Shown piece after piece: positions 1 to 64,000 of a stretch of 64,000 nt of DNA (within the stretch, counting starts at the first letter, position 1; every line of letters starts with the position of its first letter). The DNA comes from Patescibacteria group bacterium. Its GTDB lineage: Bacteria > Patescibacteriota > Patescibacteriia > UBA10025 > JAHIVO01. The notes beneath the pieces were generated by a model. That model did no database searches and was not told where the DNA came from. It saw only the letters and a list, made by a program, of their open reading frames with translations. The stretch lies in assembly GCA_049325535.1 (NCBI GenBank), contig JBMOKY010000001.1, forward strand, positions 299,386-363,385, given 5' to 3'. A program made the translations under genes and the position numbers.

Positions 1-306
1 ACTACCCGTGCGTTTACCGGCGGCGAGCTGGGGCATCTCATTGGTGAAATACAAAAAGGCCATCCCGTCATCATCTGGGGTACGGCCGGCAGTGGTACCC
101 GCATCGATTGGAAGACACCCGACGGTACGAATATTGTCGCTGTCAGCGGGGAACATACGTTTGTGGTCACCGGGTTTGTCGGGTCAGCTACCGCTCCGAC
201 TAAAATTATCGTCATCGATCCGCTGGCCGGAGAACGCTATCTGTCACTCGACCATTTTCTCTGGATGTGGGGGTTGCTGGGGAATAGCGGGGTAGTCGTT
301 TCATAA
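1..306 (+). CDS. C39-like (YvpB/BtrH-type) peptidase domain protein, C-terminal fragment; gene begins upstream of window
   Basis: Frame-1 open from window edge to TAA 304-306. Translation ...GHPVIIWGTAG...GEHTFVVTGFVG...IIVIDPLAGERYLSLDHF parallels C-terminal half of CDS 5458..6261 (HMFVVRGY...ITNDVG). Track ORF 8..295 is a different frame and looks spurious. Confidence 0.5.
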   Translation, partial: TTRAFTGGELGHLIGEIQKGHPVIIWGTAGSGTRIDWKTPDGTNIVAVSGEHTFVVTGFVGSATAPTKIIVIDPLAGERYLSLDHFLWMWGLLGNSGVVVS

Positions 307-318
307 TACTATACGTCT

Positions 319-1275
319 ATGGCTATCGTCACAAAAATTTTGAATCAAGGAAGCATCCGCAACGGTTCATTTACCGATTTGGAGGGCGGATCTCCCGCCT
401 GGGCTGACCTCGAGCACCCGACGGACCAGGAATTGACGCAGGTGGCTCGATTCGTGGGCATCGAACCGCAGGAGCTTCGGGAATACCTAGATCAGACGCA
501 GCGCCCGCTGGTGCACAATGTCGAGCACTATTCCATGATTATCGTCGCCGTTCCGGTGATGGTCGGATCGTTTGTCCGCAGCGCTCCGCTGGTCATTTTT
601 GTTTCAAAGAATCGACATGATTTCATCACCCTGCATGAGCAGCCGGTCCTGGCACTGCAGCGCATCGCTGGTTTTCCTTCGGAACGGATGGCGACCATGT
701 TCAAAGGCGGCATGACCCACATCTTATTCACCATGCTGGATGAGATCGTGGACACCTATTTTTCCACCATCGACACGCTCAGCGACCAGATCGAAAAAAT
801 CGAACAGCACATGTTTGATTACCGGGAAAGCAAACAGACCATGCAGCAAACATTCCGTACCAAAAAAAGCCTGATCTTCCTGCACAAAGCGCTGGTGGCA
901 AATCGTGACGTGGTGGCCGGCATCGAAAAAGAATACGCCGCTTTTCTGGAAAAGAAGCAGTTATCCGATTTTCGGGAATTAAATGGTAACATCGTCCAGT
1001 TGATTGAAATGGTGACTACCTACCGCGATATCTTGACATCGTCAATCGAGATCCACCTGTCCACCATTTCCAATAACCTCAACGTGACCATGAAACGCGT
1101 CACGTCCTGGGGCGCATTGATTCTGGTACCTAGTTTGATCGCTGGTATTTTTGGCATGAATTTCCGGGATATCCCGTTTTTGTATTCGCACTGGGGGTTT
1201 TGGCTATCGTTGGTGATGATGGTTGTCTCTGTATTTGTGCTCGCCCGGTATTTCAAACGGAAAGACTGGTTCTGA
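319..1275 (+). CDS. corA: CorA family Mg2+/Co2+ transporter
   Basis: 318 aa; C-terminal two TM helices with GMN signature (GIFGMNF); cytoplasmic N-domain. Confidence 0.9.
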   Translation: MAIVTKILNQGSIRNGSFTDLEGGSPAWADLEHPTDQELTQVARFVGIEPQELREYLDQTQRPLVHNVEHYSMIIVAVPVMVGSFVRSAPLVIFVSKNRHDFITLHEQPVLALQRIAGFPSERMATMFKGGMTHILFTMLDEIVDTYFSTIDTLSDQIEKIEQHMFDYRESKQTMQQTFRTKKSLIFLHKALVANRDVVAGIEKEYAAFLEKKQLSDFRELNGNIVQLIEMVTTYRDILTSSIEIHLSTISNNLNVTMKRVTSWGALILVPSLIAGIFGMNFRDIPFLYSHWGFWLSLVMMVVSVFVLARYFKRKDWF

Positions 1276-1279
1276 TTCT

Positions 1280-4200
1280 ATGACCGAATTACATACAACA
1301 AATGCATGCCATTACTGTGGCTACCCGATTGAGATTGGGGAGCATGATTGGAGTTTGCATCCCACCGATGAGCGACCTGATCAGACGGATACCGCGGTGG
1401 ATGAGCGGGGTGGCCATGACGAGAATGCGGCAGAGGATCCATTCATCGCTCTGATATCTCAGAACAGGGATCGAGTGGCGCAGCTGGGTGCGTATAGCCT
1501 CGAGCTGTTTCGGAGAAAAAATCTCGATGCCGCCAGCCAGTTACTGACCGAGGGGTTGACCGAAACGTCGGACGACGGAACGATATCAGCCGAGCATCGG
1601 GGGGAGCGGATGCAGCAGGCGATACAGGTGCTGGAAGCGGAGCTGTCAGCTATTCGGACTTCAATCGCCGAACCGCTCCGTGAGGGGGTTGAGCAGATCG
1701 ATGATGGATACCACAAAAGTGAGCCGCTGGGAATCGAAAATTTGCATTATTCCCTGAGCGTTTTGATGCCGCAGCTGCAATCATTGGAATCACGCATGAC
1801 GGAGGTTCGTCGGTCGTTGACGTCTCTGACTGACGCGTCAGAACGGTACACCAGTCGGGTGCTGCAGGAATTGGGCATAAGTGATAAAAATGAGTTGGAT
1901 GAAAAAATTTGGGATCTGGAGGCACAAACATGGCAGCTGCGCGAATCAATGGTCGGGCAGTGGTTTCACTATTTTAAGCGGCGGGGGATAGAAAAGGAAA
2001 AGAAACAATTACGCGCGCTCCGGCAGCCTGGCTGGAGTGAATCCTTTGAGCAGGCAAAGAGTGCACATCGGAGTATGGCATATACTGAAGGTGATATCGC
2101 GCGAAAATTAGAAACATTATCGCACCGTGAAATATTTTCGTATTTCCGATCATTAGTCGAGGAGGTAAATGCTAACTATGAGGAATCGCACCGGGAATCG
2201 CAGGCACTGCCCGCTACTGCTATAGACAGTATCAATGACGATTACATCGATCGGGTCGTCCGGCCCGCCATCACCGTAGCGCAGCAGGAACATCCTCGGG
2301 AGTGGATATCGGTGCGTCCAGAAGACATAGAGCAATTTCTCGGCGTGCTGAAACAGAGTTTTGATCTTACGCGGGATACGCAGGAGGGAGGCGACGGGGA
2401 TGAGCCTGAGAAGCGAGAGCGCATCATGCAGGCGTTTCAGAATTTTCCCGAGCCACTTCAGAATCTCCGCTTCCCATTTACCCGTAAAACAGGCGAAGCA
2501 CGACCCAATGATCATTATGATGCAATCTATGAGTTTCTGCATGATCACATACCCCGCACCCGCCGCACCCAAGCGGTCAAAGGTTTGATTGACTCGTATA
2601 TCCAGCCATTTCAGGACCACGCGCGGTCACTGCCCGAGGGGTCGACTGAGAAATATTACCTCAAAAATCATATTGAATATTTTAATGGGTATTCTGGTTT
2701 GGAACGGCAATTGGCCGGGACAACCTATGAAAAAACGTTTATCGAGCATCTTGATGCGCAGCGCTGGAGCGCATTCGTCAATAATCGTGAGATGGTTGAG
2801 GCATTTGGCGCTGAACGAATAGATGAAGGGACGCAATTCGTTGAGCAGCTGTTTCGCAGTAAATATTTGAAAGATACCGGGTATTCATATTCGGACCACC
2901 AGCGTACGTGGGCGTCTCTGGTCGAGATGGGGAGGGTGGAGAGCGCGCCGTATGTGGTACTGGGAGCCTACGCTGATCTGAACGCCCGTGGAGGATGGAA
3001 GCGTCATCCGGGCCTGGCTGATGGGACGACGCGAATTATCGGGGGGTATATCTCCCGGTTTGACTCATTGGACGAATCCGGCAAAGCCATACCGGGCATG
3101 ACCGAGCTGTTTGATTTAATTCGCTCACATCCCGATTCTTTCGCCCAGGAGAGTTTCTACGATCGTGAACGGGGCGAAGAAGTGAAAAATCCTCTTTTCC
3201 ATGAAACTGAATCCGCACTGAGCACTATGATTGTGTATTATCTGGAAAATGGCACTGACGAAGAGCAGCTGCTTGCCATCCGCGCCCTGGAAAACGTCAG
3301 CTTATGTACCGATGAGATACGCGAGTGGCTGTGCCGGCACCTTGCCCTGGTGCATCGCGATGAATACAATACCATGCCCGGCTGCGCTCGTCGGTATGTG
3401 CTGGAAGCGGTCAACCGGGGTGACATCGCCATGGCCCAAGCCCTGATGGAGAATGCGACAGGGGATCAGGCAGCGTCGGTATTGAATGAAAGTTTATCGT
3501 CGGGTAACCTGGCCGGGGTGGCTAAGATTTTTGAGCTGGCGGATCGCAGCCAGGTGGAAGCGACTGATGCAGCGGCTCAGCCGAGCGGAGACTCGGGATT
3601 GAGCCCTGAGCTCCTGCAGGACCTCTCGCAAAAGATAAAGGCGTTTATCCAGGAACATCCCGCGGGATTTGTGGGGCAGGCGAACCGCGAACTGTATCGG
3701 GAGGTATTTGGCCGGGAGCCAATCGACGCTTTCCTCGATGCGCTGCCGACGGATACCGACGAAAAGCGCAACGCGTTTACGCATAATCAGTATGATCGAG
3801 CCACGGCTTTTGTGCAGCACATGACCGCCTCTCAGGACGGGCGCTTTTCACTGGATGCGGAGCAGTGGCGCTATCTGACGGAGTACGTCAAGCAATTCAA
3901 ACTGTCGAAGACACCGGCTCTGTATCATCATTTCGTCGGATTGCGCAAACACGTAGAAACAGGCCAGCCGCTGACAGAGGAACAGCTGCAGACGGGTATT
4001 GCCACCGAGGGGCAGCTGGTGGAGCGATTCCGGTCGATGCGCGAACGGACGTATGGTACGGATCCGATTTTGGAGACCGGTGATTTCACCAAATTTGACC
4101 TGGAATTATTAAGCGCGGTGAGCGGTAAAAGCACCCATCGTTTTGATACCGGGCGGCCGTCGATGGAACAAATCGTCGCTGATTTTCAGGAGGCGCGGGA

Positions 4201-5404
4201 CCACGGACGGATAGCTGAACTGCCGGCGGAATATAAGCCTTTTACCCTTTCCCTGCAAAACGTAGAAATACAAATGGAAGCCGAAAAAATTTCTCATGAT
4301 TTTGACCAACTGCAATCAGAAATACTCAATGTGCTGGATGGGCGGAGCACTATCGAAACGCTGCGGGAGCGGGTCCAGGGCAGCCTGCAGACCGAGATTG
4401 ACCAGATCGAACAGTCGTTGATGAAAAAATCGGATAATCAGTTCATCCGTTCACGTCTCGAACAGCTGCGCATTATCGGTCAGGCGGTACAAGCCGCTGG
4501 CGACGCCGATTCCCTGATGGGCGCGTTGCTGGAGATCGACCTGAGTACAGGGAAAAAACTGGATATTTTTCCGGCAATCCGTGAGACGATACTCAGGCGG
4601 CTGATTGATAAAAATTATTCAGCTTTGCAGGCGGATCAATTGGCGGCGACACTACGGGGTGGGCTATCGGTTGAAGGGGTACTGCGTATGCTGACACTGC
4701 ATGATGATTTTATCAAAGATCACGTCCTCAATGTCAACCGTAAAAATGAGGAACACTACTGGTCGGATCAGACATGGGATAAGATACAGCGCGGCAGAAA
4801 GAGCAGTAAGCATATCAATCTGAGCAAGGCATTTGAGCCGCACATCGGCGTCCTCCGGGAAGCGTCGCGGAACATGACCGTCATCGAGCAGGGGAGCGCC
4901 CAGAAAATTGACGTGATTCCGGATCGGGGCCTGATCGGGGAGTTGTCCGGGTATCTGGCTGATGTGTGCTATACCGCAGAGACGAAAATGCTCGAGCGGT
5001 TTCCCAATGTTGTCCCCTTCAAATTTACTGCCCGCGACGCAGAGACCGGCGAAGCGGAATTCATCGGATCGGTATTGATTTTTGAATTATCGGATGCTGC
5101 CGGTGACCCGGTGATGCTCGTACGCGGATTTGACGTCCCCCATGAAGAAAAATACGATATTCCGAAATTTATGGAAAAGTTCATGGATCAATTGCAGTCA
5201 GTCGCCCGCCAGCGAGGCATCAAGAAGATTGTGCTACCGGGGATGACGGGCGCCATGAGTAACTACGCCATGACCAATCGCCATGTGGAGCAAGCCTACA
5301 AGCAGGACAAGCAAGCAGTGGGCCTGTCAGAGAAATTCGCGTTCAACGGGTATGATATAACTGATAATGTGTACGTGGCGCGTGATCTGAATAATTCTGC
5401 TTGA
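1280..5404 (+). CDS. very large (1375 aa) hypothetical cytoplasmic protein, N-terminal CxxC...H zinc-ribbon-like segment, otherwise helical/acidic, no TM
   Basis: Uninterrupted 4.1 kb ORF; ATG at 1280 (MTELHTTNACHYCGYPIEIGEHDW) chosen over track start 1223 which overlaps corA; no recognisable catalytic motifs. Confidence 0.7.
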   Translation: MTELHTTNACHYCGYPIEIGEHDWSLHPTDERPDQTDTAVDERGGHDENAAEDPFIALISQNRDRVAQLGAYSLELFRRKNLDAASQLLTEGLTETSDDGTISAEHRGERMQQAIQVLEAELSAIRTSIAEPLREGVEQIDDGYHKSEPLGIENLHYSLSVLMPQLQSLESRMTEVRRSLTSLTDASERYTSRVLQELGISDKNELDEKIWDLEAQTWQLRESMVGQWFHYFKRRGIEKEKKQLRALRQPGWSESFEQAKSAHRSMAYTEGDIARKLETLSHREIFSYFRSLVEEVNANYEESHRESQALPATAIDSINDDYIDRVVRPAITVAQQEHPREWISVRPEDIEQFLGVLKQSFDLTRDTQEGGDGDEPEKRERIMQAFQNFPEPLQNLRFPFTRKTGEARPNDHYDAIYEFLHDHIPRTRRTQAVKGLIDSYIQPFQDHARSLPEGSTEKYYLKNHIEYFNGYSGLERQLAGTTYEKTFIEHLDAQRWSAFVNNREMVEAFGAERIDEGTQFVEQLFRSKYLKDTGYSYSDHQRTWASLVEMGRVESAPYVVLGAYADLNARGGWKRHPGLADGTTRIIGGYISRFDSLDESGKAIPGMTELFDLIRSHPDSFAQESFYDRERGEEVKNPLFHETESALSTMIVYYLENGTDEEQLLAIRALENVSLCTDEIREWLCRHLALVHRDEYNTMPGCARRYVLEAVNRGDIAMAQALMENATGDQAASVLNESLSSGNLAGVAKIFELADRSQVEATDAAAQPSGDSGLSPELLQDLSQKIKAFIQEHPAGFVGQANRELYREVFGREPIDAFLDALPTDTDEKRNAFTHNQYDRATAFVQHMTASQDGRFSLDAEQWRYLTEYVKQFKLSKTPALYHHFVGLRKHVETGQPLTEEQLQTGIATEGQLVERFRSMRERTYGTDPILETGDFTKFDLELLSAVSGKSTHRFDTGRPSMEQIVADFQEARDHGRIAELPAEYKPFTLSLQNVEIQMEAEKISHDFDQLQSEILNVLDGRSTIETLRERVQGSLQTEIDQIEQSLMKKSDNQFIRSRLEQLRIIGQAVQAAGDADSLMGALLEIDLSTGKKLDIFPAIRETILRRLIDKNYSALQADQLAATLRGGLSVEGVLRMLTLHDDFIKDHVLNVNRKNEEHYWSDQTWDKIQRGRKSSKHINLSKAFEPHIGVLREASRNMTVIEQGSAQKIDVIPDRGLIGELSGYLADVCYTAETKMLERFPNVVPFKFTARDAETGEAEFIGSVLIFELSDAAGDPVMLVRGFDVPHEEKYDIPKFMEKFMDQLQSVARQRGIKKIVLPGMTGAMSNYAMTNRHVEQAYKQDKQAVGLSEKFAFNGYDITDNVYVARDLNNSA

Positions 5405-5457
5405 CAGTCGGGTAGCAATCGACTATAGTCCCAGATTAATAGAGCCGATACGAAACT

Positions 5458-6261
5458 ATGCGTAAAAGCATCTTTTTTCTGAATCTAGCGCTCCTGATTT
5501 TTATCCTGGCGGGGCTGGCCTTTTTGGGTCGCCATCGGATTGTCTCGATGTGGGAGACCTGGCTTACTGAACCGACGCCTGAGCCCGTCTCATTTTCCGA
5601 AATGGTCAATGAGCAGCGGGAAGCTCTGAATAAGCCACTCACCAATGACAATACCAATCAAGCGGTGGCCACGCCCGAGCCTGAACCGATCCCCGCTGAA
5701 TTCAATCTCGCGGTGCCGTTTACTACGCAGGCACCGCACGCGAATTGGGATTATCCGTACCAGGAAGCGTGTGAGGAAGCTTCTGCGCTGACCGTGCACT
5801 ATTATTATCAGGAACAGACATTCACTGTGGACATAGCCGACCGGGAAATTCTCGATTTAGTCGCCTGGGAAGAGGAGGTATTAGGATTTTATGAGGATAC
5901 GACCGCCGAGGAAACCGCCCGGGTGATGCGGGAGTATTGGGGCTATCAGCGGGTGGACGTGGAATACGATCCCACGGCGGATCAGATCAAACGGCATATC
6001 GCAGCCGGTCGCCCAGTGATCATCCCGGCGGCGGGCAAGCAGCTCGGGAACCCGAATTTCCGTAATGGCGGACCGCTGTACCACATGTTCGTGGTACGGG
6101 GGTATACTGCCGACACGTTTATCACCAATGATGTAGGTACGCGGAAAGGGGAGAACTATGTATATGACATCGACGTAGTGATGACGGCTATGCACGATTG
6201 GAATGGGGGAGACGTGGACAATGGCCGTCAGGCGATCGTGGTTGCCTACCCAAATATGTAA
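5458..6261 (+). CDS. C39-like peptidase domain protein (Peptidase_C39_2 / YvpB-BtrH type), N-terminal TM anchor
   Basis: N-terminal hydrophobic helix, then PYQEACEEASALTV (Cys-Glu as in NGCE of YvpB) and HMFVVRGY...ITNDVG C-terminal block. Confidence 0.65.
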   Translation: MRKSIFFLNLALLIFILAGLAFLGRHRIVSMWETWLTEPTPEPVSFSEMVNEQREALNKPLTNDNTNQAVATPEPEPIPAEFNLAVPFTTQAPHANWDYPYQEACEEASALTVHYYYQEQTFTVDIADREILDLVAWEEEVLGFYEDTTAEETARVMREYWGYQRVDVEYDPTADQIKRHIAAGRPVIIPAAGKQLGNPNFRNGGPLYHMFVVRGYTADTFITNDVGTRKGENYVYDIDVVMTAMHDWNGGDVDNGRQAIVVAYPNM

Positions 6262-6336
6262 TTACGTATTGATAATGGAGTCGTCTTTAGAGTATACTAG
6301 GGGGGCGACATACCTCAATCGTTTTTTCAGGCATAC

Positions 6337-7416
6337 ATGAAAAAAATTATATTCTTTGGTGTTTCGTTACTCGTGGGTCTCGCGTTGTTTGTTGGCGTTT
6401 TTTGGCGCTTAGGTTGGGATTCCATTTTCGCGGCGATCGAAGCCTTTTCGTTCGTGAAGTGGCTGATTATCGTTTTTTTCTACGCATTAGCCCTCGGGGT
6501 GACGCTATATCGTTGGAAGCTTATTCTCAAAAGCCAGGGGTATGATATTCCCACCCTGCGTCTGCTTCCCTCACGATTGGTTGGATTTTCTGTGGATTAC
6601 TGCACCCCGTCGCCAAATGTCGGCGGAGAGGCAATCCGCGCATACGTACTGAAAAAACACGCTGGCGTACCCATGTCGCAGGGGTTGGCGTCCGTCATCT
6701 TGGACAAGGTGATGGATTTTTCCTATGCGCTGCCATTTCTTATTTTCAGTATTTTTTATGCGTTGATTTATTTTGATTTGTCGGCAAAAATCATCCTTGG
6801 CCTACTCGCGGTCAGCGGAACGTTTATTTTTTTGCTTGGTTTGTTTTATTACCGCACCCTGACCCGGCAGCATTTTTTTGGCGGCATCATCCGTTTTGTC
6901 CATTTGCACCGGTTTTCATTCATGGCCAAGGCGATGGAAAAAATTGCGAATTTTGAGCAGATTATTGTGGAGTTTTTCCGAAACCATACCCGCATTTTTT
7001 GGCAGGGCATCGGCCTGTCCACGGTCGGCGGTTTTTCCACGCTGACGGCCATGTGGCTGATTACTCGTTTTATTGGTATGGACACATCGTTTCTCGATAT
7101 CATTTTAATTTCGACCCTGACGGTTATTACCTTTCTCTTGCCGATTCCTGGTTCCATCGGTTCCACGGAAACTGGCCTGGCGCTAATTTTTACCTTGATT
7201 GGGTATCCTGCCCAGCAGGGTGTCGTGTTTAGCCTGGTATTTCGTTCGGTCGATTTAGTGAAAGCCGCTGTTGGTTTGTATTTCCTTTCCCATTTTGGTC
7301 TGAAGCTCGGGACCACCATGTTTGCGCCAAAGGGTGCCGCGCTACCGGCTAATGGCAATGGCGCGGAAGCAGCGGCTGTGGTACCATCCACGCATGAATC
7401 CGAGCGTCATGAATAA
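6337..7416 (+). CDS. UPF0104 / lysylphosphatidylglycerol-synthase-TM-like (flippase-like) membrane protein
   Basis: Multi-TM; RWKLILKSQG...PSPNVGGEAIRAYVLKK...ILDKVMD signature typical of LPG_synthase_TM family. Confidence 0.8.
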   Translation: MKKIIFFGVSLLVGLALFVGVFWRLGWDSIFAAIEAFSFVKWLIIVFFYALALGVTLYRWKLILKSQGYDIPTLRLLPSRLVGFSVDYCTPSPNVGGEAIRAYVLKKHAGVPMSQGLASVILDKVMDFSYALPFLIFSIFYALIYFDLSAKIILGLLAVSGTFIFLLGLFYYRTLTRQHFFGGIIRFVHLHRFSFMAKAMEKIANFEQIIVEFFRNHTRIFWQGIGLSTVGGFSTLTAMWLITRFIGMDTSFLDIILISTLTVITFLLPIPGSIGSTETGLALIFTLIGYPAQQGVVFSLVFRSVDLVKAAVGLYFLSHFGLKLGTTMFAPKGAALPANGNGAEAAAVVPSTHESERHE

Positions 7417-7426
7417 TCTCATCTGT

Positions 7427-7496
7427 ATGAACAATACTCGACAGCAACACGGCGGCGATGACTGCCCGTGCGGCGGCAATTGCGGCTGCGGAGAAT
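7427..7496 (+). CDS. possible 22-aa Cys-rich micro-peptide (MNNTRQQHGGDDCPCGGNCGCGE)
   Basis: Short ORF in 190-nt gap between convergent genes; followed by perfect 10-bp hairpin 7513-7537; no SD seen; speculative. Confidence 0.15.
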
Positions 7497-7547
7497 AATC
7501 AGTTTCCGTTTGTGCATCACATGAGCGTTCATGTGATGGCAGCAAAT

Positions 7548-7580
7548 TTTAAAAACTCCCGCTCGCGTATGTAACGAGCG
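7548..7580 (-). terminator. rho-independent terminator for 7607..8383 gene
   Basis: ctcccgctcg-cgtatgtaa-cgagcgggag 10-bp stem; minus-strand reading followed by TTTTTAAAATTT. Confidence 0.6.
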
Positions 7581-7606
7581 GGAGTGCTGTCCGTAATCGG
7601 TGTGAA

Positions 7607-8383
7607 CTATTTTGAGTAGGAAATGAATTCCCACCCTTCTTTCGGTTTGGTGTATGCCGAAGTCGCCGAGTCCGGCAAGCGGAAACTGGCTCCACGGACG
7701 GGGCCGTAGCCGGGCGCCAGCCATATCTCGTAATTGCGAGTGCCAATATGTCCCGGCACGTTCATGAAAGGTATCCGGATGATGAACACCTCAGGGTAGG
7801 TGGTGCCACGGACGGTGACCCCTGTCAGACGCTGACATGTGGCATTTAGCGTGTCGGCCACCGCGCGTCGGCACTGGTCGATGTCCGTTTCGGCGTGGCC
7901 GATGGTCTGCCACTGGGCGCCATGAGCGAGCGGATAGGGAGCTACTCGGCCTGGCTGCGTCAGGGGCATGTCGAGGCCGCAGTATTGCCCGCCGTGCCAG
8001 TACAGGCCGGTCTGGTCGGCGCTGAAGTACAGCGTAAAGGTATAGGCCGGATCGGTATAGTGGCGCGCGATAGGAGCGGCTGAGACAGGATAGACCGTCG
8101 CGTCGTGGTAGGAGATCGGATTTCCGATGACCGGCGCAAATGTCCAGGCATCGACCGTATTGTTCAGCAGGAACTGACGCAGGCTGTCAGCGATGTAATT
8201 GACATAGCCGGCCTGGATGGTCCGTCCGGGAACCAGTCCGAAATATTCGGCTGGAGTGGAAGGGTCGGGCGGGTTGTCGTTTCCGGTGGGACCATCACCG
8301 TTACCGCCCGAACTGCAGGCGTAGAAGATGATCCCGGTGGTCAGCAGCGTCACCATCATCAGGGTCAGGTATACGCGTTTCAT
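7607..8383 (-). CDS. secreted/lipoprotein-like hypothetical protein
   Basis: Start MKRVYLTLMMVTLLTTGIIFYACSSGG (signal peptide plus Cys); track start 8422 less likely. Confidence 0.6.
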   Translation of the reverse strand: MKRVYLTLMMVTLLTTGIIFYACSSGGNGDGPTGNDNPPDPSTPAEYFGLVPGRTIQAGYVNYIADSLRQFLLNNTVDAWTFAPVIGNPISYHDATVYPVSAAPIARHYTDPAYTFTLYFSADQTGLYWHGGQYCGLDMPLTQPGRVAPYPLAHGAQWQTIGHAETDIDQCRRAVADTLNATCQRLTGVTVRGTTYPEVFIIRIPFMNVPGHIGTRNYEIWLAPGYGPVRGASFRLPDSATSAYTKPKEGWEFISYSK

Positions 8384-8588
8384 AGAGCCTCCTGGTATGG
8401 GTTTTTGGTCAAGAGCCGTCACCTGTGGCTTCTGGTAATTGTATAATTTTTTTGATGTCGAAGGGCTATGTAGTAATCGATAATCCTATCGTATGCCCCT
8501 ATAGCTGTCAATCTGAGAATGCGAGTCAACAAACTTATGGTTTTTTGCTATACTGACGCCATATCATCAATTTACCGTTTATTGACCT

Positions 8589-9131
8589 ATGCCATCTGTA
8601 CCGAATCAAAATCCTGTCCGCCGCGCACAAATTCAGCTGTGGCTTGGTCTGGGTGGAATTGTATTTATCGGCCTCGTGGTGGCGGTTTATTTCGTATTTG
8701 TCCGGGAGGCGACTGCGCCGACTACCACGGATACGGCAAATATAAATGCCAGTTTGACGGACGTAGAGGGGGACATTTTTCTGACTGATGCTACGCCGTC
8801 TGCTGGCAGCACCGTGACTTCCCTAGAATCGGTTTCAATAACTTATTCTGCGCCGATCAATCCGACGACGGTCACTATGGATACGTTTTATGTATTGCAG
8901 GGAGTAGATGAAAAAAGCCCAGGTTCCATTTCATTGAGTGACGATGGGAAAACAGCCACCTACCAACTGACTGATGCGATAGTAGCATCTGAGGACGGTT
9001 CAGTCACCGCTCTGACGGTGGTAGTGGATACGACGGGTATGCAGGGCACCGACGGTACCCCCGTGTATGTACCGGGTAGTACGGCCCAATGGAATGTGTA
9101 CGTGGCTAATCAACCCTACCTCGGGGATTAA
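8589..9131 (+). CDS. membrane-anchored protein with bacterial Ig-like (Big/SbsA-like) domain
   Basis: N-terminal TM; TVTSLESVSITYSAPINPTTV...TYQLTD pattern typical of Ig-like surface domains; extended -10 TGcTATACT upstream at about 8558. Confidence 0.6.
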   Translation: MPSVPNQNPVRRAQIQLWLGLGGIVFIGLVVAVYFVFVREATAPTTTDTANINASLTDVEGDIFLTDATPSAGSTVTSLESVSITYSAPINPTTVTMDTFYVLQGVDEKSPGSISLSDDGKTATYQLTDAIVASEDGSVTALTVVVDTTGMQGTDGTPVYVPGSTAQWNVYVANQPYLGD

Positions 9132-9144
9132 CATCTCAAACACT

Positions 9145-10107
9145 ATGGAGAATCTATCATCGAAACGCATGATATCTCCTCCGCCTCATACCCATCACGT
9201 CATCCTATGGCTCGTCTTGGTATTTATCACGGTAGTAGCGGTTGCGGCAGTTGCCTATGCGTATATCTTCCAGCCGACGGCGGAGGAGATGGACATCGCT
9301 GAATCGAGCATCGTCTGCGGTGACGGGATATGTACCGCCACTGAGCAGGAATGTATTCCGACTTTGTGCGGAGATGGTTCACCGAGCTGCCCTCAGTGCA
9401 CGAAATATTATTGCCCGGCTGATTGTGCCTATCCGGGATTTAATGACCAAAACGTGAATACCTCCACCACTGACGCGGAGGAATGGCTGACCTATACGAA
9501 TGATGAAATAGGCGTCAGTTTTGAATATCCCTCGTCATGGCAACCGGTGAACGAATCGCGCATCGAAGAAAGCGAATCTGACCAGGGCAGTCGGGTGCGT
9601 GTGGATTTTAGCGGTTCGCAAGGGGACAGCGGGTTTGACACCACTTTCCAGCTGCTCTATACCACTCCGGATTTTTCATCGGGTAGCGAACCGTGGCTGG
9701 GGGATCTGCTGGCGTCGCAGTATGACCAACACGGCATGTACGGTATCTGCACTCCCGCTGCTGATGATGAGCTGTATCTGTACCTCAAAGACGTACATCA
9801 TTGCGCTATCCGTGAGTGGGAGGGGCGCGCTACCGCCGAGTTTTTCACCCAGATCAACGGATTGGACGAAGCTGAAATAAGCTCGTTTGTGAAGGTGTTT
9901 GCATTTGAAACCGGAAACGAAACATACCCCCTGGCGCAGCTGGTAATGTATTTGCCGGAAGCAAATCCGGACAATGTGCCGGTAGCGGATACGGAAGCGG
10001 TCGAGGACATCTATGATGGCCTGCGCCTGGGCAGCTTGAATGCCGAAACCAACAAGCGAATTGCGGATTTCAGCATGATTCGTGAAAGTCTAACGGCAAT
10101 ACAATGA
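9145..10107 (+). CDS. membrane-anchored Cys-rich extracellular protein, paralog of 10104..11453
   Basis: ATG 9145 (MENLSSKR), TM helix, 12-Cys module (CGDGICTATEQECIPTLCGDGSPSCPQCTKYYCPADC) then TDAEEWLTYTNDEIGVSFEYPSSW motif; track start 9067 overlaps upstream gene. Confidence 0.6.
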   Translation: MENLSSKRMISPPPHTHHVILWLVLVFITVVAVAAVAYAYIFQPTAEEMDIAESSIVCGDGICTATEQECIPTLCGDGSPSCPQCTKYYCPADCAYPGFNDQNVNTSTTDAEEWLTYTNDEIGVSFEYPSSWQPVNESRIEESESDQGSRVRVDFSGSQGDSGFDTTFQLLYTTPDFSSGSEPWLGDLLASQYDQHGMYGICTPAADDELYLYLKDVHHCAIREWEGRATAEFFTQINGLDEAEISSFVKVFAFETGNETYPLAQLVMYLPEANPDNVPVADTEAVEDIYDGLRLGSLNAETNKRIADFSMIRESLTAIQ

Positions 10108-11453
10108 CACGTACCAACTACATACCGCTCACCGTAGTCACCGCTATCGCACTGGTGGCTGTTTTGATGCTGATGATCGCGGCGGTGTATGAACAGCACG
10201 CCTCTGATCCCGAGTCTGTTTCCAGTACGGCATCCAGCACCAAAGCCGCTTCAATATCTTGCGAGGAAATCAGCAGCCAGGCTGCGTGCGACGCTAGACC
10301 TGATTGCTATGCGGTGTATGATGCATGTCCATGCTACACGGCAAACAGCGCAGCGGGGAAATGCGGAGGAGAGCTGGATCAGTGCGAAGCCTGTGAGGAT
10401 GGCCGATTTACCCGATGCGCTGCAGGAGCGTGTGATACCATTCAGGGTTATTCAAACACCAACACGTATGCCGAAAGTACGGCGGTGGATACGTCGGATT
10501 GGCTGACGTATGAGAACGAGGAGTATCAGTACTCAATTCAATATCCCGCTACCTATAAGATTATTGAAAACGCAGATTCAAGCATTTCAATAGCGCCAAT
10601 AGATGGCAGCTACCCATATCCGCATATTTCTGTGGATACTACCCCATTGGAAGAAAAAATTACTGAGATAGTAGACGAATTTATTCGTAGGGAGACAATT
10701 TATGCTGGTACAATAGAGGGCGTAGCGGTGATTGAAAATATGGCCATCGGTGGTGAGGCGATCAATTATCTCTTTGAGCACAATCAATATACTTACCTTA
10801 TTCGAGGTGGAAATACTGAAGACAATCGCGCAATGTTTAACACGTTTAGCTTTCTTAATGACACCTCCGACTGGCTGACGTATGAGAATGAGGAGTATGG
10901 GTTTAGCTTTCAGTATCCGATTGAATGGGGCGCTGTCCAAGTTTCTGAAAAAGATTATAGGAATGACGAACGAAGTTATTATGAAGGGCGGGGAGTCAGT
11001 ATTACATTTGCAAACAACACAAAACCAAACATACGATTATCATCAAGTGATTATCGTGATTTTGCTTCACTCACTTCCTATAATGGTGGGGAGGATTTAG
11101 CGAAAGTGTGCACTTCACCTGGTATCGTCAACGACTTTTCTTATTGTATAAATAAAACGGTTGCAGGCCAAAGCACTTTTGATAGACTGCGCTTTGATGC
11201 GCCTGAATGCTCACCAATGTTTATTCGAGAAAGCTGGCTCAATATCGATTTGCCGGTTTATAAAAGCATTATCATCAGTTCAATATTATTTACCGGTGGG
11301 GGATGGGATTGTACCAGCGATGATGCTGCTGAATGGGACAGAATAACCAGTTCTGAATTACAAAGACTTATCAACAGAAATGACCTCACTCAGGATGAGA
11401 TGGCATTACTTCAGGGAATGGATATGGTCATTGAGACATTTCGCTTTCTGTAG
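10104..11453 (+). CDS. membrane-anchored Cys-rich extracellular protein with two TSDWLTYENEEY-x-S-x-QYP repeats
   Basis: ATGA overlap with upstream gene; TM; Cys module; motif repeated at aa about 130 and about 255. Confidence 0.65.
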   Translation: MTRTNYIPLTVVTAIALVAVLMLMIAAVYEQHASDPESVSSTASSTKAASISCEEISSQAACDARPDCYAVYDACPCYTANSAAGKCGGELDQCEACEDGRFTRCAAGACDTIQGYSNTNTYAESTAVDTSDWLTYENEEYQYSIQYPATYKIIENADSSISIAPIDGSYPYPHISVDTTPLEEKITEIVDEFIRRETIYAGTIEGVAVIENMAIGGEAINYLFEHNQYTYLIRGGNTEDNRAMFNTFSFLNDTSDWLTYENEEYGFSFQYPIEWGAVQVSEKDYRNDERSYYEGRGVSITFANNTKPNIRLSSSDYRDFASLTSYNGGEDLAKVCTSPGIVNDFSYCINKTVAGQSTFDRLRFDAPECSPMFIRESWLNIDLPVYKSIIISSILFTGGGWDCTSDDAAEWDRITSSELQRLINRNDLTQDEMALLQGMDMVIETFRFL

Positions 11454-11476
11454 CGGGTAATTGGCAAAAATACGCA

Positions 11477-11503
11477 TTAGCACTCTTGACGTGAGAGTGC
11501 TAA
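11477..11503 (+). promoter_or_regulatory. CIRCE operator (HrcA binding site) overlapping hrcA promoter
   Basis: TTAGCACTC-N9-GAGTGCTAA perfect inverted repeat; TTGACG inside spacer and TTATAAT downstream. Confidence 0.85.
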
Positions 11504-11530
11504 TTGATTTATAATACACTTGCGTAGCAT

Positions 11531-12238
11531 ATGAAAGAACGAAAAAGAGCTATACTTAGCGCAATTATAAAGGAACATGTGCATGGAGACGGAAAACCCG
11601 TTGCTTCCCAGGCGCTTGTGGATAAGTATAAGCTGGAATTATCATCGGCCACCGTACGTAATGAAATGGCTGACCTCGAGTCAGAAGGACTGATTTTTCA
11701 GCCACATACGTCTGCCGGACGCATCCCCACGGAAAAAGGCTGGCAGTACTATATCGAGAATTTCCTGGTAGAAAAGCAGCCGGCGCAGGCGCAAATGACG
11801 CTCCTCGAAAAAGCACTGCACAAGCGGGAACAGGCACAGACAGATGTGGCGGTGAAAAACGTCGCCCGCACGCTGGCGGAAATTTCACAGAACGCCGTGT
11901 TTGTCGGTTTTTCGCGAGACAATGTGTATTATACTGGTCTGTCGAATTTATTTAACCATCCGGAGTTTGCGGACATAGATCTGGTGCGACATTTGTCGGC
12001 TATTGTGGATCATCTAGATGATGTGATCGCGGAATTATTTTCAAAAGTTACTGACACCCCGCGCATTCTCGTCGGCTCAGAAAATCCCTTTGGTAAGGAG
12101 TGTAGTACTATTTTCAGCCCGTATCAGGTGAAAGGATGCGAACCGGGATTGATCGGTGTACTGGGGCCGGTACGGATGGATTATGAAGACGCATTTGCCC
12201 TCGTCAATTACACAAAAAAATTATTCGCACATGCGTAA
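11531..12238 (+). CDS. hrcA: heat-inducible transcription repressor HrcA (short form)
   Basis: N-terminal wHTH KRAILSAIIKEHVHGDGKPVASQALV...SSATVRNEMADLESEGLI...HTSAGRIPTEKGW; 235 aa. Confidence 0.85.
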   Translation: MKERKRAILSAIIKEHVHGDGKPVASQALVDKYKLELSSATVRNEMADLESEGLIFQPHTSAGRIPTEKGWQYYIENFLVEKQPAQAQMTLLEKALHKREQAQTDVAVKNVARTLAEISQNAVFVGFSRDNVYYTGLSNLFNHPEFADIDLVRHLSAIVDHLDDVIAELFSKVTDTPRILVGSENPFGKECSTIFSPYQVKGCEPGLIGVLGPVRMDYEDAFALVNYTKKLFAHA

Positions 12239-12245
12239 CCATAGT

Positions 12246-12758
12246 ATGGAAGACAAGAAAGAACCAAAAGATAGTTTGAAGGAAAAAATTACCGATGTGG
12301 AAAAAATCGCCGCTGAATTAAAACTGGCGCAGCAAAAGATGGAAGAGTACATGAACGGTTGGAAACGGGCGAAGGCGGATTATCTCAATCTGAAACGCGA
12401 ATCGGAAAAAAAAGAACAGGAACTTGTTCAATTCGCCAATGCGGGACTAATTTTGCAACTCTTGCCCGTCTATGACAATTTTAAACTCGCCTGGAAACAT
12501 ATACCAAATGAACAGGTGAAGGTCGAGTGGGTGATCGGCATCGAGCATATCAAAAAACAATTCGGCGATATTCTGAAAAATCTGGGTATCGAAGAGATCA
12601 AAACCGTCGGTGAATCATTTAACCCTGAACTGCACGAGGCGGTGGCCAAAGAAAAGAAAGACGGTTTGAAGACGGATGTGGTATTTGAAGAAGTGAAGTC
12701 CGGGTATACATTGTTCGGAAAAGTGCTGGAACCGGCCAAGGTGAAGGTTGCCGCCTAG
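12246..12758 (+). CDS. grpE: nucleotide exchange factor GrpE
   Basis: Coiled-coil N-term then conserved GrpE core; ATG 12246 chosen (track 12156 overlaps hrcA). Confidence 0.85.
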   Translation: MEDKKEPKDSLKEKITDVEKIAAELKLAQQKMEEYMNGWKRAKADYLNLKRESEKKEQELVQFANAGLILQLLPVYDNFKLAWKHIPNEQVKVEWVIGIEHIKKQFGDILKNLGIEEIKTVGESFNPELHEAVAKEKKDGLKTDVVFEEVKSGYTLFGKVLEPAKVKVAA

Positions 12759-12881
12759 GCAATCCTGAACTCGATTCAGGATCTGAACGATTTAACAATG
12801 GAGATCCCGAAACAAGTTCGGGATGAGGAATAGAAAATTACTAATTCATTAAGCCCATTCGGGCAGCAAGGAACCAAACCT

Positions 12882-13310
12882 ATGCGACAACTCATGCGCT
12901 GGAGACCATTCTGGGATGTGTCCGAATTCGATAAATTTTTCGAGGACATGCCCATGGTCCCCTCCACGGTCCATGCATTCATCCCGGCGGTGGATGTGTA
13001 CCAGGACAAGGATAACGTCATCGTGGAAACCCCACTGGCTGGCGTGGATCCGAACAAAGTCAGCATCACCATCGAGAACGACGTGCTGAAAATCGAAGGC
13101 TCGATGGAGCACAAATCAGAAATTGATGAAAAAAATTATTACCGTAAGGAAGTGCGGGTTGGCAGTTTCTATCGTGCCGTGGCCCTGCCGACTCAGGTAA
13201 AAGGCGGTGACGCAAAAGCTGATTTTGAGAATGGGATGCTGAAAATCACCATTCCCAAAGCGGAAGAGGTAAAACCCCGCTCTATCAAAGTAAACGTAAA
13301 AAATCAGTAA
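12882..13310 (+). CDS. Hsp20/alpha-crystallin family small heat shock protein
   Basis: PAVDVYQDKDNVIVETPLAGVDPNKVSITIENDVLKIEG...GMLKITIPK. Confidence 0.9.
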   Translation: MRQLMRWRPFWDVSEFDKFFEDMPMVPSTVHAFIPAVDVYQDKDNVIVETPLAGVDPNKVSITIENDVLKIEGSMEHKSEIDEKNYYRKEVRVGSFYRAVALPTQVKGGDAKADFENGMLKITIPKAEEVKPRSIKVNVKNQ

Positions 13311-13362
13311 ATAGCACCTCAATCGTGAGGAAGACGGGCGCGGCCAACCCACATCAAACGGG

Positions 13363-13842
13363 TTGGCGCCCCGAAGCCAGAAGTATGAATTAGAAACCCC
13401 CTTTCGTTCTGCTTCTGGCTCCGGAGCGAATGCTCCGCGCGCGATCATCATCCCTATGCCTATCCAATTCGACAATTTCAACAGTAACCGGTTTTCCGGC
13501 GCCAACGGCGCGGGTAACGGCAATGACAGCCGTTCGGAGCGTATCCGCATCGACGCGCGCTGTCCCGTCTGCCAGTCGCCGTACGATTTCAACCGCATCG
13601 ACGTGATCCAGGAAGCTGACGGCGCCACGCTGATGTATATCAAATGTGGCGTCTGCCAATCGGCCGCTATGTCACTGATCGCGCTCGGGGCGCAGGGTCT
13701 CAAAGTCGCCAGCACCCTGACTGATCTGGAGCGCCATGAAGTACTGCGGTTTCAGGACAACGAACGGGTGAAGAGTGAGGATGTCTTAGCACTGCATCAG
13801 TTGCTTGAGCAGCCGATTGATAATTTTCTTAATTCATTCTAA
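13363..13842 (+). CDS. hypothetical protein with CxxC...CxxC zinc-ribbon; start uncertain
   Basis: ORF in heat-shock locus; CPVCQSPYD...CGVCQS; low-complexity G/N-rich N-term; no SD identified. Confidence 0.45.
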   Translation: MAPRSQKYELETPFRSASGSGANAPRAIIIPMPIQFDNFNSNRFSGANGAGNGNDSRSERIRIDARCPVCQSPYDFNRIDVIQEADGATLMYIKCGVCQSAAMSLIALGAQGLKVASTLTDLERHEVLRFQDNERVKSEDVLALHQLLEQPIDNFLNSF

Positions 13843-13913
13843 ACCCTCATTGTCGCCTCGACTGAAACGGAGAGGCCCTCATGACCGCAGTGACGGGCAG
13901 CCAACGGCATAAT

Positions 13914-13941
13914 GATCTCTCCACTTCGGTCGAGATGACAG
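13914..13941 (+). repeat. 28-nt palindromic repeat copy A (GATCTCTCCACTTCGGTCGAGATGACAG)
   Basis: 27/28 identical to 18168..18195; contains CTTCGG tetraloop hairpin. Confidence 0.6.
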
Positions 13942-14009
13942 ATGGGCAGTATCATCCATCTCACCAATAGTAATTAACCAACCATTAGAAAGCAATTAAC
14001 CAAACAACT

Positions 14010-15923
14010 ATGTCAAAAATACTCGGTATTGATCTCGGAACAACCAACTCCTGCATGGCTATCATCGAGGGTGGTGAGCCGAAAGTTCTCGAAAACAAAG
14101 AAGGTAATCGCACCACGCCCTCGGTGGTCGCTATCTCCAAAACCGGCGAACGCCTGGTTGGGCAAGTAGCTAAGCGCCAAGCCGTTACCAATCACCAGAA
14201 CACCGTTTTTTCCGTGAAGCGTCTGATCGGTCGCCACTGGAATGACGAAGAAGTACAGCATGATGTGAAAACCATGCCGTACTCTATTGAGCAAGCAGGG
14301 GAAGGTGTCAAAGTAAAAATGGTAGATAAACTCTACACACCGCAAGAAGTCTCAGCCATGATTCTTCAGAAATTGAAAGCTGATGCAGAGGCAAAGCTGG
14401 GTGAAAAAATCGAAGAAGCAGTGATTACCGTTCCTGCCTATTTTGACGACTCACAGCGCCAGGCCACCAAGGACGCAGGTGAAATCGCCGGCCTTAAAGT
14501 AAAACGTATTATCAATGAACCAACCGCCGCCGCACTGGCCTACGGATTTGATAAGAAAAAGAATCAGCAAGTAGCAGTCTACGACCTGGGTGGTGGTACG
14601 TTTGATATTTCCATCTTGGACATTTCCGAAGACACGGTCGAAGTGAAATCAACCAATGGTGACACCCACTTGGGTGGTGACGACTTTGACAAGCGGATCA
14701 TCGACTGGTTGGTTGAGGAATTCAACAAAGACCAAGGTATCAATCTCGGCAATGACCAAATGGCACTCCAGCGCCTGAAGGAAGCCGCAGAAAAAGCCAA
14801 GATTGAATTATCCACCACCAGTGAAACTGAAATCAATCTGCCCTTCATTACCACGGATGCTTCTGGTCCGAAACACATGAATCTCAAACTCACTCGCGCC
14901 AAACTTGAGACGCTCGTGGCTGACCTCATCGAAAAAACTATTGAACCAGTCAAGAAAGCACTGGCTGACGCTAAACTGGAAACCAAAGATATCGAAGAGG
15001 TGATCATGGTCGGTGGTATGACCCGTATGCCCAAAGTGCTGGAAACCGTAGAACAATTCTTCGGCAAAAAACCCCACATCGGTGTGAATCCTGACGAAGT
15101 GGTCGCTGTCGGCGCTGCAGTACAAGCTGGCGTGCTCCAAGGTGATGTAAAAGATGTGCTCCTGCTCGACGTGACTCCGTTGACTCTCGGTATCGAAACC
15201 CTCGGTGGCGTCTCCACTCCACTCATCGAACGCAACACCACCATCCCGACGACCAAATCGCAAGTATTCTCCACCGCAGCTGACAATCAGACTTCAGTAG
15301 AGGTCCACGTATTGCAGGGCGAACGTCCCATGGCCGGGGATAATAAAACGCTGGGACGATTTATCCTCTCTGGCATTCCGCCATCACCACGTGGCGTACC
15401 GCAGGTGGAAGTATCATTCGACATTGATGCCAACGGTATTCTCAACGTGAAGGCAAAAGACAAAGCATCTGGCAAAGAGCAATCCATCACTATTACGGCT
15501 TCATCAGGCCTATCCAAGGAAGAAGTCGAGAAAATGAAACAGGATGCCCAGGCGCATGCAGCCGAGGATACCAAGAAGAAAGAATTGATTGACCAGCGCA
15601 ATACTGCAGAAACCCTCGTCTACACCGCGGAAAAAGCACTGAAGGATGCGGGTGACAAAGTCAAAGATGATGTGAAGAAAGAAATTGAAGAAAAGATCAA
15701 AGTGGTCAAAGACGTGAAAGATAAGGATGATGTGGCAGCTATCAAGAAAGCAGTGGAAGATCTGAATCAAACGGTGCAGAAGATTGGTCAAGCGATGTAT
15801 GGTCAGCAACAGAAGGCTCCAGAAGGCGCAAAAGGCACGGAAGGCGATAAGGCTCAAGGTGCAAAAGGCTCTGCTCCAGTCGATGCAGAGTACGAGGATG
15901 TCAAAAAGGAAGACAAGAAGTAA
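14010..15923 (+). CDS. dnaK: molecular chaperone DnaK (Hsp70)
   Basis: Full-length Hsp70: [24 protein letters not shown]-like motifs. Confidence 0.97.
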
Positions 15924-15959
15924 TTAACAACCGCGCCCTCGGCTAACCACCGGGGGCGT

Positions 15960-16571
15960 TTGAGGGAAAATAATATGACATTTCAAGACGATATTAATGG
16001 AGCTATTCGAGAGATAGAGGGGCGAGGTTCGCAAGATTTATTTTTGAAAATTATTGAAGCTCGTAGTTTTTTGGCTGTTTCTTTTGAGCAGTATACTCAA
16101 AATAAAAACCAGAGCGTTCAATTATTTACCGATTCGTATTACACTTATCATTATTTTGCTTATGTAAATTTCTTTTATTCCTTGAAGGAAAGAACTGCTC
16201 AATTCATTAATAAATATTTGCGACTAGGCAATCCAATAGATGACGTAAGTTATCATAGAATTAGTCATAATGAGGAGGCACAAAAGGTTTTTAAAAAAAT
16301 ATTTGATTTCTTTGCTGATCCAGAATTTAAGTCAATTTCATCTGCAAGAAAAACGATGGTTCATCGTAGTCAAGATTATATTTCAGCAATACAGATAAAG
16401 GATTCAGCTAGCGCTCCTCAGCAAACTCCTCAGGTAAAGTTAGATAAAGATATTCTAGATAAGCCGAATGAAAAACTTAGTATTATTTTGATAAAAATAG
16501 TTGAATGTATTATTGATGAATTAAAGGAAGCTCAAAGTGAAAAGGGTGCAATTGATAAAGGTTCAGCCTGA
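15960..16571 (+). CDS. AT-rich orphan gene, possible HEPN-like (R-x4-H) protein
   Basis: GC visibly far below flanks; 203 aa helical; SARKTMVHRSQ contains R-x4-H; own hairpin terminator downstream. Confidence 0.55.
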   Translation: MRENNMTFQDDINGAIREIEGRGSQDLFLKIIEARSFLAVSFEQYTQNKNQSVQLFTDSYYTYHYFAYVNFFYSLKERTAQFINKYLRLGNPIDDVSYHRISHNEEAQKVFKKIFDFFADPEFKSISSARKTMVHRSQDYISAIQIKDSASAPQQTPQVKLDKDILDKPNEKLSIILIKIVECIIDELKEAQSEKGAIDKGSA

Positions 16572-16628
16572 ATTATGCAGAGATGAACAATTTTACGTCC
16601 TAATTCATCATAAGGGTGCGGTAGTGGG

Positions 16629-16695
16629 GGCCCGCCTCGGCTCGCGCCCGCTTCGACGAATCGAGGCGAGTCGACGCGAGGCGGGTTTTTGGTAC
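16629..16695 (+). terminator. extended GC hairpin followed by GGGTTTTTGG
   Basis: cccgcctcg...cgaggcggg 9-bp outer stem plus inner pairing, then T-run. Confidence 0.5.
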
Positions 16696-16702
16696 GAAAA
16701 AT

Positions 16703-16798
16703 GCTTGTCATCGCGAGCTCCGTCTGCGGAGCGTGGCGATCTCCGTGACTATCCAACCGAGATTGCCGCGTCGCCTACGGCTCCTCGCAATGACAAGC
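16703..16798 (+). repeat. long hairpin element: inverted GCTTGTCATCGCGAG / CTCGCAATGACAAGC arms around about 66-nt loop
   Basis: 14/15 complementary arms; arms share GATGACAAG core with repeats at 13914, 18033, 18076, 18168. Confidence 0.5.
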
Positions 16799-16817
16799 GC
16801 TGTGGTATACTAATCGC

Positions 16818-17582
16818 ATGGAAGTGTATCAGGACATAATTAAATACATTAAAACTGCAGGTCAGAGGCTGAAAGAGCGCTCGGGGCATATTGAGGATAT
16901 TGGCATTCGAAAAAGGAATTTGACGGAAGAGGACATTCGGATTGAGCGGGAACTGAAAGAAATCATTACCAAAAATGATCCAACACATCAGGTGTACGCG
17001 GAAGAGGAGAACGCCGATTTTTTTGATGCCGAGGAAGTGTGGGTGATTGACCCGATCAGTGGCACGCATTTGTTTATCCAGGGCAAACCACATTACGCTA
17101 TCGTGGTGTCGCATCTCCATAAGGGCATTGTGCAGTTTGCCGCGGTGTACGATACATCTGCTGATGAATTATTTACTGCACAGCGAGGCAGTGGGGCATT
17201 CTTAAATGGCACGAAAATAATGGTTCAGCCTGCAAGCCCTGATAGACTGCGCGTGGTATTTAATAAATCAAATAAGTGGCCAGATGAAGTATTGGTGCAG
17301 AAAGTTTTGGATGGTTTACAGACGTACGAAGTGTTTCGTTTAGAAGCCTCGCATGCGTTGGGGGATTGCTACATAGCTTGTGGGCGATATAACGGTGTTA
17401 TCGTTTTGGCAAAAGATAGTTTTCCATCGTTTGCTGGAAGTCTCATGGTTCAGGAAGCTGGTGGAGAATACACCAATCAAAAAGGTGAGTCAGATATTAA
17501 ACCAGATAATCGGATATTTGTGGGTGGAGATCACGGCACACATTTTCGACTATTGGGGATGGTGCAAGAGATGCTGAAATAA
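16818..17582 (+). CDS. inositol monophosphatase family protein
   Basis: EEENADFFDAEEVWVIDPISGT (WxIDPIDGT motif). Confidence 0.85.
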   Translation: MEVYQDIIKYIKTAGQRLKERSGHIEDIGIRKRNLTEEDIRIERELKEIITKNDPTHQVYAEEENADFFDAEEVWVIDPISGTHLFIQGKPHYAIVVSHLHKGIVQFAAVYDTSADELFTAQRGSGAFLNGTKIMVQPASPDRLRVVFNKSNKWPDEVLVQKVLDGLQTYEVFRLEASHALGDCYIACGRYNGVIVLAKDSFPSFAGSLMVQEAGGEYTNQKGESDIKPDNRIFVGGDHGTHFRLLGMVQEMLK

Positions 17583-17617
17583 ATTCAGCATGAGGGCAAT
17601 TGTGATATACTGCCAAC

Positions 17618-17953
17618 ATGTCCCACACCATTAAACTAAAAAAGGACAAGTACAAAAGCGCACGGGGAGGGTACTCGCGGTTGCTAGATATTTCCTGCCA
17701 GAAATGCCAGAAGCCGGTTTTGGTGTACCAGAAGGACGGGCCGGGGAATTTGCGGCGGTTGTATCTGGATCGAATTATGAGTCCGGAGAAGCTGGTTGGG
17801 TTACAACAGCAGAGCATCGCCAGCCTCGCGCCGCTGAAGTGCGCGGGGTGCGGATTTGTGATGGGCATTCCGTATGTCTACGAAAAAGAAAAGCGAAAGG
17901 CCTTCCGCATTTTTCAGGACGCGGTGATAAAGAGGATTAGGAAGGTGGGGTAA
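17618..17953 (+). CDS. small basic C4 zinc-ribbon protein
   Basis: CQKCQ...CAGCG; 111 aa. Confidence 0.5.
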   Translation: MSHTIKLKKDKYKSARGGYSRLLDISCQKCQKPVLVYQKDGPGNLRRLYLDRIMSPEKLVGLQQQSIASLAPLKCAGCGFVMGIPYVYEKEKRKAFRIFQDAVIKRIRKVG

Positions 17954-18167
17954 GGGGTACATACATCTGTCATGCTGAATGTAATGAAGCATCCCCTGAC
18001 CGAAGGTCAGGAAATCCTTCGCGTCCGCTCAGGATGACAAGTGCGGAGAGGTGCTGGGGATCAAAGAATAAAAAACGTTTGTCACTTCGAGCCCATTCGA
18101 CTCCGCTCAGGGCAGGCTTCGTCGAGAAGTCTTTACGACGTCGGTTGCATGTAATAGGGGTCATAAG

Positions 18168-18195
18168 GATCTCTCCGCTTCGGTCGAGATGACAG
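18168..18195 (+). repeat. 28-nt palindromic repeat copy B (GATCTCTCCGCTTCGGTCGAGATGACAG)
   Basis: Near-identical to 13914..13941; sits in 350-nt repeat-dense non-coding stretch 17954-18306. Confidence 0.6.
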
Positions 18196-18306
18196 TCGGT
18201 GGTCAGCATTTCATGGCCCCTCGCCATAACAGGCATATCGTAAGACATGCCAAATCTTGCTCAAAAGGCCTATTTGGCGTACAATGGGTAGTTCCAGGAG
18301 AGGTTA

Positions 18307-18800
18307 ATGAATTGGTACTATTTGCCGCTCATATGATAAAGAAACACGCGAAACACATAAAACCAAATGAATTGCTGGAAAAGGTGATGAACGCAGGGAC
18401 GAGTTGGCATCATCATTGCCTGTCCCCACGGTGCTATGTCAATGATACCGGCCAGGAGATCGTTTTACTGGAGGCGGGGAATGACATGTTTTACTGCGGC
18501 AGTACCGCAGAATTGCGAGAACAGCTGGAGGAGCATGCCTATCAGATTTCCAAACCGAAACGTAAAAGCGCTCAACCTATCGCGCACGAAGCTTTGAACA
18601 TCGTTCGTGGGTATCACCGCCAGGGCGTCAAATGGCATTTCCATATTGCGATGCCGCGTTGTTTTCTCAGTATGCAGGATCAGTATTTGCTCATAATCGA
18701 AAATGACGATACGTCCACCAAGCATGAGTGGACATTTGCCCAGCATCCGGTGGAGCTGGTACGGGCGATTGATGACTACTATCTCGGACGGAAACGGTAG
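18307..18800 (+). CDS. hypothetical protein with duplicated W-H-x-H...PRC motif
   Basis: SD AGGAGAGG 5 nt upstream of ATG 18307; TSWHHHCLSPRCY and VKWHFHIAMPRCF. Confidence 0.55.
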
Positions 18801-18921
18801 CACCACTCGGAGGCAGAGGGGATCCCGGATGGATACACGTGACCCTGAGCCAGAGGCCATGCTGAGTACGGTGAGCAGCATACCCAGCGAAATTGGCGTA
18901 AAAAAGTGCTATACTATACGC

Positions 18922-19506
18922 ATGGGTATATACGGAAAAGCCATGGATAATTTTTTTATGAGAAGGCCGCATACTGCTGGGTGGCTGATGTTTGGATTAA
19001 CCGTCATCGCCGTAGTCGGTGCGCGGCTGGTCGTCATCGGGTATTTTCTGACCGGGATGATCATCACGGTGATAGCAGGATGCGTAGTCCTGTCTATGAT
19101 TGGTACATTTTTTTCGAAGAAAATGGATGCGACCATGGATCTCTTTCGAAATAACCCCTGGAGCCATGCGCTACTTCTCGGTATTGGCATTTTCACCATT
19201 CTTTTTTATGAATCGATGGAGGGTATCCAGCAGTTTGTGGTCGAATGGCTCTGGTTTTTTATTCCTTTCCTTATTATTTATGTGATCATTTTTACGGGTA
19301 TGTGGCATGAGCGTCGCACAGGGATAAATAGTTATACCCGCATGATGGATCGGCTGCCCGCTCATTCCGTGCGCCATAAAATAATGCTCATGATTACTGT
19401 CGTCAGCGCCTTTGTTTTTATATTTGGATTATTAGGGCTTATCGTGATAGATAGTGTCGGTATGATTATTGGTCTGTATGAGTGTGCAGTTTGGGTAATT
19501 CGGTAG
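18922..19506 (+). CDS. hypothetical membrane protein (start uncertain, possibly leaderless)
   Basis: TATACT -10 box immediately upstream of ATG 18922; several TM helices. Confidence 0.45.
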   Translation: MGIYGKAMDNFFMRRPHTAGWLMFGLTVIAVVGARLVVIGYFLTGMIITVIAGCVVLSMIGTFFSKKMDATMDLFRNNPWSHALLLGIGIFTILFYESMEGIQQFVVEWLWFFIPFLIIYVIIFTGMWHERRTGINSYTRMMDRLPAHSVRHKIMLMITVVSAFVFIFGLLGLIVIDSVGMIIGLYECAVWVIR

Positions 19507-19624
19507 TATACTATTTTTCGGAAATAAGATGAACTGCACCCTCTGAAAAAAGCATGCCGTACAAAAAAGCAAAACCCCCGCACGCGATATTGGGCGGAGC
19601 GTTTTGCTTTGCGCTATGATGGTG

Positions 19625-20593
19625 CTATTCGGTGGGAATAAGCACAGCGTCGATGACATGGATTACGCCATTTGAACCAGTGATGTCTGTTTGGGTTACA
19701 TTTGATTCATTGACGCGCACGCCGTTTGAGGCATCAATTGAGACTGTTGAACCCTCGAGGGTTTTGGCAGATTCCAATGTGACGACATCAGCGGCCATGA
19801 CTTTTCCAGAGACGACGTGGTAGGTAAGGATTTTGGTCAGGCGGGGAACATCATTTAAGAGTTCATCGATGGTGTCCTGCCCGAGCTTGGCAAATGCTGC
19901 ATCTGTCGGAGCAAAGACCGTGAAAGGTCCAGTGCCCGAGAGGGTCTCAACCAAACCGGCTGTTTGGAGCGCGGTGACCAGCGTATTGAATGTGCCTGCA
20001 TTCTGAGCAATCTCGACTATCGTTTGCGAGTCGAGTTTAGCCAATTCAGCACTGACTGATTCTGGTACGAGTACGCTATCGATCACATGGATGATACCAT
20101 TTGATGCGCGGATGTCAGTATTGGTTACCATGGCGGTGCCAACCTTGACGCCGTCTGAAGTGTCAATCGTGAGTGACTCACCCTGGACCGTTTTCGCGCT
20201 AGTAAGATTTACTACGTCAGCTGCGGATACTGATCCGGAGACCACGTGGTAGGTGAGCACATCACTGAGTAAGTCTGGATTTGCCAAAAGTGTATCCAGG
20301 GTACCCTCAGGAAGTGTGGCAAAGGCGGCATCCGTCGGAGCAAAGACCGTGAAAGGTCCAGTGCCCGAGAGGGTGTCGACTAAACCAGCTTCTTGTACGG
20401 CAGTCACCAAAGTTGTGAATGTACCGGTCGATTGAGCGGTTTCAACGATTGTTTTGAGGGAACTATTTGAATTGTTTGTGGTTGCTGCGGTATTCGTATT
20501 TGCCGCATCGTCGGATGAGGTCAGGAGAAATACCGCGATGGCGCCAACCAACAGCACCAGTACTGCAATCATGAGAGTTGAATTTCTTTTCAT
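19625..20593 (-). CDS. secreted protein with two fasciclin (FAS1) domains
   Basis: Signal/TM then two copies of ...[10 protein letters not shown]...TYHVVSG...[11 protein letters not shown]. Confidence 0.85.
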
Positions 20594-20748
20594 AGTGAGA
20601 ATATTTTAGTGAATGAGATATTTTCGACCTTGCAATGGTTATAGTAGGGGATATTTTGAAAAGGTGCAAAACGTGCATTTTAATCAGAATTTAAACTTCC
20701 AAACAAAGTTGATTTAGATGTGGATTGCATAAGATTGAGATTATTGTA

Positions 20749-20791
20749 ATTAAAAAAATCCCCGCAGCGGAGCAATGAAAGTGCTGCGGGG
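20749..20791 (-). terminator. rho-independent terminator of small membrane-protein gene
   Basis: tccccgcagc-N-gctgcgggga stem, minus strand followed by TTTTTTT. Confidence 0.6.
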
Positions 20792-20820
20792 ACAGACGGC
20801 GACGGGGTAACCGTCAGGCT

Positions 20821-21000
20821 TCAGATGGCTGTCGGGTCAGCCGGTTTGGGAGCGGCATTTGCGCGCTCTTTACGCTCTCGTTTTATGGCCAGATAATAGG
20901 CATGGCGAATCAACTGCACTTTGAATAGCGGGCCAATCACGGCTATGAGCATCACGGCGCAGACGGCGACGATTTGCCAAAAGGACGGAGAGTGGTCCAT
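20821..21000 (-). CDS. 59-aa small membrane protein (absent from ORF track)
   Basis: MDHSPSFWQIVAVCAVMLIAVIGPLFKVQLIRHAYYLAIKRERKERANAAPKPADPTAI; GGAGG SD; own promoter and terminator. Confidence 0.5.
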   Translation of the reverse strand: MDHSPSFWQIVAVCAVMLIAVIGPLFKVQLIRHAYYLAIKRERKERANAAPKPADPTAI

Positions 21001-21036
21001 GTTCCTCCAAACAGGTGATAGGTATCAACGCATCCT

Positions 21037-21065
21037 AGTGTAGTGAAGTAGTGGCGCGCTGTCAA
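21037..21065 (-). promoter_or_regulatory. sigma70-like promoter (TTGACA-17-TACACT) for 20821..21000
   Basis: Consensus -35 and near-consensus -10 with 17-nt spacer on minus strand. Confidence 0.45.
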
Positions 21066-21067
21066 TG

Positions 21068-21104
21068 TAATAAAACGGCCCATTTCTCGAAAGAGAAACG
21101 GGCC
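21068..21104 (-). terminator. hairpin GGCCCGTTTCTC-TTTC-GAGAAATGGGCC followed by GTTTTATT (minus-strand reading)
   Basis: 12-bp stem with one mismatch; would terminate a minus-strand transcript of the 21115-21445 region. Confidence 0.5.
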
Positions 21105-21114
21105 TGGTTGAGAA

Positions 21115-21445
21115 TTAACTTCCCATAACTGGGAAGTCGTGGCAGAAAAACCATAACCGTGCGTCAGACGACACACGCCGTGTCCCGGTTACGGAGCCAG
21201 GGGATGGCACAGGACACCAGGGGAGGTACGGAACAGTGGCTTCCGAGCCACTGAAAAATTTAGATAAAGAACAGTATATGGGCTGCGGCGTTCTCCCGTG
21301 CGGAAGAAACGCAAACCTCGGCATGTGCTTAAGCCATAAGCTGGTTTACATAGGCGTACCGCCGCAGCCCGGTGAATAGGTGAAACGTGCGTAGAGTGCC
21401 GTGTGAACCATGTCATCAGGCAGTGAGCACTATAGCATATATGAG
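21115..21445 (+). ncRNA. structured non-coding RNA candidate; local similarity to bacterial RNase P RNA (type A) P10-P12 region; strand and identity unresolved
   Basis: 330 nt with no credible ORF. ACATAGGCGTACCGCCG...GGTGAATAGGTGAAACGTGCGTAGAGTGCC resembles E. coli M1 ACAGARA...AACCGCC...GGTAAGGGTGAAAGGGTGCGGTAAGAGCGCACC. Hairpin CTTCCCAtaaCTGGGAAG then AGTCGTGGC resembles P3/P4. P15-P18 and 3' P4 strand not found. Minus-strand extended -10 TGcTATAGT at about 21427-21435 and flanking minus-strand terminators favour the minus strand instead. Confidence 0.3.
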
Positions 21446-21446
21446 T

Positions 21447-21486
21447 AAAAAATAAAAACCCGCTCGAACGACATGCGCTCAAGCGG
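21447..21486 (-). terminator. rho-independent terminator of 21490..22110 gene
   Basis: 12-bp stem cccgcttgagcg/cgttcgagcggg followed by TTTTTATTTTTT on minus strand. Confidence 0.65.
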
Positions 21487-21489
21487 GTG

Positions 21490-22110
21490 CTAGGAAATGT
21501 GCTGACGGAATCGCCGGCGGAACTCGAGTGAGATCCGATAGAAAATGAGATCCGCGATGATCTTGCCGGTGACGATACCGATTTTGAATAGCGGCAGTTG
21601 GATTATCAGGATGCCTACTCCAAATAACGGAATCCCGCCGTATCCTGTCGGAATCATCACGGTGGTCATCGTATCAGCGGACCAGATGAGTACTTGGGGC
21701 ATCGACCACAGGGTGAATGGTCGAATCAGGAGATCGTCGAGAAATCCGGCCACTCCATGCTCGATGACCATAGCACGGAATGCGAGACCGATTGAGTTAA
21801 TCAGTCTCCGGTATTGTCCCGAATGAGTGGCACGGTAGAACCTCCACACTTGACGTATGAATCCCGATCCGTAAAATCCCACCATCTCGCCCATGGTACC
21901 AGCGACTGCCGCTGATGCGAAATTTTCCGTCTGCGAATACATGATGAACGCAAAGGTGTATGAGAATGCCAGTGCAAATACTTCCAGTGGCCAGTATGCT
22001 TTGAACATTTCCCGCAGTGTATTGTGTTGCTGAGGATACTGTTCCAAGCGATATTCCTTTTTTAAATGTGCCTTTTTTTGTACGGTAGTAGCGTGCGAGA
22101 TTACTGCCAT
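21490..22110 (-). CDS. hypothetical polytopic membrane protein
   Basis: 206 aa, multiple hydrophobic helices; no family recognised. Confidence 0.5.
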   Translation of the reverse strand: MAVISHATTVQKKAHLKKEYRLEQYPQQHNTLREMFKAYWPLEVFALAFSYTFAFIMYSQTENFASAAVAGTMGEMVGFYGSGFIRQVWRFYRATHSGQYRRLINSIGLAFRAMVIEHGVAGFLDDLLIRPFTLWSMPQVLIWSADTMTTVMIPTGYGGIPLFGVGILIIQLPLFKIGIVTGKIIADLIFYRISLEFRRRFRQHIS

Positions 22111-22307
22111 ACTCTTTGGCGTTTCACCGCATCGACGTATGATATCTCATATTGGGCATTGAGTCAATGGTACATATTCTGTCCGATCTCGCTGGATCAT
22201 TATTTGGGAAACCGTATGTGCCGTAATGCCGATACGCTATTTTCATAAAAAAAAGAAGGCCCACAATCCTATTGCAGGCCCGTACGAGAGATGATGTCAT
22301 CCTATGT

Positions 22308-22551
22308 TTAGTCCGCGTTTTTCAGCGCGGAACCGATCTGCACGACGCTGATGGAAATGCCCCACAGCGCCAGCAGCATGATGGCCGCGTGTTTGCCGTC
22401 CACCGTACTCAGGTGGCTCAGCGAATCGGCGGTCTCTGCCGCATGGTGGAAAATGTTTGACAACGTTCCCTGGTACGGACCGGAAATGGTCCAGCAGAAG
22501 AAGGGAATGAGGCAAACGATGAGGATAAAGAGCCACACCACTGGTTTCATA
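22308..22551 (-). CDS. small two-TM membrane protein
   Basis: MKPVVWLFILIVCLIPFF...; GGAGG SD before ATG 22551. Confidence 0.45.
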
Positions 22552-22702
22552 CGGAAACCTCCTTTCGGGTTTTTGTGGTGAACGATGTATACTAGCATCT
22601 GTCCATCTTTTTGTCAATACCTTTCACCTGATCGACGGATGAAACAAACAGGCGGAGGTGTGGTACCGCCGCCTGGGTTTATTGGATTTGGCATCCGTGT
22701 GT

Positions 22703-23503
22703 CTATCGGACGAGCTGGGTAGCCGTGTCGTGCAGCAGGCCATTCGTGGCGATGATGCGTTTGACCGAGCGATCGCTCGGGTCGAGCTGGTTTCCCGCCA
22801 GATCGGTGACGCGTCCGCCCGCTTCCTCCAGGATGAGAGAGGCCGCTGCCACGTCGATGAACCGTGTGTCGCAGGTCATCAGGTCGAAATGCCCCCGTGC
22901 CACATGGACCATGTCCAGTGCCGTAGAGGAGATATAGCGCATCTTCAGGGCATGTCGGGCGAATTCCTGAAAAGTGGCCATGCCCCGATGCATCAGCTCG
23001 GGCTGGTCGGCACGTGACCACCAGGAGGCGCTCACTGCCGCTTGCTCCAGCTGTGTGGTTTTCGAAACGGCAAGCGGGAGCTGGTGTGCCGCATCTGAAT
23101 TGAGGTAGGCGCCATGTCCCCGTGCGGCTGTTATCATCTCCCGGGTGATCGGATTCATGATGACGCCGACCGTGGTTTCACCAGCGATGACCAGCGCCAC
23201 CGAGATGCAGAACCAGGGGATGGAAAGCGTGAAATTGGTGGTGCCGTCGATGGGGTCGATGAACCATTGTTCCGCGCCATCACCGATGGTGTCGGTTTCC
23301 TCCTCCCCGAAAATTCCGTGGCTGGGGAAGCGCCGGCGGATGATATCCACGATCCGCCGCTCTGCCTGACGGTCCGATTGGGTGACGAAGTCACCCGCCA
23401 CACTTTTGGTCTCGACCAGCATCTGTCGACCAAATGCCGGCCTGACGATGTCCGCGGCGCCGAGCACCGCTTCTACCGCACAATCAAGGTACTCTTTGAA
23501 CAT
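22703..23503 (-). CDS. inositol monophosphatase family protein (second paralog)
   Basis: FGEEETD...EQWFIDPIDGTTNF; start MFKEYLD at 23503. Confidence 0.85.
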   Translation of the reverse strand: MFKEYLDCAVEAVLGAADIVRPAFGRQMLVETKSVAGDFVTQSDRQAERRIVDIIRRRFPSHGIFGEEETDTIGDGAEQWFIDPIDGTTNFTLSIPWFCISVALVIAGETTVGVIMNPITREMITAARGHGAYLNSDAAHQLPLAVSKTTQLEQAAVSASWWSRADQPELMHRGMATFQEFARHALKMRYISSTALDMVHVARGHFDLMTCDTRFIDVAAASLILEEAGGRVTDLAGNQLDPSDRSVKRIIATNGLLHDTATQLVR

Positions 23504-23651
23504 GATGGTTCCTTTCTGTTTTTGGTGAATGCTGGATAGTACCATGCGCTGAGCCTGGGCGTCAACTGTCGACCCAGCATAAAAAAAATCCGCCGGGGAG
23601 GGTAGTATACCCCGGCGGTATGGAGGAACCAGTGGTCGTACATGACGACCG

Positions 23652-23882
23652 TCACTGATGGCACGTCGCTCGACAATGGAGCGCGTGGTGGAGGTGGTAG
23701 TGCAGGTGCGGGATGCGGCTCCGCCGGCGGAATTCGACATACTGCCGACGGTTGTCGGTGCAGACGCGTACCAGGGTAACCCCATCATAGGGAATGCGAA
23801 TCAGTCGTCCGCCGGCGCAGGTTATCACGCACTGCTTGCGGCGGAAAACGACGCGGTTGATGCGGACACGGCGTGGTCGCAT
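23652..23882 (-). CDS. small Arg-rich basic protein (76 aa)
   Basis: AAGGAGAT SD 7 nt upstream; MRPRRVRINRVVFRRKQCVITCAGGRLIRIPYDGVTLVRV...; no family assigned. Confidence 0.5.
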   Translation of the reverse strand: MRPRRVRINRVVFRRKQCVITCAGGRLIRIPYDGVTLVRVCTDNRRQYVEFRRRSRIPHLHYHLHHALHCRATCHQ

Positions 23883-24029
23883 AGTATCTCCTTCTGGGAA
23901 GGTGCTGGTGAGTTATGTCCTACCTGTAGCCTAGTCCGATGGCGCATGATTTGTCAATTCGGGAGGACCTGGTATGATGGAGGAAGTAAGCAGAAGTGCG
24001 CACTCATAATTAAAGTAAGAAGCAATACT

Positions 24030-24344
24030 ATGAATGGTCAACCGCAAACACAGCCGAATCAGCAACAGATAAACATAAAAATAGACGACGTCACCATGAA
24101 GGGCGCGTATTCGAATGCGATGGGCGTGTCCCATTCAAAAGAAGAATTCGTCCTGGATTTCATGAATATCTACGCACACCAACGATCGGGCATCGTGTCA
24201 GCGCGCGTCATCACCAGCCCCGGGCACATGAAGCGGATTTACAAAGCCCTGGAGGAAAACATCAAGAAATACGAAGATCGCTTTGGAAAAATTGAGGAAG
24301 CGGCCGCGCCGGGAGCCGGTGACATCGGCTTTCGAACGGTGTAA
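24030..24344 (+). CDS. DUF3467 family protein
   Basis: INIKIDDVTMKGAYSNAMGVSHSKEEFVLDFMNI...ARVITSPGHMKRIYKALEENIKKYEDRFG matches DUF3467 pattern; upstream part of track ORF 23658.. rejected. Confidence 0.65.
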   Translation: MNGQPQTQPNQQQINIKIDDVTMKGAYSNAMGVSHSKEEFVLDFMNIYAHQRSGIVSARVITSPGHMKRIYKALEENIKKYEDRFGKIEEAAAPGAGDIGFRTV

Positions 24345-24405
24345 AAAAAAGACCCGAGTCGTGCGAAGTGCGAAACTCGGGTTGTTGGTTTGAGCAATTG
24401 TTTCT

Positions 24406-25089
24406 TTAGGTGGCATTGAGCTGCTCGACGGTTTTGTCGAAAAGCCAGTTGACGGCGGTGCTGAAGAGTTGCGTGCGCTCTTCGCGCTGCGCTGCGGTCA
24501 AGCCGGGACGTTCCACGATGTTGGCGCGGTAGTGCGGCCGTTCGCCCGGCTTTTTGCCGAACATCAGGATGTCCATGCGCAGGCCGGCTATCTGGATGAG
24601 CAGCGCTAGATAGACTTTGCGCCATTCGCGCGTCATTTCGAGACGCCGGTGGTGGAGCATCGACCAGATTAGTGCGGGTTCAGCCAGGTGGGCATTCTTC
24701 TCGTGGTAGATGAACTGGAAGAGGGTGTATGCCACCCCGCGGCCTACCGGATGGTAGGCGCTTTCGAGCCCGTCGATGATCCGGACGTCGGTTGCTTTCA
24801 GATACTGATTGAGGAGGGCGGCGTGCCGCATGCGGATGTGGCTCATATCGAGTGAATAGTACGGCCTGGGGTCGTACTGCTCGGCGAACGCCATGATCTG
24901 TTCCAGGTCGTTGTCGGTGAGCGTCTTTCCGGTGAGGTACACCTCGAGCGCTGGCGGCGGCGCGGGCGGCGCGGGCGGATTGACGCGGTAAGCGAACCGG
25001 ATGGCCTGCTCCACGAATTTCGGCATATCCACGATGCCAAAAGCGCCCTGGCAGCAGTCCGTCAGCGAGATTCTGTTCTTCGTATTCAC
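24406..25089 (-). CDS. hypothetical protein (227 aa), operon partner of 25120..25485
   Basis: Pro-rich linker PPAPPAPPP; no known motif. Confidence 0.55.
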   Translation of the reverse strand: MNTKNRISLTDCCQGAFGIVDMPKFVEQAIRFAYRVNPPAPPAPPPALEVYLTGKTLTDNDLEQIMAFAEQYDPRPYYSLDMSHIRMRHAALLNQYLKATDVRIIDGLESAYHPVGRGVAYTLFQFIYHEKNAHLAEPALIWSMLHHRRLEMTREWRKVYLALLIQIAGLRMDILMFGKKPGERPHYRANIVERPGLTAAQREERTQLFSTAVNWLFDKTVEQLNAT

Positions 25090-25119
25090 GATATTCTCCT
25101 TGTACGGGTAGTGGCGGTT

Positions 25120-25485
25120 TTAGAGCCGATCCGTGAAATGGGTTTTGAAGAGCGCGGGTCCAAATGCCACAGCGGATTCGTTTCGATTCGGAAATACATT
25201 GATCCGATCCGTGTCGATGCCGGTGGCCCAGTACGATGTTCCGGTGCGGAATACAATCCTGCCGCCGGAGGCATAGTCCCTGGTGCAGCGCACCTGAGTG
25301 GCTTCCTGAAAATGGGCGACCATCTCTTCGTCGCTGAATGCCGTGACCCCGCCGCCGTCCTTATCCAGGATAGCGCCGGTCTGGCTGGGCAGGCGACGAT
25401 GGTAGATGTGCCCGATGGTAAAATCACAGCCATCTCGGGTGATCGGTGAGATACACCGGAAATAGCTGGTTTTGGTAATGTTCAT
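25120..25485 (-). CDS. hypothetical protein (121 aa)
   Basis: GGAGGTG SD before ATG 25485 (MNITKTSYFRC...); 30-nt gap to downstream gene. Confidence 0.5.
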   Translation of the reverse strand: MNITKTSYFRCISPITRDGCDFTIGHIYHRRLPSQTGAILDKDGGGVTAFSDEEMVAHFQEATQVRCTRDYASGGRIVFRTGTSYWATGIDTDRINVFPNRNESAVAFGPALFKTHFTDRL

Positions 25486-25574
25486 AGCACCTCCGTGCGA
25501 TATTCTATGTTGATTTTTGTTTTGCCTAAATCTAGTGTACACTACTAGTAGAATATGTATTTGTCAATGCCCTC

Positions 25575-26639
25575 ATGCGCGTGGAGCAAACAAAAAAAGA
25601 AATTCCGAAAGCCGAAGATTTTAAGGCTCCGCAACCAGTGCACAAGCTGCTAGTGCTGTTTGGATTGATTATCGGCGCCACGGCCCTTTTTTGGCTGGCT
25701 TGGCGCTATGCCCTGACCACCATCGATTTTTCCCTCGGCGCCAAGAATATTTCCACGGTAATAATAACACTGCTCGCTTTCACGCTAATGTGCGCGCTGG
25801 TGGCCCTGACCGGCGTACTCGTGACGCAGCGGCGGTATTTGTTGCCGGCATGCGCTATCGCGTCAGCTACCGGCGTGGTATTTTTTGGAGTGTCGTGGTG
25901 GAGCGTGGCGGCGGTTGTCATCATGGCGCTCGGCTGGATGTACTGGTTACGGGAAATCCGTAATGATATCAAAACGCGCATCAAACTTATCCCGCAGCGC
26001 ACGACCAGCGCCGGATTGACCGGTGTAGTCGTCTGTATGCTGCTGGCAATTTCCCTGATGTATTATGGGTTTTTGGTGGGACAGCGCGATTTCCAATCAA
26101 ATGTCACTGACGGCTTGGTCGATACCGGTGTCGGGGTGGTGAATATTGTACTGGGCAAGGTGTACGGTGAGCAGTATAATCCGGACATGACCCTGGATGC
26201 TTTTCTCGGATCGGTTGCACGGCTGGAATCCCTGAAGCAGCAGGGGATGGATGAGGTGAACGCGCTTGCTCCGGCCGAGGACATCGAGGCGCTGAACGAC
26301 GTCATTGCCCAGGGAATATCCCAGGCAGAGCAGGAGATCATCAGTCAGGCGCGCCAGGAATTCCTCGATACGTTCAAAATCGAGGCCGGTGGTGACGAGC
26401 ATATGGAATCGGTAGTGAAGAAGATTGCTACTCAAAATATCACTACGTACGTCGATCCATATCGGCGGTTTATTCCGGCTTTGTTGGCCGTCAGTTTATT
26501 CTTTCTGCTTAATGTTTTTTCCATCCTTTACCGCGAATTGATTAAATCATGCGCTGTAATCCTTTTTTATATATTGTCCTGGACACATTTTATAAAGAAA
26601 ACCGAAGTGCAGACGACGGTGGAAAAGGTAACCCTCTGA
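25575..26639 (+). CDS. hypothetical membrane protein with helical C-terminal domain
   Basis: 354 aa; 4-5 TM then soluble region. Confidence 0.55.
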
Positions 26640-26649
26640 ACTGCACGAC

Positions 26650-26678
26650 TTGACAGGACGCTTGCGTGCGCGTAGACT
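26650..26678 (+). promoter_or_regulatory. sigma70-like promoter TTGACA-17-TAGACT for dnaJ
   Basis: Consensus -35, 17-nt spacer, -10 TAGACT, about 20 nt before ATG 26698. Confidence 0.5.
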
Positions 26679-26697
26679 GTTATATTTAGAGTATCCT

Positions 26698-27801
26698 ATG
26701 GCAAAAGATTTATACGAAATTTTAGGCGTCAGCAAAACAGCATCGGCGGATGAGATCAAGAAAGCCTACCGCAAACTGGCTCACCAGCACCATCCGGATA
26801 AACAGGGTGGCAACGAAGAAAAATTCAAGGAGATCAACGGTGCGTATCAGGTCCTGAGCGATCCAGAGCGCCGGCAGCGCTATGATCAATTCGGCAGCCA
26901 ATATGAGCAGGCAGCCGGTGCCCGCGGACAAGGGTTCTCCTGGGAAGATTTCGCTCGTGCGGCGGGTGGTGGTTTTGGTCAGGGTCAGCAGACCAGCTAT
27001 GACTTCGGGGATTTCGGTGACATTTTCGGAGATATTTTCGGGTTTGGTCGCAGGAGTGGAGGTCGCGCTGCACGCAGTCGCGGTCAGGACATCCAGGCTG
27101 ACCTGCGGATTACTATTCGGGAAGCGGCATTCGGCGTGGAGAAACAGGTGAGTTTATACAAATATGTCGAGTGCGGTCACTGCGCCGGTAATGGCGCTGA
27201 GCCCGGAAGCAGCATCGAGACCTGTCGTACTTGTGGGGGTCGCGGGCAAGTAGAGCAAATCCAGCAGACGATCCTCGGCCAGTTCCGTACCGCGGCGGTG
27301 TGTCCGGACTGCCACGGCGAGGGCAAGAAAGCGAGTACGAAATGTTCCGTCTGTGGGGGAACCGGTCGAAAACGCGCCAGTGAGGAAATTCGTATCAAGA
27401 TCCCGGCAGGTATCAGCGACGGGGAAGCAATCCGCGTTTCCGGTAAGGGTGAGGCGGGAATACGGGGCATCAGCGCTGGGGATCTGTATATAACCGTTCA
27501 TGTCGATTCGGATCCGGCATTTACCCGTGAAGGAGATGATATTCTTTCTACGGTCGAGATTAGTTTCAGTCAGGCCGCGCTCGGCACGAAGGCTCCGGTA
27601 GAGACCCTGGACGGTGAAGTTATGCTCAAAATTCCCGCTGGTACCCAATCCGGCAAAGTGTTCAAATTAGCCGGTAAAGGCGTGACGCATCTGCGATCGC
27701 GCGGTCGCGGCGACCATCTGGTGACTGTTGTCGTCCTGACCCCGACGAAATTGTCACGTAAACAAAAGCAGCTGCTCGAAGAGCTCGCCGAAGAAGAGTA
27801 G
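26698..27801 (+). CDS. dnaJ: molecular chaperone DnaJ
   Basis: J-domain with HPD, G/F region, four CxxCxGxG repeats, C-terminal domains. Confidence 0.93.
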
Positions 27802-27851
27802 CGGTTCCCGGGCATCGTACAATCAATGCAATAACCCTTACCGTCACTGGT

Positions 27852-28799
27852 TTAGGGCAGATATTCGGTATTGAACGTTATCTGACTGATGAGAAAGAGG
27901 ACATAGATCCCAAACAGGATGAACCCTTCCAAGCGTGATAGTTTTCTCCCCGTCCGGTAAAAAATGACGATCAAAACGAGCGTGACGATGATGGCGCCTG
28001 CTGCCAGAAAAAAAGAGGTGCGCGGCACGACGGTGATCGGGGTCCAGAGGGCGATACCCCCGAGAACCCATATATTTGTGGCGGCTGAGCCGAGCAGGTG
28101 ACTGATGGACAGATCGCTCGCTCTTTTGCGCCATGATTTGATGGTAATGATGAGTTCCGGGAGGTTTGTGCCGAGTGAAAAGATAAGCAAACCGATGAGG
28201 AAGGGGGGTATGTCAAATCGGTGCAGCAGATCGACGGTGATGTCGACGATGAAATGCGAAGCCAGGATGACCACGGCAATGCCGGCAATAATTTTTACTA
28301 GGTCAATCATGATTTTGCTTTCACGTATGAAAATCAGACGAAAATCAGGCAGCGAGTGCTGATTCCGATAGAGCAGGTATATCATCACCGGGTAGAGGCC
28401 AAACAAAATAATTCCCTCATACAGCCGGTACGACCCGTCTGCACCGGCGAGGATCCCGGTCAGCAAATATCCGGCCAGGGGAAGTATATTGCGCATCTTG
28501 CCGTCAGTGTGGATTGATCGATTGACGATTGCGCCAATGCCGAGAATGCAGCATATGATAACTAACACCCCGCCCATAAGGTTGCCGACTGACAAATTAG
28601 GCACGTCATCAAAGAGCGAATTGATGCTGACCGCGATTTCCGGCATGCTGGTCATCAGCCCTAAAATCAATCCCACCACAAAAAGAGGCAGGGCCAGTTT
28701 TTTTGAGATGATTTGGGCGTTTTCCACCAATACATCCGCCCCCTTTCCGAGGGCGTAAAAGAGTGGAATCAGCGCTAGGAGGGCGAGGTAGGTCGGCAT
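27852..28799 (-). CDS. CaCA family sodium/calcium antiporter
   Basis: Alpha-repeat signatures TSMPEIAVS and GTNLPELII; about 10 TM. Confidence 0.85.
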   Translation of the reverse strand: MPTYLALLALIPLFYALGKGADVLVENAQIISKKLALPLFVVGLILGLMTSMPEIAVSINSLFDDVPNLSVGNLMGGVLVIICCILGIGAIVNRSIHTDGKMRNILPLAGYLLTGILAGADGSYRLYEGIILFGLYPVMIYLLYRNQHSLPDFRLIFIRESKIMIDLVKIIAGIAVVILASHFIVDITVDLLHRFDIPPFLIGLLIFSLGTNLPELIITIKSWRKRASDLSISHLLGSAATNIWVLGGIALWTPITVVPRTSFFLAAGAIIVTLVLIVIFYRTGRKLSRLEGFILFGIYVLFLISQITFNTEYLP

Positions 28800-28904
28800 A
28801 GGTAATGTCTTACAGTAAGTATATCATATATAGTGGCGGATTGATTTTTTTCATATTTTGTGCTAGTATTACCGTAGAATTAACAAATTTTTAGCAATAA
28901 TGAT

Positions 28905-29177
28905 ATGGAACGCGGCGAAATGTCCATGGAGCAGATGGCTGAGAAGCCAAAAGTATACGATCTGACCAAAGCCGAGTGGGATACGTTAATACATAGTGAC
29001 GTTCAAAGTCCTGAATTTCAGGCAGTTCAGCAGGAAAAAGGCATTGAGTTTTCTGACCATTTTTTCTTTCGGGTTGATGGTGGTGATATACGGGTGGTAA
29101 CTGGTACGGCTGAGGATTTCGGTACCGCATCTGATGATCCTGAAATGAATCAGTCGCTCCTGAAGCAGGTAGAGTAA
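28905..29177 (+). CDS. small acidic hypothetical protein
   Basis: 90-aa ORF, no motif. Confidence 0.4.
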   Translation: MERGEMSMEQMAEKPKVYDLTKAEWDTLIHSDVQSPEFQAVQQEKGIEFSDHFFFRVDGGDIRVVTGTAEDFGTASDDPEMNQSLLKQVE

Positions 29178-29295
29178 CGAAATGCATAATCAGAAATATC
29201 GCTCATGCCGGCATGGGCGATATTTTGATGTGTGGGTATTTTGATTTTTTTTGATTTTTGTGCTATACTATAATCGTTCTGATTAAACAAACACA

Positions 29296-29919
29296 ATGGT
29301 AGCATTTATACCCACGGCATTTGCGCAGGAAGCGGGCTCGGCGGCCGTCCAGTCGGCGAATTTTATGCAGACCGTCGATTGGACCAGGCCAACCTGGGAT
29401 TTGTTTATTATCCTATTTTTTATAGTGGCGGCATTCCTCTATGGTTTGTCGCTTGGGCGTGATCGGATCATTGTTATACTGATCAGTTTGTATGTGTCCC
29501 TGGCTCTCGTCGACCATGCACCGTTTCTCAATTCACCGGCGCTGCAGGATTGGCTGAATAATTTTCTGGGTCAGTTTTTTGTGGTGCAGATTTCAGCGTT
29601 TTTATTCATTTTCATATTTCTGTTCGTGGTGATTACCCGGTCAGCACTGATGCGTTCGATCGGTTCGGCGGATACCGCCGGCCCATGGTGGCAGGTGCTT
29701 TTATTCAGCGTGATGCATGTTGGTCTGCTGGTCAGTATCATCATTTCCTATTTGCCCGCGGAAACTGTCACCGATGTCCTGGCCCCACTGACCAAGCAGG
29801 TATTTGCCACCGAATCGGCTCAATCATTTTGGATCCTGGCGCCCATCGTGCTGCTGTTTGTATTGAAAGGCACCGGCGCTAAGAAACGAAAAGTCCGCGA
29901 GCAGGCAGATGAGACGTAG
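29296..29919 (+). CDS. hypothetical membrane protein with signal peptide
   Basis: MVAFIPTAFAQEAGS signal then several TM. Confidence 0.5.
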   Translation: MVAFIPTAFAQEAGSAAVQSANFMQTVDWTRPTWDLFIILFFIVAAFLYGLSLGRDRIIVILISLYVSLALVDHAPFLNSPALQDWLNNFLGQFFVVQISAFLFIFIFLFVVITRSALMRSIGSADTAGPWWQVLLFSVMHVGLLVSIIISYLPAETVTDVLAPLTKQVFATESAQSFWILAPIVLLFVLKGTGAKKRKVREQADET

Positions 29920-30045
29920 TTCTCAGCAACACCCAAACGGTTGTCCGTACGTTCGTTTCTGCTTAAGGATCTGCGACGTTGTCCTTGTTTTCCTATAGTT
30001 GCACGCTTCGCCTAAGGTACATGCGATGTAGGACATTTCGTTATT

Positions 30046-30672
30046 ATGGAATACACCATCACTACCGCAGAACTGAAACAGCGAGAAGGTAACCGCTATC
30101 GCATGGCAGCCGCTCTTACGGTGTTTCCGGTGCTTTTTGCGCTGACCATGACGTACGTGGCTGGTGGGCAGGGTGCTTTCATCATCTCAGTAGGAGTAGT
30201 CGGGGCCATACTCCTGCTTCTTTTGGGGTACTATCGACGGCAACTGCGCGACCGGCATGTGACACTGACACCCGATGGCGTGACAATCCGATCTGACGAA
30301 GTCAGGGAGTATCATGCCTGGACGGAGTTTAATTTTTTTATGGGTATCGTGGAATATGTGGATCAGTTCGGCGGTCCGCGGTACCGGGCATCGGAGGTGC
30401 GCGGGACGAGACTGATGAAGAAGAGTCACGGTAATGTGTTTAAACTCATGTACAAAAACCAACCATGGTATTTGGGCACTCGGGCCTTTACCCTGTATGC
30501 CGAGCCAGAGAACAGCGGGCAGGTGGAAACATTTATCCGTCAGTATGTGCCGCTCTACGATCCGTTGCATCCGCCCGTGCTGACTATTTCACAAAAATTG
30601 GTCAAATATGGCCAATTCTTGCTGATAGCCGCATATGCCATACTGATACTCATCGTGTTAATTTTCTCATGA
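30046..30672 (+). CDS. hypothetical membrane protein (possible bacterial PH-like domain)
   Basis: Two TM hairpin then soluble domain, C-terminal TM. Confidence 0.5.
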   Translation: MEYTITTAELKQREGNRYRMAAALTVFPVLFALTMTYVAGGQGAFIISVGVVGAILLLLLGYYRRQLRDRHVTLTPDGVTIRSDEVREYHAWTEFNFFMGIVEYVDQFGGPRYRASEVRGTRLMKKSHGNVFKLMYKNQPWYLGTRAFTLYAEPENSGQVETFIRQYVPLYDPLHPPVLTISQKLVKYGQFLLIAAYAILILIVLIFS

Positions 30673-30694
30673 GGTGATTTTTACTCTTTGTATG

Positions 30695-30730
30695 CAAAAC
30701 CCCCGGAGCATGATGAACCGGGGGTTTTTG
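30695..30730. terminator. bidirectional terminator between convergent genes
   Basis: aaaacccccgg-N10-ccgggggtttt with A-run on one side and T-run on the other. Confidence 0.6.
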
Positions 30731-30748
30731 AGTACGGCAGGTGGTGTA

Positions 30749-32008
30749 TTACTGCGCGTCTGGTGAGACCGGGGCGGCGATACAGCAGGCGTGTTTTGGG
30801 TACTTCACACAGTTGACACTGGCGCAGCTGTTGGTGGTGCCGCAGCTGACTGCTTGGGTCAGCGTCATATCGCTGTATGGTTTGCCATTTTTGTCATAAA
30901 AATAGACGAACCATTCGTCATCCTGCAGCTGTTTGCCGGGCAGACAGAGGTTTTTCGTGCCGAGATCGCTGGTGACGGTGAGCGTAGCTTCGGGTAGTGT
31001 CGTGGTGTCACCGGTGGCATTGGTACCCAAAATAAATAGCGGTGCTCGGTGGCCCAATACGTCTGCTGCCATATCGGTAAATCCATCAGCGGTGTTGAAT
31101 AATCCCAGGACAGTCGCCCATGATTTTGCCATTACCAGATTTGAATACTGGCCGAGGTCTATTGTTCTATTGGCACTCACGGCGGTGAGGTCATTTGGCG
31201 CGTACCCTTTGGCGATTTGCGCCGCACAGTCCACAGTATTTACCCGGTGGAGCAGCGCCGCATCGGTATATACATTGCCAGCGTCAGACACATAATAGCG
31301 GGTTGCAGTACTTCCGGCACAGCCGGGTATGGTCGAATCGTACTGCCATTGGTTCTCGGTACAGATATAGCACCCGTTAATTTGACCCTCGGTACAGGTG
31401 TTGGTATTCACGTTGACTTGAGCGTGTGCGGTGGGAAGCCAGCGAGGAGCCTGGGACTCCGGAGCAACCGTGACTGAGGCGGTTGTTTTTTCCGGTATAC
31501 ACACCATGGTTGGGGTGCCGATATATACTTGTGCGTTCGCCGTCGGGATACCCGGAATGGCTTGCGCGGACGGGGCGTTGTTCACAATACCAAGAGAGAG
31601 GAGGGTGGCCGGGTGTGTTGTGGTGGTAAAATCAACCACGATGGCACGCGCTGTGGCACTGGGGCTGCCCGCAATATATTCATATGATCCATTGTCATCC
31701 GTATAGGCTCCAAACTGCGTGGTTATATTCCCACTGGCATCAGCTCCGCTGATGATGATGTCCGATGACGCATCCTCAACCCCAGCGCTTGGCGGGTTGC
31801 CTGAAACTTGCATGGTGTGTACCGCAGTCGCGTACAGCGGCTGGGCTGTCGACACCGGCGATTCTTCCGGTTCGGCGACCGTGCTCACCGATTGTGAGAT
31901 TGACATGATAAACCCCATGCCCACTGCAAACGCGCCGATCATGCCGGTGACGAGTAGGACGGCAGCGCGCGTATCAGTAGCAAGCTGGGTCTTGGTTGTT
32001 TGTTCCAT
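30749..32008 (-). CDS. membrane-anchored Cys-rich secreted hypothetical protein, paralog of 32171..33526
   Basis: N-terminal TM anchor, Thr/Ala/Gly-rich extracellular region, C-terminal Cys cluster (CIAAP, NCVKYPKHACC). Confidence 0.6.
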   Translation of the reverse strand: MEQTTKTQLATDTRAAVLLVTGMIGAFAVGMGFIMSISQSVSTVAEPEESPVSTAQPLYATAVHTMQVSGNPPSAGVEDASSDIIISGADASGNITTQFGAYTDDNGSYEYIAGSPSATARAIVVDFTTTTHPATLLSLGIVNNAPSAQAIPGIPTANAQVYIGTPTMVCIPEKTTASVTVAPESQAPRWLPTAHAQVNVNTNTCTEGQINGCYICTENQWQYDSTIPGCAGSTATRYYVSDAGNVYTDAALLHRVNTVDCAAQIAKGYAPNDLTAVSANRTIDLGQYSNLVMAKSWATVLGLFNTADGFTDMAADVLGHRAPLFILGTNATGDTTTLPEATLTVTSDLGTKNLCLPGKQLQDDEWFVYFYDKNGKPYSDMTLTQAVSCGTTNSCASVNCVKYPKHACCIAAPVSPDAQ

Positions 32009-32110
32009 AAGACCTTCTTATTACGAATTAATTATGAGATGATTTTTATTTTCTTACCTAAGCATAGCATAAAAAAGCGGTTTTGTATAGATAGATTGTA
32101 CTTTTGTATT

Positions 32111-32142
32111 AACAAAACCCCGGCTTTTTATTAGTCGGGGTT
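32111..32142 (-). terminator. rho-independent terminator of 32171..33526
   Basis: aaccccg-loop-cggggtt followed by TTTTGTT on minus strand. Confidence 0.55.
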
Positions 32143-32170
32143 GATTGCTGATTAACGATATAGGATTCAT

Positions 32171-33526
32171 CTAGGAGCAGGGAACAGGATTCTGGAGCAA
32201 ATTATCACTGTATGGCTTGCCATCCATATCGTAGAAATAATCGACATAACCCATGTCTTCGGTATCAAATACAGTCACGGTAGAGGCGGGTACGCACAGG
32301 CTGAGATTGCCCGCATCGCTTTCCAGGCTGATGAGCCGTTCGTCAGTTTGGATAATATCTCCCGTATCATTTTTCAAATGGACGATTAATGGGGACCGGC
32401 TATTGACGAGCCCGTTCCATTCGCCCGATTCAGAGCTGGTACTATCGGAAGCGAAGGTGCGCACTATGCCGTTATCTTTGATCAATTGTACGGAGAAGCC
32501 ATTTTTAGGTTCCGCAAGAAATGGTTGTGCTACGGTAGCCAGACTGATAGTCTGCGGGGAAAATGATCGGGCTACTATGCTGTGGCACGATTCACTGATT
32601 GCCTGATGTTGCAACAATGGGTCGGTATAGGGAGTGCCCAGCGTATCAAAGAAATACGATAGTGCGGGAGCCCTGCCCAGTACAGCTGTCTCGGGAATGC
32701 AGAGCGTCTGGACTCCGGCAAATGTTTCGTATTTTATTGTCCGCGCGGGGAATGTTACATCATTTTCGTTGCTGTGGAAAAAGATTTCCAATGGCGATCG
32801 TGACACTTCCTGGGAATTTGTATTGTCTGATCGGAAAACATCTTCGTCAAAGCGGTAGTGGAATTGTTGGACGCCATTGTGCTCAAAAGCAATGGTCAGT
32901 ATTGAAGCGGTCAGGTAGGGGTAAAACGTGTTTGGTGCCACATGATAGGCTATGCCTGGATTGTAAGCTCTTTGCTTTACATCCATACAGTCGGTCAGGG
33001 CGGGCTCGCTCAGATCATATGAACCATAGGCGTTCCCGAGGGCATCGAACCAGAGAAACTGATGATTCGTATTTCCCGGGGCACAGACGGTATTGGTTAT
33101 CTGGCCATTGGTCGTGATAGTGGCCAAATAGGCTGGCTCGCTATTGTAGGGAACGTGTTCACGGGCGATTGCCAGTCGGTATTTAGTGGCATACGCCGCT
33201 CCGTCGTCGTAGGTACCATCAACGAATCGGCCGAGTGGTTCATAGTAGCTGGGGGAATGACTGGCATCCGTGGCATAGAGAGCTAGACTGGTGTTTTGAT
33301 GGGCAGCCGTAGTCAGTCCGCCACTGATGATATCCATCACTGTCAGCGGTTTTTTGATAATCAATATTTGCGGTGGTTGGTCAATGAGATCAAGCCGAAG
33401 CAGCGCCATGGCGAGAGTCGCACCGACGGCAAAGGCACTCATCATGCCAATACCTAAAATAATCCGTGTTTTCGTGTCCACGGCCTGGGTCGTAGCGGTC
33501 TGCGTGAGGGTAGTTTGGCCCTTCAT
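32171..33526 (-). CDS. membrane-anchored secreted hypothetical protein, paralog of 30749..32008
   Basis: Same N-terminal architecture; conserved upstream TTTTCTTAyCTAAGyATAGCAyAAAAAG block. Confidence 0.6.
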   Translation of the reverse strand: MKGQTTLTQTATTQAVDTKTRIILGIGMMSAFAVGATLAMALLRLDLIDQPPQILIIKKPLTVMDIISGGLTTAAHQNTSLALYATDASHSPSYYEPLGRFVDGTYDDGAAYATKYRLAIAREHVPYNSEPAYLATITTNGQITNTVCAPGNTNHQFLWFDALGNAYGSYDLSEPALTDCMDVKQRAYNPGIAYHVAPNTFYPYLTASILTIAFEHNGVQQFHYRFDEDVFRSDNTNSQEVSRSPLEIFFHSNENDVTFPARTIKYETFAGVQTLCIPETAVLGRAPALSYFFDTLGTPYTDPLLQHQAISESCHSIVARSFSPQTISLATVAQPFLAEPKNGFSVQLIKDNGIVRTFASDSTSSESGEWNGLVNSRSPLIVHLKNDTGDIIQTDERLISLESDAGNLSLCVPASTVTVFDTEDMGYVDYFYDMDGKPYSDNLLQNPVPCS

Positions 33527-33632
33527 ACGCGTATTCCTTTATATTTAATACTAATTTTTGTTTTCTTATCTAAGTATAGCACAAAAAGAGCTGTTTGTCC
33601 ATCTACATTCGCTGGTTTTGGGAGTTTCTAGG

Positions 33633-34505
33633 CTATCGCCAGATAAGGATCATCGCCACACCAATGAGCATAATGCATCCGGCCAGCAGCCGATGACGGT
33701 AGCCGGCCTCTTTGAAATATATAGCGCCGATGCCGATACCGCCCAGTATTGATCCTGCCCGTTTGATGGTGATGACATACGGTACCAGAATGAGCTGGAT
33801 AGCATACATCTGGAGCAGGGTAGCGGTCCCGGTTAGCAGGCCGGTAAGTACCAGCGCCCGAACATTACCCGTGAATCCTGCGCGGAAAGATATGTTTCGC
33901 CGGAGTAAAATGTAGCCGGTAAATAAAATAAGCGAAGCCACTTCTGATACCAGCAAGTAAAACATGGGGGAGGAGTGGTCGATGCCGATTTTATCGAAAT
34001 TTGCCGTGACACTCCAGATGCCCGCAACTATCAGCGCGTACCAAGACCCACGTTCATGGATGAGGGAGCGTACGGGAGCCAGCCAGCCAGCCGCTCGTCC
34101 CTGAAAATGGATCAGATATGACCCGATGGTGACGATGCCGATTCCGAGCATACCCCATACACTGGGTACTTGGTCAAGGATAATCCACGATGTCAGGAGC
34201 ATGAAAACCGGACTAAACCCCAGAAATGGAATGGTGGCTGAAAGCGGCGAGATGTGGATGGCGCGTACTAGGAGGACACTGGAAAAAATAAATAATGGAA
34301 CGCTGACGGCAATGACATACCAAAATGGTTCCGTGACCGTGGGGATGCCCTGCACCACCACGCCTGCGACAAATATTGGTATAGAAAAACATACCGCGCT
34401 CCAATATATCACATAGATATGCGTCCGGTCAGTCAAAAATTTTTGTACGCCATCCCTCGCCGTAAAAAGCGCTGCGGCTATGATAGCCAGGGTGAAACCG
34501 AGCAT
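33633..34505 (-). CDS. DMT superfamily (EamA-like) transporter
   Basis: 10-TM, duplicated EamA halves; similar to 36703..37581. Confidence 0.75.
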   Translation of the reverse strand: MLGFTLAIIAAALFTARDGVQKFLTDRTHIYVIYWSAVCFSIPIFVAGVVVQGIPTVTEPFWYVIAVSVPLFIFSSVLLVRAIHISPLSATIPFLGFSPVFMLLTSWIILDQVPSVWGMLGIGIVTIGSYLIHFQGRAAGWLAPVRSLIHERGSWYALIVAGIWSVTANFDKIGIDHSSPMFYLLVSEVASLILFTGYILLRRNISFRAGFTGNVRALVLTGLLTGTATLLQMYAIQLILVPYVITIKRAGSILGGIGIGAIYFKEAGYRHRLLAGCIMLIGVAMILIWR

Positions 34506-35884
34506 TATCTTTTCTTTATCACCGGACCGGCCGGGGTATCATCCACGCGGAATCCGTTCTGTAGGATTTGATCGCGAAGGGCGTCCGCACCAGCAAAGTT
34601 CTTTTTCTCGCGGAGTTCTTCGCGTTGCTGAGCGAGATTGCGGATGTCGTCTGGCACTTCAATCGGCTGAGCGTCCTTCAGATTCAATCCCAGCACTTCG
34701 TCGAATTTGAGCAATGATGCTTTTTTGGCAGTAGGCGGGTTGTGTGATTTGAGCATATCCCAGACCACGGCTAGGGCCTGCGGCATGTTGAGGTCGTCAT
34801 TCACCGCATCCATAAATCGTTGCTCAAATTCAGCGCAGCCTGTTGTAGCTTCGCCCAAATCAGCCATGAGTGCCATCAGGTTTTCGTAGGCATTTTGGGC
34901 GGCCGCCAGCGCTTCCCAGGAGAATGTCAGCGGCTTGCGGTAGTGTGTACCCAATGTGAAATAACGGTAGGCGAGTGGGAGAATTCTATTCTTTTTGACA
35001 GTTTCGAGGGTAATGAAGTTACCGCCAGACTTTGCCATTTTCGTATCTTTGAGCACCAAGAATTCGCCGTGGATCCAGTATTTCACGAATTGTTTGCCCG
35101 TGACGGCCTCGGTCTGTGCGATTTCATTGGTATGGTGGATGGGGATGTGGTCGATACCGCCGCAGTGGATATCAAATTGTTCGCCGAGGTATTTTGCAGC
35201 CATGACTGAGCATTCCAAGTGCCAGCCGGGGAAGCCGGTGCCCCAGGGGCTCGGCCATTCCATTTGGCGTTTTTCGCCGGCGGGTGAAAATTTCCATAAT
35301 GCGAAATCTGTCGGGTGGCGCTTTTCGTCGTTTTTTTCCACCCGGGCGCCCTCCTGGAGTTTGCTCAAATTTTGACCGGTTAATTTGCCGTAGTCAGCAA
35401 GTTTGCCGGTGTCAAAATAGACGCCGTCGCTGGTGCGGTAGGTAAATCCTTTTTCTTCTAATTTTTTCACCCAGTCTATTTGTTCAGAAATATGGTCAGT
35501 GGCTTTCGCCCAGATATTTGGCTCCAGGATATTGAGCTCGCGCATGTTTTCTTTGAATGCGTCGGTATACAGCCGAGCTATATCCCATACGGATTTTTTT
35601 TGGGCAGCGGCGCTTTTTTCTATCTTATCGTCGCCGCTATCTGCGTCATCAGTGAGGTGACCGACGTCAGTGATATTCATGACATGGTTGACTGAATAAC
35701 CATCGGCGACCAATACCCGCTTCAGTATGTCCTCGAAAAGATAGGTACGCAAATTACCGATGTGAGCGAAATTGTACACCGTGGGGCCGCAGGTATACAG
35801 CCCGACTTGCTGGGCATGCCGCGGGGTAAAGGGTTCCTTTTTTCGTGTGAGCGTATTGTAGAGTCGCAACGTCATATGAGGCAA
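34505..35884 (-). CDS. cysS: cysteine--tRNA ligase
   Basis: CGPTVYNFAHIGN (HIGH motif), KMAKSGGN (KMSKS), class-I fold. Confidence 0.93.
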   Translation of the reverse strand: MPHMTLRLYNTLTRKKEPFTPRHAQQVGLYTCGPTVYNFAHIGNLRTYLFEDILKRVLVADGYSVNHVMNITDVGHLTDDADSGDDKIEKSAAAQKKSVWDIARLYTDAFKENMRELNILEPNIWAKATDHISEQIDWVKKLEEKGFTYRTSDGVYFDTGKLADYGKLTGQNLSKLQEGARVEKNDEKRHPTDFALWKFSPAGEKRQMEWPSPWGTGFPGWHLECSVMAAKYLGEQFDIHCGGIDHIPIHHTNEIAQTEAVTGKQFVKYWIHGEFLVLKDTKMAKSGGNFITLETVKKNRILPLAYRYFTLGTHYRKPLTFSWEALAAAQNAYENLMALMADLGEATTGCAEFEQRFMDAVNDDLNMPQALAVVWDMLKSHNPPTAKKASLLKFDEVLGLNLKDAQPIEVPDDIRNLAQQREELREKKNFAGADALRDQILQNGFRVDDTPAGPVIKKR

Positions 35885-35976
35885 TTGTAGCCTTTTTCAA
35901 GCCCGTCGGCAATCCGAAAAAAAAGATGGGAGCGGCATGCCGCGTCCCATCCTCGTTCACATGAATGTCGGTAATC

Positions 35977-36552
35977 TCAGGAACCGTCAGGTTTGATGCG
36001 AAAGAGCACTTGATCTTTGAGTACGGCTGAGCCGTTTGACACAAGTATTTCCACGATGGTGCCTCCGACTGGTGCCAGTATTTCATTGAATACCTTCATG
36101 GCTTCGATGATACAGACTGGCTGGTCGAGCGCGACATGGCTTTTTGGCGTGACATACGGCGGTGCGTCAGGAGCCGGCGCGGCGTAAAACGTTCCCGGCA
36201 AGAGCGCGGTTACCTCGACCAGGGTCGGATCGGCCGGTGCAGCGGTTTTTGGTGCGGCGACGCGGCAGTTGGTGATCACCGGTGCGTGCGCCGTTTCGAT
36301 AAGCATGAGCGGCTGGCCGAATTCTACCGGCTGTCCATCGCTTACCAGCAGATTGACTACCGTGCCGGGCACGTCCGCGATGACATCGTGACAGATGCCG
36401 AGCTGGGCGATTGAGCCGATTCGGTCGCCGATGCGGATTTGCGCGTGCACGCTGGTGCCGGTATGAAAAGTGCCCACAGTTTGCGAAATGATTGCGGCAA
36501 CGTATTTTGTCGTCGTAATCGGATTACCGGTATTCACCTTTTGTTCAGCCAT
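35977..36552 (-). CDS. biotin/lipoyl-attachment domain protein (BCCP-like), two tandem domains
   Basis: C-terminal domain has CIIEAMKVFNEI biotinyl-lysine motif; N-terminal domain degenerate. Confidence 0.7.
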   Translation of the reverse strand: MAEQKVNTGNPITTTKYVAAIISQTVGTFHTGTSVHAQIRIGDRIGSIAQLGICHDVIADVPGTVVNLLVSDGQPVEFGQPLMLIETAHAPVITNCRVAAPKTAAPADPTLVEVTALLPGTFYAAPAPDAPPYVTPKSHVALDQPVCIIEAMKVFNEILAPVGGTIVEILVSNGSAVLKDQVLFRIKPDGS

Positions 36553-36702
36553 AAACAGGCCTCCTGAGGTGAGTAATTGGGGGTAAGTACTAGAAAGTAC
36601 AGTTTAGATGTTCGGGAAAAAGACCGCCGCCAGCGTATCATGGCTGCCGGTGTTTGTCAATCGATACGGAGTTTACTTTCTCTCGCGTGATGCAAGCCAC
36701 TC

Positions 36703-37581
36703 CTATTGCCCGAAGACGAGGATAAAGAGGAGTCCGACAATAGTCACCAGCGCACCGCCAATGCGGTATCTGATATTATGCTCATGAAAAAAAGCCGCTC
36801 CCAGGACAATGCTTCCGGAAATGAGAAAGGCCCGCTTGATAGCGATGACATAGGAGACGAAGGTCGTCTGCAGCCCCATAAATACCAGAACGTCGGCGAT
36901 GACCGCCAGTCCGGCGATGATCAGGAGCAGCCGTGATTGGCGCCGGTGAAACGTCTGCACTATATCCTGCCGGCGTTTGCTGAGCATCCATACGTTCATG
37001 AATACAGCTTCAGCGATAATGGTGACACCGAGAAAAAACCACACACTGCTCTGACTGATCGCCATCTTGGCGAAGACCGCTGAGAAACTGTACATGAAGG
37101 CGATGGTCAGGATGTACAGGCTGGATCGGTGGGTGAAGATATCGCGGATGCGCCGCGTCAGTCCCTGGCGCAGCTCCTCACCTTTGAGCAGGATGGCGCC
37201 CAGGACGACCAGGAATATGCCCATCACCCCGTAGCTATTGGGCAGTTCTCCGAGCAGGAAGAATGATGTAAAAATGAGAAAGACGGGAGTGAAGGAAAGT
37301 AACGGGAGTGTCGTGGAGAGAGGCGCGATTTTTTCATCTTTGATGAGCAGGATATTACCGATGATGAGCAGGGGGGTATTGATACCGATGAGCAGCCAAA
37401 AATGAGGCCCTAGGTCAGGGATACCGGTGAATACTATATAGATGAGGTAGAGCGGCGCGGTCAGGCTGGCGATGGCCCAGAAAATCGCCGGGACCGGGAT
37501 GGTCTGGGTGGCTTTCTTTTTGAGGGCTTCGATGAGGGGGAAGAAGACCGCTCCCAGGATGACCAATACTAAACCGGGCAT
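36703..37581 (-). CDS. DMT superfamily (EamA-like) transporter
   Basis: 10 TM; paralogous to 33633..34505. Confidence 0.7.
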   Translation of the reverse strand: MPGLVLVILGAVFFPLIEALKKKATQTIPVPAIFWAIASLTAPLYLIYIVFTGIPDLGPHFWLLIGINTPLLIIGNILLIKDEKIAPLSTTLPLLSFTPVFLIFTSFFLLGELPNSYGVMGIFLVVLGAILLKGEELRQGLTRRIRDIFTHRSSLYILTIAFMYSFSAVFAKMAISQSSVWFFLGVTIIAEAVFMNVWMLSKRRQDIVQTFHRRQSRLLLIIAGLAVIADVLVFMGLQTTFVSYVIAIKRAFLISGSIVLGAAFFHEHNIRYRIGGALVTIVGLLFILVFGQ

Positions 37582-37611
37582 ACGGTGATGTTGGGTAGGT
37601 TATGAGATTGA

Positions 37612-38580
37612 TTATGCGTCACGGTGTCCAGCCGCTTGGATATCTATCTCTTCGCTGCGCCACTCGGACATGACTTCTTCCACGTCCGCGGGTTCGACGG
37701 TTAGTCCGGCTTGGTTTTTTTGCTGTTTGATGGCGCGGAGCTTTACCAGTGACGCGGCTTCGTCCATCAGATCGATGGCTTTATCAGGAAAATGCCGGTC
37801 ACGGATATTTTTATCAGCTAGTTCGACGGATCGAGCCAGTGCGGCGTCGCTGATTTTCAGCTGGTGGTGCGTTTCATAACGCGACCGGACACCTTTGAGA
37901 ATCGCCAGCGTTTGCTCTGGCGTGGCCTCCTCGACCATCACCGGCTGAAACCGGCGCTCCAGCGTGGTGTCTTTTTCCACGTAGGCGGTATAGTCATCGA
38001 GGGTGGTGGCACCGATTACCTGCAGATCGCCTCGAGCCAGCGCTGGTTTGAGGATATCAGCCGCATCGATAGCGCCGGTGGCCTGGCCAGCCTCGGCCAG
38101 CGTGTGAATCTCGTCGATAAATAATATGATAGATCGTTTGGCCGCTATGATTTCGTCCACCAGGGATTTGAGGCGTTTTTCGAATTCACCGCGGTATTTG
38201 GTGCCGGCCACCAGTCCGCTCAGGTCGAGGGCCAGCAGTTTTTTATCGAGCAGCATACTGGTGACACTGCCGTCCGCTATTTTTTGGGCCAGGCCTTCCA
38301 CGATGGCAGTTTTGCCGACACCGGATTTACCGATGAGAACGGGATTATTTTTGGTACGGCGCGATAAAATTTGAATGACGCGTTCCACTTCGTGTTCCCG
38401 GCCAATGACGGGATCAAGCTGGTTTTGGTGGGCGAGCGCGGTCAGGTCTTTTGAATACAATTTGAGCACGCCGATATTTGATCGGGATTTGATATTTTCT
38501 CGGTATAACCAAAAGATAACCACCCCAAGCACAAGGAGGATAATCAGCAGCGATGTGGATGCTGGTTGCAAGTCGAACAT
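37612..38580 (-). CDS. membrane-anchored AAA+ protein homologous to ClpA/ClpB/ClpC D1 module only
   Basis: TM helix then LDPVIGREHEVERVIQILSRRTKNNPVLIGKSGVGKTAIVEGLAQ...ILFIDEIHTL...LKPALARGDLQVIGATT...ERRFQPV; ends before middle domain/D2. Confidence 0.8.
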   Translation of the reverse strand: MFDLQPASTSLLIILLVLGVVIFWLYRENIKSRSNIGVLKLYSKDLTALAHQNQLDPVIGREHEVERVIQILSRRTKNNPVLIGKSGVGKTAIVEGLAQKIADGSVTSMLLDKKLLALDLSGLVAGTKYRGEFEKRLKSLVDEIIAAKRSIILFIDEIHTLAEAGQATGAIDAADILKPALARGDLQVIGATTLDDYTAYVEKDTTLERRFQPVMVEEATPEQTLAILKGVRSRYETHHQLKISDAALARSVELADKNIRDRHFPDKAIDLMDEAASLVKLRAIKQQKNQAGLTVEPADVEEVMSEWRSEEIDIQAAGHRDA

Positions 38581-38733
38581 ATGGTTTTTGTTTTGTATAT
38601 GTAATGAGTATAGCATTTTTTTTCAGTTTTGGCAAGGCGTTACAATAAAGAAAAAAGCGCCTCAGAAGTTTTAGTAAACTGAGAGGCGCCTTTTATTTGG
38701 CAGGTGCCAGATCGATCAAATTCATCGGTAGTA

Positions 38734-39213
38734 TCATCGGTAGTATTTGATCTGATACATGGCACTGGCGGTAGCCACTCGGTCGGTCTGGTCGGTCTGA
38801 ACTTGGCCGTGATTGTCGATACCGGCTGATACATACGCCCAGGTCACTTCTACGATGAGGAATGTCTCAGAGTTGTTTCTCTGATTATTCACCGTAATCA
38901 TGAACCGGTGGCCATGGCGCTCCTTCTTGACCTTGACCCATTTGCCGTTTCCGATTTTGTATCGGATGGACTGGACGCGGTAAGCGCCGTACAGAGAGCC
39001 GTGAGGCTGGTCGAAGGTGACTTCGAATCGCTGGGACTTTCCCTTGATCGGGATGAAGTCGCCGAAGATCTGAGAGCCACCCTGGGCGAGGCGGACCGAG
39101 AACAGAGGCGACTGCCGCTGTTCTGATTTCACCTTCTGGGCGGCCAGGCACCCGGACGTCGAGAAAGCCACCACCAGGGCGGCGACCAAAGCAATGATTG
39201 TGCGCGGATTCAT
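38734..39213 (-). CDS. lipoprotein-like hypothetical protein
   Basis: MNPRTIIALVAALVVAFSTSGC signal. Confidence 0.5.
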   Translation of the reverse strand: MNPRTIIALVAALVVAFSTSGCLAAQKVKSEQRQSPLFSVRLAQGGSQIFGDFIPIKGKSQRFEVTFDQPHGSLYGAYRVQSIRYKIGNGKWVKVKKERHGHRFMITVNNQRNNSETFLIVEVTWAYVSAGIDNHGQVQTDQTDRVATASAMYQIKYYR

Positions 39214-39469
39214 TGAATCCTCCTTATTACAGTATTTTGTTTTCGGTGTTATGGGAGCACTTGTTGCCAAATAATATGACAATGAGCACAAAGAACTAAA
39301 CATCCTATCATGGCTGTCAAGAAATGTCAATACCTAGGGGGTGGTAATCATAGCCATTTTCTAACTATGTGTATAACTTTTCTAGTAAATCGGAATGATT
39401 TGATTTTTCAAATCTTGATTATTTACAGAAAAAATGATATAATATGTACATTCATACGTAACGGCCAGT

Positions 39470-40006
39470 ATGCCTGACATACAAAAAGTACAACCAGAAA
39501 ATCAGAGTCCTGAGGTAGAGGACATTTTTGGATTTGATGAGGCTGCCACTGAGCGTCCTGTCCCACAGCCGGAGCAACCGCCGGTGCCTGACACCCTACC
39601 GGAGCGTGAGGCGATGCCGGAGTTGGCTCCGGAAACGATGCCCGAACAGCAGCCTGAGTCAGAACAGTCGCGTCTGCAGTATGCACCACCTGCACCACCT
39701 GTTCAGACGCAGCCAGTGAGCAAAGATCCACAGGTGGAGCATATTGAAAATATTTTAGCAGAGCATTTGGAGGGGATATTCGTCAATATGTCGCCGCAGG
39801 AGCAGATGGCTTTTAAAGTAAAAGGCGAGGAGACGGCCACGAAAATCAATGTGTTATTGCAGGAGACCAAGATTAAAGTTCGCTCTATCCTGGATCTGAT
39901 CCGCGAGTGGCTCCAGCTGATTCCCGGGGTGAATAGATTTTTCGTGGAGCAGGAAGCGAAGATAAAGACCGATCGTCTGCTCAATCTTCGCGAGCAACAG
40001 AAGTAG
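39470..40006 (+). CDS. Pro/Glu-rich acidic hypothetical protein upstream of coupling-ATPase gene
   Basis: Low-complexity PEQPPVPD repeats then helical C-term. Confidence 0.5.
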   Translation: MPDIQKVQPENQSPEVEDIFGFDEAATERPVPQPEQPPVPDTLPEREAMPELAPETMPEQQPESEQSRLQYAPPAPPVQTQPVSKDPQVEHIENILAEHLEGIFVNMSPQEQMAFKVKGEETATKINVLLQETKIKVRSILDLIREWLQLIPGVNRFFVEQEAKIKTDRLLNLREQQK

Positions 40007-40027
40007 CACCATAAGTTTTCGCGCGGC

Positions 40028-42571
40028 ATGACGCCCCAGACCACTATCGTACAATCACTCGGTGATTTTTTTACCCGGCTGCTGGGGAGCGGAAGTTTTG
40101 CGGTACTCCTGGCAGGTGTTTCGGTCCTGGTGACTGTCATCGCCGGATTTTTTTTGCTGCGTCGGCATCTGCGGAGCGAAAAAGCGTTACCGCAGGCACT
40201 GCAAAAAGTAGTCCTGCTGGTGACCGTACCGAAGGAATCCGAGATGGCAGACGGAGAGGGTCGGAGCATGCCTGAGGTACAGGAACTGTTGGCGCAGGCC
40301 GAAGCCTGGTTTTCCACGCTGGGCGGCATGCGAGCGCAGCGCGGCATGACCGCGGCGGTGGCTGGCCGTACCGATCATTTTTCTCTGGAGCTGGTCGCGG
40401 CCCACGGGTTGATTTCATTTTATGTGGTGGTGCCGCGCTACCTCCGGGACTACATGGAGCAGCAAATTCACGCGCAGTATCCGCGGGCGAATATCGATCC
40501 GGTAGAGGATTTTAATATATTTACCCCGCAGAGTGTGGTGGTGGGCACAACCTTGCAATGCAAGAAAGAATATATATTTCCCATCCGCACCTATCGCCAG
40601 CTGGAGGTAGACCCGCTGCAATCCATCACGAATGTATTGGCCAAGGTGCCTGCTGGTGAGAGCGCGGTGATCCAATACGTCGTGCGCTCCGCCCGCGGCG
40701 AATGGCATGCATATGGGGCACGGGTAGCCACCCAGATCCATCAGGGCAAGACACTGAAAGAAGCGATTGGTCGGCACGGCGCCAGTGCGATCATCGGGGA
40801 GGTATTTCGTACATTTTTTCCGAAAAAAGAGCGATCGACTGAGTACCAAACCCCCCACACTCCCTCGGCCCGCGATGAGGAAATCGCTAAAAGTATAGAG
40901 GAAAAAACATCAAAAGCCGGGATGGACGTGAATATCCGCATTATCGTCTCGGCCCAGTCCGAGGCTCGGGCACGGGCACATCTGACCAATATCGTGGATG
41001 CCTTCAGTCAATATAACATGTACGAATACGGCAATGGGTTCATGCGTAAAGATGCTTTTCGGCGTGACGCGTTGATCCATGATTATATTTATCGTCGGTT
41101 CACTGACAAACACGCGGCACTGCTCAATGCCGAAGAAATGGCGTCAGTGTTTCATTTCCCACTGCCAATCACGGAGACGCCAAATATTCGGTGGCTGTCA
41201 TCTCGGAAAGCGCCCGCACCACTGAACGTGCCGAGTGAGGGGGTCATCCTCGGTCATAGTCCCTATCGCGGTCAGGACCAGGACATCCGTATCTCCCGCA
41301 GCGACCGCCGACGGCATGTGTATGTCATCGGTAAATCAGGCGTCGGTAAATCGGTACTGCTGTCGAATATGATCATTCAGGATATTCAGAATGGCGAAGG
41401 GGTCGGCGTGGTCGACCCGCATGGTGATTTGGTCAGTACGGTGCTGGAACACATCCCGCGGGAGCGGGCTGACGACGTCATTTATTTCAATCCGTCCGAT
41501 ATGGATCGACCGGTCGGGCTGAATATGCTGGAGGCGCGTACACCCGAGGAAAAAGATTTTGCGGTGCAGGAAATGGTGGCGATATTCTATAAATTGTTTC
41601 CGCCGGAAATGATCGGCCCGATGTTTGAGCATAACATGCGCAATGTCATGCTCACCCTGATGGAGGACGAGGAACACCCGGGAACCATAGCTGAGATTCC
41701 GCGCATGTTCACCGATCCGGCATTTCAAAAATACAAGCTCACCAAAGTCAAGGATCCGGTGGTGCGTTCGTTTTGGGAAAAGGAAATGGCCAAGACATCC
41801 GATTTTCACAAATCAGAAATGCTCGGCTACCTCATTTCAAAAGTAGGGCGGTTTGTAGAGAATGCGATGATGCGAAATATCATTGGCCAGCCGAAGTCCG
41901 GTTTTGATTTTGATGACGTGATGAATAACAAAAAGATACTCCTGGTCAATCTAGCCAAAGGTACTACCGGTGAGGTCAATAGCAATCTGCTCGGCCTGAT
42001 CATCGTGTCAAAATTGCAAATGGCGGCCATGAAACGGGTGGCCATGCCCGAGGACCAACGCAACGATTTTTATCTCTATTTGGATGAATTTCAAAATTTC
42101 GTGACCGACAGCATTGCCACCATATTGTCCGAAGCCCGGAAATACCGGCTCGACCTGACTATGGCCCATCAATACACGAGCCAGCTGGTCCGCGACAATA
42201 ACGATACACGTATCCGCGACGCCGTATTCGGGAATGCCGGCACTATGATTATGTTCCGGGTCGGCGTGGAGGACGCGGAAACATTTGCACGGGAGTTTGA
42301 CCCGGTATTCAACCAATACGACATTATTAATGTCGACATGTACACGGCACTCGTAAAATTATTGATCAACAATACCGCTTCAAAGCCGTTTAGCATGCAG
42401 ACCTATCCACCCCAACCAGGCGACCCAGCACTGGCTCGTCAGATCATTGAGCTATCCCGCATGAAGTTTGGTCGCGATCGGGGAGCTATCGAGCAGGAAG
42501 TCATGGAGAAATCTAAGCTTGGCGCACCGGCTCCTCGTCAGGGTCCGGTCATCGGCCAGCGAAGCCTCTAA
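40028..42571 (+). CDS. TraG/TraD/VirD4-like type IV coupling protein family ATPase, N-terminal TM
   Basis: Walker A VIGKSGVGKS at about aa 440; Walker B YLYLDEFQNF; LTMAHQYTSQL and FGNAGTMIMFRVG resemble T4CP C-terminal (TrwB/TraG-D_C) motifs. Confidence 0.65.
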   Translation: MTPQTTIVQSLGDFFTRLLGSGSFAVLLAGVSVLVTVIAGFFLLRRHLRSEKALPQALQKVVLLVTVPKESEMADGEGRSMPEVQELLAQAEAWFSTLGGMRAQRGMTAAVAGRTDHFSLELVAAHGLISFYVVVPRYLRDYMEQQIHAQYPRANIDPVEDFNIFTPQSVVVGTTLQCKKEYIFPIRTYRQLEVDPLQSITNVLAKVPAGESAVIQYVVRSARGEWHAYGARVATQIHQGKTLKEAIGRHGASAIIGEVFRTFFPKKERSTEYQTPHTPSARDEEIAKSIEEKTSKAGMDVNIRIIVSAQSEARARAHLTNIVDAFSQYNMYEYGNGFMRKDAFRRDALIHDYIYRRFTDKHAALLNAEEMASVFHFPLPITETPNIRWLSSRKAPAPLNVPSEGVILGHSPYRGQDQDIRISRSDRRRHVYVIGKSGVGKSVLLSNMIIQDIQNGEGVGVVDPHGDLVSTVLEHIPRERADDVIYFNPSDMDRPVGLNMLEARTPEEKDFAVQEMVAIFYKLFPPEMIGPMFEHNMRNVMLTLMEDEEHPGTIAEIPRMFTDPAFQKYKLTKVKDPVVRSFWEKEMAKTSDFHKSEMLGYLISKVGRFVENAMMRNIIGQPKSGFDFDDVMNNKKILLVNLAKGTTGEVNSNLLGLIIVSKLQMAAMKRVAMPEDQRNDFYLYLDEFQNFVTDSIATILSEARKYRLDLTMAHQYTSQLVRDNNDTRIRDAVFGNAGTMIMFRVGVEDAETFAREFDPVFNQYDIINVDMYTALVKLLINNTASKPFSMQTYPPQPGDPALARQIIELSRMKFGRDRGAIEQEVMEKSKLGAPAPRQGPVIGQRSL

Positions 42572-42577
42572 CGCTAT

Positions 42578-43108
42578 ATGTCAGGCACGACCAGTTCGCT
42601 ACTGCTGATGGTTGGGGTAGTTGTTATTTTTGGCACCGCGGCCTACGCCGGGATCAAGGCGGCACCCTGGCTCCCGGTATTCAAGCGGGATATCAAACGG
42701 ATCGTCACTCTGGCGAATCTGAAGCAAAACGACGTGGCCTATGATCTAGGCTCGGGTGACGGACGTGTTGTATTGGCATTGGCTCATAATTCGTCAGCAA
42801 CCATTTGCGGGTATGAGGTATCATTTGCTCTGTACCTGTGGTCATGGCTGAAAGTAGTATTGCTGGGATTGTCGCGTCAGGTGGAGATTCGTTTTGGGGA
42901 TTTCCTCTCGCGTGATTTGAGTCAGGCTACCGTTATTTTTTGTTTCCTCACCCCGAAAGCCATGGCCAAACTCGGACCGAAATTTAGAGCCGAGCTCCGC
43001 CCAGGGACACGGGTGATTTCTTACAGTTTTGCCATACCCGGCTGGGTGCCTGCCGCGGTCAGCCGACCTGCAGCTGATCGGATTCCCATTTATACCTATA
43101 TCTGTTGA
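42578..43108 (+). CDS. small class-I SAM-dependent methyltransferase with N-terminal TM
   Basis: Motif I VAYDLGSGDGRVVLALA. Confidence 0.65.
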   Translation: MSGTTSSLLLMVGVVVIFGTAAYAGIKAAPWLPVFKRDIKRIVTLANLKQNDVAYDLGSGDGRVVLALAHNSSATICGYEVSFALYLWSWLKVVLLGLSRQVEIRFGDFLSRDLSQATVIFCFLTPKAMAKLGPKFRAELRPGTRVISYSFAIPGWVPAAVSRPAADRIPIYTYIC

Positions 43109-43197
43109 TATCTGTTGACGAGTGGATTGAAATACGGTACACTGGAAACGCAAAAAGTCTCATAAAACAAACGATAACACATACACAATTAGCGCGT

Positions 43198-43839
43198 ATG
43201 GCGGCAAAACAAAACAAATTGCAACAGATAAAAAAACTGGTGGAAGCAGCTCATGTCTCGCTGGAGAGTGCGCGGCAGCTTTTGGTGCAGGTAGCGGGGG
43301 ACGATGGCGCTGATCTCGAAGTCGCGTCAAAAGCACATGCCGTCGGTAGTGTGTCCGCTTCGGAAAATGAAAAGATCATCGAAGGGGTATTTGACGGGCA
43401 AAATATGATCGGCCCGGACGGTAAGCAGTACAGCGTTCCCGCAAACTACGCTTCGAAGTCAAAACTGGTGGTGGGCGATACGCTGAAATTGACCATCACT
43501 GCTGACGGATCATTCATGTATAAGCAAATTGGACCTGTCGAGCGTCAACGGGTGGTGGGGCTGCTGGCGAAAGATGAGACAACTGACGAATACCGCGTGG
43601 TGGTGGGCGAGACGGCGTACAAAGTGCTGCTGGCTAGCGTCACCTATTTTAAAGGGGAACAGGGGGACGAGGTCGTGTTGCTCGTGCCGAAAGACAAAGA
43701 ATCAGTCTGGGGAGCAGTGGAAAACATCATCAAAGTGCACGACGGGCAGGCTTCAGCTACTGCGGCAGCTCCCGCTCAATTGGCGGCGGAAGCCACGACG
43801 CCAACACCCGCCGTTGAAGATATCGAGGATTTAGGGTAG
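43198..43839 (+). CDS. hypothetical protein with OB/KOW-like repeats
   Basis: ATG 43198; two VVGDTLKL / VVVGETAYKV beta-rich segments; Ala-rich tail. Confidence 0.5.
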   Translation: MAAKQNKLQQIKKLVEAAHVSLESARQLLVQVAGDDGADLEVASKAHAVGSVSASENEKIIEGVFDGQNMIGPDGKQYSVPANYASKSKLVVGDTLKLTITADGSFMYKQIGPVERQRVVGLLAKDETTDEYRVVVGETAYKVLLASVTYFKGEQGDEVVLLVPKDKESVWGAVENIIKVHDGQASATAAAPAQLAAEATTPTPAVEDIEDLG

Positions 43840-43923
43840 TTTTTACACTGACGGTTGCCAAATACAAATCGCTTGTATACAATGAATTCGCACGGTTGAT
43901 CCCAAATTGCGATTTTTTTATAT

Positions 43924-45483
43924 ATGCCCGCCCTCTATCGAACGTATCGGCCAAAGGATTTCAGTGAGGTCGTCGGTCAGGAGCCTATCATGGCTACCCT
44001 GCAGCACGAACTCACGCATAATCGGGTAGCGCATGCCTACTTGTTTTCCGGTCCGCGGGGAGTGGGCAAAACCACTACCGCCCGGCTGCTGGCTATGGCC
44101 GTCAATACGAAGGATATTCGCGGGGAACAGCGCGAGCGGACGGTAGCCGATATTTTATCGGGAAAATCGATTGACGTCATTGAAATCGACGCTGCGTCAC
44201 ATACGGGGGTTGATAATGTTCGGGAAAACATCATCGAAAACGCTCGGTTTACCCCGCAGCAATTGCCGTATAAGGTTTTTATCATCGACGAAGTGCACAT
44301 GCTGTCATCGAGTGCTTTTAATGCTCTCCTCAAAACACTCGAGGAACCGCCGGCGCATGTTATTTTTATTCTGGCGACGACGGAGATTCATCGGGTGCCG
44401 GAGACCATCATTTCCCGGTGTCAGCGTTTTGATTTCAAGCGGGTCGGTATACCCGAACTGGTCGCGCGGCTCGAGAAACTGGCTGCGGCAGAAAAGGTGC
44501 ATGTCGAACCAGAAATTCTTCAGGCAGTGGCTCGCCGTGCCGATGGCTCGGTACGTGACGCAGAAGTACTTTTGGGGCAGCTGTTGTCGCTGGGCGCAAA
44601 AAATATTACCGCTGAACAGGCGTCACTGGTACTGCCGCGGTCAAATATTCAGTCGGTGGTACAATTATTCCTGGCGCTGGCGGCTCGGGACGCGCGGCAG
44701 GGGATTTTGATTGTTCATCAGCTGATGGATGATGGGGTCCACTTGCAGGACTTTACCAAGGAGCTGATTGAGTTTTTACGAACCATATTATTGGCGCGGG
44801 CCCATGCATTTGACGATGAATTGAATGCGTATGGACTGGCGCCGGATCAGCGACAGCAGGTGGAGGGTATTTTAGAATCTATGTCCGTGCCGCAGCTGCT
44901 CCATATCATAGAAACTTTCGTGGTTGCAGAAAAGGCATTGCGGTCGAGCACCATACCACAATTGCCGTTGGAGCTGGCTATCGTGACCGTGGCACATGCC
45001 GACGACACCGATGAGCAGCACCCAGATGTACCGCCACCGCCCGCTGAGCCGCCGACTACACCAGAGCGCCCGGCACCGTCGTCGCGTCCCCGTCCGAAGA
45101 ACGATGACACAACCGTTCATCGGACCACTAGCGACGGTTCACTGGAAGCAATCGTCCAGCAGTGGCCGACCATCGTGGATACGGTCAGCACGACCCACCG
45201 GTCTATTGCCATGTCTCTGAAAGTCGGCGTGCCGTATAAACGCACGAATGACACGCTCACGATCGCATTTCAGCATGCGTTTCATGCAGAACGGATTGCT
45301 CAGCCGACGGTACGGGCGGCGCTCCAAGATATCATAGCGACATTGACCGGTTTGACGGTGCATATAAGCACGGTTGTCCTGGAGCCCGACGAATTTGATA
45401 AAGCGCAGCCGGCAGGAACGGGAGATGACGCCGTGCGCGACGCTCTGGAAGTGTTTGGCTCCGAGGCCGTGGCGGAGGATTGA
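43924..45483 (+). CDS. dnaX: DNA polymerase III subunit gamma/tau
   Basis: Walker A GPRGVGKTT, FIIDEVHMLS, sensor motifs, SRC region. Confidence 0.9.
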   Translation: MPALYRTYRPKDFSEVVGQEPIMATLQHELTHNRVAHAYLFSGPRGVGKTTTARLLAMAVNTKDIRGEQRERTVADILSGKSIDVIEIDAASHTGVDNVRENIIENARFTPQQLPYKVFIIDEVHMLSSSAFNALLKTLEEPPAHVIFILATTEIHRVPETIISRCQRFDFKRVGIPELVARLEKLAAAEKVHVEPEILQAVARRADGSVRDAEVLLGQLLSLGAKNITAEQASLVLPRSNIQSVVQLFLALAARDARQGILIVHQLMDDGVHLQDFTKELIEFLRTILLARAHAFDDELNAYGLAPDQRQQVEGILESMSVPQLLHIIETFVVAEKALRSSTIPQLPLELAIVTVAHADDTDEQHPDVPPPPAEPPTTPERPAPSSRPRPKNDDTTVHRTTSDGSLEAIVQQWPTIVDTVSTTHRSIAMSLKVGVPYKRTNDTLTIAFQHAFHAERIAQPTVRAALQDIIATLTGLTVHISTVVLEPDEFDKAQPAGTGDDAVRDALEVFGSEAVAED

Positions 45484-45533
45484 CACAAAGGTTACTGCTT
45501 GGTAGAGTGTGGCAATATCATTGTCCGCACTGC

Positions 45534-45604
45534 TGCGGGATCGTCTAATGGTAGGACGCATGACTCTGAATCATGTAATCCTGGTTCGAATCCAGGTCCC
45601 GCAG
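45534..45604 (+). tRNA. tRNA-Gln (anticodon CUG)
   Basis: Cloverleaf: acceptor TGCGGGA/TCCCGCA (U1-A72 as in bacterial tRNA-Gln), D stem GTCT/GGAC, anticodon stem CATGA/TCATG with loop CTCTGAA, T arm CCTGG-TTCGAAT-CCAGG; CCA not encoded. Confidence 0.85.
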
Positions 45605-45710
45605 CAGTGCGGATGATTTATCCTTGCCAAAAAGCATCGTATCCCGTATGGTGGATGTATTCTCAGATGTGTGCTATACTGCTGGCAACCTTTTTTTAAC
45701 AACACTTTCC

Positions 45711-46787
45711 ATGTCTACACCCCGCATCCGCCAAGGTATTACCTTTGACGACGTGCTCCTGGAGCCACGGAAATCCGGGGTGGACCGTGATCGGATACGA
45801 TTACGGACCCGTCTCACCAGGACGGTTTTTTTGGATATCCCGATTCTAGCTGCGGCTATGGATACAGTTAGCGAAGCGAAAATGGCCATTGCTCTGGGTA
45901 CGATCGGTGGGATGGCCGTACTGCACCGGAATTGCAGCATCGGGGATCAGGTGGGATGGGTGCGGCACGCGCGGCATGCTGGGGTGCAGGTCGGAGCTGC
46001 GGTCGGACCGCATGATATAAAACGGGCAACTGCACTCGACCGAGCTGGTGTGACTGCGATATTCGTCGACTGTGCCCATGCGCACCATACGAAGATTATG
46101 GCCAGCGCCCGGAAAATCAAACGGGCTATCACCACCCCACTCGTCATGGGTAATATCGCTACTCGGGAAGCAGCTCGAGATTTATTGCCATTTGCCGATG
46201 GACTGAAGGTTGGTATCGGACCAGGCGCGATCTGCACTACCCGGGTGGTGGCCGGCATCGGCGTCCCGCAGCTGACCGCGATTTTGGACGTCGTCTCTAT
46301 TGCCAAACAAAAGAAGATTCCGGTGATTGCCGATGGGGGAATTAAATATTCGGGTGATATCGTCAAAGCACTAGCCGCCGGCGCCGAAGCGATTATGGCT
46401 GGCTCACTTTTTGCTGGAACTGATGAAGCTCCGGGAAAGATCATCACAGTCAAGGGCAAGCGGTATAAGGTATTTCGCGGGATGGGTAGTTTGGGCGCCA
46501 TGAAGAGCGGAATTTCCAGCGATCGGTATTTCCAAAAAGGCAAGACTAAATATGTACCAGAAGGGGTTGAGGCATACACACCGTATAAGGGTTCGCTCGA
46601 TGATATCGTTTGGCATCTGATCGGCGGATTGAAGAGCGGTATGGGATATATTGGCGCTTCATCGATTGCCGATATGCCTCGCCAGGCGCGATTTATCCAG
46701 ATCACCAATGCCAGCCTGAAGGAATCACATCCGCACTCCATCACCATTGCTAAGAAAGCCCCTAATTATGACGCGTATGGCTCCTAA
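45711..46787 (+). CDS. guaB: IMP dehydrogenase/GMP reductase family protein lacking CBS subdomain
   Basis: GIGPGAICTTR catalytic loop, IADGGIKYSGD, GSLFAG; extended -10 TGcTATACT at 45671-45679. Confidence 0.8.
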   Translation: MSTPRIRQGITFDDVLLEPRKSGVDRDRIRLRTRLTRTVFLDIPILAAAMDTVSEAKMAIALGTIGGMAVLHRNCSIGDQVGWVRHARHAGVQVGAAVGPHDIKRATALDRAGVTAIFVDCAHAHHTKIMASARKIKRAITTPLVMGNIATREAARDLLPFADGLKVGIGPGAICTTRVVAGIGVPQLTAILDVVSIAKQKKIPVIADGGIKYSGDIVKALAAGAEAIMAGSLFAGTDEAPGKIITVKGKRYKVFRGMGSLGAMKSGISSDRYFQKGKTKYVPEGVEAYTPYKGSLDDIVWHLIGGLKSGMGYIGASSIADMPRQARFIQITNASLKESHPHSITIAKKAPNYDAYGS

Positions 46788-47775
46788 TCCTCGCAAACCA
46801 ACTGTCGAATTGCACGCCCATCTCGGGTCATCGGTGGATCCGGCAATGCTCTGGTCGATAGCCCATCAGCACGGAATCAAATTACCCAGCAAAGATTACT
46901 GGGATTTTGAGGCGATGATTACCATGGATAAGGATGAAAAGAATCCCAATCTGAATAAAATGCACTATGATTTCTTTTACTGGACCGAATTAATCCAGTC
47001 GTCGCCAGAGCCGATTCGTAATTCAGTGCGGAGCGTCATCGGTGGGGGATACCGGGCCAGTAATATTGTTCTCCACGAACTGCGATTCAATCCCATGTTT
47101 CGCAATCGTGGTGGTGAAAAAGATCTCGACCATATCATCATGTCCGCCATCTGGGGCATGCAACAGGCGCAGCTGGAGTATCCACAGGTAAAGGCCGGTT
47201 TGATATTGATGATGGACCGGATGCTGACATTCAAACAGAACGAAATCATCCTCAAAAAAGCCATCAAATACCGCCGCTTAGGTATTGTTGGCGTGGACGT
47301 GGCCGGCCCACAGCGGAAATCATTTTCCATGAAACGCCACGCGCCACTGTTCCGGAAGGCGCGCGAGGCCGGTCTTGGCGTGACTATCCACACCGGTGAA
47401 GAGGGAAATATTCCGGAGATGCGGTATGTGGTCAGGCAGATCAAGCCAGATCGGATCGGCCATGGGTTCCTCTGTACGAAGGATCCGGCACTGATGCGGG
47501 ATATCGTCAAGCAGAATATCACTTTGGAGATGTGTCCGACGTCAAACCTCAAAAATTCGGTGGTGCGCAATATCGGCGATTTGCGCTCGATTGTTCGCAA
47601 GTATCTACAGCATAAAATAAAGTTCACCATCAACACCGATGGGCCGGAGATGTACCGGACTAATATTCTCGGTGAGCAGCAGTTGCTGATGCACAATCGA
47701 ATTTTGAACCAGCGGCAGATCGACCAATGCACCAAGTGGGCATTTGAGGCTACGTTTGTCCGGGAGACGCTATGA
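46768..47775 (+). CDS. adenosine/AMP deaminase family amidohydrolase
   Basis: VELHAHLGS metal-binding motif near N-term; start ambiguous (46747/46768/46777). Confidence 0.7.
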   Translation: MTRMAPNPRKPTVELHAHLGSSVDPAMLWSIAHQHGIKLPSKDYWDFEAMITMDKDEKNPNLNKMHYDFFYWTELIQSSPEPIRNSVRSVIGGGYRASNIVLHELRFNPMFRNRGGEKDLDHIIMSAIWGMQQAQLEYPQVKAGLILMMDRMLTFKQNEIILKKAIKYRRLGIVGVDVAGPQRKSFSMKRHAPLFRKAREAGLGVTIHTGEEGNIPEMRYVVRQIKPDRIGHGFLCTKDPALMRDIVKQNITLEMCPTSNLKNSVVRNIGDLRSIVRKYLQHKIKFTINTDGPEMYRTNILGEQQLLMHNRILNQRQIDQCTKWAFEATFVRETL

Positions 47776-49304
47776 AGGAAATGATCTACGTCCTTGATTT
47801 CGGATCACAGTACTCGCACCTCATTGTGCGGCGGATCCGTGAATTGGGCGTTTACGCAGAATTAGTGCCGTATAACACACCGTTGAAAACATTGGCACAT
47901 GCACGCGGTATTATCCTCTCTGGCGGACCGAGAAATTTGTCAGGATCGTCTGCGCTGATTCCTGACAAGCGTATCTACACGCTTGGCCTGCCCGTGCTGG
48001 GCATTTGTTATGGATTACAGCTGATGGCTCACCAGCTGGGCGGTAAGGTGACGCGTGGTACCAAACGAGAATATGGACCATCCACCGTGCATATCAGACG
48101 CCCCGGCGTACTGTTTCATTCACTGGCAAAAAACCAGGAGACCTGGATGTCGCACGGCGATAATGTGACGCGATTGCCTCGTGGATTTCAGGCCCTCGCC
48201 AGTTCGGACAATTGTCCCTATGTGGCCGTGGCTGAAGAAAGGCGTCAGTTATTTGGTTTGCAGTTTCATCCCGAGGTATCCCATACGAAACGCGGCATGG
48301 TGATGCTGCGTAATTTTGTCCGGCTCACTGGCGCGCGTAAGACGTGGTCAATGAAAAAATTTGTTGACCAAAAGATTGCAGCAGTCCGGGAGCAGGTAGG
48401 GAAGGATCATGTCGTCTGCGCTTTGTCCGGCGGTGTTGATTCCTCGGTTGCCGCCACACTGGTGCACAAAGCAGTCGGCAAGCAACTGACCTGCATATTT
48501 GTCGATACCGGATTATTACGCGCAGGAGAAGTGGAGCAAGTACAAAAAACATTCCGCAGTTACCAGCGGGTTAATTTGCGAGTGATTCGGGCGGAAAAGG
48601 AATTTCTCCGTGCATTGGCTGGTGTGACTGATCCAGAGCGGAAGCGCAAAATTATTGGCGAATTATTTATCCGTATTTTTGAACGGGAGGCGAAGAAACT
48701 TGGCAGAAACGTGAAGTGGCTGGTGCAGGGCACGCTGTATACCGACGTGATTACGTCTGGGGTGAGCGTGGGAAAGACTGCCGCAGTGATTAAATCTCAC
48801 CATAACGTGGGAGGGTTGCCTAAAAAATTTGGTTTTACCTTGATTGAACCATTTCGGGAACTTTATAAAGACGAGGTGCGCCGGGTTGGCCGCGTACTGG
48901 GCTTACCGGAGAGTGTAGTTGAGCGACAGCCATTTCCCGGTCCAGGACTGGCCGTCCGAATCATTGGCGACATTACGAAACCCAAGTTGGGTATTCTTCG
49001 CCGGGCTGACGCGATTGTTCGCGAAGAGATAGATCGTCTGCCACTTGCTAAACGACCGCAGCAATATTTTGCCGTGCTGCCCACTGTCCGTTCGGTTGGG
49101 GTGCAGGGGGATTCTCGTACCTATGGGTATCCGATTATTGTGCGAGCCGTTTCTACGGTCGATTTCATGACTGCTGATTGGACACGGTTATCAGAGAAAA
49201 TGTTGTCTCACATTGCCACGCGCATTACCAATGAAGTCCATGAGGTGAACCGGGTACTGTACGACATTACCTCCAAGCCGCCGGGCACTGTAGAATGGGA
49301 ATAA
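47772..49304 (+). CDS. guaA: GMP synthase (glutamine-hydrolysing)
   Basis: GATase domain (GICYGLQ), ATP-PPase SGGVDSSV, C-terminal dimerisation domain; ATGA overlap with upstream gene. Confidence 0.95.
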   Translation: MKEMIYVLDFGSQYSHLIVRRIRELGVYAELVPYNTPLKTLAHARGIILSGGPRNLSGSSALIPDKRIYTLGLPVLGICYGLQLMAHQLGGKVTRGTKREYGPSTVHIRRPGVLFHSLAKNQETWMSHGDNVTRLPRGFQALASSDNCPYVAVAEERRQLFGLQFHPEVSHTKRGMVMLRNFVRLTGARKTWSMKKFVDQKIAAVREQVGKDHVVCALSGGVDSSVAATLVHKAVGKQLTCIFVDTGLLRAGEVEQVQKTFRSYQRVNLRVIRAEKEFLRALAGVTDPERKRKIIGELFIRIFEREAKKLGRNVKWLVQGTLYTDVITSGVSVGKTAAVIKSHHNVGGLPKKFGFTLIEPFRELYKDEVRRVGRVLGLPESVVERQPFPGPGLAVRIIGDITKPKLGILRRADAIVREEIDRLPLAKRPQQYFAVLPTVRSVGVQGDSRTYGYPIIVRAVSTVDFMTADWTRLSEKMLSHIATRITNEVHEVNRVLYDITSKPPGTVEWE

Positions 49305-49368
49305 TAAATGACCCGCCAGTGCAGATTTGCACAGGCGGGTTTTTTTGTTTGCGCGGGAAGCACACGTG

Positions 49369-49866
49369 TCACTCTATGGAGTAGTGGATCGCTCCGCGGC
49401 TGGTGACGTACTCGTAGTAACGAGCTCCACTTGCCGGACAATAGGTGAGGTGGACGATGGGCAGATGATAGTCGGAGGTGTGGCGGTAGGCGCACATATC
49501 CAGAATACGGCAGGGCGCATCTCCATAGTCGTCACTGCGGCGATAGGTGATGACGATATAGAAGTCAGGACCGGTGATCAGGCTCGGCGGAAGCGTACAC
49601 GAAAGTTTTTGTGCAATTTGCTGAAGTGTCATCTCCCCATTCACCGTGGCGCAAATATACGATTTCTGCGTATCGACTGCCGAACTCCTTTCGTAGTAGA
49701 TTTGTTCTGCTGCAAGCAGCGCATCCATCGTCTGAAACGTGGCGATTACCGAATCGGCATCCAGTCCGATCCGGGCGCATTGGATATCCACTGACGGAGT
49801 CTGGATACTGTCGGAGCCCGGGTGAGGCAGCGTGACGACGAGTGAAAAGAGCAGTGTGAGAACCAT
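49369..49866 (-). CDS. secreted hypothetical protein
   Basis: Signal peptide MVLTLLFSLVVTL. Confidence 0.5.
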   Translation of the reverse strand: MVLTLLFSLVVTLPHPGSDSIQTPSVDIQCARIGLDADSVIATFQTMDALLAAEQIYYERSSAVDTQKSYICATVNGEMTLQQIAQKLSCTLPPSLITGPDFYIVITYRRSDDYGDAPCRILDMCAYRHTSDYHLPIVHLTYCPASGARYYEYVTSRGAIHYSIE

Positions 49867-50080
49867 GGCATCCTCCTATGAATCCATGTACATGGCTTGT
49901 GTGTTGGTTTGCCGTATTGTACGTCTTGCTCGGTCGTTTGGTCAAGTGGTCATATTTAAAAAATTGAATCATGTTCCATAGGATTGACGGTGGAGCCGGG
50001 GAAGTGCTAAGGTAAGATAATTTGAAACAAAGACACTAATAGCAACTTTCACATCTATTCTTCAGAAAGGCAGGTATCTC

Positions 50081-51646
50081 ATGCATGATGCATCACAGTG
50101 GCTGGATGTGCTCTCTAGCCAGAATCACGGACGACGGTGGCTCACCCTTTTTGGTGGGGACTGGGGAGATGGGGGCAAAGGTAACGTGGAAAGCGTGATA
50201 GCCCCTCATTTTGAGGTGTTTGTTCGTGTTTCCGGCGGTGCCAATACCGGCCGAACCCGATTTGTCCACACCGACAATGGTGACAAGGAATTCATTTTCC
50301 ATCTCATTCCCAGCGGCTGGGCAGATGACAAGGAATCGATCATCGGTGACTGGGTGCTGATCGATCTGCCCCGACTGACCGCAGAGATTGACCAATTGGC
50401 GAGCGTCATGGGACGCACGCCCCATGCGCCGCTGCGCATTAGCCCGCGGGCGCCACTGTATCTGCCGTACCATGGTATCTGGGAGGCCCTGATCGAGTGG
50501 CGGAAAGGTGCTGACGCAGTCGGCACCACCAAGCGCGGTATCGCGCCCATGATCGCGGGTATTGACCTGCGGATTGGGCCGGTGATGAGTCATCTCCAGC
50601 ATCCGGACGTGTTGCGGAAATTCGTGGAGCAATTCTACGCCATCTTCGCGACCGATTTTCAGCAGTTCCACGATCATCTCGAGCGTGAGGCTGACCGGAT
50701 AGCGGAGGCGGGAGGTGAAGCGCCCGTGGTGTTTTCGATGGACGAACTGGCGCCGGCGACGGTGCTGGAGCAGCTGCTGGCGGATGCCGCACCGGTACTC
50801 GAGTATGTCGATTACCATATCGGCAGACGGCTCATCGATCTGGGTGAGCAGAACGTACCGACGCTGTTTGGCCTGACTCAGGGTTGGGGCCTGACGCGGT
50901 GGGGGACCTACCCGTTCAATTCCAGCACGCAGACGACACCGCAGGCGGCTCCGTTTTGCGCCAATATCCCGTCGAAGTATTTTGGCGGCAGTATCCTGGT
51001 ACTCAAGCTCGACCCGACCCGGGTCGGCTGGGGTGGATTTCCGACTGGCCTCTGGAACCGTCGTGACGCCGAAGCGTTTCCGAAGCAGCACCCGGAACTT
51101 TTCAGTGCGTTGCCGGGACATGATCCGCTGGCGCGTGAGCAGTTTCTGGCCGAGATGCGGCAGACGATCATGGACACCGACGGAACAGATCGTGTGGCCT
51201 TAGCAAAGTACATTCAGGTCTTCCTGAATGAACTGGGCGCCACGAGTGGTCGTGGCCGCGAGCCGGGGTTACCGGATCTCTTCAGTGCAGCCTGCGCGGC
51301 TCAGTCCAGCGGCGCCGACACTATCGCCTTGACGCGGGTGGATTTCCTTTCCGGTCTGAAACTGTCATTCAAACTGGGGACGACTTACCGTATCGACGGG
51401 GAGCCGTGTATGCCACCAGACTACCCGTGTCCTATCGAACAATTGGATCGGGTGACGGTCGATTACGCCACGGTGCCGGTCGATCTGCGTGGCGTTGATC
51501 TCTATGGCGCCACTGAGCTGCCTGATTGCTTCGAACAGATACTCAGTCTGTACGAGCAGCATACGGGGGTGCCGGTCGGCCTGGTCTCCACGTCTCCCAA
51601 GCCCGGTGAGGGTAAAATCTTTCGCCTGGGCGTCGAACGCTGCTAG
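50081..51646 (+). CDS. purA: adenylosuccinate synthetase-like protein, divergent and long (521 aa)
   Basis: GGDWGDGGKG (GDEGKG P-loop), HLIPSG, GTTKRGIAPM, ALTRVDFL (TKLDVL), GATSGRGRE; the GGHNAGH motif is GGANTGR here. Confidence 0.75.
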   Translation: MHDASQWLDVLSSQNHGRRWLTLFGGDWGDGGKGNVESVIAPHFEVFVRVSGGANTGRTRFVHTDNGDKEFIFHLIPSGWADDKESIIGDWVLIDLPRLTAEIDQLASVMGRTPHAPLRISPRAPLYLPYHGIWEALIEWRKGADAVGTTKRGIAPMIAGIDLRIGPVMSHLQHPDVLRKFVEQFYAIFATDFQQFHDHLEREADRIAEAGGEAPVVFSMDELAPATVLEQLLADAAPVLEYVDYHIGRRLIDLGEQNVPTLFGLTQGWGLTRWGTYPFNSSTQTTPQAAPFCANIPSKYFGGSILVLKLDPTRVGWGGFPTGLWNRRDAEAFPKQHPELFSALPGHDPLAREQFLAEMRQTIMDTDGTDRVALAKYIQVFLNELGATSGRGREPGLPDLFSAACAAQSSGADTIALTRVDFLSGLKLSFKLGTTYRIDGEPCMPPDYPCPIEQLDRVTVDYATVPVDLRGVDLYGATELPDCFEQILSLYEQHTGVPVGLVSTSPKPGEGKIFRLGVERC

Positions 51647-51834
51647 GTCAGCCCGCATGTATCTGCTTTTTCGTTTAGTGTCCCGGCTTTCCGTGTATGG
51701 AAGTCGGGACTTTTTTTATTGTGGTGTCGTCAGACATTCATCTCGATAAGGATTTGACGAGTGGCCATCCCGGTGATAAGGTAGGGTAATTTGAAAACAG
51801 AACCTTGAAACCTGATTCAGTAGGAGGACAAAAC

Positions 51835-53193
51835 ATGCTCAAACGTTATTCTCGAAGCGCCATGGCGGATTTCTGGACTGACTCGGCGAAATTTAAGCGC
51901 TGGTATGATGTCGAACGAGCCGCCATCAGGGCGAAAGTGGAGATGAACATGTTTCCGGCAAATGTGTTGGAACAGTTTCCGGAGATGATTCTGATCGATG
52001 CTGATCGGATCAATGAGATCGATAAGCAGATCGAGCACGATCTGCTGGCCTTTCTGATGTATGTCTACACCCAGATACCCGCTGAATTTCAGCACTTTCT
52101 GCACGAGGACATGACGTCCTATGATACCGAGGAACCCGCGCTCGGCCTGATCCTTCGGGACGTAGGGCAGGTGCTCGATGTTGATCTGGATCGGCTGGAG
52201 TGTGCGCTCCGTCACCGGGCCGGCCAGTCGTACCGGATCTATAAGATGGCTACGACACACGGCCAGGATGGCGAACCGGATGTGCTGTTACACACGTTCT
52301 GCGTATTTCTCGATGCGGTGATTTCGGCACGGGAATTGCTGCGGGCCGCGACGCTCCGGGTGCAGCGGGTGAAATTCTCCGGGGCAATGGGCAACTGGTT
52401 GAACATCACCCCTGAACTGGAGGCGCGGGTAGTCTCGATCCTCGGTTTGGAGGCGCGAGCCGCGAACGGCCAGATCACCCTGCGCGACAATATCGCGAAT
52501 TTTCTGTCCGTGGTGGGCATCATTGGCGGTATCCTGGAGAAATTTGCCACCGATATGCGTCTGCATGCGACGACGGCCTATGGCGAGTATCGCGAACCGC
52601 GAAAGGCTGGGCAAAAGGGGTCGTCCGCCATGCCGCATAAACGGAATACTATCCTGCTGGAGCGCATCAGCGGCCAGGCGATCGCACTGCGTGGCTATGC
52701 GGTGATGGGGCAGGAGCTGATCCGTACGTGGGATGAGCGGGATATCTGCCATTCCAGCGTGGAGCGTATCTGCCTGCCGGATGCTACCATCCTGCTCGAT
52801 TACATGCTGGATAAGATGACGTGGGTAGTGGAACATCTGGAAATCAATGCCGGACGAATGGCCGAGAATATCGGTCGCACCCACGGGTGCTGGGCATCCG
52901 AAAACGTCAAATCCATGCTGGGGCGGCTCGGCTACGAGAGTAATGCCGTGTACAAGTTTGTACAGGCGTGCGCGTTTCAGGCTATGGATTCCCGGACTTC
53001 GTTTCGGCAGGTGCTGGGACAAACGGTTTTCGAGCCGGCGGGCAAGCCGCTCGGTGAACTGGTAACAGCTGACGAGATCGACGCGTGTTTTTCTTTCGCG
53101 GACAAACTGGCCACCGCACAGCGAGTACTGGCGGAGCGCTTCAAACTGGATATACACGAAGCGTTGCCGTCAAACTTGCCGGCAGTGCAGTAG
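51835..53193 (+). CDS. purB: adenylosuccinate lyase
   Basis: MLKRYSRSAMADFW...; fumarate lyase signature GSSAMPHKRN; AGGAGGA SD before ATG 51835. Confidence 0.9.
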   Translation: MLKRYSRSAMADFWTDSAKFKRWYDVERAAIRAKVEMNMFPANVLEQFPEMILIDADRINEIDKQIEHDLLAFLMYVYTQIPAEFQHFLHEDMTSYDTEEPALGLILRDVGQVLDVDLDRLECALRHRAGQSYRIYKMATTHGQDGEPDVLLHTFCVFLDAVISARELLRAATLRVQRVKFSGAMGNWLNITPELEARVVSILGLEARAANGQITLRDNIANFLSVVGIIGGILEKFATDMRLHATTAYGEYREPRKAGQKGSSAMPHKRNTILLERISGQAIALRGYAVMGQELIRTWDERDICHSSVERICLPDATILLDYMLDKMTWVVEHLEINAGRMAENIGRTHGCWASENVKSMLGRLGYESNAVYKFVQACAFQAMDSRTSFRQVLGQTVFEPAGKPLGELVTADEIDACFSFADKLATAQRVLAERFKLDIHEALPSNLPAVQ

Positions 53194-53220
53194 TGATCGA
53201 GTATCGTTATTTGTCAGTAC

Positions 53221-53255
53221 ACACCCTGAGTGAGGAGGCTCGGGGTGTTTTTATA
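53221..53255 (+). terminator. rho-independent terminator of purB
   Basis: acaccctgag-N-ctcggggtgt then TTTTTAT. Confidence 0.6.
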
Positions 53256-53290
53256 TAAAAAAACGGCTCGTGCTGGTGATGCACGAGCCG
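53254..53290 (-). terminator. rho-independent terminator of 53314..53547
   Basis: cggctcgtgc-loop-gcacgagccg followed by TTTTTTT on minus strand. Confidence 0.55.
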
Positions 53291-53313
53291 AAGAATCGAT
53301 ACGCAGAGGGTTT

Positions 53314-53547
53314 TTACCCGAGCTTGGTGACCACCGTGGAGGCGGAAAGAGTGACCCGAGTCGGTGAATTACTCAGGCGCGGGTCGGGGAATTCGACACG
53401 AACGCCGTCAGATGTTCGTTTTTTGACCGTGGCGGTCACTGTTTCACCGAGCCCATCAGGCTGGAACTGGATTCGGGTGTTTTGCGGGGCTCGACCCGAT
53501 CCCTTCGGGAAAAGGTCCCCAAGCCTTACTTGCGTACATTTGGTCAT
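53314..53547 (-). CDS. small hypothetical protein (77 aa)
   Basis: GGAGG SD before ATG 53547; MTKCTQVRLGDLFPKGSG... Confidence 0.4.
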   Translation of the reverse strand: MTKCTQVRLGDLFPKGSGRAPQNTRIQFQPDGLGETVTATVKKRTSDGVRVEFPDPRLSNSPTRVTLSASTVVTKLG

Positions 53548-53744
53548 GCATTCCTCCGATGACGAAAGTTTTTTACTCTTTCTGTTGGCACTTGAGTGAC
53601 GCCAGTCTCGGTGGACCATGACTGTGAGGTAAAAGGTTCACATTGCCTCCCAAAGGTGGAGAGGTTGGCGGTTCGCATTCCCGATGAATGCATATCAATA
53701 ATTCATCAAAATGAATTACTGATATGCCCTCATCACCGGTGTCG

Positions 53745-53764
53745 TTTCGGGGTGGTGGGACTCG
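53745..53764. repeat. 20-nt exact direct repeat of tRNA-Pro 3' end (TTTCGGGGTGGTGGGACTCG)
   Basis: Identical to 53920..53939; att-like duplication, 154 nt between copies. Confidence 0.55.
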
Positions 53765-53921
53765 GTCACCCGTCAAATTCCTGACGGAATTTACGGTCGA
53801 CCCCGCCTCGCGACGCTCGCCGGTCGCCTCCTGGGCGACAACTCGCGTATCGCTGTGGCTTTCTCGTCCCAACGCGGCACAAGCAGTTGTGCCGCTCATC
53901 CCTCAATTGATAAAGCTCATT

Positions 53922-53995
53922 TCGGGGTGGTGGGACTCGAACCCACGACCTCACGCACCCGAAGCGTGCGCGCTAGCCAACTGCGCTACACCCCG
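53922..53995 (-). tRNA. tRNA-Pro (anticodon CGG)
   Basis: Reverse complement CGGGGTG-TA-GCGC-AGTTGGCTA-GCGC-G-CACGC-TTCGGGT-GCGTG-AGGTC-GTGGG-TTCGAGT-CCCAC-CACCCCG-A; C1:G72 typical of tRNA-Pro; G37. Confidence 0.85.
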
Positions 53996-54134
53996 ATATG
54001 CTCATTATTCTACATGTATTTACACTAAAAATAAAGAGATTTTTCAGGTGCGACCAGCAACCGTACCAGAATTCCTAGAATGTGTCAATGCGCTATACTG
54101 ACCGCCGATGAAATGCTACAATACAGCTATATTT

Positions 54135-54890
54135 ATGCGAATACAAGCGTATAAAACTCGTGTTTTCGAGCCACCTCAGGATGATCTCTATGAAGTTTTT
54201 CGGACAGCAATCAAAAAGCTCTCAGAAGGTACGGTGGTGGCCATTGCTTCAAAGGTAGTGAGTATCCACCAGGGGCGGTGCGTGCGGAAGGACTCGGTGA
54301 AGAGTAAAGATGAGCTTATTATCAGGGAAGCGGACAAATATATACCCCGGCGGTATGTACCGGGGCACTACGCGGTCCTGACCGTCAAACATAACATTCT
54401 CATACCATCTGCCGGTATCGACGCTTCAAATAGTGGCTCTTATTATGTGCTTTGGCCGAAACATCCAGAAAAAATAGCAAAAGAAATCTGGCAATGGTTG
54501 CGAAAAACCTATCACGTAAAAAAAATTGGCATCGTCATCACTGACAGTCATACGGTGCCGATGCGGCGCGGCGTTCTGGGCGTCGGATTGGGGTATTATG
54601 GGTTTCGGCCGATCAATGATTATCGAGGTACCAAGGATTTGTTTGGCAGGAAATTTAAAGTCTCTACCACCAATGTTGTGGATGCACTAGCAGGTGCGGC
54701 GGTGTTTGCCATGGGCGAGGGGACGGAGCAAACGCCCATCGTGATAATTTCCGACGTCCCTTCCGTACAGTTTTCCAGCCGTCCGTATCGCCCGAAAGGG
54801 AGATATAGTAAATTTGAAATCGGATGGGATGAGGATCTGTATGGGCCACTTTTAAAACGTGTTGTGTGGCGTAATCGAAAAAAAAGATGA
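54135..54890 (+). CDS. CofE-like gamma-glutamyl ligase family protein
   Basis: VVAIASKVVSIHQGR and IPSAGIDASNS match F420-0:gamma-glutamyl ligase family core. Confidence 0.7.
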   Translation: MRIQAYKTRVFEPPQDDLYEVFRTAIKKLSEGTVVAIASKVVSIHQGRCVRKDSVKSKDELIIREADKYIPRRYVPGHYAVLTVKHNILIPSAGIDASNSGSYYVLWPKHPEKIAKEIWQWLRKTYHVKKIGIVITDSHTVPMRRGVLGVGLGYYGFRPINDYRGTKDLFGRKFKVSTTNVVDALAGAAVFAMGEGTEQTPIVIISDVPSVQFSSRPYRPKGRYSKFEIGWDEDLYGPLLKRVVWRNRKKR

Positions 54891-55675
54891 TCGTTAATGT
54901 AATTTTATTAATAGCGTTCGTGCTGCTGGTTCTTTTGTATTTCGGTATGCATGTGTTCGGTCCGTCGTGGGCGCGAGTCGTTGAATGGGTGCGCGGGCGT
55001 CAGGAAAAAAGTGATCTGCTAATCCACTGGGGCAGATCCCGCGGCTTGAGGGTTCATGAGGGATATACGATGTGGCATATCACTGATCGGTTCCGGGCCA
55101 ATCCGGGTAAAACGTTCTTTGAGGCGGAAAAATTTATGATGGAATCGGATATGCGCACGATGCTGGAAGGTCAGTCGGCAGGCCGTACTCTCTGGGTATA
55201 CCCGATTGTGGGGAAGGTGTTTTATGGGAGCATGATGGGATTTTCTCGTTCGTACGTAATCGACGTACATCGTCAAACAGATCACCTCAGCGGACACGTG
55301 ATTGAGCGAAATCAACACGGGAACGTGAGAGTATTCCGCGGGTGGTGCATGGAAATAAGCACAAAAAGAATTCCGCAAAATATTACGCTAACGAAGAAAT
55401 TTTTTCGCGCCCCGGACGTGCTCGATACGGAAAGCCGGGATTTTGAAAAAACATACGATGTGCACGGCATGCAGGACAGTATGGTATTACAATTGCTGGA
55501 TCCGGCGATGATGAGCTTGATTTTGGACAGTGGTGCGGCAGCGGTCGAGATTTCCGACGCGAGCCTGGTACTCTATCATACGGCGGAGGAGCCGGATTTG
55601 GATATGCTGGAAAAATATTATACGTATGGCCTCAAAATCGCCGAGCAGATTGACCGTAATTTTCCTAAAGCATAA
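54887..55675 (+). CDS. membrane protein, paralog of 57505..58548 (possibly DUF3137-like)
   Basis: N-terminal TM; C-terminal block QLLDPAMMSLILDSGAAAVEISDASLVLY aligns with QVFDPQMMHLITQIQKADLIGLEISDSSVMLS. Confidence 0.55.
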   Translation: MIVNVILLIAFVLLVLLYFGMHVFGPSWARVVEWVRGRQEKSDLLIHWGRSRGLRVHEGYTMWHITDRFRANPGKTFFEAEKFMMESDMRTMLEGQSAGRTLWVYPIVGKVFYGSMMGFSRSYVIDVHRQTDHLSGHVIERNQHGNVRVFRGWCMEISTKRIPQNITLTKKFFRAPDVLDTESRDFEKTYDVHGMQDSMVLQLLDPAMMSLILDSGAAAVEISDASLVLYHTAEEPDLDMLEKYYTYGLKIAEQIDRNFPKA

Positions 55676-55680
55676 GTATT

Positions 55681-56223
55681 ATGGAAATTGAAATTAAAGC
55701 ACATATTCGCAATCGCCCCGAGCTGGAACGCCGGCTCAAAAAGCTTGGCGCTCGATATGTCGGTAAAAAACTGCAGATAGATCGGTATTATGAACCGTAT
55801 GGTTTATCGTATACCAAACGTTCAGGAAAAATACTGCGGGTGCGTCATGATTATCTGAGCAAGGAAACTCGATTAGAATTACATGTCAGCTCCAGTCGCT
55901 TTGCCGCAACTGAGATTGAAGTCCCCGTTGCAGATGAAAAGACGCTGCGTACAATATTGCACGGATTAAAAATGAAAGAGGCATATGCAGTTAAGAAAAA
56001 ACGGCGTGTTTTCCGCTTCGGTACTATTGAGATTGTCATTGACCAGGTGAAAGGATTAGGGTGGTTTGTGGAAGTGGAGATCCAAGGGGCTCATACGAAG
56101 AGTAATCGATTGAGACTTGCGCAGACGTTGGAGCGGCTTGGCGTGGCGCGTGCAGATTGGTGTCGGGAGCACTATAATGAAATGGTCGGGGAGAAGAAGG
56201 GTTATCGATATGGGTATTTCTAG
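55681..56223 (+). CDS. CYTH domain protein (CyaB/ThTPase-like)
   Basis: N-terminal MEIEIKA (ExExK signature). Confidence 0.8.
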   Translation: MEIEIKAHIRNRPELERRLKKLGARYVGKKLQIDRYYEPYGLSYTKRSGKILRVRHDYLSKETRLELHVSSSRFAATEIEVPVADEKTLRTILHGLKMKEAYAVKKKRRVFRFGTIEIVIDQVKGLGWFVEVEIQGAHTKSNRLRLAQTLERLGVARADWCREHYNEMVGEKKGYRYGYF

Positions 56224-57508
56224 GCAGAAACAAAAAAAAGACCTGTTTGACCTTACCCTTGAGCGTACGTTGCGCACCGAGGCGCCGCTGGCTGACCGAA
56301 TCCGACCGGAGACGCTAGCTGATTTTGTGGGACAAGAGGGCATCATCGGTACGGGGAAAATCCTTCGGAAAGCGATTGAGAATGACGAAGTATTTTCCAT
56401 CATATTCTGGGGGCCCCCGGGATCGGGTAAGACCACTCTGGCGCGGATCATCGCGCAGATGACCAAATCGCATTTTGAAAGCATGAGTGCCGTGACGTCG
56501 GGGATCAAGGATTTGCGCATGGTGGCGCTGGAAGCCGAGAACCGGCGCAAATTTCATAATGAACGGACGATATTATTTGTGGATGAAATCCATCGCTGGA
56601 ATAAAGCCCAGCAGGACGCTTTTTTACCTTTTGTGGAAAACGGTACTATCACGCTGATCGGTGCGACCACTGAAAACCCGTCATTTGAGGTCATCGCGCC
56701 ATTACTGTCACGCTCGCGGGTTTTTGTCATGCAGCGGCATGGCGTGCCTGAGCTGTCCCGCATCATCAAACGCGCCCTCACGGACCCTGACAAAGGACTG
56801 GGCCGGCAAAAAATAACAATCGCGCCAAAAGCCCTGGATATTCTGATTGACGGGTCTAATGGCGATGCGCGTACGGCACTGAATGCGCTGGAGATCGCCG
56901 TCAAAGCCAGTAAGCCGGACGCCAAAGGTATAGTCCATCTGGATGCCGCGCTGATCGAGGATGCGCTCCAGCATAGAGCTTTGCAGTATGATAAAAAAGG
57001 TGAAGAGCACTATAATGTCATTTCTGCGTTTATTAAGTCGATGCGGGGGAGCAATCCAGACGGCGCCCTGTACTGGTTAAATCGGATGGTAGAGGCAGGG
57101 GAGAGTCCCGAATTCATCGCGCGCCGGATGGTGGTATTTGCCAGCGAAGACGTGGGCATGGCCGATCCCCAGGCGCTCCGTATAGCCCTGGATGTATTTG
57201 CAGCCGTAGAAAAAATAGGTTACCCGGAGTGCCAGATTAATTTAGCTCATGGGGTGGTGTACTTGGCGAATGCGCCAAAAGATAATAGCGCGTATCTCGG
57301 GTTGCTGGAAGCAAAAAAGGACGTGAAAGAGAGCATGAACGAGCCGGTACCGCTGCATTTGCGCAATGCCGTGACCGATCTGATGAAGGATTTGCAGTAC
57401 GGTAAAGATTACAAATATTCGCATGATTACTCACCGGAGGAAGGGCGGCAAGAATATCTGCCGAAAAAATTGACAGGGAAGAAATATTATAAACCAAAAA
57501 AGAAATGA
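56210..57508 (+). CDS. rarA: replication-associated recombination protein A (MgsA/RarA)
   Basis: GPPGSGKTTLA, FVDEIHRWNKAQQD, C-terminal MgsA domains; 14-nt overlap with CYTH gene. Confidence 0.9.
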   Translation: MGISRQKQKKDLFDLTLERTLRTEAPLADRIRPETLADFVGQEGIIGTGKILRKAIENDEVFSIIFWGPPGSGKTTLARIIAQMTKSHFESMSAVTSGIKDLRMVALEAENRRKFHNERTILFVDEIHRWNKAQQDAFLPFVENGTITLIGATTENPSFEVIAPLLSRSRVFVMQRHGVPELSRIIKRALTDPDKGLGRQKITIAPKALDILIDGSNGDARTALNALEIAVKASKPDAKGIVHLDAALIEDALQHRALQYDKKGEEHYNVISAFIKSMRGSNPDGALYWLNRMVEAGESPEFIARRMVVFASEDVGMADPQALRIALDVFAAVEKIGYPECQINLAHGVVYLANAPKDNSAYLGLLEAKKDVKESMNEPVPLHLRNAVTDLMKDLQYGKDYKYSHDYSPEEGRQEYLPKKLTGKKYYKPKKK

Positions 57509-58548
57509 AGTTCAATTTTTTCTCATTGAGTACCCGTGCCCCGTTTACCGATAAAATTTTTCCAGCAACCCATGATGAACTGATGCATGTTCGTGGGTAT
57601 TTTGAGTCACAAAGGAAACAAGGGGTCGCCGCAACGCACATTATCACAGAACTGCTGGATGACGGCTGGACCAGCGGCGAGGTGGATCAGGCGATCCCCG
57701 GTGCGTATCAAGGATTTTATCGATATCATATTCGTCGGATTAAGGTGGACGTGGCACTGTTGGTACTATTGTTGGTTTGTATAGCCATGATTGGCGTATA
57801 TGTCCAGCTTTTTGCGTTTCAGTATTTGTTTACCATTCCGTTTTTGATCATCATTTTAGACGTAATCCGTTTGATGGGCGCCGTGAGCTCGAGTAATGTC
57901 GTGGAGCGCCGCATAATTTTATTTTTAAATAGATTGGGCGCCCAATTTCCGCTGGATGATATCGCGCAAAGCCGACAGGATAGTACTGAAATCGTCAAAC
58001 GCAACCCGACGAAACTGTTTTTACCTACCAAAGACATGGAGTATTTCAAAATCTTTGGCGGGTCAGGCACCTATCAGGGTCGCCAGTTTCGTGTCTATAT
58101 CGCGAAAAAATTTTCACACACCCAGGGTCGCCGCTCAGAAAATGTATATCGTTATTTTATTTTTTATGAGTTTATGATGCGTCCGGTACCGTTTTACTTT
58201 TCCGTTGTCCGAGAAAACGTATTTGAGGCCCAGTCGTTGCGGCTGCAAAACAAGAAGCTTAGATCCGGAGAGTTCCAGGATATGGATTTTGCAGCACGGG
58301 AATTTAATGAGCACTGGCGGCTCCGGGGCACCGACAAAAAACTCGCCTATCAGGTATTTGATCCGCAGATGATGCACCTGATCACACAGATTCAAAAGGC
58401 CGATTTGATCGGCCTGGAGATTTCTGACAGCAGTGTCATGCTGTCCAACCGTTTTAATTATCCGGCAATCAATCGATACACGACTGATATGAAACTCGTT
58501 TATGAAATCGCCGTACAGGTAGAGCGCAATTATCGTTCCATTTATTAA
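57505..58548 (+). CDS. membrane protein, paralog of 54887..55675
   Basis: See 54887..55675; ATGA overlap with rarA. Confidence 0.55.
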   Translation: MKFNFFSLSTRAPFTDKIFPATHDELMHVRGYFESQRKQGVAATHIITELLDDGWTSGEVDQAIPGAYQGFYRYHIRRIKVDVALLVLLLVCIAMIGVYVQLFAFQYLFTIPFLIIILDVIRLMGAVSSSNVVERRIILFLNRLGAQFPLDDIAQSRQDSTEIVKRNPTKLFLPTKDMEYFKIFGGSGTYQGRQFRVYIAKKFSHTQGRRSENVYRYFIFYEFMMRPVPFYFSVVRENVFEAQSLRLQNKKLRSGEFQDMDFAAREFNEHWRLRGTDKKLAYQVFDPQMMHLITQIQKADLIGLEISDSSVMLSNRFNYPAINRYTTDMKLVYEIAVQVERNYRSIY

Positions 58549-58562
58549 TATATAAAAAATCT

Positions 58563-58946
58563 ATGGCACGACATCCGAAAAAAGTATTTGAAGAAAAATT
58601 GACCTGGTCTGACAAGCTCGCCATCCGCATTGCCGCATTTACCGGCAATATGGCATTTGTGTGGTTGCACGCCGGAATATTCATTATTTGGGTGATATTG
58701 AATTGGTATGCTGCGGAGAACGCATGGGATCCGTACCCATTTGTCTTCATGACCTTCATCGTTTCTCTCGAGGCGATTTTTCTATCTACCTTCGTTTTGA
58801 TCGCGCAAAACCGGGAAGCGCGGCGGAATGAAATCCGGGAAGCGCTCGACTATGAGGTCGACCAGCGCGCCGAATCTGCTATTCAGGAAATAAAATTGAT
58901 GGTAACCAAAATGTCAGCCGACATCGAGGAGCTCAAAAAGAAATGA
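58563..58946 (+). CDS. DUF1003 family membrane protein
   Basis: WDPYPFVFMTFIVSLEAIFLSTFVLIAQNREARRNE matches DUF1003 core. Confidence 0.75.
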   Translation: MARHPKKVFEEKLTWSDKLAIRIAAFTGNMAFVWLHAGIFIIWVILNWYAAENAWDPYPFVFMTFIVSLEAIFLSTFVLIAQNREARRNEIREALDYEVDQRAESAIQEIKLMVTKMSADIEELKKK

Positions 58947-59836
58947 ATCCGGCGTTCGGTTTCGCATTGGCGCTGGCGGCCGGGCTTATCTGGTCGGTAG
59001 GCAATATCATCCATAAGATACTTGCGAGCCGCCTGGTACGGAGTACACCCCTAATGGTGGCGGTGTTTAGCCTGGTTTCGGTGCTGGTCGGAGGTGTGCT
59101 GCTCATCTGGTTTCCGCTGGTCAGTAGTGCGGCAGCCTGGGTATGGGCGGTGGCTGGCGGGGTGTGTTATGTACTGGCGGTGTGGGCGTATTTGAGCGCG
59201 ATGCGGACTGAAGAGGCGTCGCGGATCGTGCCGCTCTTCAGCATCGGGTCGGTGTTGATCGTCATTTTGAGCGCCATCCTGCTCGGGGAGGTATTTAGTG
59301 TCATCACATATATTGGCATCGGACTGGTACTGGTGGGCGCGGTATTGATATCTATAACCACCACGGCTCGCTCGCTGTTTTCCAGCCAGCTGCTGCGGTA
59401 TATGTTTTTAAGTGGTTTATTTTTTGCTGGTCATGCGCTTATCGTCAAATATTTACTCGGGTTTTATTCATACGGAACGGTGTTTGCCAGTCTCGCCATG
59501 GTGCAGGGGCTGATGGGTTTAGGTATCGTGATCATAGCGCGTCGACAGATTCGGCAGACTCTACGCCAGGTGACCGTCAAAGCGATTGGACTGAATATCG
59601 TCACCGACATCGTCGGATTTGGCGCTGAATTGCTGTATACATTTGCCCTGACGGTGTGGTATTTGGCACTGGTGGAGACGATCGCATCACTGCAGTATCT
59701 TTTCATTTTTCTCTGGGGTCTGGTCCTGTCGCGTTGGTTTCCCCAAATATTGCGCGAGTCGCTGACTCGGGCGGTGGTGGTGCGAAAAGCTGTTGCCGTG
59801 ACTATCATCATTATCGGGATATATCTCATTTCATAA
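58943..59836 (+). CDS. DMT/EamA-like membrane transporter
   Basis: 10 TM, ATGA overlap. Confidence 0.6.
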   Translation: MNPAFGFALALAAGLIWSVGNIIHKILASRLVRSTPLMVAVFSLVSVLVGGVLLIWFPLVSSAAAWVWAVAGGVCYVLAVWAYLSAMRTEEASRIVPLFSIGSVLIVILSAILLGEVFSVITYIGIGLVLVGAVLISITTTARSLFSSQLLRYMFLSGLFFAGHALIVKYLLGFYSYGTVFASLAMVQGLMGLGIVIIARRQIRQTLRQVTVKAIGLNIVTDIVGFGAELLYTFALTVWYLALVETIASLQYLFIFLWGLVLSRWFPQILRESLTRAVVVRKAVAVTIIIIGIYLIS

Positions 59837-59842
59837 ATATAT

Positions 59843-60604
59843 ATGCAGCGTGCCTTTTCGCTCACCAATAATCGCGGCATGACTATCCGGGGAACCCAGG
59901 AATGGTATGGCAGCCCCCACGGTACGCCGGTCATATTGGCCCACGGCATGATCGCCACCCACAATCAGCCGCAAATCCGTGAAGTGGCAAAAATGCTTGC
60001 CCAAGCTGGTTTTGTCACCTTTCGTTTTTCCGCAACCAATAACGTCGGATCGAGCCAGGGGCGCCTCATTAATTTTACTGTGGGAGGTTTTGTGGACGAT
60101 ATGCGCAGTGTAGTGGAGTATGCGCTGTCCGAATCGCGGCACGCCACGTGCGATGTGGTAGGGTATTCTCTGGGCGGCATGGTCGCCACCATCGTCGCAG
60201 CGGACGATGCGCGTATTAAACACGTGGCGGTGCAGGCACCGACGTATGACCTAAAAAAGGAAATGGAACGGACGACGATATTTCCACCGTATCGGCTGCT
60301 GGGGTGGACATTGCGGTATAGCCATACACTTGACCGAAAGTTTAAACTGGGGTTTCATTTCTATGAAGAGGGCATCCTCTATGACATGAGGCAATATGTT
60401 GCCAGGCTCCACGCGCCCACACTCATCGCTTACGGTACCCGCGACAAATATTTGCGACATGCAAATTTCAGCCAAGCGTTCCAGCGATTGGGCGGGAGAA
60501 AAAAAATCGTTCGGATCCCCGGGGCAGGTCATACGTTCCGTCGCCAGACGCACATCGTACAGTTTGCCGATTGTGTTACCAATTGGTTTCATGACAATGA
60601 ATAG
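59843..60604 (+). CDS. alpha/beta hydrolase
   Basis: GYSLGG nucleophile elbow, HG oxyanion. Confidence 0.75.
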   Translation: MQRAFSLTNNRGMTIRGTQEWYGSPHGTPVILAHGMIATHNQPQIREVAKMLAQAGFVTFRFSATNNVGSSQGRLINFTVGGFVDDMRSVVEYALSESRHATCDVVGYSLGGMVATIVAADDARIKHVAVQAPTYDLKKEMERTTIFPPYRLLGWTLRYSHTLDRKFKLGFHFYEEGILYDMRQYVARLHAPTLIAYGTRDKYLRHANFSQAFQRLGGRKKIVRIPGAGHTFRRQTHIVQFADCVTNWFHDNE

Positions 60605-61151
60605 AAAAAAAATTAAATGCATCAAAAGCATACCGCTGCTGACTAACCAGTACGTCAATTTTCACAAGGACATCATTGAACTGCCTGATGGTACCCGGAC
60701 CGAGTATTATCTGACAAACCGTGGCGGCAAGGCTTCGTTCGTTTTGCCAGTAGATACTCGTGGTCGGATTTTGGTACTGTATGAATATCGGTACCCAGTC
60801 GGCAGGCATATCATCGGTCCCGTTGGCGGGTCAGTCGAAGAGGGCGAGACTCCGCTCCGTGCCGCCCGGCGGGAACTCAGAGAGGAGGCCGGAATAATTG
60901 CTCGGCGATATCGTCTGCTTGGCACGTTTTATGCCGGGCCGGCCAAGAGCGATACGCTATTTTATGCTTATGTGGCTATGGGTTTGACCCCCGGACAGCC
61001 CCAGCCAGATATAGCCGAATACGTGGAGTGCCGCTGGTATACCCTGGCAGAGCTCGAGCGGCTAATCCGCCATGGAGAGGTCAGAGACCCCTATTTATTG
61101 GCCATTTATTCGCTTTATCGGTTGAAGTACCGCCATCGGCTGCCTAGCTAG
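60597..61151 (+). CDS. NUDIX hydrolase
   Basis: GGSVEEGETPLRAARRELREEAGI Nudix box. Confidence 0.8.
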   Translation: MNRKKIKCIKSIPLLTNQYVNFHKDIIELPDGTRTEYYLTNRGGKASFVLPVDTRGRILVLYEYRYPVGRHIIGPVGGSVEEGETPLRAARRELREEAGIIARRYRLLGTFYAGPAKSDTLFYAYVAMGLTPGQPQPDIAEYVECRWYTLAELERLIRHGEVRDPYLLAIYSLYRLKYRHRLPS

Positions 61152-61216
61152 ACCGGATGGGCGAAATGCGATAAACTGTAGCTAGATATAGCTAATCAAT
61201 CGCTAAGGGGATTCAT

Positions 61217-61363
61217 ATGGAAGAGCAACAACAGCCCCAACAGCCGATGCAAACGCCACCATCGGGACAGGACCAACCGCAGAAGAGCGGCATGGGCACC
61301 TGGCTCGTCGTGCTTGTGGTGATTATTGTCGTCGGTGTGGTAGTCTGGCTCGTGTTCAAATAA
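61217..61363 (+). CDS. 48-aa Gln/Pro-rich single-TM micro-protein (absent from track)
   Basis: AAGGGGA SD; MEEQQQPQQPMQTPPSGQDQPQKSGMGTWLVVLVVIIVVGVVVWLVFK. Confidence 0.4.
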   Translation: MEEQQQPQQPMQTPPSGQDQPQKSGMGTWLVVLVVIIVVGVVVWLVFK

Positions 61364-61371
61364 GTTAATTA

Positions 61372-61836
61372 TTGGCCGGTGTGCCACGCGCTCATTTTAT
61401 GGTACACGAAAAATCAGTCGGCGCTGTCATTTTTATCGATCAGCCGAAGCCCATCAAGTATCTGGTGGTTCAATATCGGCATCGGGGATGGGAATTCGTT
61501 CGGGGACACGTCGAACGTGGGGAATCGGAAATAGAAACCGCTCGCCGGGAGATTTACGAGGAAACCGGCTTGACCAAACTGGATCTGATCGACGGCTTCC
61601 GCGAATCTCGGGTTTGGCAGTTTCGTAAAAACGACGGTCAGCGCATTTCAAAAGAAGCAGTTTTTTTCCTGGCGCGCGCCCCCCGCACCCGGGTACGGCT
61701 GAATGAAGAAAATCTGGCCTTCGCCTGGTTATCGTATCGGGCGGCCTATCATCGCCTGGCATTCAGTCAATCAAAAAAAATATTGACCCGCGCGCATGCC
61801 CGATTGACCCATAAACGTACTACGATCTATGCATGA
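61372..61836 (+). CDS. NUDIX hydrolase (second)
   Basis: RGHVERGESEIETARREIYEETGL Nudix box. Confidence 0.8.
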   Translation: MAGVPRAHFMVHEKSVGAVIFIDQPKPIKYLVVQYRHRGWEFVRGHVERGESEIETARREIYEETGLTKLDLIDGFRESRVWQFRKNDGQRISKEAVFFLARAPRTRVRLNEENLAFAWLSYRAAYHRLAFSQSKKILTRAHARLTHKRTTIYA

Positions 61837-62158
61837 TGATCGCTGGAATGAAATACTCGCCATGGTGGAGGAAAAGTTTTCCGTAGCTGAGCGACGGACG
61901 GAGGCTCTTGCCGACGTGCCGCGGGGTACGGTTGAGTATATCATATTTACGGGGCCAGTCGGTCGGATGAAGCTGGAGCGGACGAGCAAGCCAAAAGTGT
62001 TGGGTACCCGGGGAATGGGGTCGAAACGAATTGGTGGGGATACTTCGGTCTCGTACCAGTATTCCGATACGGAGTTCGTAAAAACTTTCACCGCATACCG
62101 GTGGGACGAATCCGTCGGCCAATGGACGGAAATAGACGCTGGTGCATTTGGCGTATGA
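61829..62158 (+). CDS. hypothetical protein
   Basis: 109-aa ORF with overlaps on both sides. Confidence 0.45.
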   Translation: MHDDRWNEILAMVEEKFSVAERRTEALADVPRGTVEYIIFTGPVGRMKLERTSKPKVLGTRGMGSKRIGGDTSVSYQYSDTEFVKTFTAYRWDESVGQWTEIDAGAFGV

Positions 62159-62421
62159 CCCCAGCTCAGGCACAGCTAAATCAGGATATTGCCGATCTTT
62201 TTTTAGCAAAAGCGCATGTCCTCGAAGCAAAAGGGGAGCGATATAAATTCCGGGCGCTGGCGTACCTGCGCGCCGCGCGCGCGATCCAGCAGCTCGATCG
62301 CGGACTGGATGATATCTACCTCCACGGCTGGCTAACTGGGCTGGAGAAAATCAAAGGCATCGGCAACAGGCTAGCGCATGACATCGAAACCGAGCTCCGC
62401 CAGCGGGGTATTCATAAATAA
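62155..62421 (+). CDS. stand-alone PolX-type 8-kDa/helix-hairpin-helix domain protein
   Basis: NQDIADLFLAKAHVLEAKGERYKFRALAYLRAARAIQQL...KIKGIGNRLAHDIE resembles Pol beta/PolX N-terminal lyase plus HhH. Confidence 0.55.
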   Translation: MTPAQAQLNQDIADLFLAKAHVLEAKGERYKFRALAYLRAARAIQQLDRGLDDIYLHGWLTGLEKIKGIGNRLAHDIETELRQRGIHK

Positions 62422-62433
62422 TCAATTTAACCT

Positions 62434-63624
62434 ATGTTTCCAAAAGAATTTCAGGAGTCGCTCGTATCCGAGCTCGCATCGATCAAAGAGCAGGGATTGT
62501 TCAAAGCTGAGCGGGTGCTGGAGGGGCCCCAAGGGGTGACAATCACCGTCAATGGCCGCCAGGTGCTCAATTTTTGCGCCAATAACTACCTGGGGCTAGC
62601 CAACCATCCGGCTCTGGTGGCTGCGGCACAAGCGGCACTGGAACGCTGGGGCTACGGTATGTCCTCAGTTCGTTTCATTTGTGGCACCCAGGCGATTCAC
62701 AAGGAGCTCGAGCAGACGATCAGCCGGTTTCTGGAGACCGACGACACGCTCCTGTATTCATCATGTTTCGATGCCAATGGCGGTCTATTTGAGACTTTAC
62801 TCGGGCCCGATGACGCCATCATCTCGGATAAGCTGAATCATGCCAGCATCATCGATGGTATCCGCCTGTGTAAAGCGAACCGCTTGCTCATCGAGCATGA
62901 CAATATGGATGACCTGGAGGCGAAACTGAAAGAGGCGCAGCAGTACAAACGGCGGCTCATAGTGACAGACGGGGTATTTAGCATGGATGGAGATATTGCC
63001 CATATTGATGCGGTGGTCGCTCTGGCCGAGCGCTATAATGCGCTCGTCATGGTGGATGATTCACATGCCACCGGGTTTGTCGGAGAACAGGGCAAGGGAT
63101 CAGCGGAATACCGAGCAGTGCTGGGGAAGGTGGACATCATCACCAGTACCCTGGGCAAAGCACTCGGTGGCGCTTCCGGTGGATTTACCAGCGGTCGGCA
63201 GGAAATTATCGACTATCTCCGTCAGCGATCACGTCCGTACCTTTTTTCAAATACCCTGGCGCCAGCCATCGCCGCCACGTCGGTCGCCGCCATTTCATTG
63301 ATCCAGGAGGACGCGTCACTCCGTCAGACACTTCGCCAAAATACCCAGCATTTCCGACAGGGCATTTCGCAGATCGGACTGGATGTCCGGCCGGGGGAGC
63401 ATCCGATTGTCCCGGTGATGCTGTATGATGCGAAACTGGCAACCGCAATGGCTCAGGATCTGCTGGCAGAAGGTATTTACGTCATCGGGTTTTCATTTCC
63501 GGTAGTCCCTGAAGGTCAGGCACGTATCCGCGTACAGGTATCAGCGGCCCATACTACGGCGCAGCTGGATCAGGCGATTGCCGCATTTGAAAAAGTCGGT
63601 AAAAAGCATGGCGCTATCAAATAA
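62434..63624 (+). CDS. kbl: glycine C-acetyltransferase (2-amino-3-ketobutyrate CoA ligase)
   Basis: Near-colinear identity blocks with E. coli Kbl ([39 protein letters not shown] Lys in [12 protein letters not shown]). Confidence 0.93.
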
Positions 63625-63645
63625 ATCGTAACCATTCAGCACACT

Positions 63646-64000
63646 ATGAGTTTTAAAACACTGTTCATCTTCATCTTCCTCTTCAGTATCGGAGGCATGG
63701 GTTTGTCCGGGTATCTCTCCTGGTACACGCTCTGGGGTCCGGGGTGCACGGAAACTATCGTCAGTTGCGGCGGGCCTGAGCCGATTCTCATCGCTGGCCA
63801 GCCGACCTGTGTGTATGGGTTTTTTATGTTTCTGATGACGGGTATTTTAGCTCTCCTCGGCATAGCCGATAAAAATAAACGCGCGGTACTTCGCTGGCTT
63901 TTGGGGGTATCTATTGTTGGTGTCGGTTTTTCCGGGTTCCTCACCTACTATGAGATGGTGGTGCAAAAACTCGATACCTTGCCCGCATGTGCCTATGGTT
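63646..64000 (+). CDS. vitamin K epoxide reductase (VKOR) family protein, N-terminal fragment (runs off window)
   Basis: TM1 then loop Cys pair (CTETIVSCGG), further TMs; typical VKOR topology. Confidence 0.65.
   Translation, partial: MSFKTLFIFIFLFSIGGMGLSGYLSWYTLWGPGCTETIVSCGGPEPILIAGQPTCVYGFFMFLMTGILALLGIADKNKRAVLRWLLGVSIVGVGFSGFLTYYEMVVQKLDTLPACAYG

What the first reader, a model, noticed from the sequence alone, without database searches (positions are those of the whole stretch)
8589..11453. Three-gene surface-protein operon: Ig-like protein plus tandem Cys-rich paralogs with a WLTYENEEY repeat
Three consecutive membrane-anchored extracellular proteins are tightly coupled by an ATGA overlap at 10104. 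The second and third share a 10-12 Cys module immediately after the TM anchor and a 25-aa beta-rich motif (TSDWLTYENEEYxxSxQYP). The motif occurs once in gene 2 and twice in gene 3. Tandem duplication with motif expansion is typical of fast-evolving cell-surface or adhesion proteins, possibly host-attachment proteins in an episymbiont. A lipoprotein gene (7607..8383) is divergently adjacent.
Basis: seen in the sequence. Interest (0 to 1): 0.5.

Follow-up and report, generated by a model that had tools for sequence, protein, structure and literature searches.

The report
Membrane-anchored PsbP-like surface protein island
Three adjacent genes of an uncultivated ultrasmall (Patescibacteria/CPR) bacterium encode membrane-anchored outer-face proteins; the repeated "WLTYENEEY" motif is the opening hairpin of a widespread PsbP-like domain, and one such domain differs completely between near-identical strains.

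Summary
Genes 8589-9131, 9145-10107 (not 9067) and 10104-11453 are tightly packed and each product starts with a membrane anchor.

- **Gene 1:** passes Pfam Big_5 (Ig-like).
- **Genes 2 and 3:** they are not tandem paralogs. Only the hairpin aligns, and their Cys modules (8 and 10 Cys) have different spacing.
- **Gene 3:** its two domains belong to different subfamilies, so this is a fusion and not a duplication.
- **The locus:** the position is fixed (Big_5 gene ... hrcA) but the content varies across five lineages.
- **Strain swap:** in a strain whose flanks are about 99.5% identical, gene 3's first domain body (10525-10858) is replaced by an unrelated one, with junctions in the motif-coding DNA. 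The gene 3 domains also have low GC.

Function is inferred: variable, non-enzymatic binding modules on the cell surface. I rate it a new member of a known kind, of moderate-low interest.

The parts
8526..8554 (+). Promoter-like site (TCAACA-17-TATACT, TG-extended) upstream of gene 1
   Evidence: Consensus scan only, 9 of 12 matches. The number of such sites in the region is not above the shuffles. This is weak evidence.
8589..9131 (+). Gene 1: 180-aa signal-anchored protein. TM is about aa 17-38 (nt 8637-8702). The Ig-like Big_5 domain is aa 65-152 (nt 8781-9044). No Cys.
   Evidence: ORF and hydropathy. Pfam Big_5 E 3.5e-5, 24.9 bits against a 23.6 cut-off. Colinear orthologs head the same locus in L001, L006 and L008/9 at 47-52% identity.
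9145..10107 (+). Gene 2: 320-aa signal-anchored protein. His-rich N-terminus plus TM (aa 19-41, nt 9199-9267). 8-Cys module CGDGIC...CPADC (aa 58-94, nt 9316-9426). Hairpin motif (aa 108-133, nt 9466-9543). Then an orphan body of about 190 aa.
   Evidence: The start at 9145 matches gene calls on L004 and L007. The N-terminus plus Cys module (aa 15-108) is conserved in the second gene of L001, L006 and L009 at 35-48%. The body is found only in P0017 (98%) and as the first domain of P0014 (54%). PsbP_2 scores 23.2 bits on aa 105-140 only. hhalign to the family profile aligns 31 columns only. The AF2 model is poor, pLDDT 38.
10104..11453 (+). Gene 3: 449-aa signal-anchored protein. TM aa 7-29 (nt 10122-10190). 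10-Cys module aa 53-110 (nt 10260-10433). N/T-rich linker. PsbP-like domain D1 aa 129-252. PsbP-like domain D2 aa 253-449.
   Evidence: The start overlaps the gene 2 stop (ATGA).
10488..10859 (+). Gene 3 domain D1. Hairpin motif DTSDWLTYENEEYQYSIQYP (nt 10488-10547), body, and closing strand MFNTFSFLN.
   Evidence: A family HMM built without close relatives matches aa 129-252 end to end, 50.8 bits. The AF2 model has strands 134-138 and 143-147 at pLDDT about 82, and an overall beta-beta/beta-beta-beta/alpha/beta-beta-beta/alpha order. The D1-type body occurs in 7 proteins, e.g. P0005 at 58%. GC is 0.403 and GC3 0.39, against 0.513 for the window.
10525..10858 (+). Strain-variable cassette. This is the D1 body, replaced in strain contigs L004/L005 by an unrelated 424-nt PsbP_2-like body.
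   Evidence: blastn of window against L004 is colinear except here. The flanking gene parts are 99.5-99.9% identical. The junctions were read directly: divergence starts inside motif 1 after ...TATGA, and identity resumes at the first codon of motif 2. The window allele is also in L007. The other allele was assembled in two runs.
10860..11450 (+). Gene 3 domain D2. Hairpin motif DTSDWLTYENEEYGFSFQYP (nt 10860-10919), a larger body with 4 Cys (C336, C348, C369, C403), two C-terminal helices and the closing strand IETFRFL.
   Evidence: AF2 pLDDT is about 70-87. The family HMM scores 49.8 bits. PsbP_2 and PsbP match the first about 30 aa. The D2-type body is found in at least 25 proteins, nearly always as the last domain. 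It is 77% identical to the L001 gene that directly precedes hrcA. GC is 0.414.
7607..8383 (-). Divergent putative lipoprotein gene (258 aa, MKRVYLTLMMVTLLTTGIIFYAC...). It is a neighbour and not shown to belong to the unit.
   Evidence: ORF. No Pfam or NCBIfam match. It is present in the near-identical strains L004 and L007 but absent from the same locus in L001, L006 and L008.
11476..11515 (+). Downstream boundary of the unit. A CIRCE-type inverted repeat TTAGCACTC-N9-GAGTGCTAA overlaps the hrcA promoter-like site TTGACG-18-TATAAT.
   Evidence: Sequence read and scan (11 of 12 promoter matches). It suggests hrcA has its own regulated promoter, so genes 1-3 would form a separate transcription unit (inference).

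Best explanation
**Layout.** Genes 1-3 form a compact cluster that is probably one operon. This is inferred from a 13-nt gap, a 4-nt overlap and a separate promoter for hrcA. The organism is a Kerfeldbacteria-like Patescibacterium (CPR).

**Topology.** Each product has a short, positively charged N-terminus and one hydrophobic helix. The bulk of each protein should therefore sit on the outer face of the cytoplasmic membrane. This topology is inferred.

**Composition.**
- Gene 1 carries an Ig-like Big_5 domain.
- Genes 2 and 3 are modular: anchor, then a Cys-rich module with an even number of Cys, then an Asn/Thr-rich linker, then alpha/beta domains. The two Cys modules are of unrelated kinds and are presumably disulfide-bonded.

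**The motif.** The 'WLTYENEEY' motif is the beta1-turn-beta2 hairpin that opens each PsbP/Mog1p-like domain. It marks a very large, mostly uncharacterised family of anchored proteins that lies on the fringe of Pfam PsbP_2. In that family each domain of about 150 aa starts with DTSDW(K/L)TYxNEEYGFxFKYPxxW and ends with (I)LSTFKF. Proteins carry 1-4 such domains.

**Gene 3.** It carries two domains of different subfamilies, which indicates fusion rather than duplication.

**Gene 2.** It carries the hairpin followed by an orphan body whose fold is not established.

**The locus.** The stretch between the Big_5 gene and hrcA is a fixed-position, variable-content island. It changes by exchange of whole modules. 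One whole-domain replacement between near-identical strains has both junctions in the motif-coding DNA.

**Mechanism I commit to (inferred).** The PsbP-like domains are non-enzymatic binding or scaffold modules displayed at the cell surface. Their specificity is diversified by cassette exchange, most likely in response to the partner or host cell surface, phage, or other environmental ligands, rather than for a conserved housekeeping job.
For: **Shown**
- Gene layout, anchors and motif copies.
- Big_5 above the Pfam cut-off.
- The motif maps to the N-terminal part of PsbP_2 (profile positions 35-70 of 184) and of PsbP (4-34 of 155).
- 14 of 15 aligned sequences (gene 3's product plus 14 relatives) hit PsbP_2, best E 2.3e-12.
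- In the AF2 model of g3 (mean pLDDT 65.9, domains about 70-87) the motif forms two strands.
- Foldseek hits: TplEi 6e-5, PsbP 2.7e-4.
- 1071 50%-identity clusters match g3 at E<=1e-3.
- In the 161 proteins in hand there are 0-4 motif copies per protein (78 have two), the median spacing is 150 aa, and 152 have an N-terminal hydrophobic anchor.
- A family HMM covers D1 end to end and about two-thirds of D2.
- The locus 'Big_5 gene ... hrcA-grpE-hsp20' holds 2-6 differing genes in L001, L006 and L008-10. In L013 a g3-like gene again sits directly before hrcA.
- Module mosaicism.
- The cassette replacement lies in flanks that are 99.5-99.9% identical.
- GC steps from about 0.56 to about 0.40 at motif 1, and 10500-11453 is in the lowest 1.4% of same-size windows.
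- A 47-nt tract is identical between window motif 2 and the L006 motif, although unrelated sequence lies on both sides. That is 14 of 15 identical codons against a background of 0.50, P=5e-4.

**Inferred**
- Outside topology, disulfides, operon status, binding function and diversifying selection.
Against: - Neither window protein reaches the PsbP_2 gathering score (23.2 and 19.5 against 27 bits). The Pfam matches cover only the hairpin.
- Gene 2's body has no detectable similarity to the family beyond the hairpin, and its model is unusable (pLDDT 38).
- The g3 model is only moderately confident, and the fold-search outputs do not say which domain was aligned.
- There are no expression, localisation or ligand data.
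- The cassette swap is one event seen in metagenome assemblies. No donor was found.
- Excess DNA-level conservation of the motif is significant in only one of eight comparisons.
- Low GC of these domains is also seen in relatives. It may therefore reflect a family property rather than recent import.
- Known PsbP-fold envelope proteins (DcrB, LpqN) have housekeeping-type roles, which argues for the rival reading.
Confidence: 0.6

Rival explanations
1. First reader's model. Genes 2 and 3 are tandem paralogs, made by duplication with expansion of a repeat motif, and act as host-attachment adhesins of an episymbiont.
For: - The genes are adjacent and share an architecture (anchor, Cys module, motif-led domain).
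- The organism is CPR.
- The locus evolves fast and varies between strains.
Against: - g2 and g3 align only over the hairpin.
- The Cys modules have different spacing and different relatives.
- D1 and D2 are each closer to single-domain proteins of other genomes than to each other.
- The two motif copies differ at synonymous sites.
- The motif is a domain signature present in more than 1000 clusters, not a locus-specific repeat.
- The adhesin function is untested.
Confidence: 0.12
2. Housekeeping envelope scaffolds. The PsbP-like domains act like DcrB, LpqN or Mtc28, as membrane-tethered accessory proteins for lipid, lipoprotein or cell-wall biogenesis. The variability is neutral drift.
For: - Neighbouring genes are envelope-related: LPG_synthase_TM, a C39-like peptidase, and in relatives an ABC transporter.
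- The locus position is conserved across lineages.
- Another family member (P0008) sits beside the mraZ-dcw cell-wall cluster.
Against: - A whole domain is replaced by an unrelated one between strains that are otherwise about 99.5% identical.
- Gene number at the locus varies from 2 to 6 in the lineages where the whole island is seen.
- g2's body has only two known relatives.
- 5 of the 11 codon differences in g2 between strains are non-synonymous, against 4 of 76 in dnaK.
Confidence: 0.2
3. Immunity-type proteins. These would be tethered PsbP-fold inhibitors of incoming lytic or lipolytic toxins, like T6SS immunity proteins Tli4/TplEi and Tsi3, held in a variable immunity island.
For: - The best Foldseek hit is TplEi (E 6e-5, 354 aligned columns). 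From my own knowledge it has two PsbP-like domains.
- Variable multi-gene arrays are typical of immunity islands (own knowledge).
Against: - No toxin or effector gene is recognisable next to the genes (Pfam on neighbours).
- TM-scores to TplEi are low (0.20/0.29, rmsd 21 A).
- The fold is shared with many non-immunity proteins.
- The family has more than 1000 clusters, with up to 4 domains per protein.
Confidence: 0.05
4. The strain-level 'cassette swap' is an assembly artefact. The assembler crossed between two genes at the repeated motif sequence, so there is no real allelic replacement.
For: - The motif-coding DNA is repeated within the gene and between genes.
- One Logan contig (L007) breaks exactly inside motif 2, which shows that the assembly graph branches there.
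- No donor copy of the alternative cassette was found elsewhere.
Against: - The alternative allele was assembled identically in two sequencing runs (L004 and L005). The window allele is in an NCBI MAG and in L007.
- Both alleles keep an intact reading frame and a complete domain bounded by the family's N- and C-terminal motifs.
- A chimera would need two precise crossings.
- At a repeat the Logan contig L007 broke rather than joined.
Confidence: 0.08

Closest known systems
Pfam PF18933 PsbP_2 (PsbP-like protein) and PF01789 PsbP; the Mog1p/PsbP-like fold
   Same: - The motif aligns to the N-terminal strands of both profiles.
- 14 of the 15 aligned sequences hit PsbP_2.
   Different: - The window proteins score below the PsbP_2 cut-off.
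- They are membrane-anchored, multi-module proteins (Cys module, linker, one or two domains) in a non-photosynthetic CPR bacterium.
- They score 11.8 bits against a 60-bit cut-off for NCBIfam PSII_PsbP.
- D2 carries extra C-terminal helices and 4 Cys.
Envelope-associated PsbP-fold proteins: DcrB (6e8a), LpqN (6e5d), Mtc28 (4pws), Apa (5zxa), TiME (7cu8)
   Different: - There is no sequence similarity (6-11% identity; PDB sequence searches were empty).
- Those proteins are single-domain and conserved within their lineages.
- Here the domains are shuffled and strain-variable, and the anchor is a TM helix rather than a lipid (DcrB) or a cleaved signal peptide.
T6SS immunity proteins Tli4/TplEi (5h7y, 4r1d) and Tsi3 (4luq)
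   Different: - There is no effector partner nearby.
- The overall TM-score is low.
- From my own knowledge, CPR bacteria are not known to have a T6SS.
Pfam PF13205 Big_5 bacterial Ig-like domain (gene 1)
   Same: It scores above the gathering threshold over 87 of 105 profile positions.
   Different: Here it is a small single-domain protein on a TM anchor, rather than part of a large multi-Ig surface protein.
Cassette-type variable surface proteins, e.g. Neisseria pilE/pilS and Borrelia vlsE. This is an analogy from my own knowledge and was not tested.
   Same: A variable segment is replaced as a block, with junctions in short conserved sequences that flank it.
   Different: - No silent cassette array, no recombination-promoting element and no within-strain switching have been shown.
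- Only one replacement event was seen between strains.

Membership tests
Pfam PsbP_2 (PF18933) | Whole-protein score at or above the gathering cut-off (27 bits) | tested here: not met
   g2 scores 23.2 bits and g3 19.5 bits, and only about 30 aa are matched. 14 of the 15 aligned sequences match at E<=0.01, best 2.3e-12. P0002, the allelic form of g3, has a precomputed PF18933 hit.
Mog1p/PsbP-like fold (superfamily level) | Alpha-beta-alpha sandwich preceded by an N-terminal beta-hairpin, superposable on PsbP or CyanoP | tested here: met
Mog1p/PsbP-like fold (superfamily level) | The same fold for gene 2's domain | tested here: inconclusive
   The AF2 model is at pLDDT 38 with only 3 sequences. 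The family HMM and hhalign align only the hairpin, 31-45 residues.
Photosystem II PsbP (functional family) | Equivalog-level similarity to PSII PsbP | tested here: not met
   NCBIfam NF040946 PSII_PsbP scores 11.8 bits against a 60-bit cut-off. From my own knowledge, Patescibacteria are non-photosynthetic.
CPR-wide 'DTSDWKTYxNEEYGFxFKYP ... ILSTFKF' anchored-domain family (unnamed; defined here) | N-terminal anchor, and domain units of about 150 aa bracketed by the two motifs | tested here: met
   g3 D1 matches the family HMM end to end, including the C-terminal motif. D2 matches over aa 252-376 and ends with ETFRFL. For spacing and anchor statistics. g2 has a diverged N-motif and no clear C-motif.
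Pfam Big_5 (PF13205), gene 1 | Score at or above the gathering cut-off (23.6 bits) | tested here: met
   24.9 bits, E 3.5e-5, aa 65-152. The orthologs in L001, L006 and L008 also carry Big_5 hits.
Type IV pilin-like (class III signal) proteins | Gly at -1 of the prepilin peptidase site, then a hydrophobic stretch with Glu at +5 | tested here: not met
   g3 has ...RTN-YIPLT (no Gly) and g2 has none. About 18% of family members and several island genes in relatives have [KRQ]G[FY] before the helix, but the ones I read lack Glu+5.
T6SS immunity proteins (Tli4/Tsi3 type) | Genetic linkage to a cognate effector | tested here: not met
   Pfam on the flanking genes finds CorA, a C39-like peptidase, LPG_synthase_TM, HrcA and Hsp70, and no lipase or muramidase effector.
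Bacterial lipoprotein (neighbour ORF 7607-8383) | Lipobox with Cys at the end of a signal peptide, and Lgt/Lsp present in the genome | tested here: inconclusive
   The sequence IIFYAC fits a relaxed lipobox. I did not look for Lgt or Lsp, and only 64 kb of the genome is visible.
Operon (genes 1-3) | Co-transcription | not testable with these tools
   Only spacing (13-nt gap, 4-nt overlap), the absence of a convincing internal terminator, and a separate CIRCE/promoter for hrcA.

The most novel reading that the evidence does not exclude
The very strongly conserved hairpin-coding sequence, together with the preceding ...STFKF strand, doubles as a recombination junction. This would let Kerfeldbacteria-like CPR bacteria swap whole PsbP-like ectodomain cassettes between genes, strains and even lineages. 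The cassettes would include low-GC ones imported from other Patescibacteria. The result would be a modular surface-variation system that sets partner or phage specificity.
Probability: 0.2. Interest if true: 0.6.

Novelty: new member of a known kind. Interest (0 to 1): 0.3.

Why it matters
How ultrasmall CPR bacteria recognise and hold on to partner cells is largely unknown, and most of their surface proteins are unannotated 'hypotheticals'.

This locus gives that dark matter a concrete reading. A very large family of anchored proteins is built from PsbP-fold modules, and it can be recognised by one 20-residue signature.

The locus also shows, in natural near-identical strains, that a whole module can be exchanged at that signature. 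If the exchange proves general, these genes would be candidates for strain-level specificity determinants, and the motif would be a practical handle for cataloguing them. Taken alone, the three genes are ordinary members of that family.

Tried and rejected
1. **PDB sequence search** with g2 and g3 gave only noise, E >= 0.65.
2. **Cys modules against Pfam** at E<=10 gave no family for either module, or for the second Cys domain of the L001 gene. AF2 confidence in the g3 Cys module is too low (pLDDT 27-58) to predict disulfides.
3. **AF2 of gene 2** with 3 sequences gave pLDDT 38, which is unusable, so no fold search was run on it.
4. **The afdb50 fold library** was not available.
5. **Donor search for the alternative D1' cassette.** The word-indexed protein search gave two weak hits and did not return P0002 itself, so the negative result is weak. 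tblastn and blastp on everything fetched found no close copy.
6. **Exact DNA-motif scans.** There were 2 hits among species-representative genomes (one mislabelled or foreign contig, one Patescibacteria) and none in the JGI metagenome contigs. The DNA form of the motif is therefore lineage-restricted.
7. **General test for synonymous-site conservation of the motif.** It was significant in 1 of 8 comparisons only, so I reject a universal DNA-level constraint.
8. **Pilin-like signal.** Rejected for g2 and g3.
9. **Rfam.** No RNA family in or near the locus.
10. **Literature.** Searches for PF18933/PsbP_2, for PsbP together with CPR terms, and for Kerfeldbacteria turned up no paper describing this family.
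11. **Heat-shock regulon membership.** Rejected, because hrcA has its own CIRCE and promoter.


Full report
**1. What is there**

The window region holds three + strand ORFs: 8589-9131 (180 aa), 9067/9145-10107 and 10104-11453 (449 aa).

- The stop of gene 2 and the start of gene 3 overlap as ATGA at 10104-10107.
- Gene 2 most likely starts at ATG 9145, 13 nt after the gene 1 stop. Independent gene calls on related contigs give a 320-aa product, and the orthologous N-termini match that start.
- Each protein has a short basic N-terminus, one strongly hydrophobic segment of about 20 residues, and an acidic stretch after it. This fits an N-in/C-out signal anchor. The topology is inferred.
- A weak promoter-like site lies at 8526-8554.
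- The next gene, hrcA, has its own strong promoter-like site (TTGACG-18-TATAAT, 11486-11515). This overlaps a perfect CIRCE-type inverted repeat at 11476-11504.
- Genes 1-3 are therefore a plausible separate operon, but that is inference.

**2. The organism**

Gene 3's product is identical to NCBI 'hypothetical protein ACOYUK_01595, Patescibacteria group bacterium', on a 1.15-Mb contig. The closest named relatives are Candidatus Kerfeldbacteria.

**3. The motif**

Within the 64-kb window a loose pattern for the motif hits only three places, all in genes 2 and 3.

The two gene 3 copies share DTSDWLTYENEEY exactly. They are only 76% identical over 59 nt, with synonymous differences (GAT ACG TCG GAT against GAC ACC TCC GAC). 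The conservation is therefore at protein level.

Pfam places the motif at the start of PsbP_2 (profile positions 35-70 of 184) and of PsbP (4-34 of 155). The scores fall below the cut-off: 23.2 and 19.5 against 27 bits. Of the 15 aligned sequences (gene 3's product plus 14 relatives), 14 hit PsbP_2, best E 2.3e-12.

The AlphaFold model of gene 3 was built from 15 sequences. Mean pLDDT is 65.9, and the two domains are at about 70-87.

- It turns the motif into two strands, 134-138/143-147 and 258-262/267-271.
- Each hairpin is followed by a beta-sheet/helix pattern.
- Foldseek agrees, with TplEi at 6e-5 and PsbP at 2.7e-4.

So the motif is the opening beta-hairpin of a PsbP/Mog1p-like domain.

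**4. How common it is**

An exhaustive HMMER scan of 1.84 billion cluster representatives finds 1071 clusters at E<=1e-3, but only 9 at E<=1e-30. In the 161 proteins in hand:

| Feature | Result |
|---|---|
| Motif copies per protein (0 / 1 / 2 / 3 / 4) | 9 / 42 / 78 / 28 / 4 proteins |
| Median spacing between copies | 150 aa |
| Proteins with an N-terminal hydrophobic anchor | 152 of 161 |
| Consensus | DTSDWKTYRNEEYGFEFKYPxDW |

I built an HMM from 204 domain segments, leaving out close relatives.

- It matches gene 3 D1 end to end (aa 129-252, 50.8 bits).
- It reveals a second family signature, the closing strand (I)LSTFKF, which is MFNTFSFLN in D1 and IETFRFL in D2.
- It matches D2 over aa 252-376 at 49.8 bits.
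- It matches gene 2 only over the hairpin. hhalign confirms this, with 31 aligned columns.

Two copies in gene 3 is thus the ordinary state of this family.

**5. Genes 2 and 3 are not tandem paralogs**

- BLASTP aligns only the motif region.
- The Cys modules differ in number and spacing: 8 Cys with C4C6C4C6C2C4C3C, against 10 Cys with C8C5C6C1C9C6C2C7C4C.
- They also differ in relatives. Gene 2's module recurs in the second gene of the same locus in L001, L006 and L009 (35-48% over aa 15-108). Gene 3's module recurs in P0144, P0007 and L013.
- Neither module hits Pfam.
- Gene 3's D1 body is 58% identical to the single domain of P0005. D2 is 75-77% identical to the single domain of P0003. D1 and D2 share only the motif.
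- D2-type bodies occur in at least 25 proteins and are nearly always the last domain.
- Gene 2's body is otherwise known only from P0017 (98%) and as the first domain of P0014. There it follows a different N-terminal module and precedes a canonical motif-led domain.

This is module shuffling, not duplication.

**6. A fixed-position, variable-content island**

| Genome | Gene order at the locus |
|---|---|
| Window, and strain contigs L004/L005/L007 | C39-like peptidase, LPG_synthase_TM, (lipoprotein, minus strand), Big_5, g2, g3, hrcA-grpE-hsp20 ... dnaK |
| L001 (Kerfeldbacteria GCA_016214565) | Big_5, then five genes, then hrcA |
| L006 | Big_5, then two genes plus a Y1 transposase, then hrcA |
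| L008-10 | Big_5, then six genes including a response regulator, then hrcA |
| L013 (HrcA 56% identical, GC 0.34) | the gene directly before hrcA is again anchor + g3-type Cys module + DTSDWLTYENEEYG + domain |

Identity to the window across L001/L006/L009 is HrcA 92/79/76% and Big_5 protein 52/47/47%. Genes 2 and 3 align only in parts.

**7. A whole-domain replacement between near-identical strains**

blastn of the window against L004 is colinear except at window 10525-10858 (334 nt), which faces L004 8422-8845 (424 nt). There nothing aligns.

- The flanks are almost identical: gene 3 N-part 2 differences in 420 nt, D2 1 in 594 nt, hrcA 1 in 708 nt, gene 1 3 in 543 nt, all of them synonymous.
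- Reading the junctions, divergence begins inside motif 1 after ...GAT TGG CTG ACG TAT GA. Identity resumes at the first codon of motif 2.
- The replacing segment encodes a complete, different PsbP_2-like body. It ends with the family's closing strand (ETIQFTS), and P0002 has a Pfam PF18933 hit.
- Each allele was assembled at least twice: the window allele in the NCBI MAG and L007, the other in L004 and L005.
- L007's contig ends exactly inside motif 2. This suggests the assembly graph branches there.
- An assembly chimera cannot be excluded without reads, but I consider it unlikely.

**8. Composition and DNA-level hints**

- GC falls from about 0.56 to about 0.40 at about 10500, which is motif 1, and stays low to the end of gene 3.

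| Segment | GC | GC3 |
|---|---|---|
| Gene 3 N-terminal part | 0.549 | 0.55 |
| D1 | 0.403 | 0.39 |
| D2 | 0.414 | 0.38 |
| L004 cassette | 0.375 | 0.25 |
| Whole window | 0.513 | not computed |

(All.)

- The segment 10500-11453 lies in the lowest 1.4% of equal-size windows.
- Motif-led domains at this locus in L001, L006 and L009 are likewise 6-8 points below their loci. This fits import from low-GC Patescibacteria such as L013, but it could also be a family property.
- Window motif 2 and the L006 motif share an identical 47-nt tract, although both flanks are unrelated. That is 14 of 15 identical codons against a 0.50 background in hrcA, P=5e-4. The other comparisons are not significant.
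- The L001 motif looks like a hybrid of the window's copy 1 (5' half) and copy 2 (3' half). This would fit a deletion or insertion of D1 by recombination between motif copies, but it is only suggestive.

**9. Function**

Nothing here is enzymatic by any profile. The nearest structures are binding or scaffold proteins of envelopes and lumens: PsbP/CyanoP, DcrB, LpqN, Mtc28, Apa, Tli4, Tsi3 and Eag. In the viral library the nearest are phage 'lipoproteins'.

I combine four observations: the outside-facing anchor, the even Cys counts, the strain-level cassette exchange, and a high share of non-synonymous change in gene 2 (5 of 11 codon differences, against 4 of 76 in dnaK). From these the most likely role is a variable, non-enzymatic binding module at the cell surface.

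The rivals are a housekeeping envelope role (DcrB/LpqN-like) and a toxin-immunity role (Tli4-like). I give them lower weight.

**10. Verdict**

The proteins are new members of a known fold family, within a large, uncharacterised, CPR-rich family. I found no literature on this family.

The most interesting element is the domain replacement at motif-coded junctions. It deserves a population-level test.

Noticed in passing
window 11476-11515: A perfect CIRCE-type inverted repeat TTAGCACTC-N9-GAGTGCTAA overlaps a near-consensus promoter (TTGACG-18-TATAAT) directly upstream of hrcA-grpE-sHSP ... dnaK. This is a classic HrcA autoregulated heat-shock operon in a CPR genome.
   Followed up: partly
window 15320-17142 (gene 15960-16571): This is the only other strongly low-GC stretch of the window (minimum 0.365). 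It holds a HEPN-domain gene (Pfam HEPN_Cthe2314, E 1.3e-7) just after dnaK, and may be an acquired defence or toxin island. It also lies where the alignment between the window and strain contig L004 stops (15803).
   Followed up: no
window 1223-5404: A giant ORF (about 1360-1393 aa) with no Pfam hit and no hydrophobic segment. Its N-terminus has a CxxC...H zinc-ribbon-like motif that also appears in a 509-aa protein of L006. It is only 91% identical in nt between strains whose neighbouring genes are 99% or more identical.
   Followed up: partly
L001 3241/6367/8001; L009 4832/6545/8001; about 18% of the 161 family proteins: Many family members start M-x(2-4)-[KRQ]-G-[FY]-x-x-[IV] before the hydrophobic helix. 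This looks like a prepilin-peptidase site without Glu+5. Gene 3 has Asn in place of the Gly (MTRTNYIPL). Whether this is a processing signal in CPR is unexplained.
   Followed up: partly
L007 7716-7761: The Logan contig of a third sample ends exactly inside gene 3's second motif (…GAG TAT GGG TTT A). This suggests that another sequence in that sample shares the 46-nt motif tract and then diverges.
   Followed up: no
L006 9428-9991; L008 4439-4813: The variable island holds an IS200/IS605-type Y1 transposase gene in one relative. It sits between the last island gene and hrcA. In another relative the island holds a stand-alone response-regulator gene.
   Followed up: no
gene 2, aa 194-199 (window about 9724-9741): Three of the five amino-acid differences between the window and strain L004 cluster in YDQHGMYGIC against YEQNGMSGIC, next to Cys202. 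The other two are S56G and T173S.
   Followed up: no
P0144 (359 aa, 34 Cys); L013 803-2086: These proteins combine a gene 1-like N-terminal anchor with a gene 3-type Cys module and further Cys domains. The anchors and Cys modules are therefore shuffled as well, not only the PsbP-like domains.
   Followed up: partly
model m89c5cb20d72d against the BFVD viral library: The best viral structural matches are phage proteins annotated 'Lipoprotein' or 'Host cell surface-exposed lipoprotein' (A0A6J5RR90, E 8e-6). This hints that phages encode the same fold for the host surface.
   Followed up: no
window 7607-8383 (minus strand): The divergent putative lipoprotein has no family match. It is present only in the near-identical strains and is missing from the same locus in L001, L006 and L008. 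In L001 and L008 an ABC transporter pair and an AbrB/MazE-like gene lie upstream of the Big_5 gene, which the window lacks.
   Followed up: partly
(search tool behaviour): The word-indexed protein search with the L004 D1' cassette did not return P0002, the protein it was cut from. Negative results of that search for short queries should not be trusted.
   Followed up: no

Follow-up and report, generated by a model that had tools for sequence, protein, structure and literature searches.

Around grpE, hsp20, dnaK, an inositol monophosphatase gene and a zinc-ribbon gene in the 64-kb stretch of DNA analyzed here (the window), short palindromes recur in the spaces between genes. What kind of element are they, and what, if anything, acts upon them? 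An earlier note on the same DNA, made from its letters alone, took them for dispersed palindromes of the REP/MITE type. This is right in kind: the tag, the stem beginning with AT, the tail and the inverted dimers are as in the CGTC/TGTC-tagged REP superfamily (PMC3733652). I consider it likely that the elements are tagged hairpin DNA repeats of that superfamily, the class now called Ssn-related motifs (SRM; NTS in Neisseria). The Ssn family comprises GIY-YIG single-strand DNA endonucleases (Chenal et al., Nat Commun 2025, PMC11893778), and by analogy the window's repeats appear to be a variant shape of a known, very widespread class targeted by such small nucleases. The partnership of repeats of this kind with small GIY-YIG (Ssn) nucleases goes beyond the earlier, sequence-only reading (PMC11893778).

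Anatomy and layout of the units

The window holds 11 units, arranged as five tag-outward inverted pairs and one solo copy and confined to 12.76-18.19 kb; a search of the other ~58 kb of the window, together with ~10 kb upstream and ~5 kb downstream, gave zero additional units. All of them lie between genes on the same strand, either in intergenic DNA or over a stop codon or gene end. A unit is a hairpin of 26-52 nt consisting of a YGTC tag, a 5-bp stem that starts with AT, GA, a variable inner mini-hairpin, GA, the returning stem and C (in formula, 5'-YGTC / AT-xyz / GA-S[mini-hairpin]S-GA / z'y'x'-AT / C). The four main pairs, E1 (13851-13940), E2 (16706-16795), E3 (17968-18039) and E4 (18080-18194), and the three extra units are as follows.

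12758..12783, + strand: left arm of the pair between grpE and hsp20; decayed tag (GGCA), 8-bp stem ATCCTGAA/TTCAGGAT, 5-nt loop, tail C; DNA fold -6.7 kcal/mol, z -4.8
12803..12828, - strand: right arm of the grpE-hsp20 pair; CCTC-tagged unit CCTCATCCCGAACTTGTTTCGGGATC, kept in relatives L294 and L296; DNA fold -7.3 kcal/mol, z -4.3
13851..13877, + strand: E1 left arm, TGTC-GCCTC-GACTGAAACGGA-GAGGC-C; GC replaces AT in the stem, with both sides altered
13914..13940, - strand: E1 right arm, ATCTC type, tag strand TGTCATCTCGACCGAAGTGGAGAGATC; first copy of the 28-mer, 70 nt upstream of the dnaK start
16706..16741, + strand: E2 left arm, TGTC-ATCGC-GAG[CTCCGTCTGCGGAG]CGTG-GCGAT-C; both stem sides altered within the arm with respect to the ATTGC type; DNA fold -11.2 kcal/mol, z -3.0
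16761..16795, - strand: E2 right arm, canonical ATTGC type, TGTCATTGCGAG...GCAATC
17570..17595, - strand: solo CCTC-tagged unit CCTCATGCTGAATTTATTTCAGCATC, over the inositol monophosphatase stop codon; DNA fold -6.8 kcal/mol, z -5.1
17968..17993, + strand: E3 left arm, ATGCT type, TGTCATGCTGAATGTAATGAAGCATC
18013..18039, - strand: E3 right arm, ATCCT type, TGTCATCCTGAGCGGACGCGAAGGAT-T; tail T instead of C
18080..18131, + strand: E4 left arm, ACTTC stem around a 37-nt insert GAGCCCATTCGACTCCGCTCAGGGCAGGCTTCGTCGA; a similar insert is found again in other contigs (e.g., L163)
18168..18194, - strand: E4 right arm, second copy of the 28-mer, TGTCATCTCGACCGAAGCGGAGAGATC

All eight main arms begin with the tag TGTC, and the three extra units (12758, 12803 and 17570) carry either CCTC, a tag variant named in PMC3733652, or the decayed GGCA. 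The tail C closes seven of the eight main arms and all three extra units. The main arms are built from a 5-bp stem, GA...GA and an inner hairpin, so that 11-37 nt separate the stem halves, and the extra units from an 8-bp stem and a 5-nt loop. The ends of a pair are independent hairpins of different subtypes, not a single terminal inverted repeat, and the four main pairs show no evident target-site duplication.

The pieces from which the family was originally recognized are real. The 28-mer GATCTCTCCRCTTCGGTCGAGATGACAG is present at 13914-13941 and 18168-18195, within a common stretch of 34 nt (94% identity); the arms quoted at 16703, 16784, 18033 and 18076 are all found there; and 16703 and 16784 do form an inverted repeat (15 nt, 93% complementary, 66 nt between the arms). 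Each piece, however, belongs to a larger inverted pair with its tags outward, of which it forms one arm, and the list of copies was incomplete, having missed the units with decayed or CCTC tags at 12758-12783, 12803-12828 and 17570-17595. The core claimed for the family, GATGACAAG, was mistaken: what the arms have in common is the terminal TGTCAY / RTGACA.

Folding, covariation and constraint

When folded as RNA, three of the four main pairs are far more stable than shuffled sequences on both strands (-31 to -56 kcal/mol, z -4.8 to -6.5), and the fourth, E4, does not stand out from its shuffles as a long hairpin (z -0.7). Single arms with 5-bp stems, folded with DNA nearest-neighbour parameters, are only marginally stable (-2.2 to -4.6 kcal/mol in six of the eight, z -0.03 to -1.6), and the arm hairpin therefore rests on covariation, not on energy. 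Among 54 units picked without regard to stem pairing, 85% of cells are paired, as compared to 27-52% when the partner is slid along as a control. Cells in which both sides have changed number 62, against 22 +/- 3.9 after shuffling, and none of 500 shuffles reaches 62. The arm hairpin thus covaries. The single mismatches in the tag-strand stem are A.C in 23 instances and G.T in 9, an excess opposite to that predicted from simple selection for tag-strand pairing.

The constancy of GTC is not independent evidence, since the unit search demanded it. The first letter of the tag is T or C in 476 of 502 ATTGC units, and the tail, a position outside every query, is C in 478 of 502 ATTGC units and 115 of 123 ATCTC units (93-95%). 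In the published system, cleavage depends critically on the three bases that precede the palindrome, and binding depends most of all on the C that follows it (PMC11893778); the GTC tag and the tail C occupy these same positions. At five orthologous soil loci, identity is 95% in the unqueried arm, 69% in the spacer and 65% at the third codon positions of the adjacent gene. The arms are under constraint, and the spacers are not.

The SRM string as published, HGTCWYN(0-2)YYVSBRHN(0-5)WNVSBRGN(0-2)RNCYNB, has no match in the window and so in none of the eight main arms, nor does it match any of the 502 ATTGC or 123 ATCTC units or any unit of the ATTTC, ATCGC, ATTCT and ATCCT types. The 16 units that it does match, out of 1273 detected, are all of the classical ATTCC-CGC types. 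The string is a search heuristic, outside of which variants of the ATTGC/ATCTC type fall.

Occurrence, turnover and linkage to GIY-YIG genes

Among the matches listed, the window's unit types appear in at least 120 contigs from genomes of ~13 phyla, at least 120 from metagenomes and 41 from viruses. The full E2-type pair pattern is likewise found in at least 120 genome contigs and 41 viral ones, and a 23-mer of the E1 right arm (ATCTC) is identical in at least 120 metagenome contigs from very different environments. The subtypes reach Patescibacteria, Chloroflexota, Planctomycetota, Cyanobacteria, Bacillota, Omnitrophota and viral contigs. As in the window, a unit may stand by itself or face a second one in a tag-outward inverted pair, whose two members usually differ in subtype: 54 of 114 ATCTC arms have a tag-outward partner, which is of a different subtype in 49 of the 54.

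The elements turn over between related Patescibacteria. Three genomes with DnaK proteins 89-91% identical each have a different pair at the orthologous site upstream of dnaK. Both relatives also carry a pair downstream of hsp20 that the window lacks, and L296, one of the two, holds a pair in two copies that share their spacer. The mobile or dispersed character proposed in the earlier note is in keeping with this turnover and with the occurrence of units in many phyla. Gene-less pairs, subject to presence or absence and replacement between related genomes, bear the same two ends as a small enzyme gene elsewhere; the commonest of them, ATTCC/ATCTC (18 of 54), has the two arm types that surround the GIY-YIG gene of L196.

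The subtypes are linked to GIY-YIG genes in other genomes. In the 2.09 Mb of fetched loci, which were chosen through their repeats, all eight GIY-YIG open reading frames have units no more than 250 nt away, and at least three of the eight are cleanly flanked on both sides, tags outward. Unit pairs enclose 53 open reading frames, amongst which GIY-YIG is the only cargo cluster common to unrelated contigs (5 of the 53); the other recurrent cargo is one phage HTH protein. A search that began with the protein found tagged units flanking four of four viral loci and four of four long genomic contigs, which include a complete Peregrinibacteria genome. It is L287 that links these proteins to Ssn, for there a protein 44% identical to the Woesebacteria one has exact Neisseria NTS repeats on either side. 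No GIY-YIG gene is present in the window plus its ~10 kb upstream and ~5 kb downstream (~79 kb), and none of the best 120 matches in the protein search comes from the 1,147,868-bp source contig.

Interpretation and relation to known systems

By analogy with the systems of Neisseria, N. elongata, N. wadsworthii and Wolbachia, the hairpin would form when the tag strand becomes single-stranded (during DNA uptake, replication or transfer), whereupon a single-domain GIY-YIG nuclease of the Ssn family, ~90-100 aa in length, would bind it and make a nick on the 5' side of the tag, a few nucleotides away. The window's five pairs, like other gene-less ones, look like miniature derivatives of unit-GIY-YIG-unit modules, and such pairs are gained, lost and replaced at intergenic sites. 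GIY-YIG/Ssn proteins are not known to transpose DNA. An Ssn-type enzyme would bind and cut the window's variant subtypes, if the analogy holds, and the source genome may encode one. The units might then serve in the restriction of incoming single-stranded DNA or as recombination hotspots around variable genes, or might do nothing.

Somewhat doubtful is the idea that the units are inert relics here, left by a nuclease-bearing element that has vanished and surviving only through the slow decay of intergenic DNA. The lack of a GIY-YIG gene within the ~79 kb would fit, as would the marks of decay (GGCA at 12758, CCTC at 12828 and 17595, the tail T at 18013 and the GC-for-AT stem at 13855) and the loss of the long hairpin of E4. 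Both ATCTC arms, however, are intact and match the 23-mer shared by at least 120 contigs, the rate of change in arms elsewhere is far below that of neutral sites, and the dnaK-upstream site is filled in all three related genomes by different pairs, which argues for continuing gain or replacement. Furthermore, where a genome has more than 200 SRM repeats, an Ssn homolog is encoded in 81% of cases (PMC11893778), although the units of the source genome were counted over the ~79 kb. I also find it unlikely that the units act mainly as RNA, either as intercistronic hairpins that protect upstream mRNA from exonucleases or as sites of RNase processing or termination; they might still affect the surrounding mRNAs at the RNA level. 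Functions of this kind have been proposed for the REPs of E. coli, and the location of every unit between or at the ends of co-directional genes (grpE, hsp20, dnaK, phosphatase, zinc-ribbon) would suit such a role. So would the strong folding of three whole pairs as RNA on both strands, the C(UUCG)G tetraloop in the + strand of the 28-mer (whose R position gives A-U or G.U there) and the tag-strand excess of A.C, which is G.U on the complementary strand; many tagged REPs have been argued to be transcribed (PMC3733652). Against this, there is no Rfam match at E<=1 and no T-run after any unit, which also leaves the earlier note's alternative of small-RNA processing sites without support. Units face either way with respect to the genes, which means that no one RNA strand is kept, and the prevalence of pairs with two different subtypes (49 of 54) means that pairing between arms is not what is conserved. 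Nor is a role in RNA obvious for the invariant GTC tag, which is unpaired, or for the tail C; both fit the positions of Ssn protein recognition, and SsnA does not bind RNA (PMC11893778).

Much less probable is a classical REP/REPIN moved by a RAYT (an IS200/IS605-like Y1 transposase), or a miniature IS200/IS605 derivative. The likeness is close, extending to the short hairpin, the unpaired tetranucleotide tag, the inverted doublets, the intergenic location and the single-strand logic (PMC3116915, PMC3733652), but the tag is YGTC rather than GTAG, and in the work of Di Nocera et al. no gene for a RAYT or another transposase had CGTC/TGTC repeats on its flanks (PMC3733652). The sole family that recurs across lineages within unit pairs is GIY-YIG, and RAYT-linked REPs are described as largely species-specific, unlike a 23-mer identical across very different environments. 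It is scarcely credible that the similarity arose by chance or that the units belong to unrecognized coding frames. Public gene calls do cover units at 16537-16839 (+) and ~17970-18164 (-), and repeat-spanning open reading frames of 100 and 92 aa are both called genes on a Logan contig, without a Pfam match. Yet not one of 100 shuffles yields even a single match to the 28-mer, hundreds of copies occur elsewhere in both orientations and with different neighbours, the changes follow base pairs rather than codons, and related genomes have different pairs at the same position.

The units resemble the SRM/NTS repeats in their oriented hairpin, whose palindrome begins with AT, has an unpaired HGTC tag on its 5' side and is followed at once by a C, in their solo and inverted copies, in the repeat-gene-repeat arrangement that they show in other genomes around single-domain GIY-YIG genes of ~90-100 aa and in their clustering around particular genes; L287 ties the same protein family to exact NTS repeats. 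They differ in that the main units have a 5-bp stem followed by GA...GA, whereas NTS has a continuous 8-bp stem and a 4-nt loop. The stem of the main units also encloses a variable mini-hairpin, whose loops are of GNA type, or else inserts of up to 37 nt, the first tag base is mostly T in the window's subtypes, and no ssn gene is seen in the window.

The CGTC-tagged REP superfamily (Di Nocera, De Gregorio and Rocco, BMC Genomics 2013, PMC3733652), which includes dRS3 of Neisseria and RPE-4 and RPE-6 of Rickettsia, shares the terminal CGTC/TGTC/CCTC tag, the first two stem pairs A-T and T-A, the short unpaired tail, the prevalence of inverted dimers (often of two different subtypes) and the intergenic location between co-directional or convergent genes. 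Units 12758, 12803 and 17570 fit the described families closely. Families CGTC-1 to -4, however, have stems of 8-9 bp and loops of 4-5 nt, whereas the eight main arms are bipartite, and they were described from five phyla, mostly alpha-Proteobacteria, whereas the window's subtypes reach the six phyla named above and viral contigs. No associated enzyme was found for CGTC-tagged REPs in PMC3733652. The GTAG-tagged REP/REPIN/BIME-RAYT systems (Bertels and Rainey 2011, PMC3116915) offer the parallel of short tagged hairpins that act as single strands, form larger hairpins as inverted doublets, are non-autonomous and are tied to one dedicated, repeat-flanked gene. Their tag is GTAG, however, and their enzyme has the fold and chemistry of an HUH/Y1 transposase, not of GIY-YIG; and REPIN sequences are described as lineage-specific, whereas the window's arm sequences are common to many phyla.

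Tagged hairpin units among the heat-shock genes

The 28-mer GATCTCTCCRCTTCGGTCGAGATGACAG, which the earlier note had reported as part of a family of dispersed palindromes, does occur at 13914-13941 and 18168-18195, and found no match in 100 dinucleotide-preserving shuffles; the stretch common to both copies is 34 nt long, with 94% identity. The remaining arms quoted there are likewise present, and those at 16703 and 16784 form a 15-nt inverted repeat whose arms are separated by 66 nt. All of these pieces are arms of four inverted pairs (E1 to E4), whose ends read TGTCA...TGACA. Pairs E1 to E3 fold far better than shuffled sequence on both strands (z -4.8 to -6.5), while E4 does not (z -0.7).

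Each arm is itself a hairpin unit, the tag strand of which reads, from the 5' end, YGTC (the tag), A-T-x-y-z, G-A-S, an inner mini-hairpin, S-G-A, z'-y'-x'-A-T and C (the tail). Subtypes are set by the stem triplet and named here by the full 5-nt stem, A-T-x-y-z; those found are ATTGC, ATCTC, ATTCC, ATTTC, ATCGC, ATTCT, ATCCT, ATCCC, ATGCT and ACTTC. Read on the opposite strand, the 28-mer is an ATCTC unit, TGTCATCTCGACCGAAGYGGAGAGATC. The inner part of the units is often G-C-G-N-A-G-C-like and otherwise a longer G+C-rich hairpin; in the left arm of E4 it is a 37-nt insert, similar to one in other contigs. Comparison with relatives, together with a scan for longer stems, located three extra units with 8-bp stems and 5-nt loops.

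Hairpin units in the window
12758-12783, extra unit with decayed tag GGCA
12803-12828, extra unit with tag CCTC
13851-13940, pair E1
16706-16795, pair E2
17570-17595, extra unit with tag CCTC, solo, over the phosphatase stop codon
17968-18039, pair E3
18080-18194, pair E4

Four pairs and three extra units bring the total to 11 units, all at 12.76-18.19 kb; the other ~58 kb of the window, about 10 kb upstream of it and about 5 kb downstream hold none. With the tag loosened, background makes up roughly half of the raw hits of the unit finder. The genes of the unit-bearing region all lie on the + strand, in the order CIRCE, hrcA, grpE, a pair, hsp20, a small Cys-rich ORF, E1 and dnaK, then a low-GC HEPN gene, a terminator, E2, the phosphatase gene, the solo unit, a zinc-ribbon gene, E3, E4 and the next gene.

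The region has other features. The CIRCE-type inverted repeat, TTAGCACTC-N9-GAGTGCTAA, is perfect and lies at 11475-11505, just upstream of hrcA (start 11531), as expected of the HrcA operator of the heat-shock operon. Downstream of hsp20 (~13355-13440) is a long hairpin, ...CCCCGAAGCCAGAAG...CTTCTGGCTCCGGAG..., which is not a tagged unit; its sequence and pairing are kept in two contigs of related bacteria, L294 (~6270-6335) and L296 (~770-835); a terminator and a regulatory RNA are candidate explanations. The motif TGnTATACT-N6-ATG precedes both the phosphatase (16803-16820) and the zinc-ribbon (17603-17620) genes. In both cases the start codon follows an extended -10 box after 6 nt and lacks a Shine-Dalgarno sequence, which points to leaderless mRNAs. 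The gene after the zinc-ribbon gene probably starts at 18309, behind GGAGAGG, rather than at 18189.

Conservation, spread and a probable partner gene

Covariation, which the earlier note had put forward as a check, was assessed in 54 short-class units, for which the tag, GA/GA and the tail were the sole selection criteria and among which the queried 23-mer was left out. In the aligned units, 85% of arm-hairpin cells pair, and cells changed on both sides number 62; shuffling gives 22 +/- 3.9, and never as many as 62 in 500 runs. Pairing drops to 27-52% when the partner is slid along. The stem triplet and the S-S pair alternate between G-C and C-G or U-A. The tail C, part of no query, is present in 478 of 502 ATTGC units and 115 of 123 ATCTC units. 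Among 114 distinct ATCTC arms, 54 have a tagged upstream partner, tags outward, at a median spacer of 29 nt. The ATCTC stem is common to both arms in only 5 of these 54 pairs; arm-to-arm pairing within a pair is not the conserved feature. Across five soil loci that are orthologous, identity is 95% in the unqueried ATTCC arm, as against 69% in the spacer and 65% at third codon positions of the adjacent gene, so the arms, and not the spacer, are constrained or homogenised.

Energy alone does not support the hairpin, isolated 5-bp-stem arms being of marginal stability under DNA nearest-neighbour parameters; such models give tandem G.A pairs and GNA loops little credit. In the fetched loci, units with a single stem mismatch have A.C more often than G.T on the tag strand (23 to 9), the reverse of what is expected under selection for tag-strand pairing alone. 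The excess of A.C could come from strand-biased mutation or from use of the complementary strand.

The REP/MITE-type reading of the earlier note holds insofar as the units are of the tagged-REP kind (discussed below) and have copies far beyond the window. The E2-type pattern, TGTCATYGCGAG-N50-80-CTCGCRATGACA, was matched by 41 IMG/VR viral contigs and, among GTDB species representatives, by at least 120 contigs. Carriers among the matches listed belong to Bacteroidota (Mucilaginibacter, Flavobacterium), Patescibacteria, Chloroflexota, Planctomycetota, Cyanobacteria, Pseudomonadota, Desulfobacterota, Acidobacteriota, Gemmatimonadota, Verrucomicrobiota, Bacillota and Omnitrophota. Metagenome contigs with the 23-mer TCTCCRCTTCGGTCGAGATGACA number at least 120; soil, freshwater and fermenters are among their sources. 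Four fetched loci (L246, L263, L215 and L271) have head-to-tail arrays of units or of whole pairs, L246 with three tandem ATTTC units, each of 44 nt; arrangements besides inverted pairs therefore exist.

A small GIY-YIG ORF lies between a tagged unit and an ATCTC unit in one metagenome contig (L211). An iterated profile search of all six-frame ORFs, confirmed with PF01541, found eight GIY-YIG ORFs in 2.09 Mb of fetched loci, which were gathered through the repeats themselves, and all eight have units no more than 250 nt away.

GIY-YIG ORFs and their flanking units in fetched contigs
L196, 106-463, tag-outward units on both sides
L262, 518-908, tag-outward units on both sides
L167, 2919-3168, tag-outward units on both sides
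L086 and L033, flanked less cleanly, several units on each side

The arms that enclose these genes also occur without them: ATTCC with ATCTC, the commonest gene-less pair (18 of 54), flanks the gene in L196. In L262 and L167 the flanking arms are ATCCC and ATCTC. Unit pairs no more than 1.5 kb apart enclose 53 distinct ORFs, and when these were clustered only two clusters reached three members. One is the GIY-YIG family, its five members coming from contigs that are unrelated; the other, an HTH protein, is found in four viral contigs that are related to one another. The clustering gave no support to four-helix-bundle '23S rRNA intervening sequence' proteins, which I had considered as possible partners of the units. 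The phage cargo is ~96-120 aa long, with a Cys-rich N-terminus and a C-terminal HTH (HTH_23 or sigma-70 region 4 like); it is enclosed by ATTGC or ATTCT units and recurs in that phage group only.

HTH cargo in phage contigs
L003, 7707-8159
L007, 5511-6628
L013, 5834-6254
L042, 8172-8587

A search that began from the protein gave tagged units flanking four of four viral GIY-YIG loci and four of four loci on long genomic contigs, including the complete Peregrinibacteria genome CP064978.1. At one locus (L287) the exact Neisseria NTS consensus, CGTCATTCCCGCGAAGGCGGGAATCCAG, stands on both sides, and the GIY-YIG protein there is 44% identical to one from Woesebacteria that is flanked by ATTGC units. 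The source contig is absent from the best 120 matches of the protein search. Most clusters of the GIY-YIG clade (proteins P0241-P0360) are known solely from contigs shorter than 3 kb, as expected of repeat-flanked multi-copy elements that break short-read assemblies.

Turnover of pairs at fixed sites

The relatives L294 (GCA_034678405.1) and L296 (GCA_964419765.1), whose DnaK is 89-91% identical to that of the window, keep the order hrcA-grpE-hsp20-ORF-dnaK. The end of the small ORF and the dnaK leader are both conserved, and the site that they enclose holds a different pair in each of the three genomes.

Pair upstream of dnaK
Window, GCCTC with ATCTC
L294, ATCCT with ACTCT
L296, ATGCT with ATCCC

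An ATGCT/ATCCC pair downstream of hsp20 is present in L294 and L296 and absent from the window. After grpE both relatives have an ATTCT/ATTCT pair, the left arm of which differs in the window. In L296 one pair exists in two copies about 500 nt apart, with the same 31-nt spacer. The small Cys-rich ORF (window 13456-13842; L294 6414-6806; L296 967-1305) has two CxxC pairs and is kept on the + strand at about 70-80% amino-acid identity; public gene calls in both relatives put an opposite-strand ORF over it.

Downstream of dnaK the gene content is wholly different, with HEPN and phosphatase genes in the window, an Abi_alpha gene in L296, and in L294 other ORFs and a zinc-ribbon homologue (9975-10288 by tblastx); pairs are located at the junctions of this variable content. 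Since relatives carry other genes here, such as Abi_alpha, the region looks like a variable, defence-like slot. By tblastx it is non-syntenic. The zinc-ribbon and 203-aa genes failed as synteny anchors, since neither L294 nor L296 has homologues of them where they would be expected. An empty-site comparison through the phosphatase gene failed too, the closest homologue of this gene being just 57% identical. Exact look-ups of DnaK, HSP20 and the phosphatase returned one Logan contig of the same strain and nothing else. The HEPN_Cthe2314-like gene (15960-16571) has 29-34% G+C, in a region of ~48%, and is followed at 16625-16697 by a long G+C-rich hairpin and a T-run.

Possible function and place among known repeats

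Di Nocera et al. (PMC3733652) defined a superfamily of CGTC-tagged REPs, to which Neisseria dRS3 and Rickettsia RPE-4 and RPE-6 belong. The tag is often TGTC or CCTC, A-T pairs begin the stem, the tail is short, and the repeats are mainly inverted dimers, commonly of two different subtypes. Chenal et al. (PMC11893778) extended dRS3 to an oriented hairpin, NTS, and found NTS-like motifs (SRM) flanking genes of Ssn, a ~94-aa single-domain GIY-YIG family first described in 2025 as the first site-specific single-strand DNA endonucleases. Four purified Ssn enzymes bound the hairpin as single-stranded DNA only, on one strand, and cleaved a few nucleotides upstream of it; cleavage depends most on the three bases before the palindrome and binding on the C after it. 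In N. meningitidis this activity lowers transformation by NTS-gene-NTS DNA (PMC11893778).

By analogy, the units probably belong to the tagged-REP/SRM class and act through Ssn-type nicking. If they behave like the characterised family, the tag strand, once single-stranded, would fold into a hairpin, and a cognate nuclease would bind it and nick just 5' of the tag; a tag-outward pair would receive two nicks, on opposite strands, just outside the pair. The consequence might be that incoming single strands are restricted, that neighbouring genes recombine or turn over, or that the pairs themselves spread; there might also be none.

A role of the transcribed hairpins as RNA is compatible with the nuclease-target reading and agrees with the location and folding of the units, but it leaves the conserved unpaired tag and tail unexplained, and units occur in both orientations. 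Nor is there a match to an RNA family: Rfam found two tRNAs only in the whole window at the gathering threshold, and none at E<=1 in 13.7-18.4 kb. Terminator features are absent, and in a scan for promoters and terminators nothing coincided with the units. The units of this genome may also be relics, as the decay of some tags and tails would suggest. Other origins are effectively excluded: RAYT-type REPs, given that Di Nocera et al. found no transposase associated with CGTC-tagged REPs (PMC3733652) and that GIY-YIG is the cross-lineage cargo; chance similarity, by the 100 shuffles; and a coding origin, by a pattern of change that is base-pair covariation. Public Logan gene calls do lay ORFs over the repeats, at 16537-16839 (+) and ~17970-18164 (-, inside a 17970-18248 ORF). 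These (100 and 64 aa) have no Pfam hit and are probably translated repeat units, spurious as genes; peptides such as ...LAMT, ...RNDK and ...RSR (stop) recur in ORFs of fetched loci because those ORFs translate units. The units thereby explain one common origin of the spurious 'hypothetical proteins' found in annotated metagenomes.

I consider it rather unlikely that gene-less pairs of two subtypes are non-autonomous mobile elements, copied or moved in trans by Ssn-type nucleases encoded between the same arm types. In favour are the occupation of one orthologous site by different pairs, the duplicated copies with identical spacers in L296, the arm pairs common to gene-less and gene-bearing forms, and the very short length of many GIY-YIG-bearing contigs, as assembly-breaking repeats would give. 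If true, unit-GIY-YIG-unit modules would be a prokaryotic class of mobile element driven by a GIY-YIG nuclease and reaching phage genomes as well as at least 13 phyla; their recognition hairpin, with its 5-bp stem, tandem G.A and GNA mini-hairpin, would differ from NTS/SRM as published. The comparison of relatives supplies evidence that fixed intergenic sites acquire gene-less hairpin pairs and exchange them for others, and this turnover bears on whether repeat-ssn-repeat modules are mobile elements.

In the source genome itself, dispersed repeats of a known class between heat-shock genes are nothing unusual. The wider interest of the finding lies in several large cross-phylum subfamilies of probable target hairpins with a bipartite stem (ATTGC, ATCTC, ATTCC, ATTTC and others), which the published pattern misses, which occur in Candidate Phyla Radiation bacteria and phage contigs among others, and which widen the catalogue of likely enzyme-substrate pairs. 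Each such pair is a potential tool, and finding them depends on the motif definition of Chenal et al. A literature search by unit sequence strings gave unrelated primer matches only.

The published SRM degenerate string matches 0 of the 8 main arms, 0 of 502 ATTGC and 0 of 123 ATCTC units, and 16 of 1273 detected units, all classical ATTCC-CGC types. The three extra units fit the families of Di Nocera et al. (8-9 bp stem, 4-5 nt loop), whereas the main arms, with their bipartite stems, fall outside. On these two grounds the main arms are treated as a variant architecture within the tagged-REP/SRM kind and kept apart from the published motif. Like NTS, the units here have the critical positions of Ssn recognition, three bases before the palindrome and a C after it, and their clustering resembles that of NTS around variable genes in Neisseria.

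Follow-up and report, generated by a model that had tools for sequence, protein, structure and literature searches.

What is a markedly AT-rich open reading frame (ORF) doing directly behind dnaK in a Patescibacteria genome, and what might its product do? A reading of the letters alone (the sequence-only reading) had proposed that a horizontally acquired gene with a nuclease-type motif was inserted right after dnaK, as a candidate abortive-infection or toxin module. We analysed the window, that is, the whole 64,000-nucleotide stretch of DNA around this gene. A foreign gene does sit at the proposed place; what had been overlooked is that it is one allele of a hypervariable slot, whose contents differ between close relatives. 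We give a probability of roughly 0.55 to the following reading as a whole: the gene would encode a stand-alone HEPN RNase of the toxin or Abi type, would travel as exchangeable hotspot cargo and would be expressed by read-through. The coordinates of the features involved are collected in Table 1.

Table 1. Features of the dnaK locus and of the variable slot behind it, with positions counted from the first letter of the window.
Feature	Position	Strand	Evidence or remarks
Perfect CIRCE operator, TTAGCACTC-N9-GAGTGCTAA	11477-11503	+	0 mismatches; matches in 0/100 shuffles
Near-consensus promoter TTGACG-18-TATAAT before hrcA	11486-11515	+	11/12 positions; overlaps CIRCE
hrcA	11531-12238	+	Pfam
grpE	12231-12758	+	Pfam
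hsp20	12882-13310	+	Pfam
Conserved 128-aa Cys-rich ORF	13456-13842	+	
dnaK	14010-15923	+	Pfam
dnaK hairpin, 10-bp GC-rich stem, 7-nt loop	15933-15959	+	-20.1 kcal/mol, z = -2.2
SD-like site GAGGG	15962-15966	+	8 nt upstream of HEPN ATG 15975
HEPN gene, 198 aa, very probable Cthe_2314-like family, AT-rich foreign cargo	15975-16571	+	profile match, GC, homologue
R125-K-T-M-V-H130 codons, Rx4H motif, predicted RNase active site	16347-16364	+	invariant in P0002; alanine scan
HEPN intrinsic terminator	16631-16690	+	14-nt GC-rich arms 16631-16644/16672-16685, nested inner hairpin, then T5
96-nt palindromic (REP/MITE-like) element	16703-16798	.	15-nt terminal inverted repeats GCTTGTCATCGCGAG / CTCGCAATGACAAGC
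Second cargo unit, promoter and IMPase paralogue	16801-17582	+	extended -10 promoter TGTGGTATACT 16801-16811
Slot right boundary	17573-17611	+	small palindrome GCTGAAATAAATTCAGCATGA carrying IMPase stop codon, then orf111 promoter TGTGATATACT 17601-17611
orf111, conserved hypothetical, right-flank marker of the slot	17618-17953	+	95-96% identical in L083, L086, L088; 78% in L002

The uninterrupted ORF covers positions 15960-16571 of the forward strand (612 nt). Its first codon, TTG 15960, still belongs to the tail of the dnaK hairpin; ATG 15975 is the likely start and yields a protein of 198 amino acids. This translation is identical to NCBI protein MFZ6035817.1, which already bears the name 'Cthe_2314 family HEPN domain-containing protein'. 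The sharp fall in GC content that the sequence-only reading had seen over the ORF is borne out by measurement. The ORF has 31.8% GC vs 51.3% for the whole window, no other 597-nt segment of the 64 kb is as poor in GC (z = -4.6), and GC3 is 21.6% as compared with 51.6% in dnaK. A GC3 deviation this extreme argues for recent acquisition. The product was described as helical and free of transmembrane segments; structure prediction agrees on an all-helical protein, albeit at low confidence, and no transmembrane segment was found (the 19-aa Kyte-Doolittle maximum is 1.28).

Is the gene part of the core genome of its lineage? Scanning GTDB species genomes with DnaK gave 80 Patescibacteria-type loci with 65-89% DnaK identity, and a homologue of the HEPN protein is present in none of them. 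A DUF3467 gene, dnaJ or both follow dnaK on the same strand in 69 of the 80, with a median gap, counted from where the DnaK core ends, of 558 nt; in the window the DUF3467 and dnaJ genes are found 8-11 kb further downstream. Much closer relatives, the sister strains L083, L086/L087 and L088, were found by an exact-sequence look-up of orf111. Among L083, L086 and L088 the DnaK identity is 99.8-100%, and with the window DnaK it is 94-95%; in these strains too the HEPN gene is replaced by other genes, so that conservation as a core gene, a point raised by the sequence-only reading, is not what we see.

The comparison with these strains delimits the slot. The heat-shock block (11531-15923) is its conserved left flank, with 92-96% nucleotide identity to L083, L086 and L088 up to about window position 15970; the flanks taken together are 92-99% nucleotide-identical between the window and these strains. 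Homology runs through dnaK and the hairpin as far as window positions 15970-15977, and resumes at 17577-17645, before the orf111 promoter. In every strain the left junction falls at one and the same point, immediately behind the GTTTG of the hairpin, and the right junction varies between strains by up to 70 nt (window 17577, 17601 and 17645). What lies between is about 0.9-1.7 kb in size and holds 1-3 genes.

The contents of the slot differ from strain to strain. In the window it hosts the HEPN gene (198 aa) with its terminator, a palindrome and a 254-aa paralogue of the inositol-monophosphatase (IMPase) family, at 32% and 44% GC. L083 carries genes for proteins of 201, 153 and 172 aa (34.5-39% GC), L086 for 258 and 167 aa (37%), and L088 for a 337-aa Mrr_cat protein (26.8 bits, cut-off 21) and a 157-aa protein (37% and 45%, respectively). 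Further away, L002 (DnaK 89% identity) has a 304-aa ORF without recognised function (37.6% GC in a locus of 49%), and L003 (DnaK 82% identity) has a 414-aa Schlafen/AlbA_2 protein (33.6% in a locus of 50.5%). Six of the seven sister-strain genes fall within 34.5-39% GC, the 157-aa gene of L088 being the other; across the slot the cargo has 32-39% GC, apart from two second units at 44-45% (the window IMPase gene and that same L088 gene), as compared with 49-51% in the flanks. A blastp comparison among the cargo proteins found no two that are related. There are four cargo sets among strains with at least 94% DnaK identity, and two more in L002 and L003. Structurally the slot is a core-flanked variable hotspot. 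It has accepted six or more AT-rich cargo alleles that are unrelated to one another, the HEPN gene among them. The gene is almost certainly horizontally acquired, strain-variable cargo.

The cargo domains that can be recognised are of nuclease or conflict type, namely HEPN in the window, Mrr_cat in L088 and Schlafen/AlbA_2 in L003; in addition, the first cargo gene of L083 has a weak, sub-threshold match to the RnlA DBD domain. No PADLOC system was recognised in the slot cargo, and several cargo genes are of metabolic type or have no recognisable function. The slot cannot be called a defence locus with any certainty, since most of the alleles are without recognisable function and one of them includes an IMPase paralogue. 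It looks like an ordinary small hotspot for defence or accessory genes.

How might the cargo be exchanged? There is no integrase, transposase or tRNA at the slot, which makes homologous recombination within the conserved flanks the probable route. A fixed left junction and a variable right one, together with the lack of mobile-element genes, are also easier to reconcile with flank recombination than with a site-specific element. An exchange of this type is plausible here, given reports of competence and of retained recombination genes in Patescibacteria (PMC12455944). We also considered an integron cassette or some other site-specific mobile element, and rejected it: integrase and tRNA are absent, the right junction is imprecise, and copies of the small palindrome at 17573 occur elsewhere as a dispersed repeat.

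The position of the slot bears on how its first gene could be transcribed. The perfect CIRCE operator and the promoter overlapping it, both placed before hrcA, are likely the ultimate source of transcription for the whole forward-strand block. The dnaK hairpin begins 10 nt past the dnaK stop codon and is followed by a run of only three Ts (15959-15961, in the tail TTTG); a terminator scan did not call it. It is conserved in all the sister strains, where it marks the left edge of the slot, and judging from its sequence it is probably a leaky terminator or an RNA-stabilising hairpin. The HEPN ATG lies 15 nt from this U-poor hairpin, and the first cargo genes of L083, L086, L088 and the contig L082 (described below) start 10-25 nt past it, behind purine-rich SD-like sequences.

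The genome makes use of an extended -10 motif, TGTGNTATACT, which occurs 24 times vs 9.4 expected, a count that no shuffle reaches. An exact copy is located at 16801 and a copy with one mismatch at 17601, before orf111. On the forward strand between 11935 and 16801 there is neither an extended -10 motif nor a sigma-70-like site. The sequence-only reading had passed over the fact that the HEPN gene has no promoter of its own. A promoter-like match on the opposite strand (15997-15970) was discarded, as it is within chance expectation for the region. Because the hairpin is U-poor and the gene lacks a promoter, its transcription would probably be low-level read-through from the CIRCE/HrcA-controlled heat-shock operon; we would give even odds that such read-through takes place.

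Where did the gene come from? An exhaustive search of 1.84 billion cluster representatives returned a single homologue, P0002 (203 aa, 42% identity, E = 3e-33), and none beyond it was found by word-index searches (also with a profile, at E <= 10), by metagenome and viral scans or by tblastn against plasmids and phages. P0002 is encoded on a 1.3-kb contig, L082, of 35% GC, which has the same layout as the window: the DnaK C-terminus, a hairpin without a T-run, an SD and the P0002 gene. With 30.6% GC this gene is close to its L082 neighbours (36-39%), and so is nearly native there. The DnaK tail of L082 is closest to the clade of the window, L002, L003 and L004. From this affinity, the HEPN gene appears to circulate in the post-dnaK slot among related lineages, and the window strain probably got it from a low-GC relative.

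What, then, might the protein do? Its sole above-threshold match in Pfam is PF18730, the Cthe_2314-like HEPN family (32.2 bits, E = 1.3e-7), for which the curated gathering cut-off is 27.1 bits. The sequence-only reading had asked whether a confident homology to something other than HEPN would turn up, and the only confident match is to this HEPN family. No model in PADLOC or PHROGs matches either the window protein or P0002, no NCBIfam model matches the window protein, and neither the single protein nor a profile found a match among PDB sequences. The sequence-only reading rested its case on the R-x4-H in SARKTMVHRSQ, with the caution that the motif alone is weak. The caution was justified, because 15% of shuffles of this protein contain an R-x4-H.

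Given this weakness, we changed single residues in silico and rescored the altered proteins against PF18730. From the wild-type 32.2 bits, R125A lowers the score to 24.5 bits (a loss of 7.7) and H130A to 23.6 bits (8.6), as compared with losses of about 1 bit for the neighbouring changes K126A (31.1 bits) and R131A (31.2 bits). Elsewhere in the protein E72A gives 29.0 bits (a loss of 3.2), H59A 30.5, H94A 33.1 and E100A 34.2, and the control residues of the scan contribute 2 bits or less each. The two most conserved profile columns are therefore those of R125 and H130, which on this evidence are the Rx4H of the Cthe_2314-like family, a family that the 2013 HEPN survey lists as retaining Rx4-6H (PMC3710099). 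The motif is shared with P0002, as part of R-K-x-x-V-H-R, one of five blocks that are invariant in both proteins; the others are YYxYHYF, SLKE, AQFINKYL and VSYH. The residue after the motif arginine is K in both, where N, D or H is typical of HEPN. E72 is invariant in both too and is a candidate for the upstream acidic residue; it lies outside any Ex3[KR] motif, none of which is present. Taken together, the window protein very probably belongs to the Cthe_2314-like HEPN family.

We propose that the protein is a divergent, single-domain member of this family that retains the catalytic pair R125 and H130. The 2013 survey argues that HEPN domains bearing Rx4-6H are metal-independent RNases (PMC3710099). 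Since HEPN proteins with Rx4H are metal-independent endoribonucleases and usually dimers, the window protein would most likely be a homodimeric RNase, which could act as a stand-alone toxin or as an effector of the abortive-infection type. RNase or toxin function, judged from sequence features, stands for us in the balance. The gene itself is cargo of the slot, which extends from the dnaK hairpin up to the orf111 promoter, and its own strong terminator would isolate the genes downstream. Our literature search found no biochemical or phenotypic report on any member of the Cthe_2314 family.

The terminator of GC-rich hairpin and T-run that the sequence-only reading had assigned to the gene is present. 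Its region folds at -57.4 kcal/mol (z = -3.3), and a simple terminator scan missed it because of the long loop. The same reading described the DNA further on as repeat-dense and non-coding, which holds only in part. The 246-nt spacer (16572-16817) does consist of this hairpin and one 96-nt palindromic element, but neither is multicopy, as the window contains no further copy of either. The palindromic element gives rise to two spurious ORFs, 16537-16839 on the forward strand (100 aa) and 16532-16756 on the reverse strand. Both were considered as partner or antitoxin genes and rejected, as they span the terminator and the palindrome and are unannotated by NCBI, and the protein collection lacks one of the two. 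The HEPN gene has dnaK as its upstream neighbour and the IMPase-family gene as its downstream neighbour.

Could the protein instead be the toxin of a toxin-antitoxin (TA) or addiction module with an unrecognised antitoxin, such as a small RNA, a distant gene or a domain of its own? Such a module would be selfish and not anti-phage. The HEPN survey describes HEPN domains as common TA toxins (PMC3710099), and a foreign, AT-rich, strain-specific gene would suit the part. Furthermore, in L082 a small membrane-protein gene begins 10 nt past the P0002 stop codon and could be a partner; however, neither the window nor any fetched locus contains a counterpart. The search for a cognate partner came back empty: beside the HEPN gene there is no MNT, antitoxin or immunity gene and no other credible ORF of at least 20 aa in the window, nor is one found in the NCBI annotation. 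A search with Rfam at E <= 1 over 13300-18400 found no RNA, and the table of the survey gives the operon partners of the Cthe_2314 family as 'none detected' (PMC3710099). We consider this explanation unlikely.

Another explanation is that the adjacency to dnaK is functional, and that the protein is a non-toxic HEPN protein of RNA processing or regulation which works with the heat-shock/DnaK system. Both known members of the subfamily directly follow dnaK and share the arrangement of hairpin, SD and ATG, although their genomes differ widely in GC (35% and 51%), and the HEPN gene appears to share the CIRCE-controlled transcript. L058, a Patescibacterium further removed, likewise has a HEPN-domain gene next behind dnaK, but the domain is of a different family, PF05168, and the protein has no Rx4-6H motif. 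The evidence from close relatives points the other way. Sister strains with near-identical DnaK do without the HEPN gene and carry unrelated cargo in its place, the genes usually found downstream of dnaK are the DUF3467 gene and/or dnaJ, and the GC3 deviation speaks for a recent arrival. A role tied to DnaK is, on balance, quite improbable.

Is the gene perhaps just a passenger, a recent arrival that is unexpressed or decaying, with a motif that is intact only by inheritance? It is seen in only one sample or MAG, it has no promoter and a single homologue among all those representatives, and the contents of the slot turn over fast. Against this, the 198 codons are open in DNA of 32% GC, which at the composition of the gene has a chance of about 3e-8, and the gene has a well-placed SD as well as a dedicated strong terminator. 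P0002 and the window protein, at 42% identity, have both kept the invariant blocks, catalytic pair included, and this implies that the subfamily has been under purifying selection. We find it improbable that a gene of this kind is functionless.

Structure prediction adds little here, as models from a two-sequence alignment have a mean pLDDT of 61.7 with the window protein first and 53.9 with P0002 first, too low for a judgement of the fold. It is highly improbable that the protein is no HEPN protein at all, i.e. that a low-complexity, helical, AT-biased sequence makes a borderline Pfam match owing to an R-x4-H that arose by chance: the score exceeds the cut-off by a mere 5 bits, about half of it comes from the two motif residues, the motif is frequent in shuffles and Foldseek searches with the low-confidence models gave no significant HEPN match, yet after the loss of both motif residues (R125A + H130A) the domain still scores 18.4 bits (a loss of 13.8; E = 0.0024) over residues 46-122, where the alignment ends, a second HEPN family, HEPN_LA2681, matches the same region below threshold in both proteins, P0002 independently matches PF18730 at 35.0 bits, 8 above the cut-off, and no non-HEPN family competes in Pfam, NCBIfam or PDB sequence searches.

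The preferred reading, that of a stand-alone HEPN effector carried as slot cargo, invites comparison with systems that are already known. Like other members of the Cthe_2314-like family, the window protein scores above the cut-off with its Rx4H on conserved columns, and it is a stand-alone, single-domain bacterial protein without an operon partner. Unlike them, it is so divergent that sequence searches find no member except P0002, and it stands out by its Patescibacteria host, its extra N-terminal (~45 aa) and C-terminal helices and its fixed position after dnaK. The closest functional analogy may be the lactococcal proteins AbiD, AbiF, AbiJ, AbiU2 and AbiV, which are also small stand-alone HEPN proteins on horizontally acquired DNA and whose presumed role is that of RNases in phage infection (PMC3710099). 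The window protein matches no Abi model in Pfam or PADLOC.

Two TA systems can be compared as well. In the type II/VII system HepT-MntA (HEPN-MNT) the HepT toxin is a HEPN RNase with Rx4H, and the HepT chains 7bxo and 6m6u are among the weak Foldseek matches of our models; the window, however, has no adjoining MNT nucleotidyltransferase gene, and there is no significant match in sequence or structure. RnlA and LsoA (RNase LS) are HEPN endoribonuclease toxins with an anti-phage role, and the tie to this locus is the weak, sub-threshold RnlA DBD match in L083. The window protein itself matches neither of these families and has no RnlB-type antitoxin beside it.

As for the slot, it resembles a miniature version of the cDHS of Pseudomonas aeruginosa. 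In cDHS1/2 (PMC10250203) and in the defence-island hotspots of E. coli (PMC10121019), as here, invariant core flanks enclose lower-GC cargo that varies between close strains, and no single type of mobile element is responsible; exchange via flank homology has been proposed for them (PMC10250203, PMC10121019). The present slot differs from these in that it is tiny, lies in a Patescibacteria genome of ~1.1 Mb and abuts the terminator of a heat-shock operon. Its first gene, moreover, has no promoter of its own, and none of its cargo matches a validated defence system.

How much of this is new? The NCBI annotation of the protein existed, and both HEPN toxins and hotspots are established concepts. 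Mildly new are the small size, the precise boundary and the very fast turnover of the slot in a streamlined Patescibacteria genome, and likewise its attachment to a heat-shock operon. The gene adds a very divergent Patescibacteria branch, with two known sequences, to a HEPN family that is uncharacterised and auto-annotated. The context is more useful than the gene, as it provides a delimited slot with differing, partly nuclease-type cargo in strains whose DnaK is 99.8-100% identical. Slots with core flanks are a practical hunting ground for new defence and toxin genes in bacteria of the candidate phyla radiation, a group regarded as having few classical defence systems (PMC12455944).

If true, the coupling to heat-shock read-through would be a simple way of linking toxin expression to stress. 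One may go further and imagine the position after dnaK as a dedicated 'plug-in' site, where promoter-less first cargo genes, among them those for the HEPN RNase, the Mrr-type nuclease and unknown proteins, would be exchanged by flank recombination, expressed by heat-shock read-through only and, as interchangeable toxin or defence effectors, turned on by proteotoxic stress arising from phage infection. This would amount to a stress-coupled system of abortive-infection cassettes in bacteria considered defence-poor. We regard this idea as a long shot.

Finally, the right-hand part of the slot is organised differently from the HEPN gene. The 254-aa IMPase-family paralogue is encoded at 16818-17582 on the forward strand, and its ATG comes 6 nt after its promoter motif TGTGGTATACT. 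Its identity to the 266-aa IMPase that is native to the window (22706-23503, reverse strand) is no more than 27%, and the unit is absent from L083, L086, L088 and L002. From the layout of the promoters, the mRNAs of the IMPase paralogue and of orf111 are likely leaderless.

The gene carried in the slot behind the HEPN gene (Table) encodes an additional member of the inositol-monophosphatase (IMPase) family. It is missing from all the sister strains, and its product shares only 27% identity with the native 266-aa IMPase encoded elsewhere in the window. A terminator and a palindrome lie between it and the HEPN gene. Both this gene and orf111, the marker of the right flank, are preceded by the extended -10 motif TGTGNTATACT. 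When up to 2 mismatches are allowed, this motif has 24 matches over the window against 9.4 expected, a count that none of the shuffles reaches. As the motif stands so close to the ATG in both cases, the sequence suggests that the two mRNAs are leaderless. The motif is likewise found upstream of cargo genes and orf111 in the three sister strains (L083, L086 and L088) and in the relative L002.

A second palindrome, the small element GCTGAAATAAATTCAGCATGA, recurs in several Patescibacteria loci, one of them from a Moranbacteria genome. In the window the adjoining gene takes its final codons, stop codon included, from this palindrome, and the same is probably true in L088. Further REP-like palindromes in the window have a 29-34-nt core in common. 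Two open reading frames of 100 and 74 aa that traverse the GC-rich terminator and palindromic element are most likely spurious; the former was called as a gene by the Logan gene caller, but not by NCBI.

On L082, the contig with the only homologue of the HEPN protein, the gene that follows could encode a partner of this homologue. This gene is incomplete, as the contig end falls inside it, and neither the window nor any of the compared loci contains a counterpart.

Multi-kilobase insertions at the dnaK-dnaJ junction also occur in more distant Patescibacteria, and the gap at this junction exceeds 1.3 kb in 15 of the 69 loci. The first junction gene of L058 encodes a PF05168 HEPN domain (26.4 bits, cut-off 22) that has no Rx4-6H motif; a DUF559 endonuclease-like gene comes next. 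The first junction gene of L018 encodes a four-helix protein resembling 23S_rRNA_IVP, with a match below threshold.

Coordinates of the features described (window unless a locus is named)
Feature	Position	Remarks
Slot IMPase-family gene	16818-17582	254 aa, 44% GC; second gene carried in slot
Native IMPase gene	22706-23503 (-)	
TGTGNTATACT to start of IMPase gene	16801-16818	6 nt to ATG
TGTGNTATACT to start of orf111	17601-17618	6 nt to ATG
GCTGAAATAAATTCAGCATGA copies	17573-17593; L088 3118; L003 9446 and 4917(-); L010 11536(-)	
REP-like palindromes	13843-13965; 17955-18195	
100-aa ORF	16537-16839 (+)	
74-aa ORF	16532-16756 (-)	
Small-protein gene	L082 966-1328	N-terminal hydrophobic segment; starts 10 nt past HEPN stop codon
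Distant-junction features	L058 8254-8868; L018 8025-8591; L068 8123-11634	
Conserved ORF	13363-13842	between hsp20 and dnaK; 128-aa version 13456-13842; two CxxC pairs (CPVCQS..., CGVCQS)
Repeat stretches	10488-10546; 10859-10918	~370 nt apart
Second strain-variable segment	19552-20747	
Fasciclin-domain gene	19625-20593 (-)	within second strain-variable segment

Strain variation is not confined to the slot. Homology to the three sister strains (92-99%) is lost at ~19512-19551 and returns at ~20748-20752, and the two-domain fasciclin gene enclosed is, judged by this break, specific to the window strain.

The conserved ORF upstream of dnaK has no Pfam match. The closest relatives also have it, and several other Patescibacteria dnaK operons contain weak matches to it. 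It may be an unrecognised zinc-ribbon member of the heat-shock operon. Finally, two stretches of the window match one and the same 59-61-nt segment of L003, which is also present in L002. This indicates a direct repeat within or beside the gene upstream of hrcA, in a region that is relatively AT-rich (~40-41% GC).
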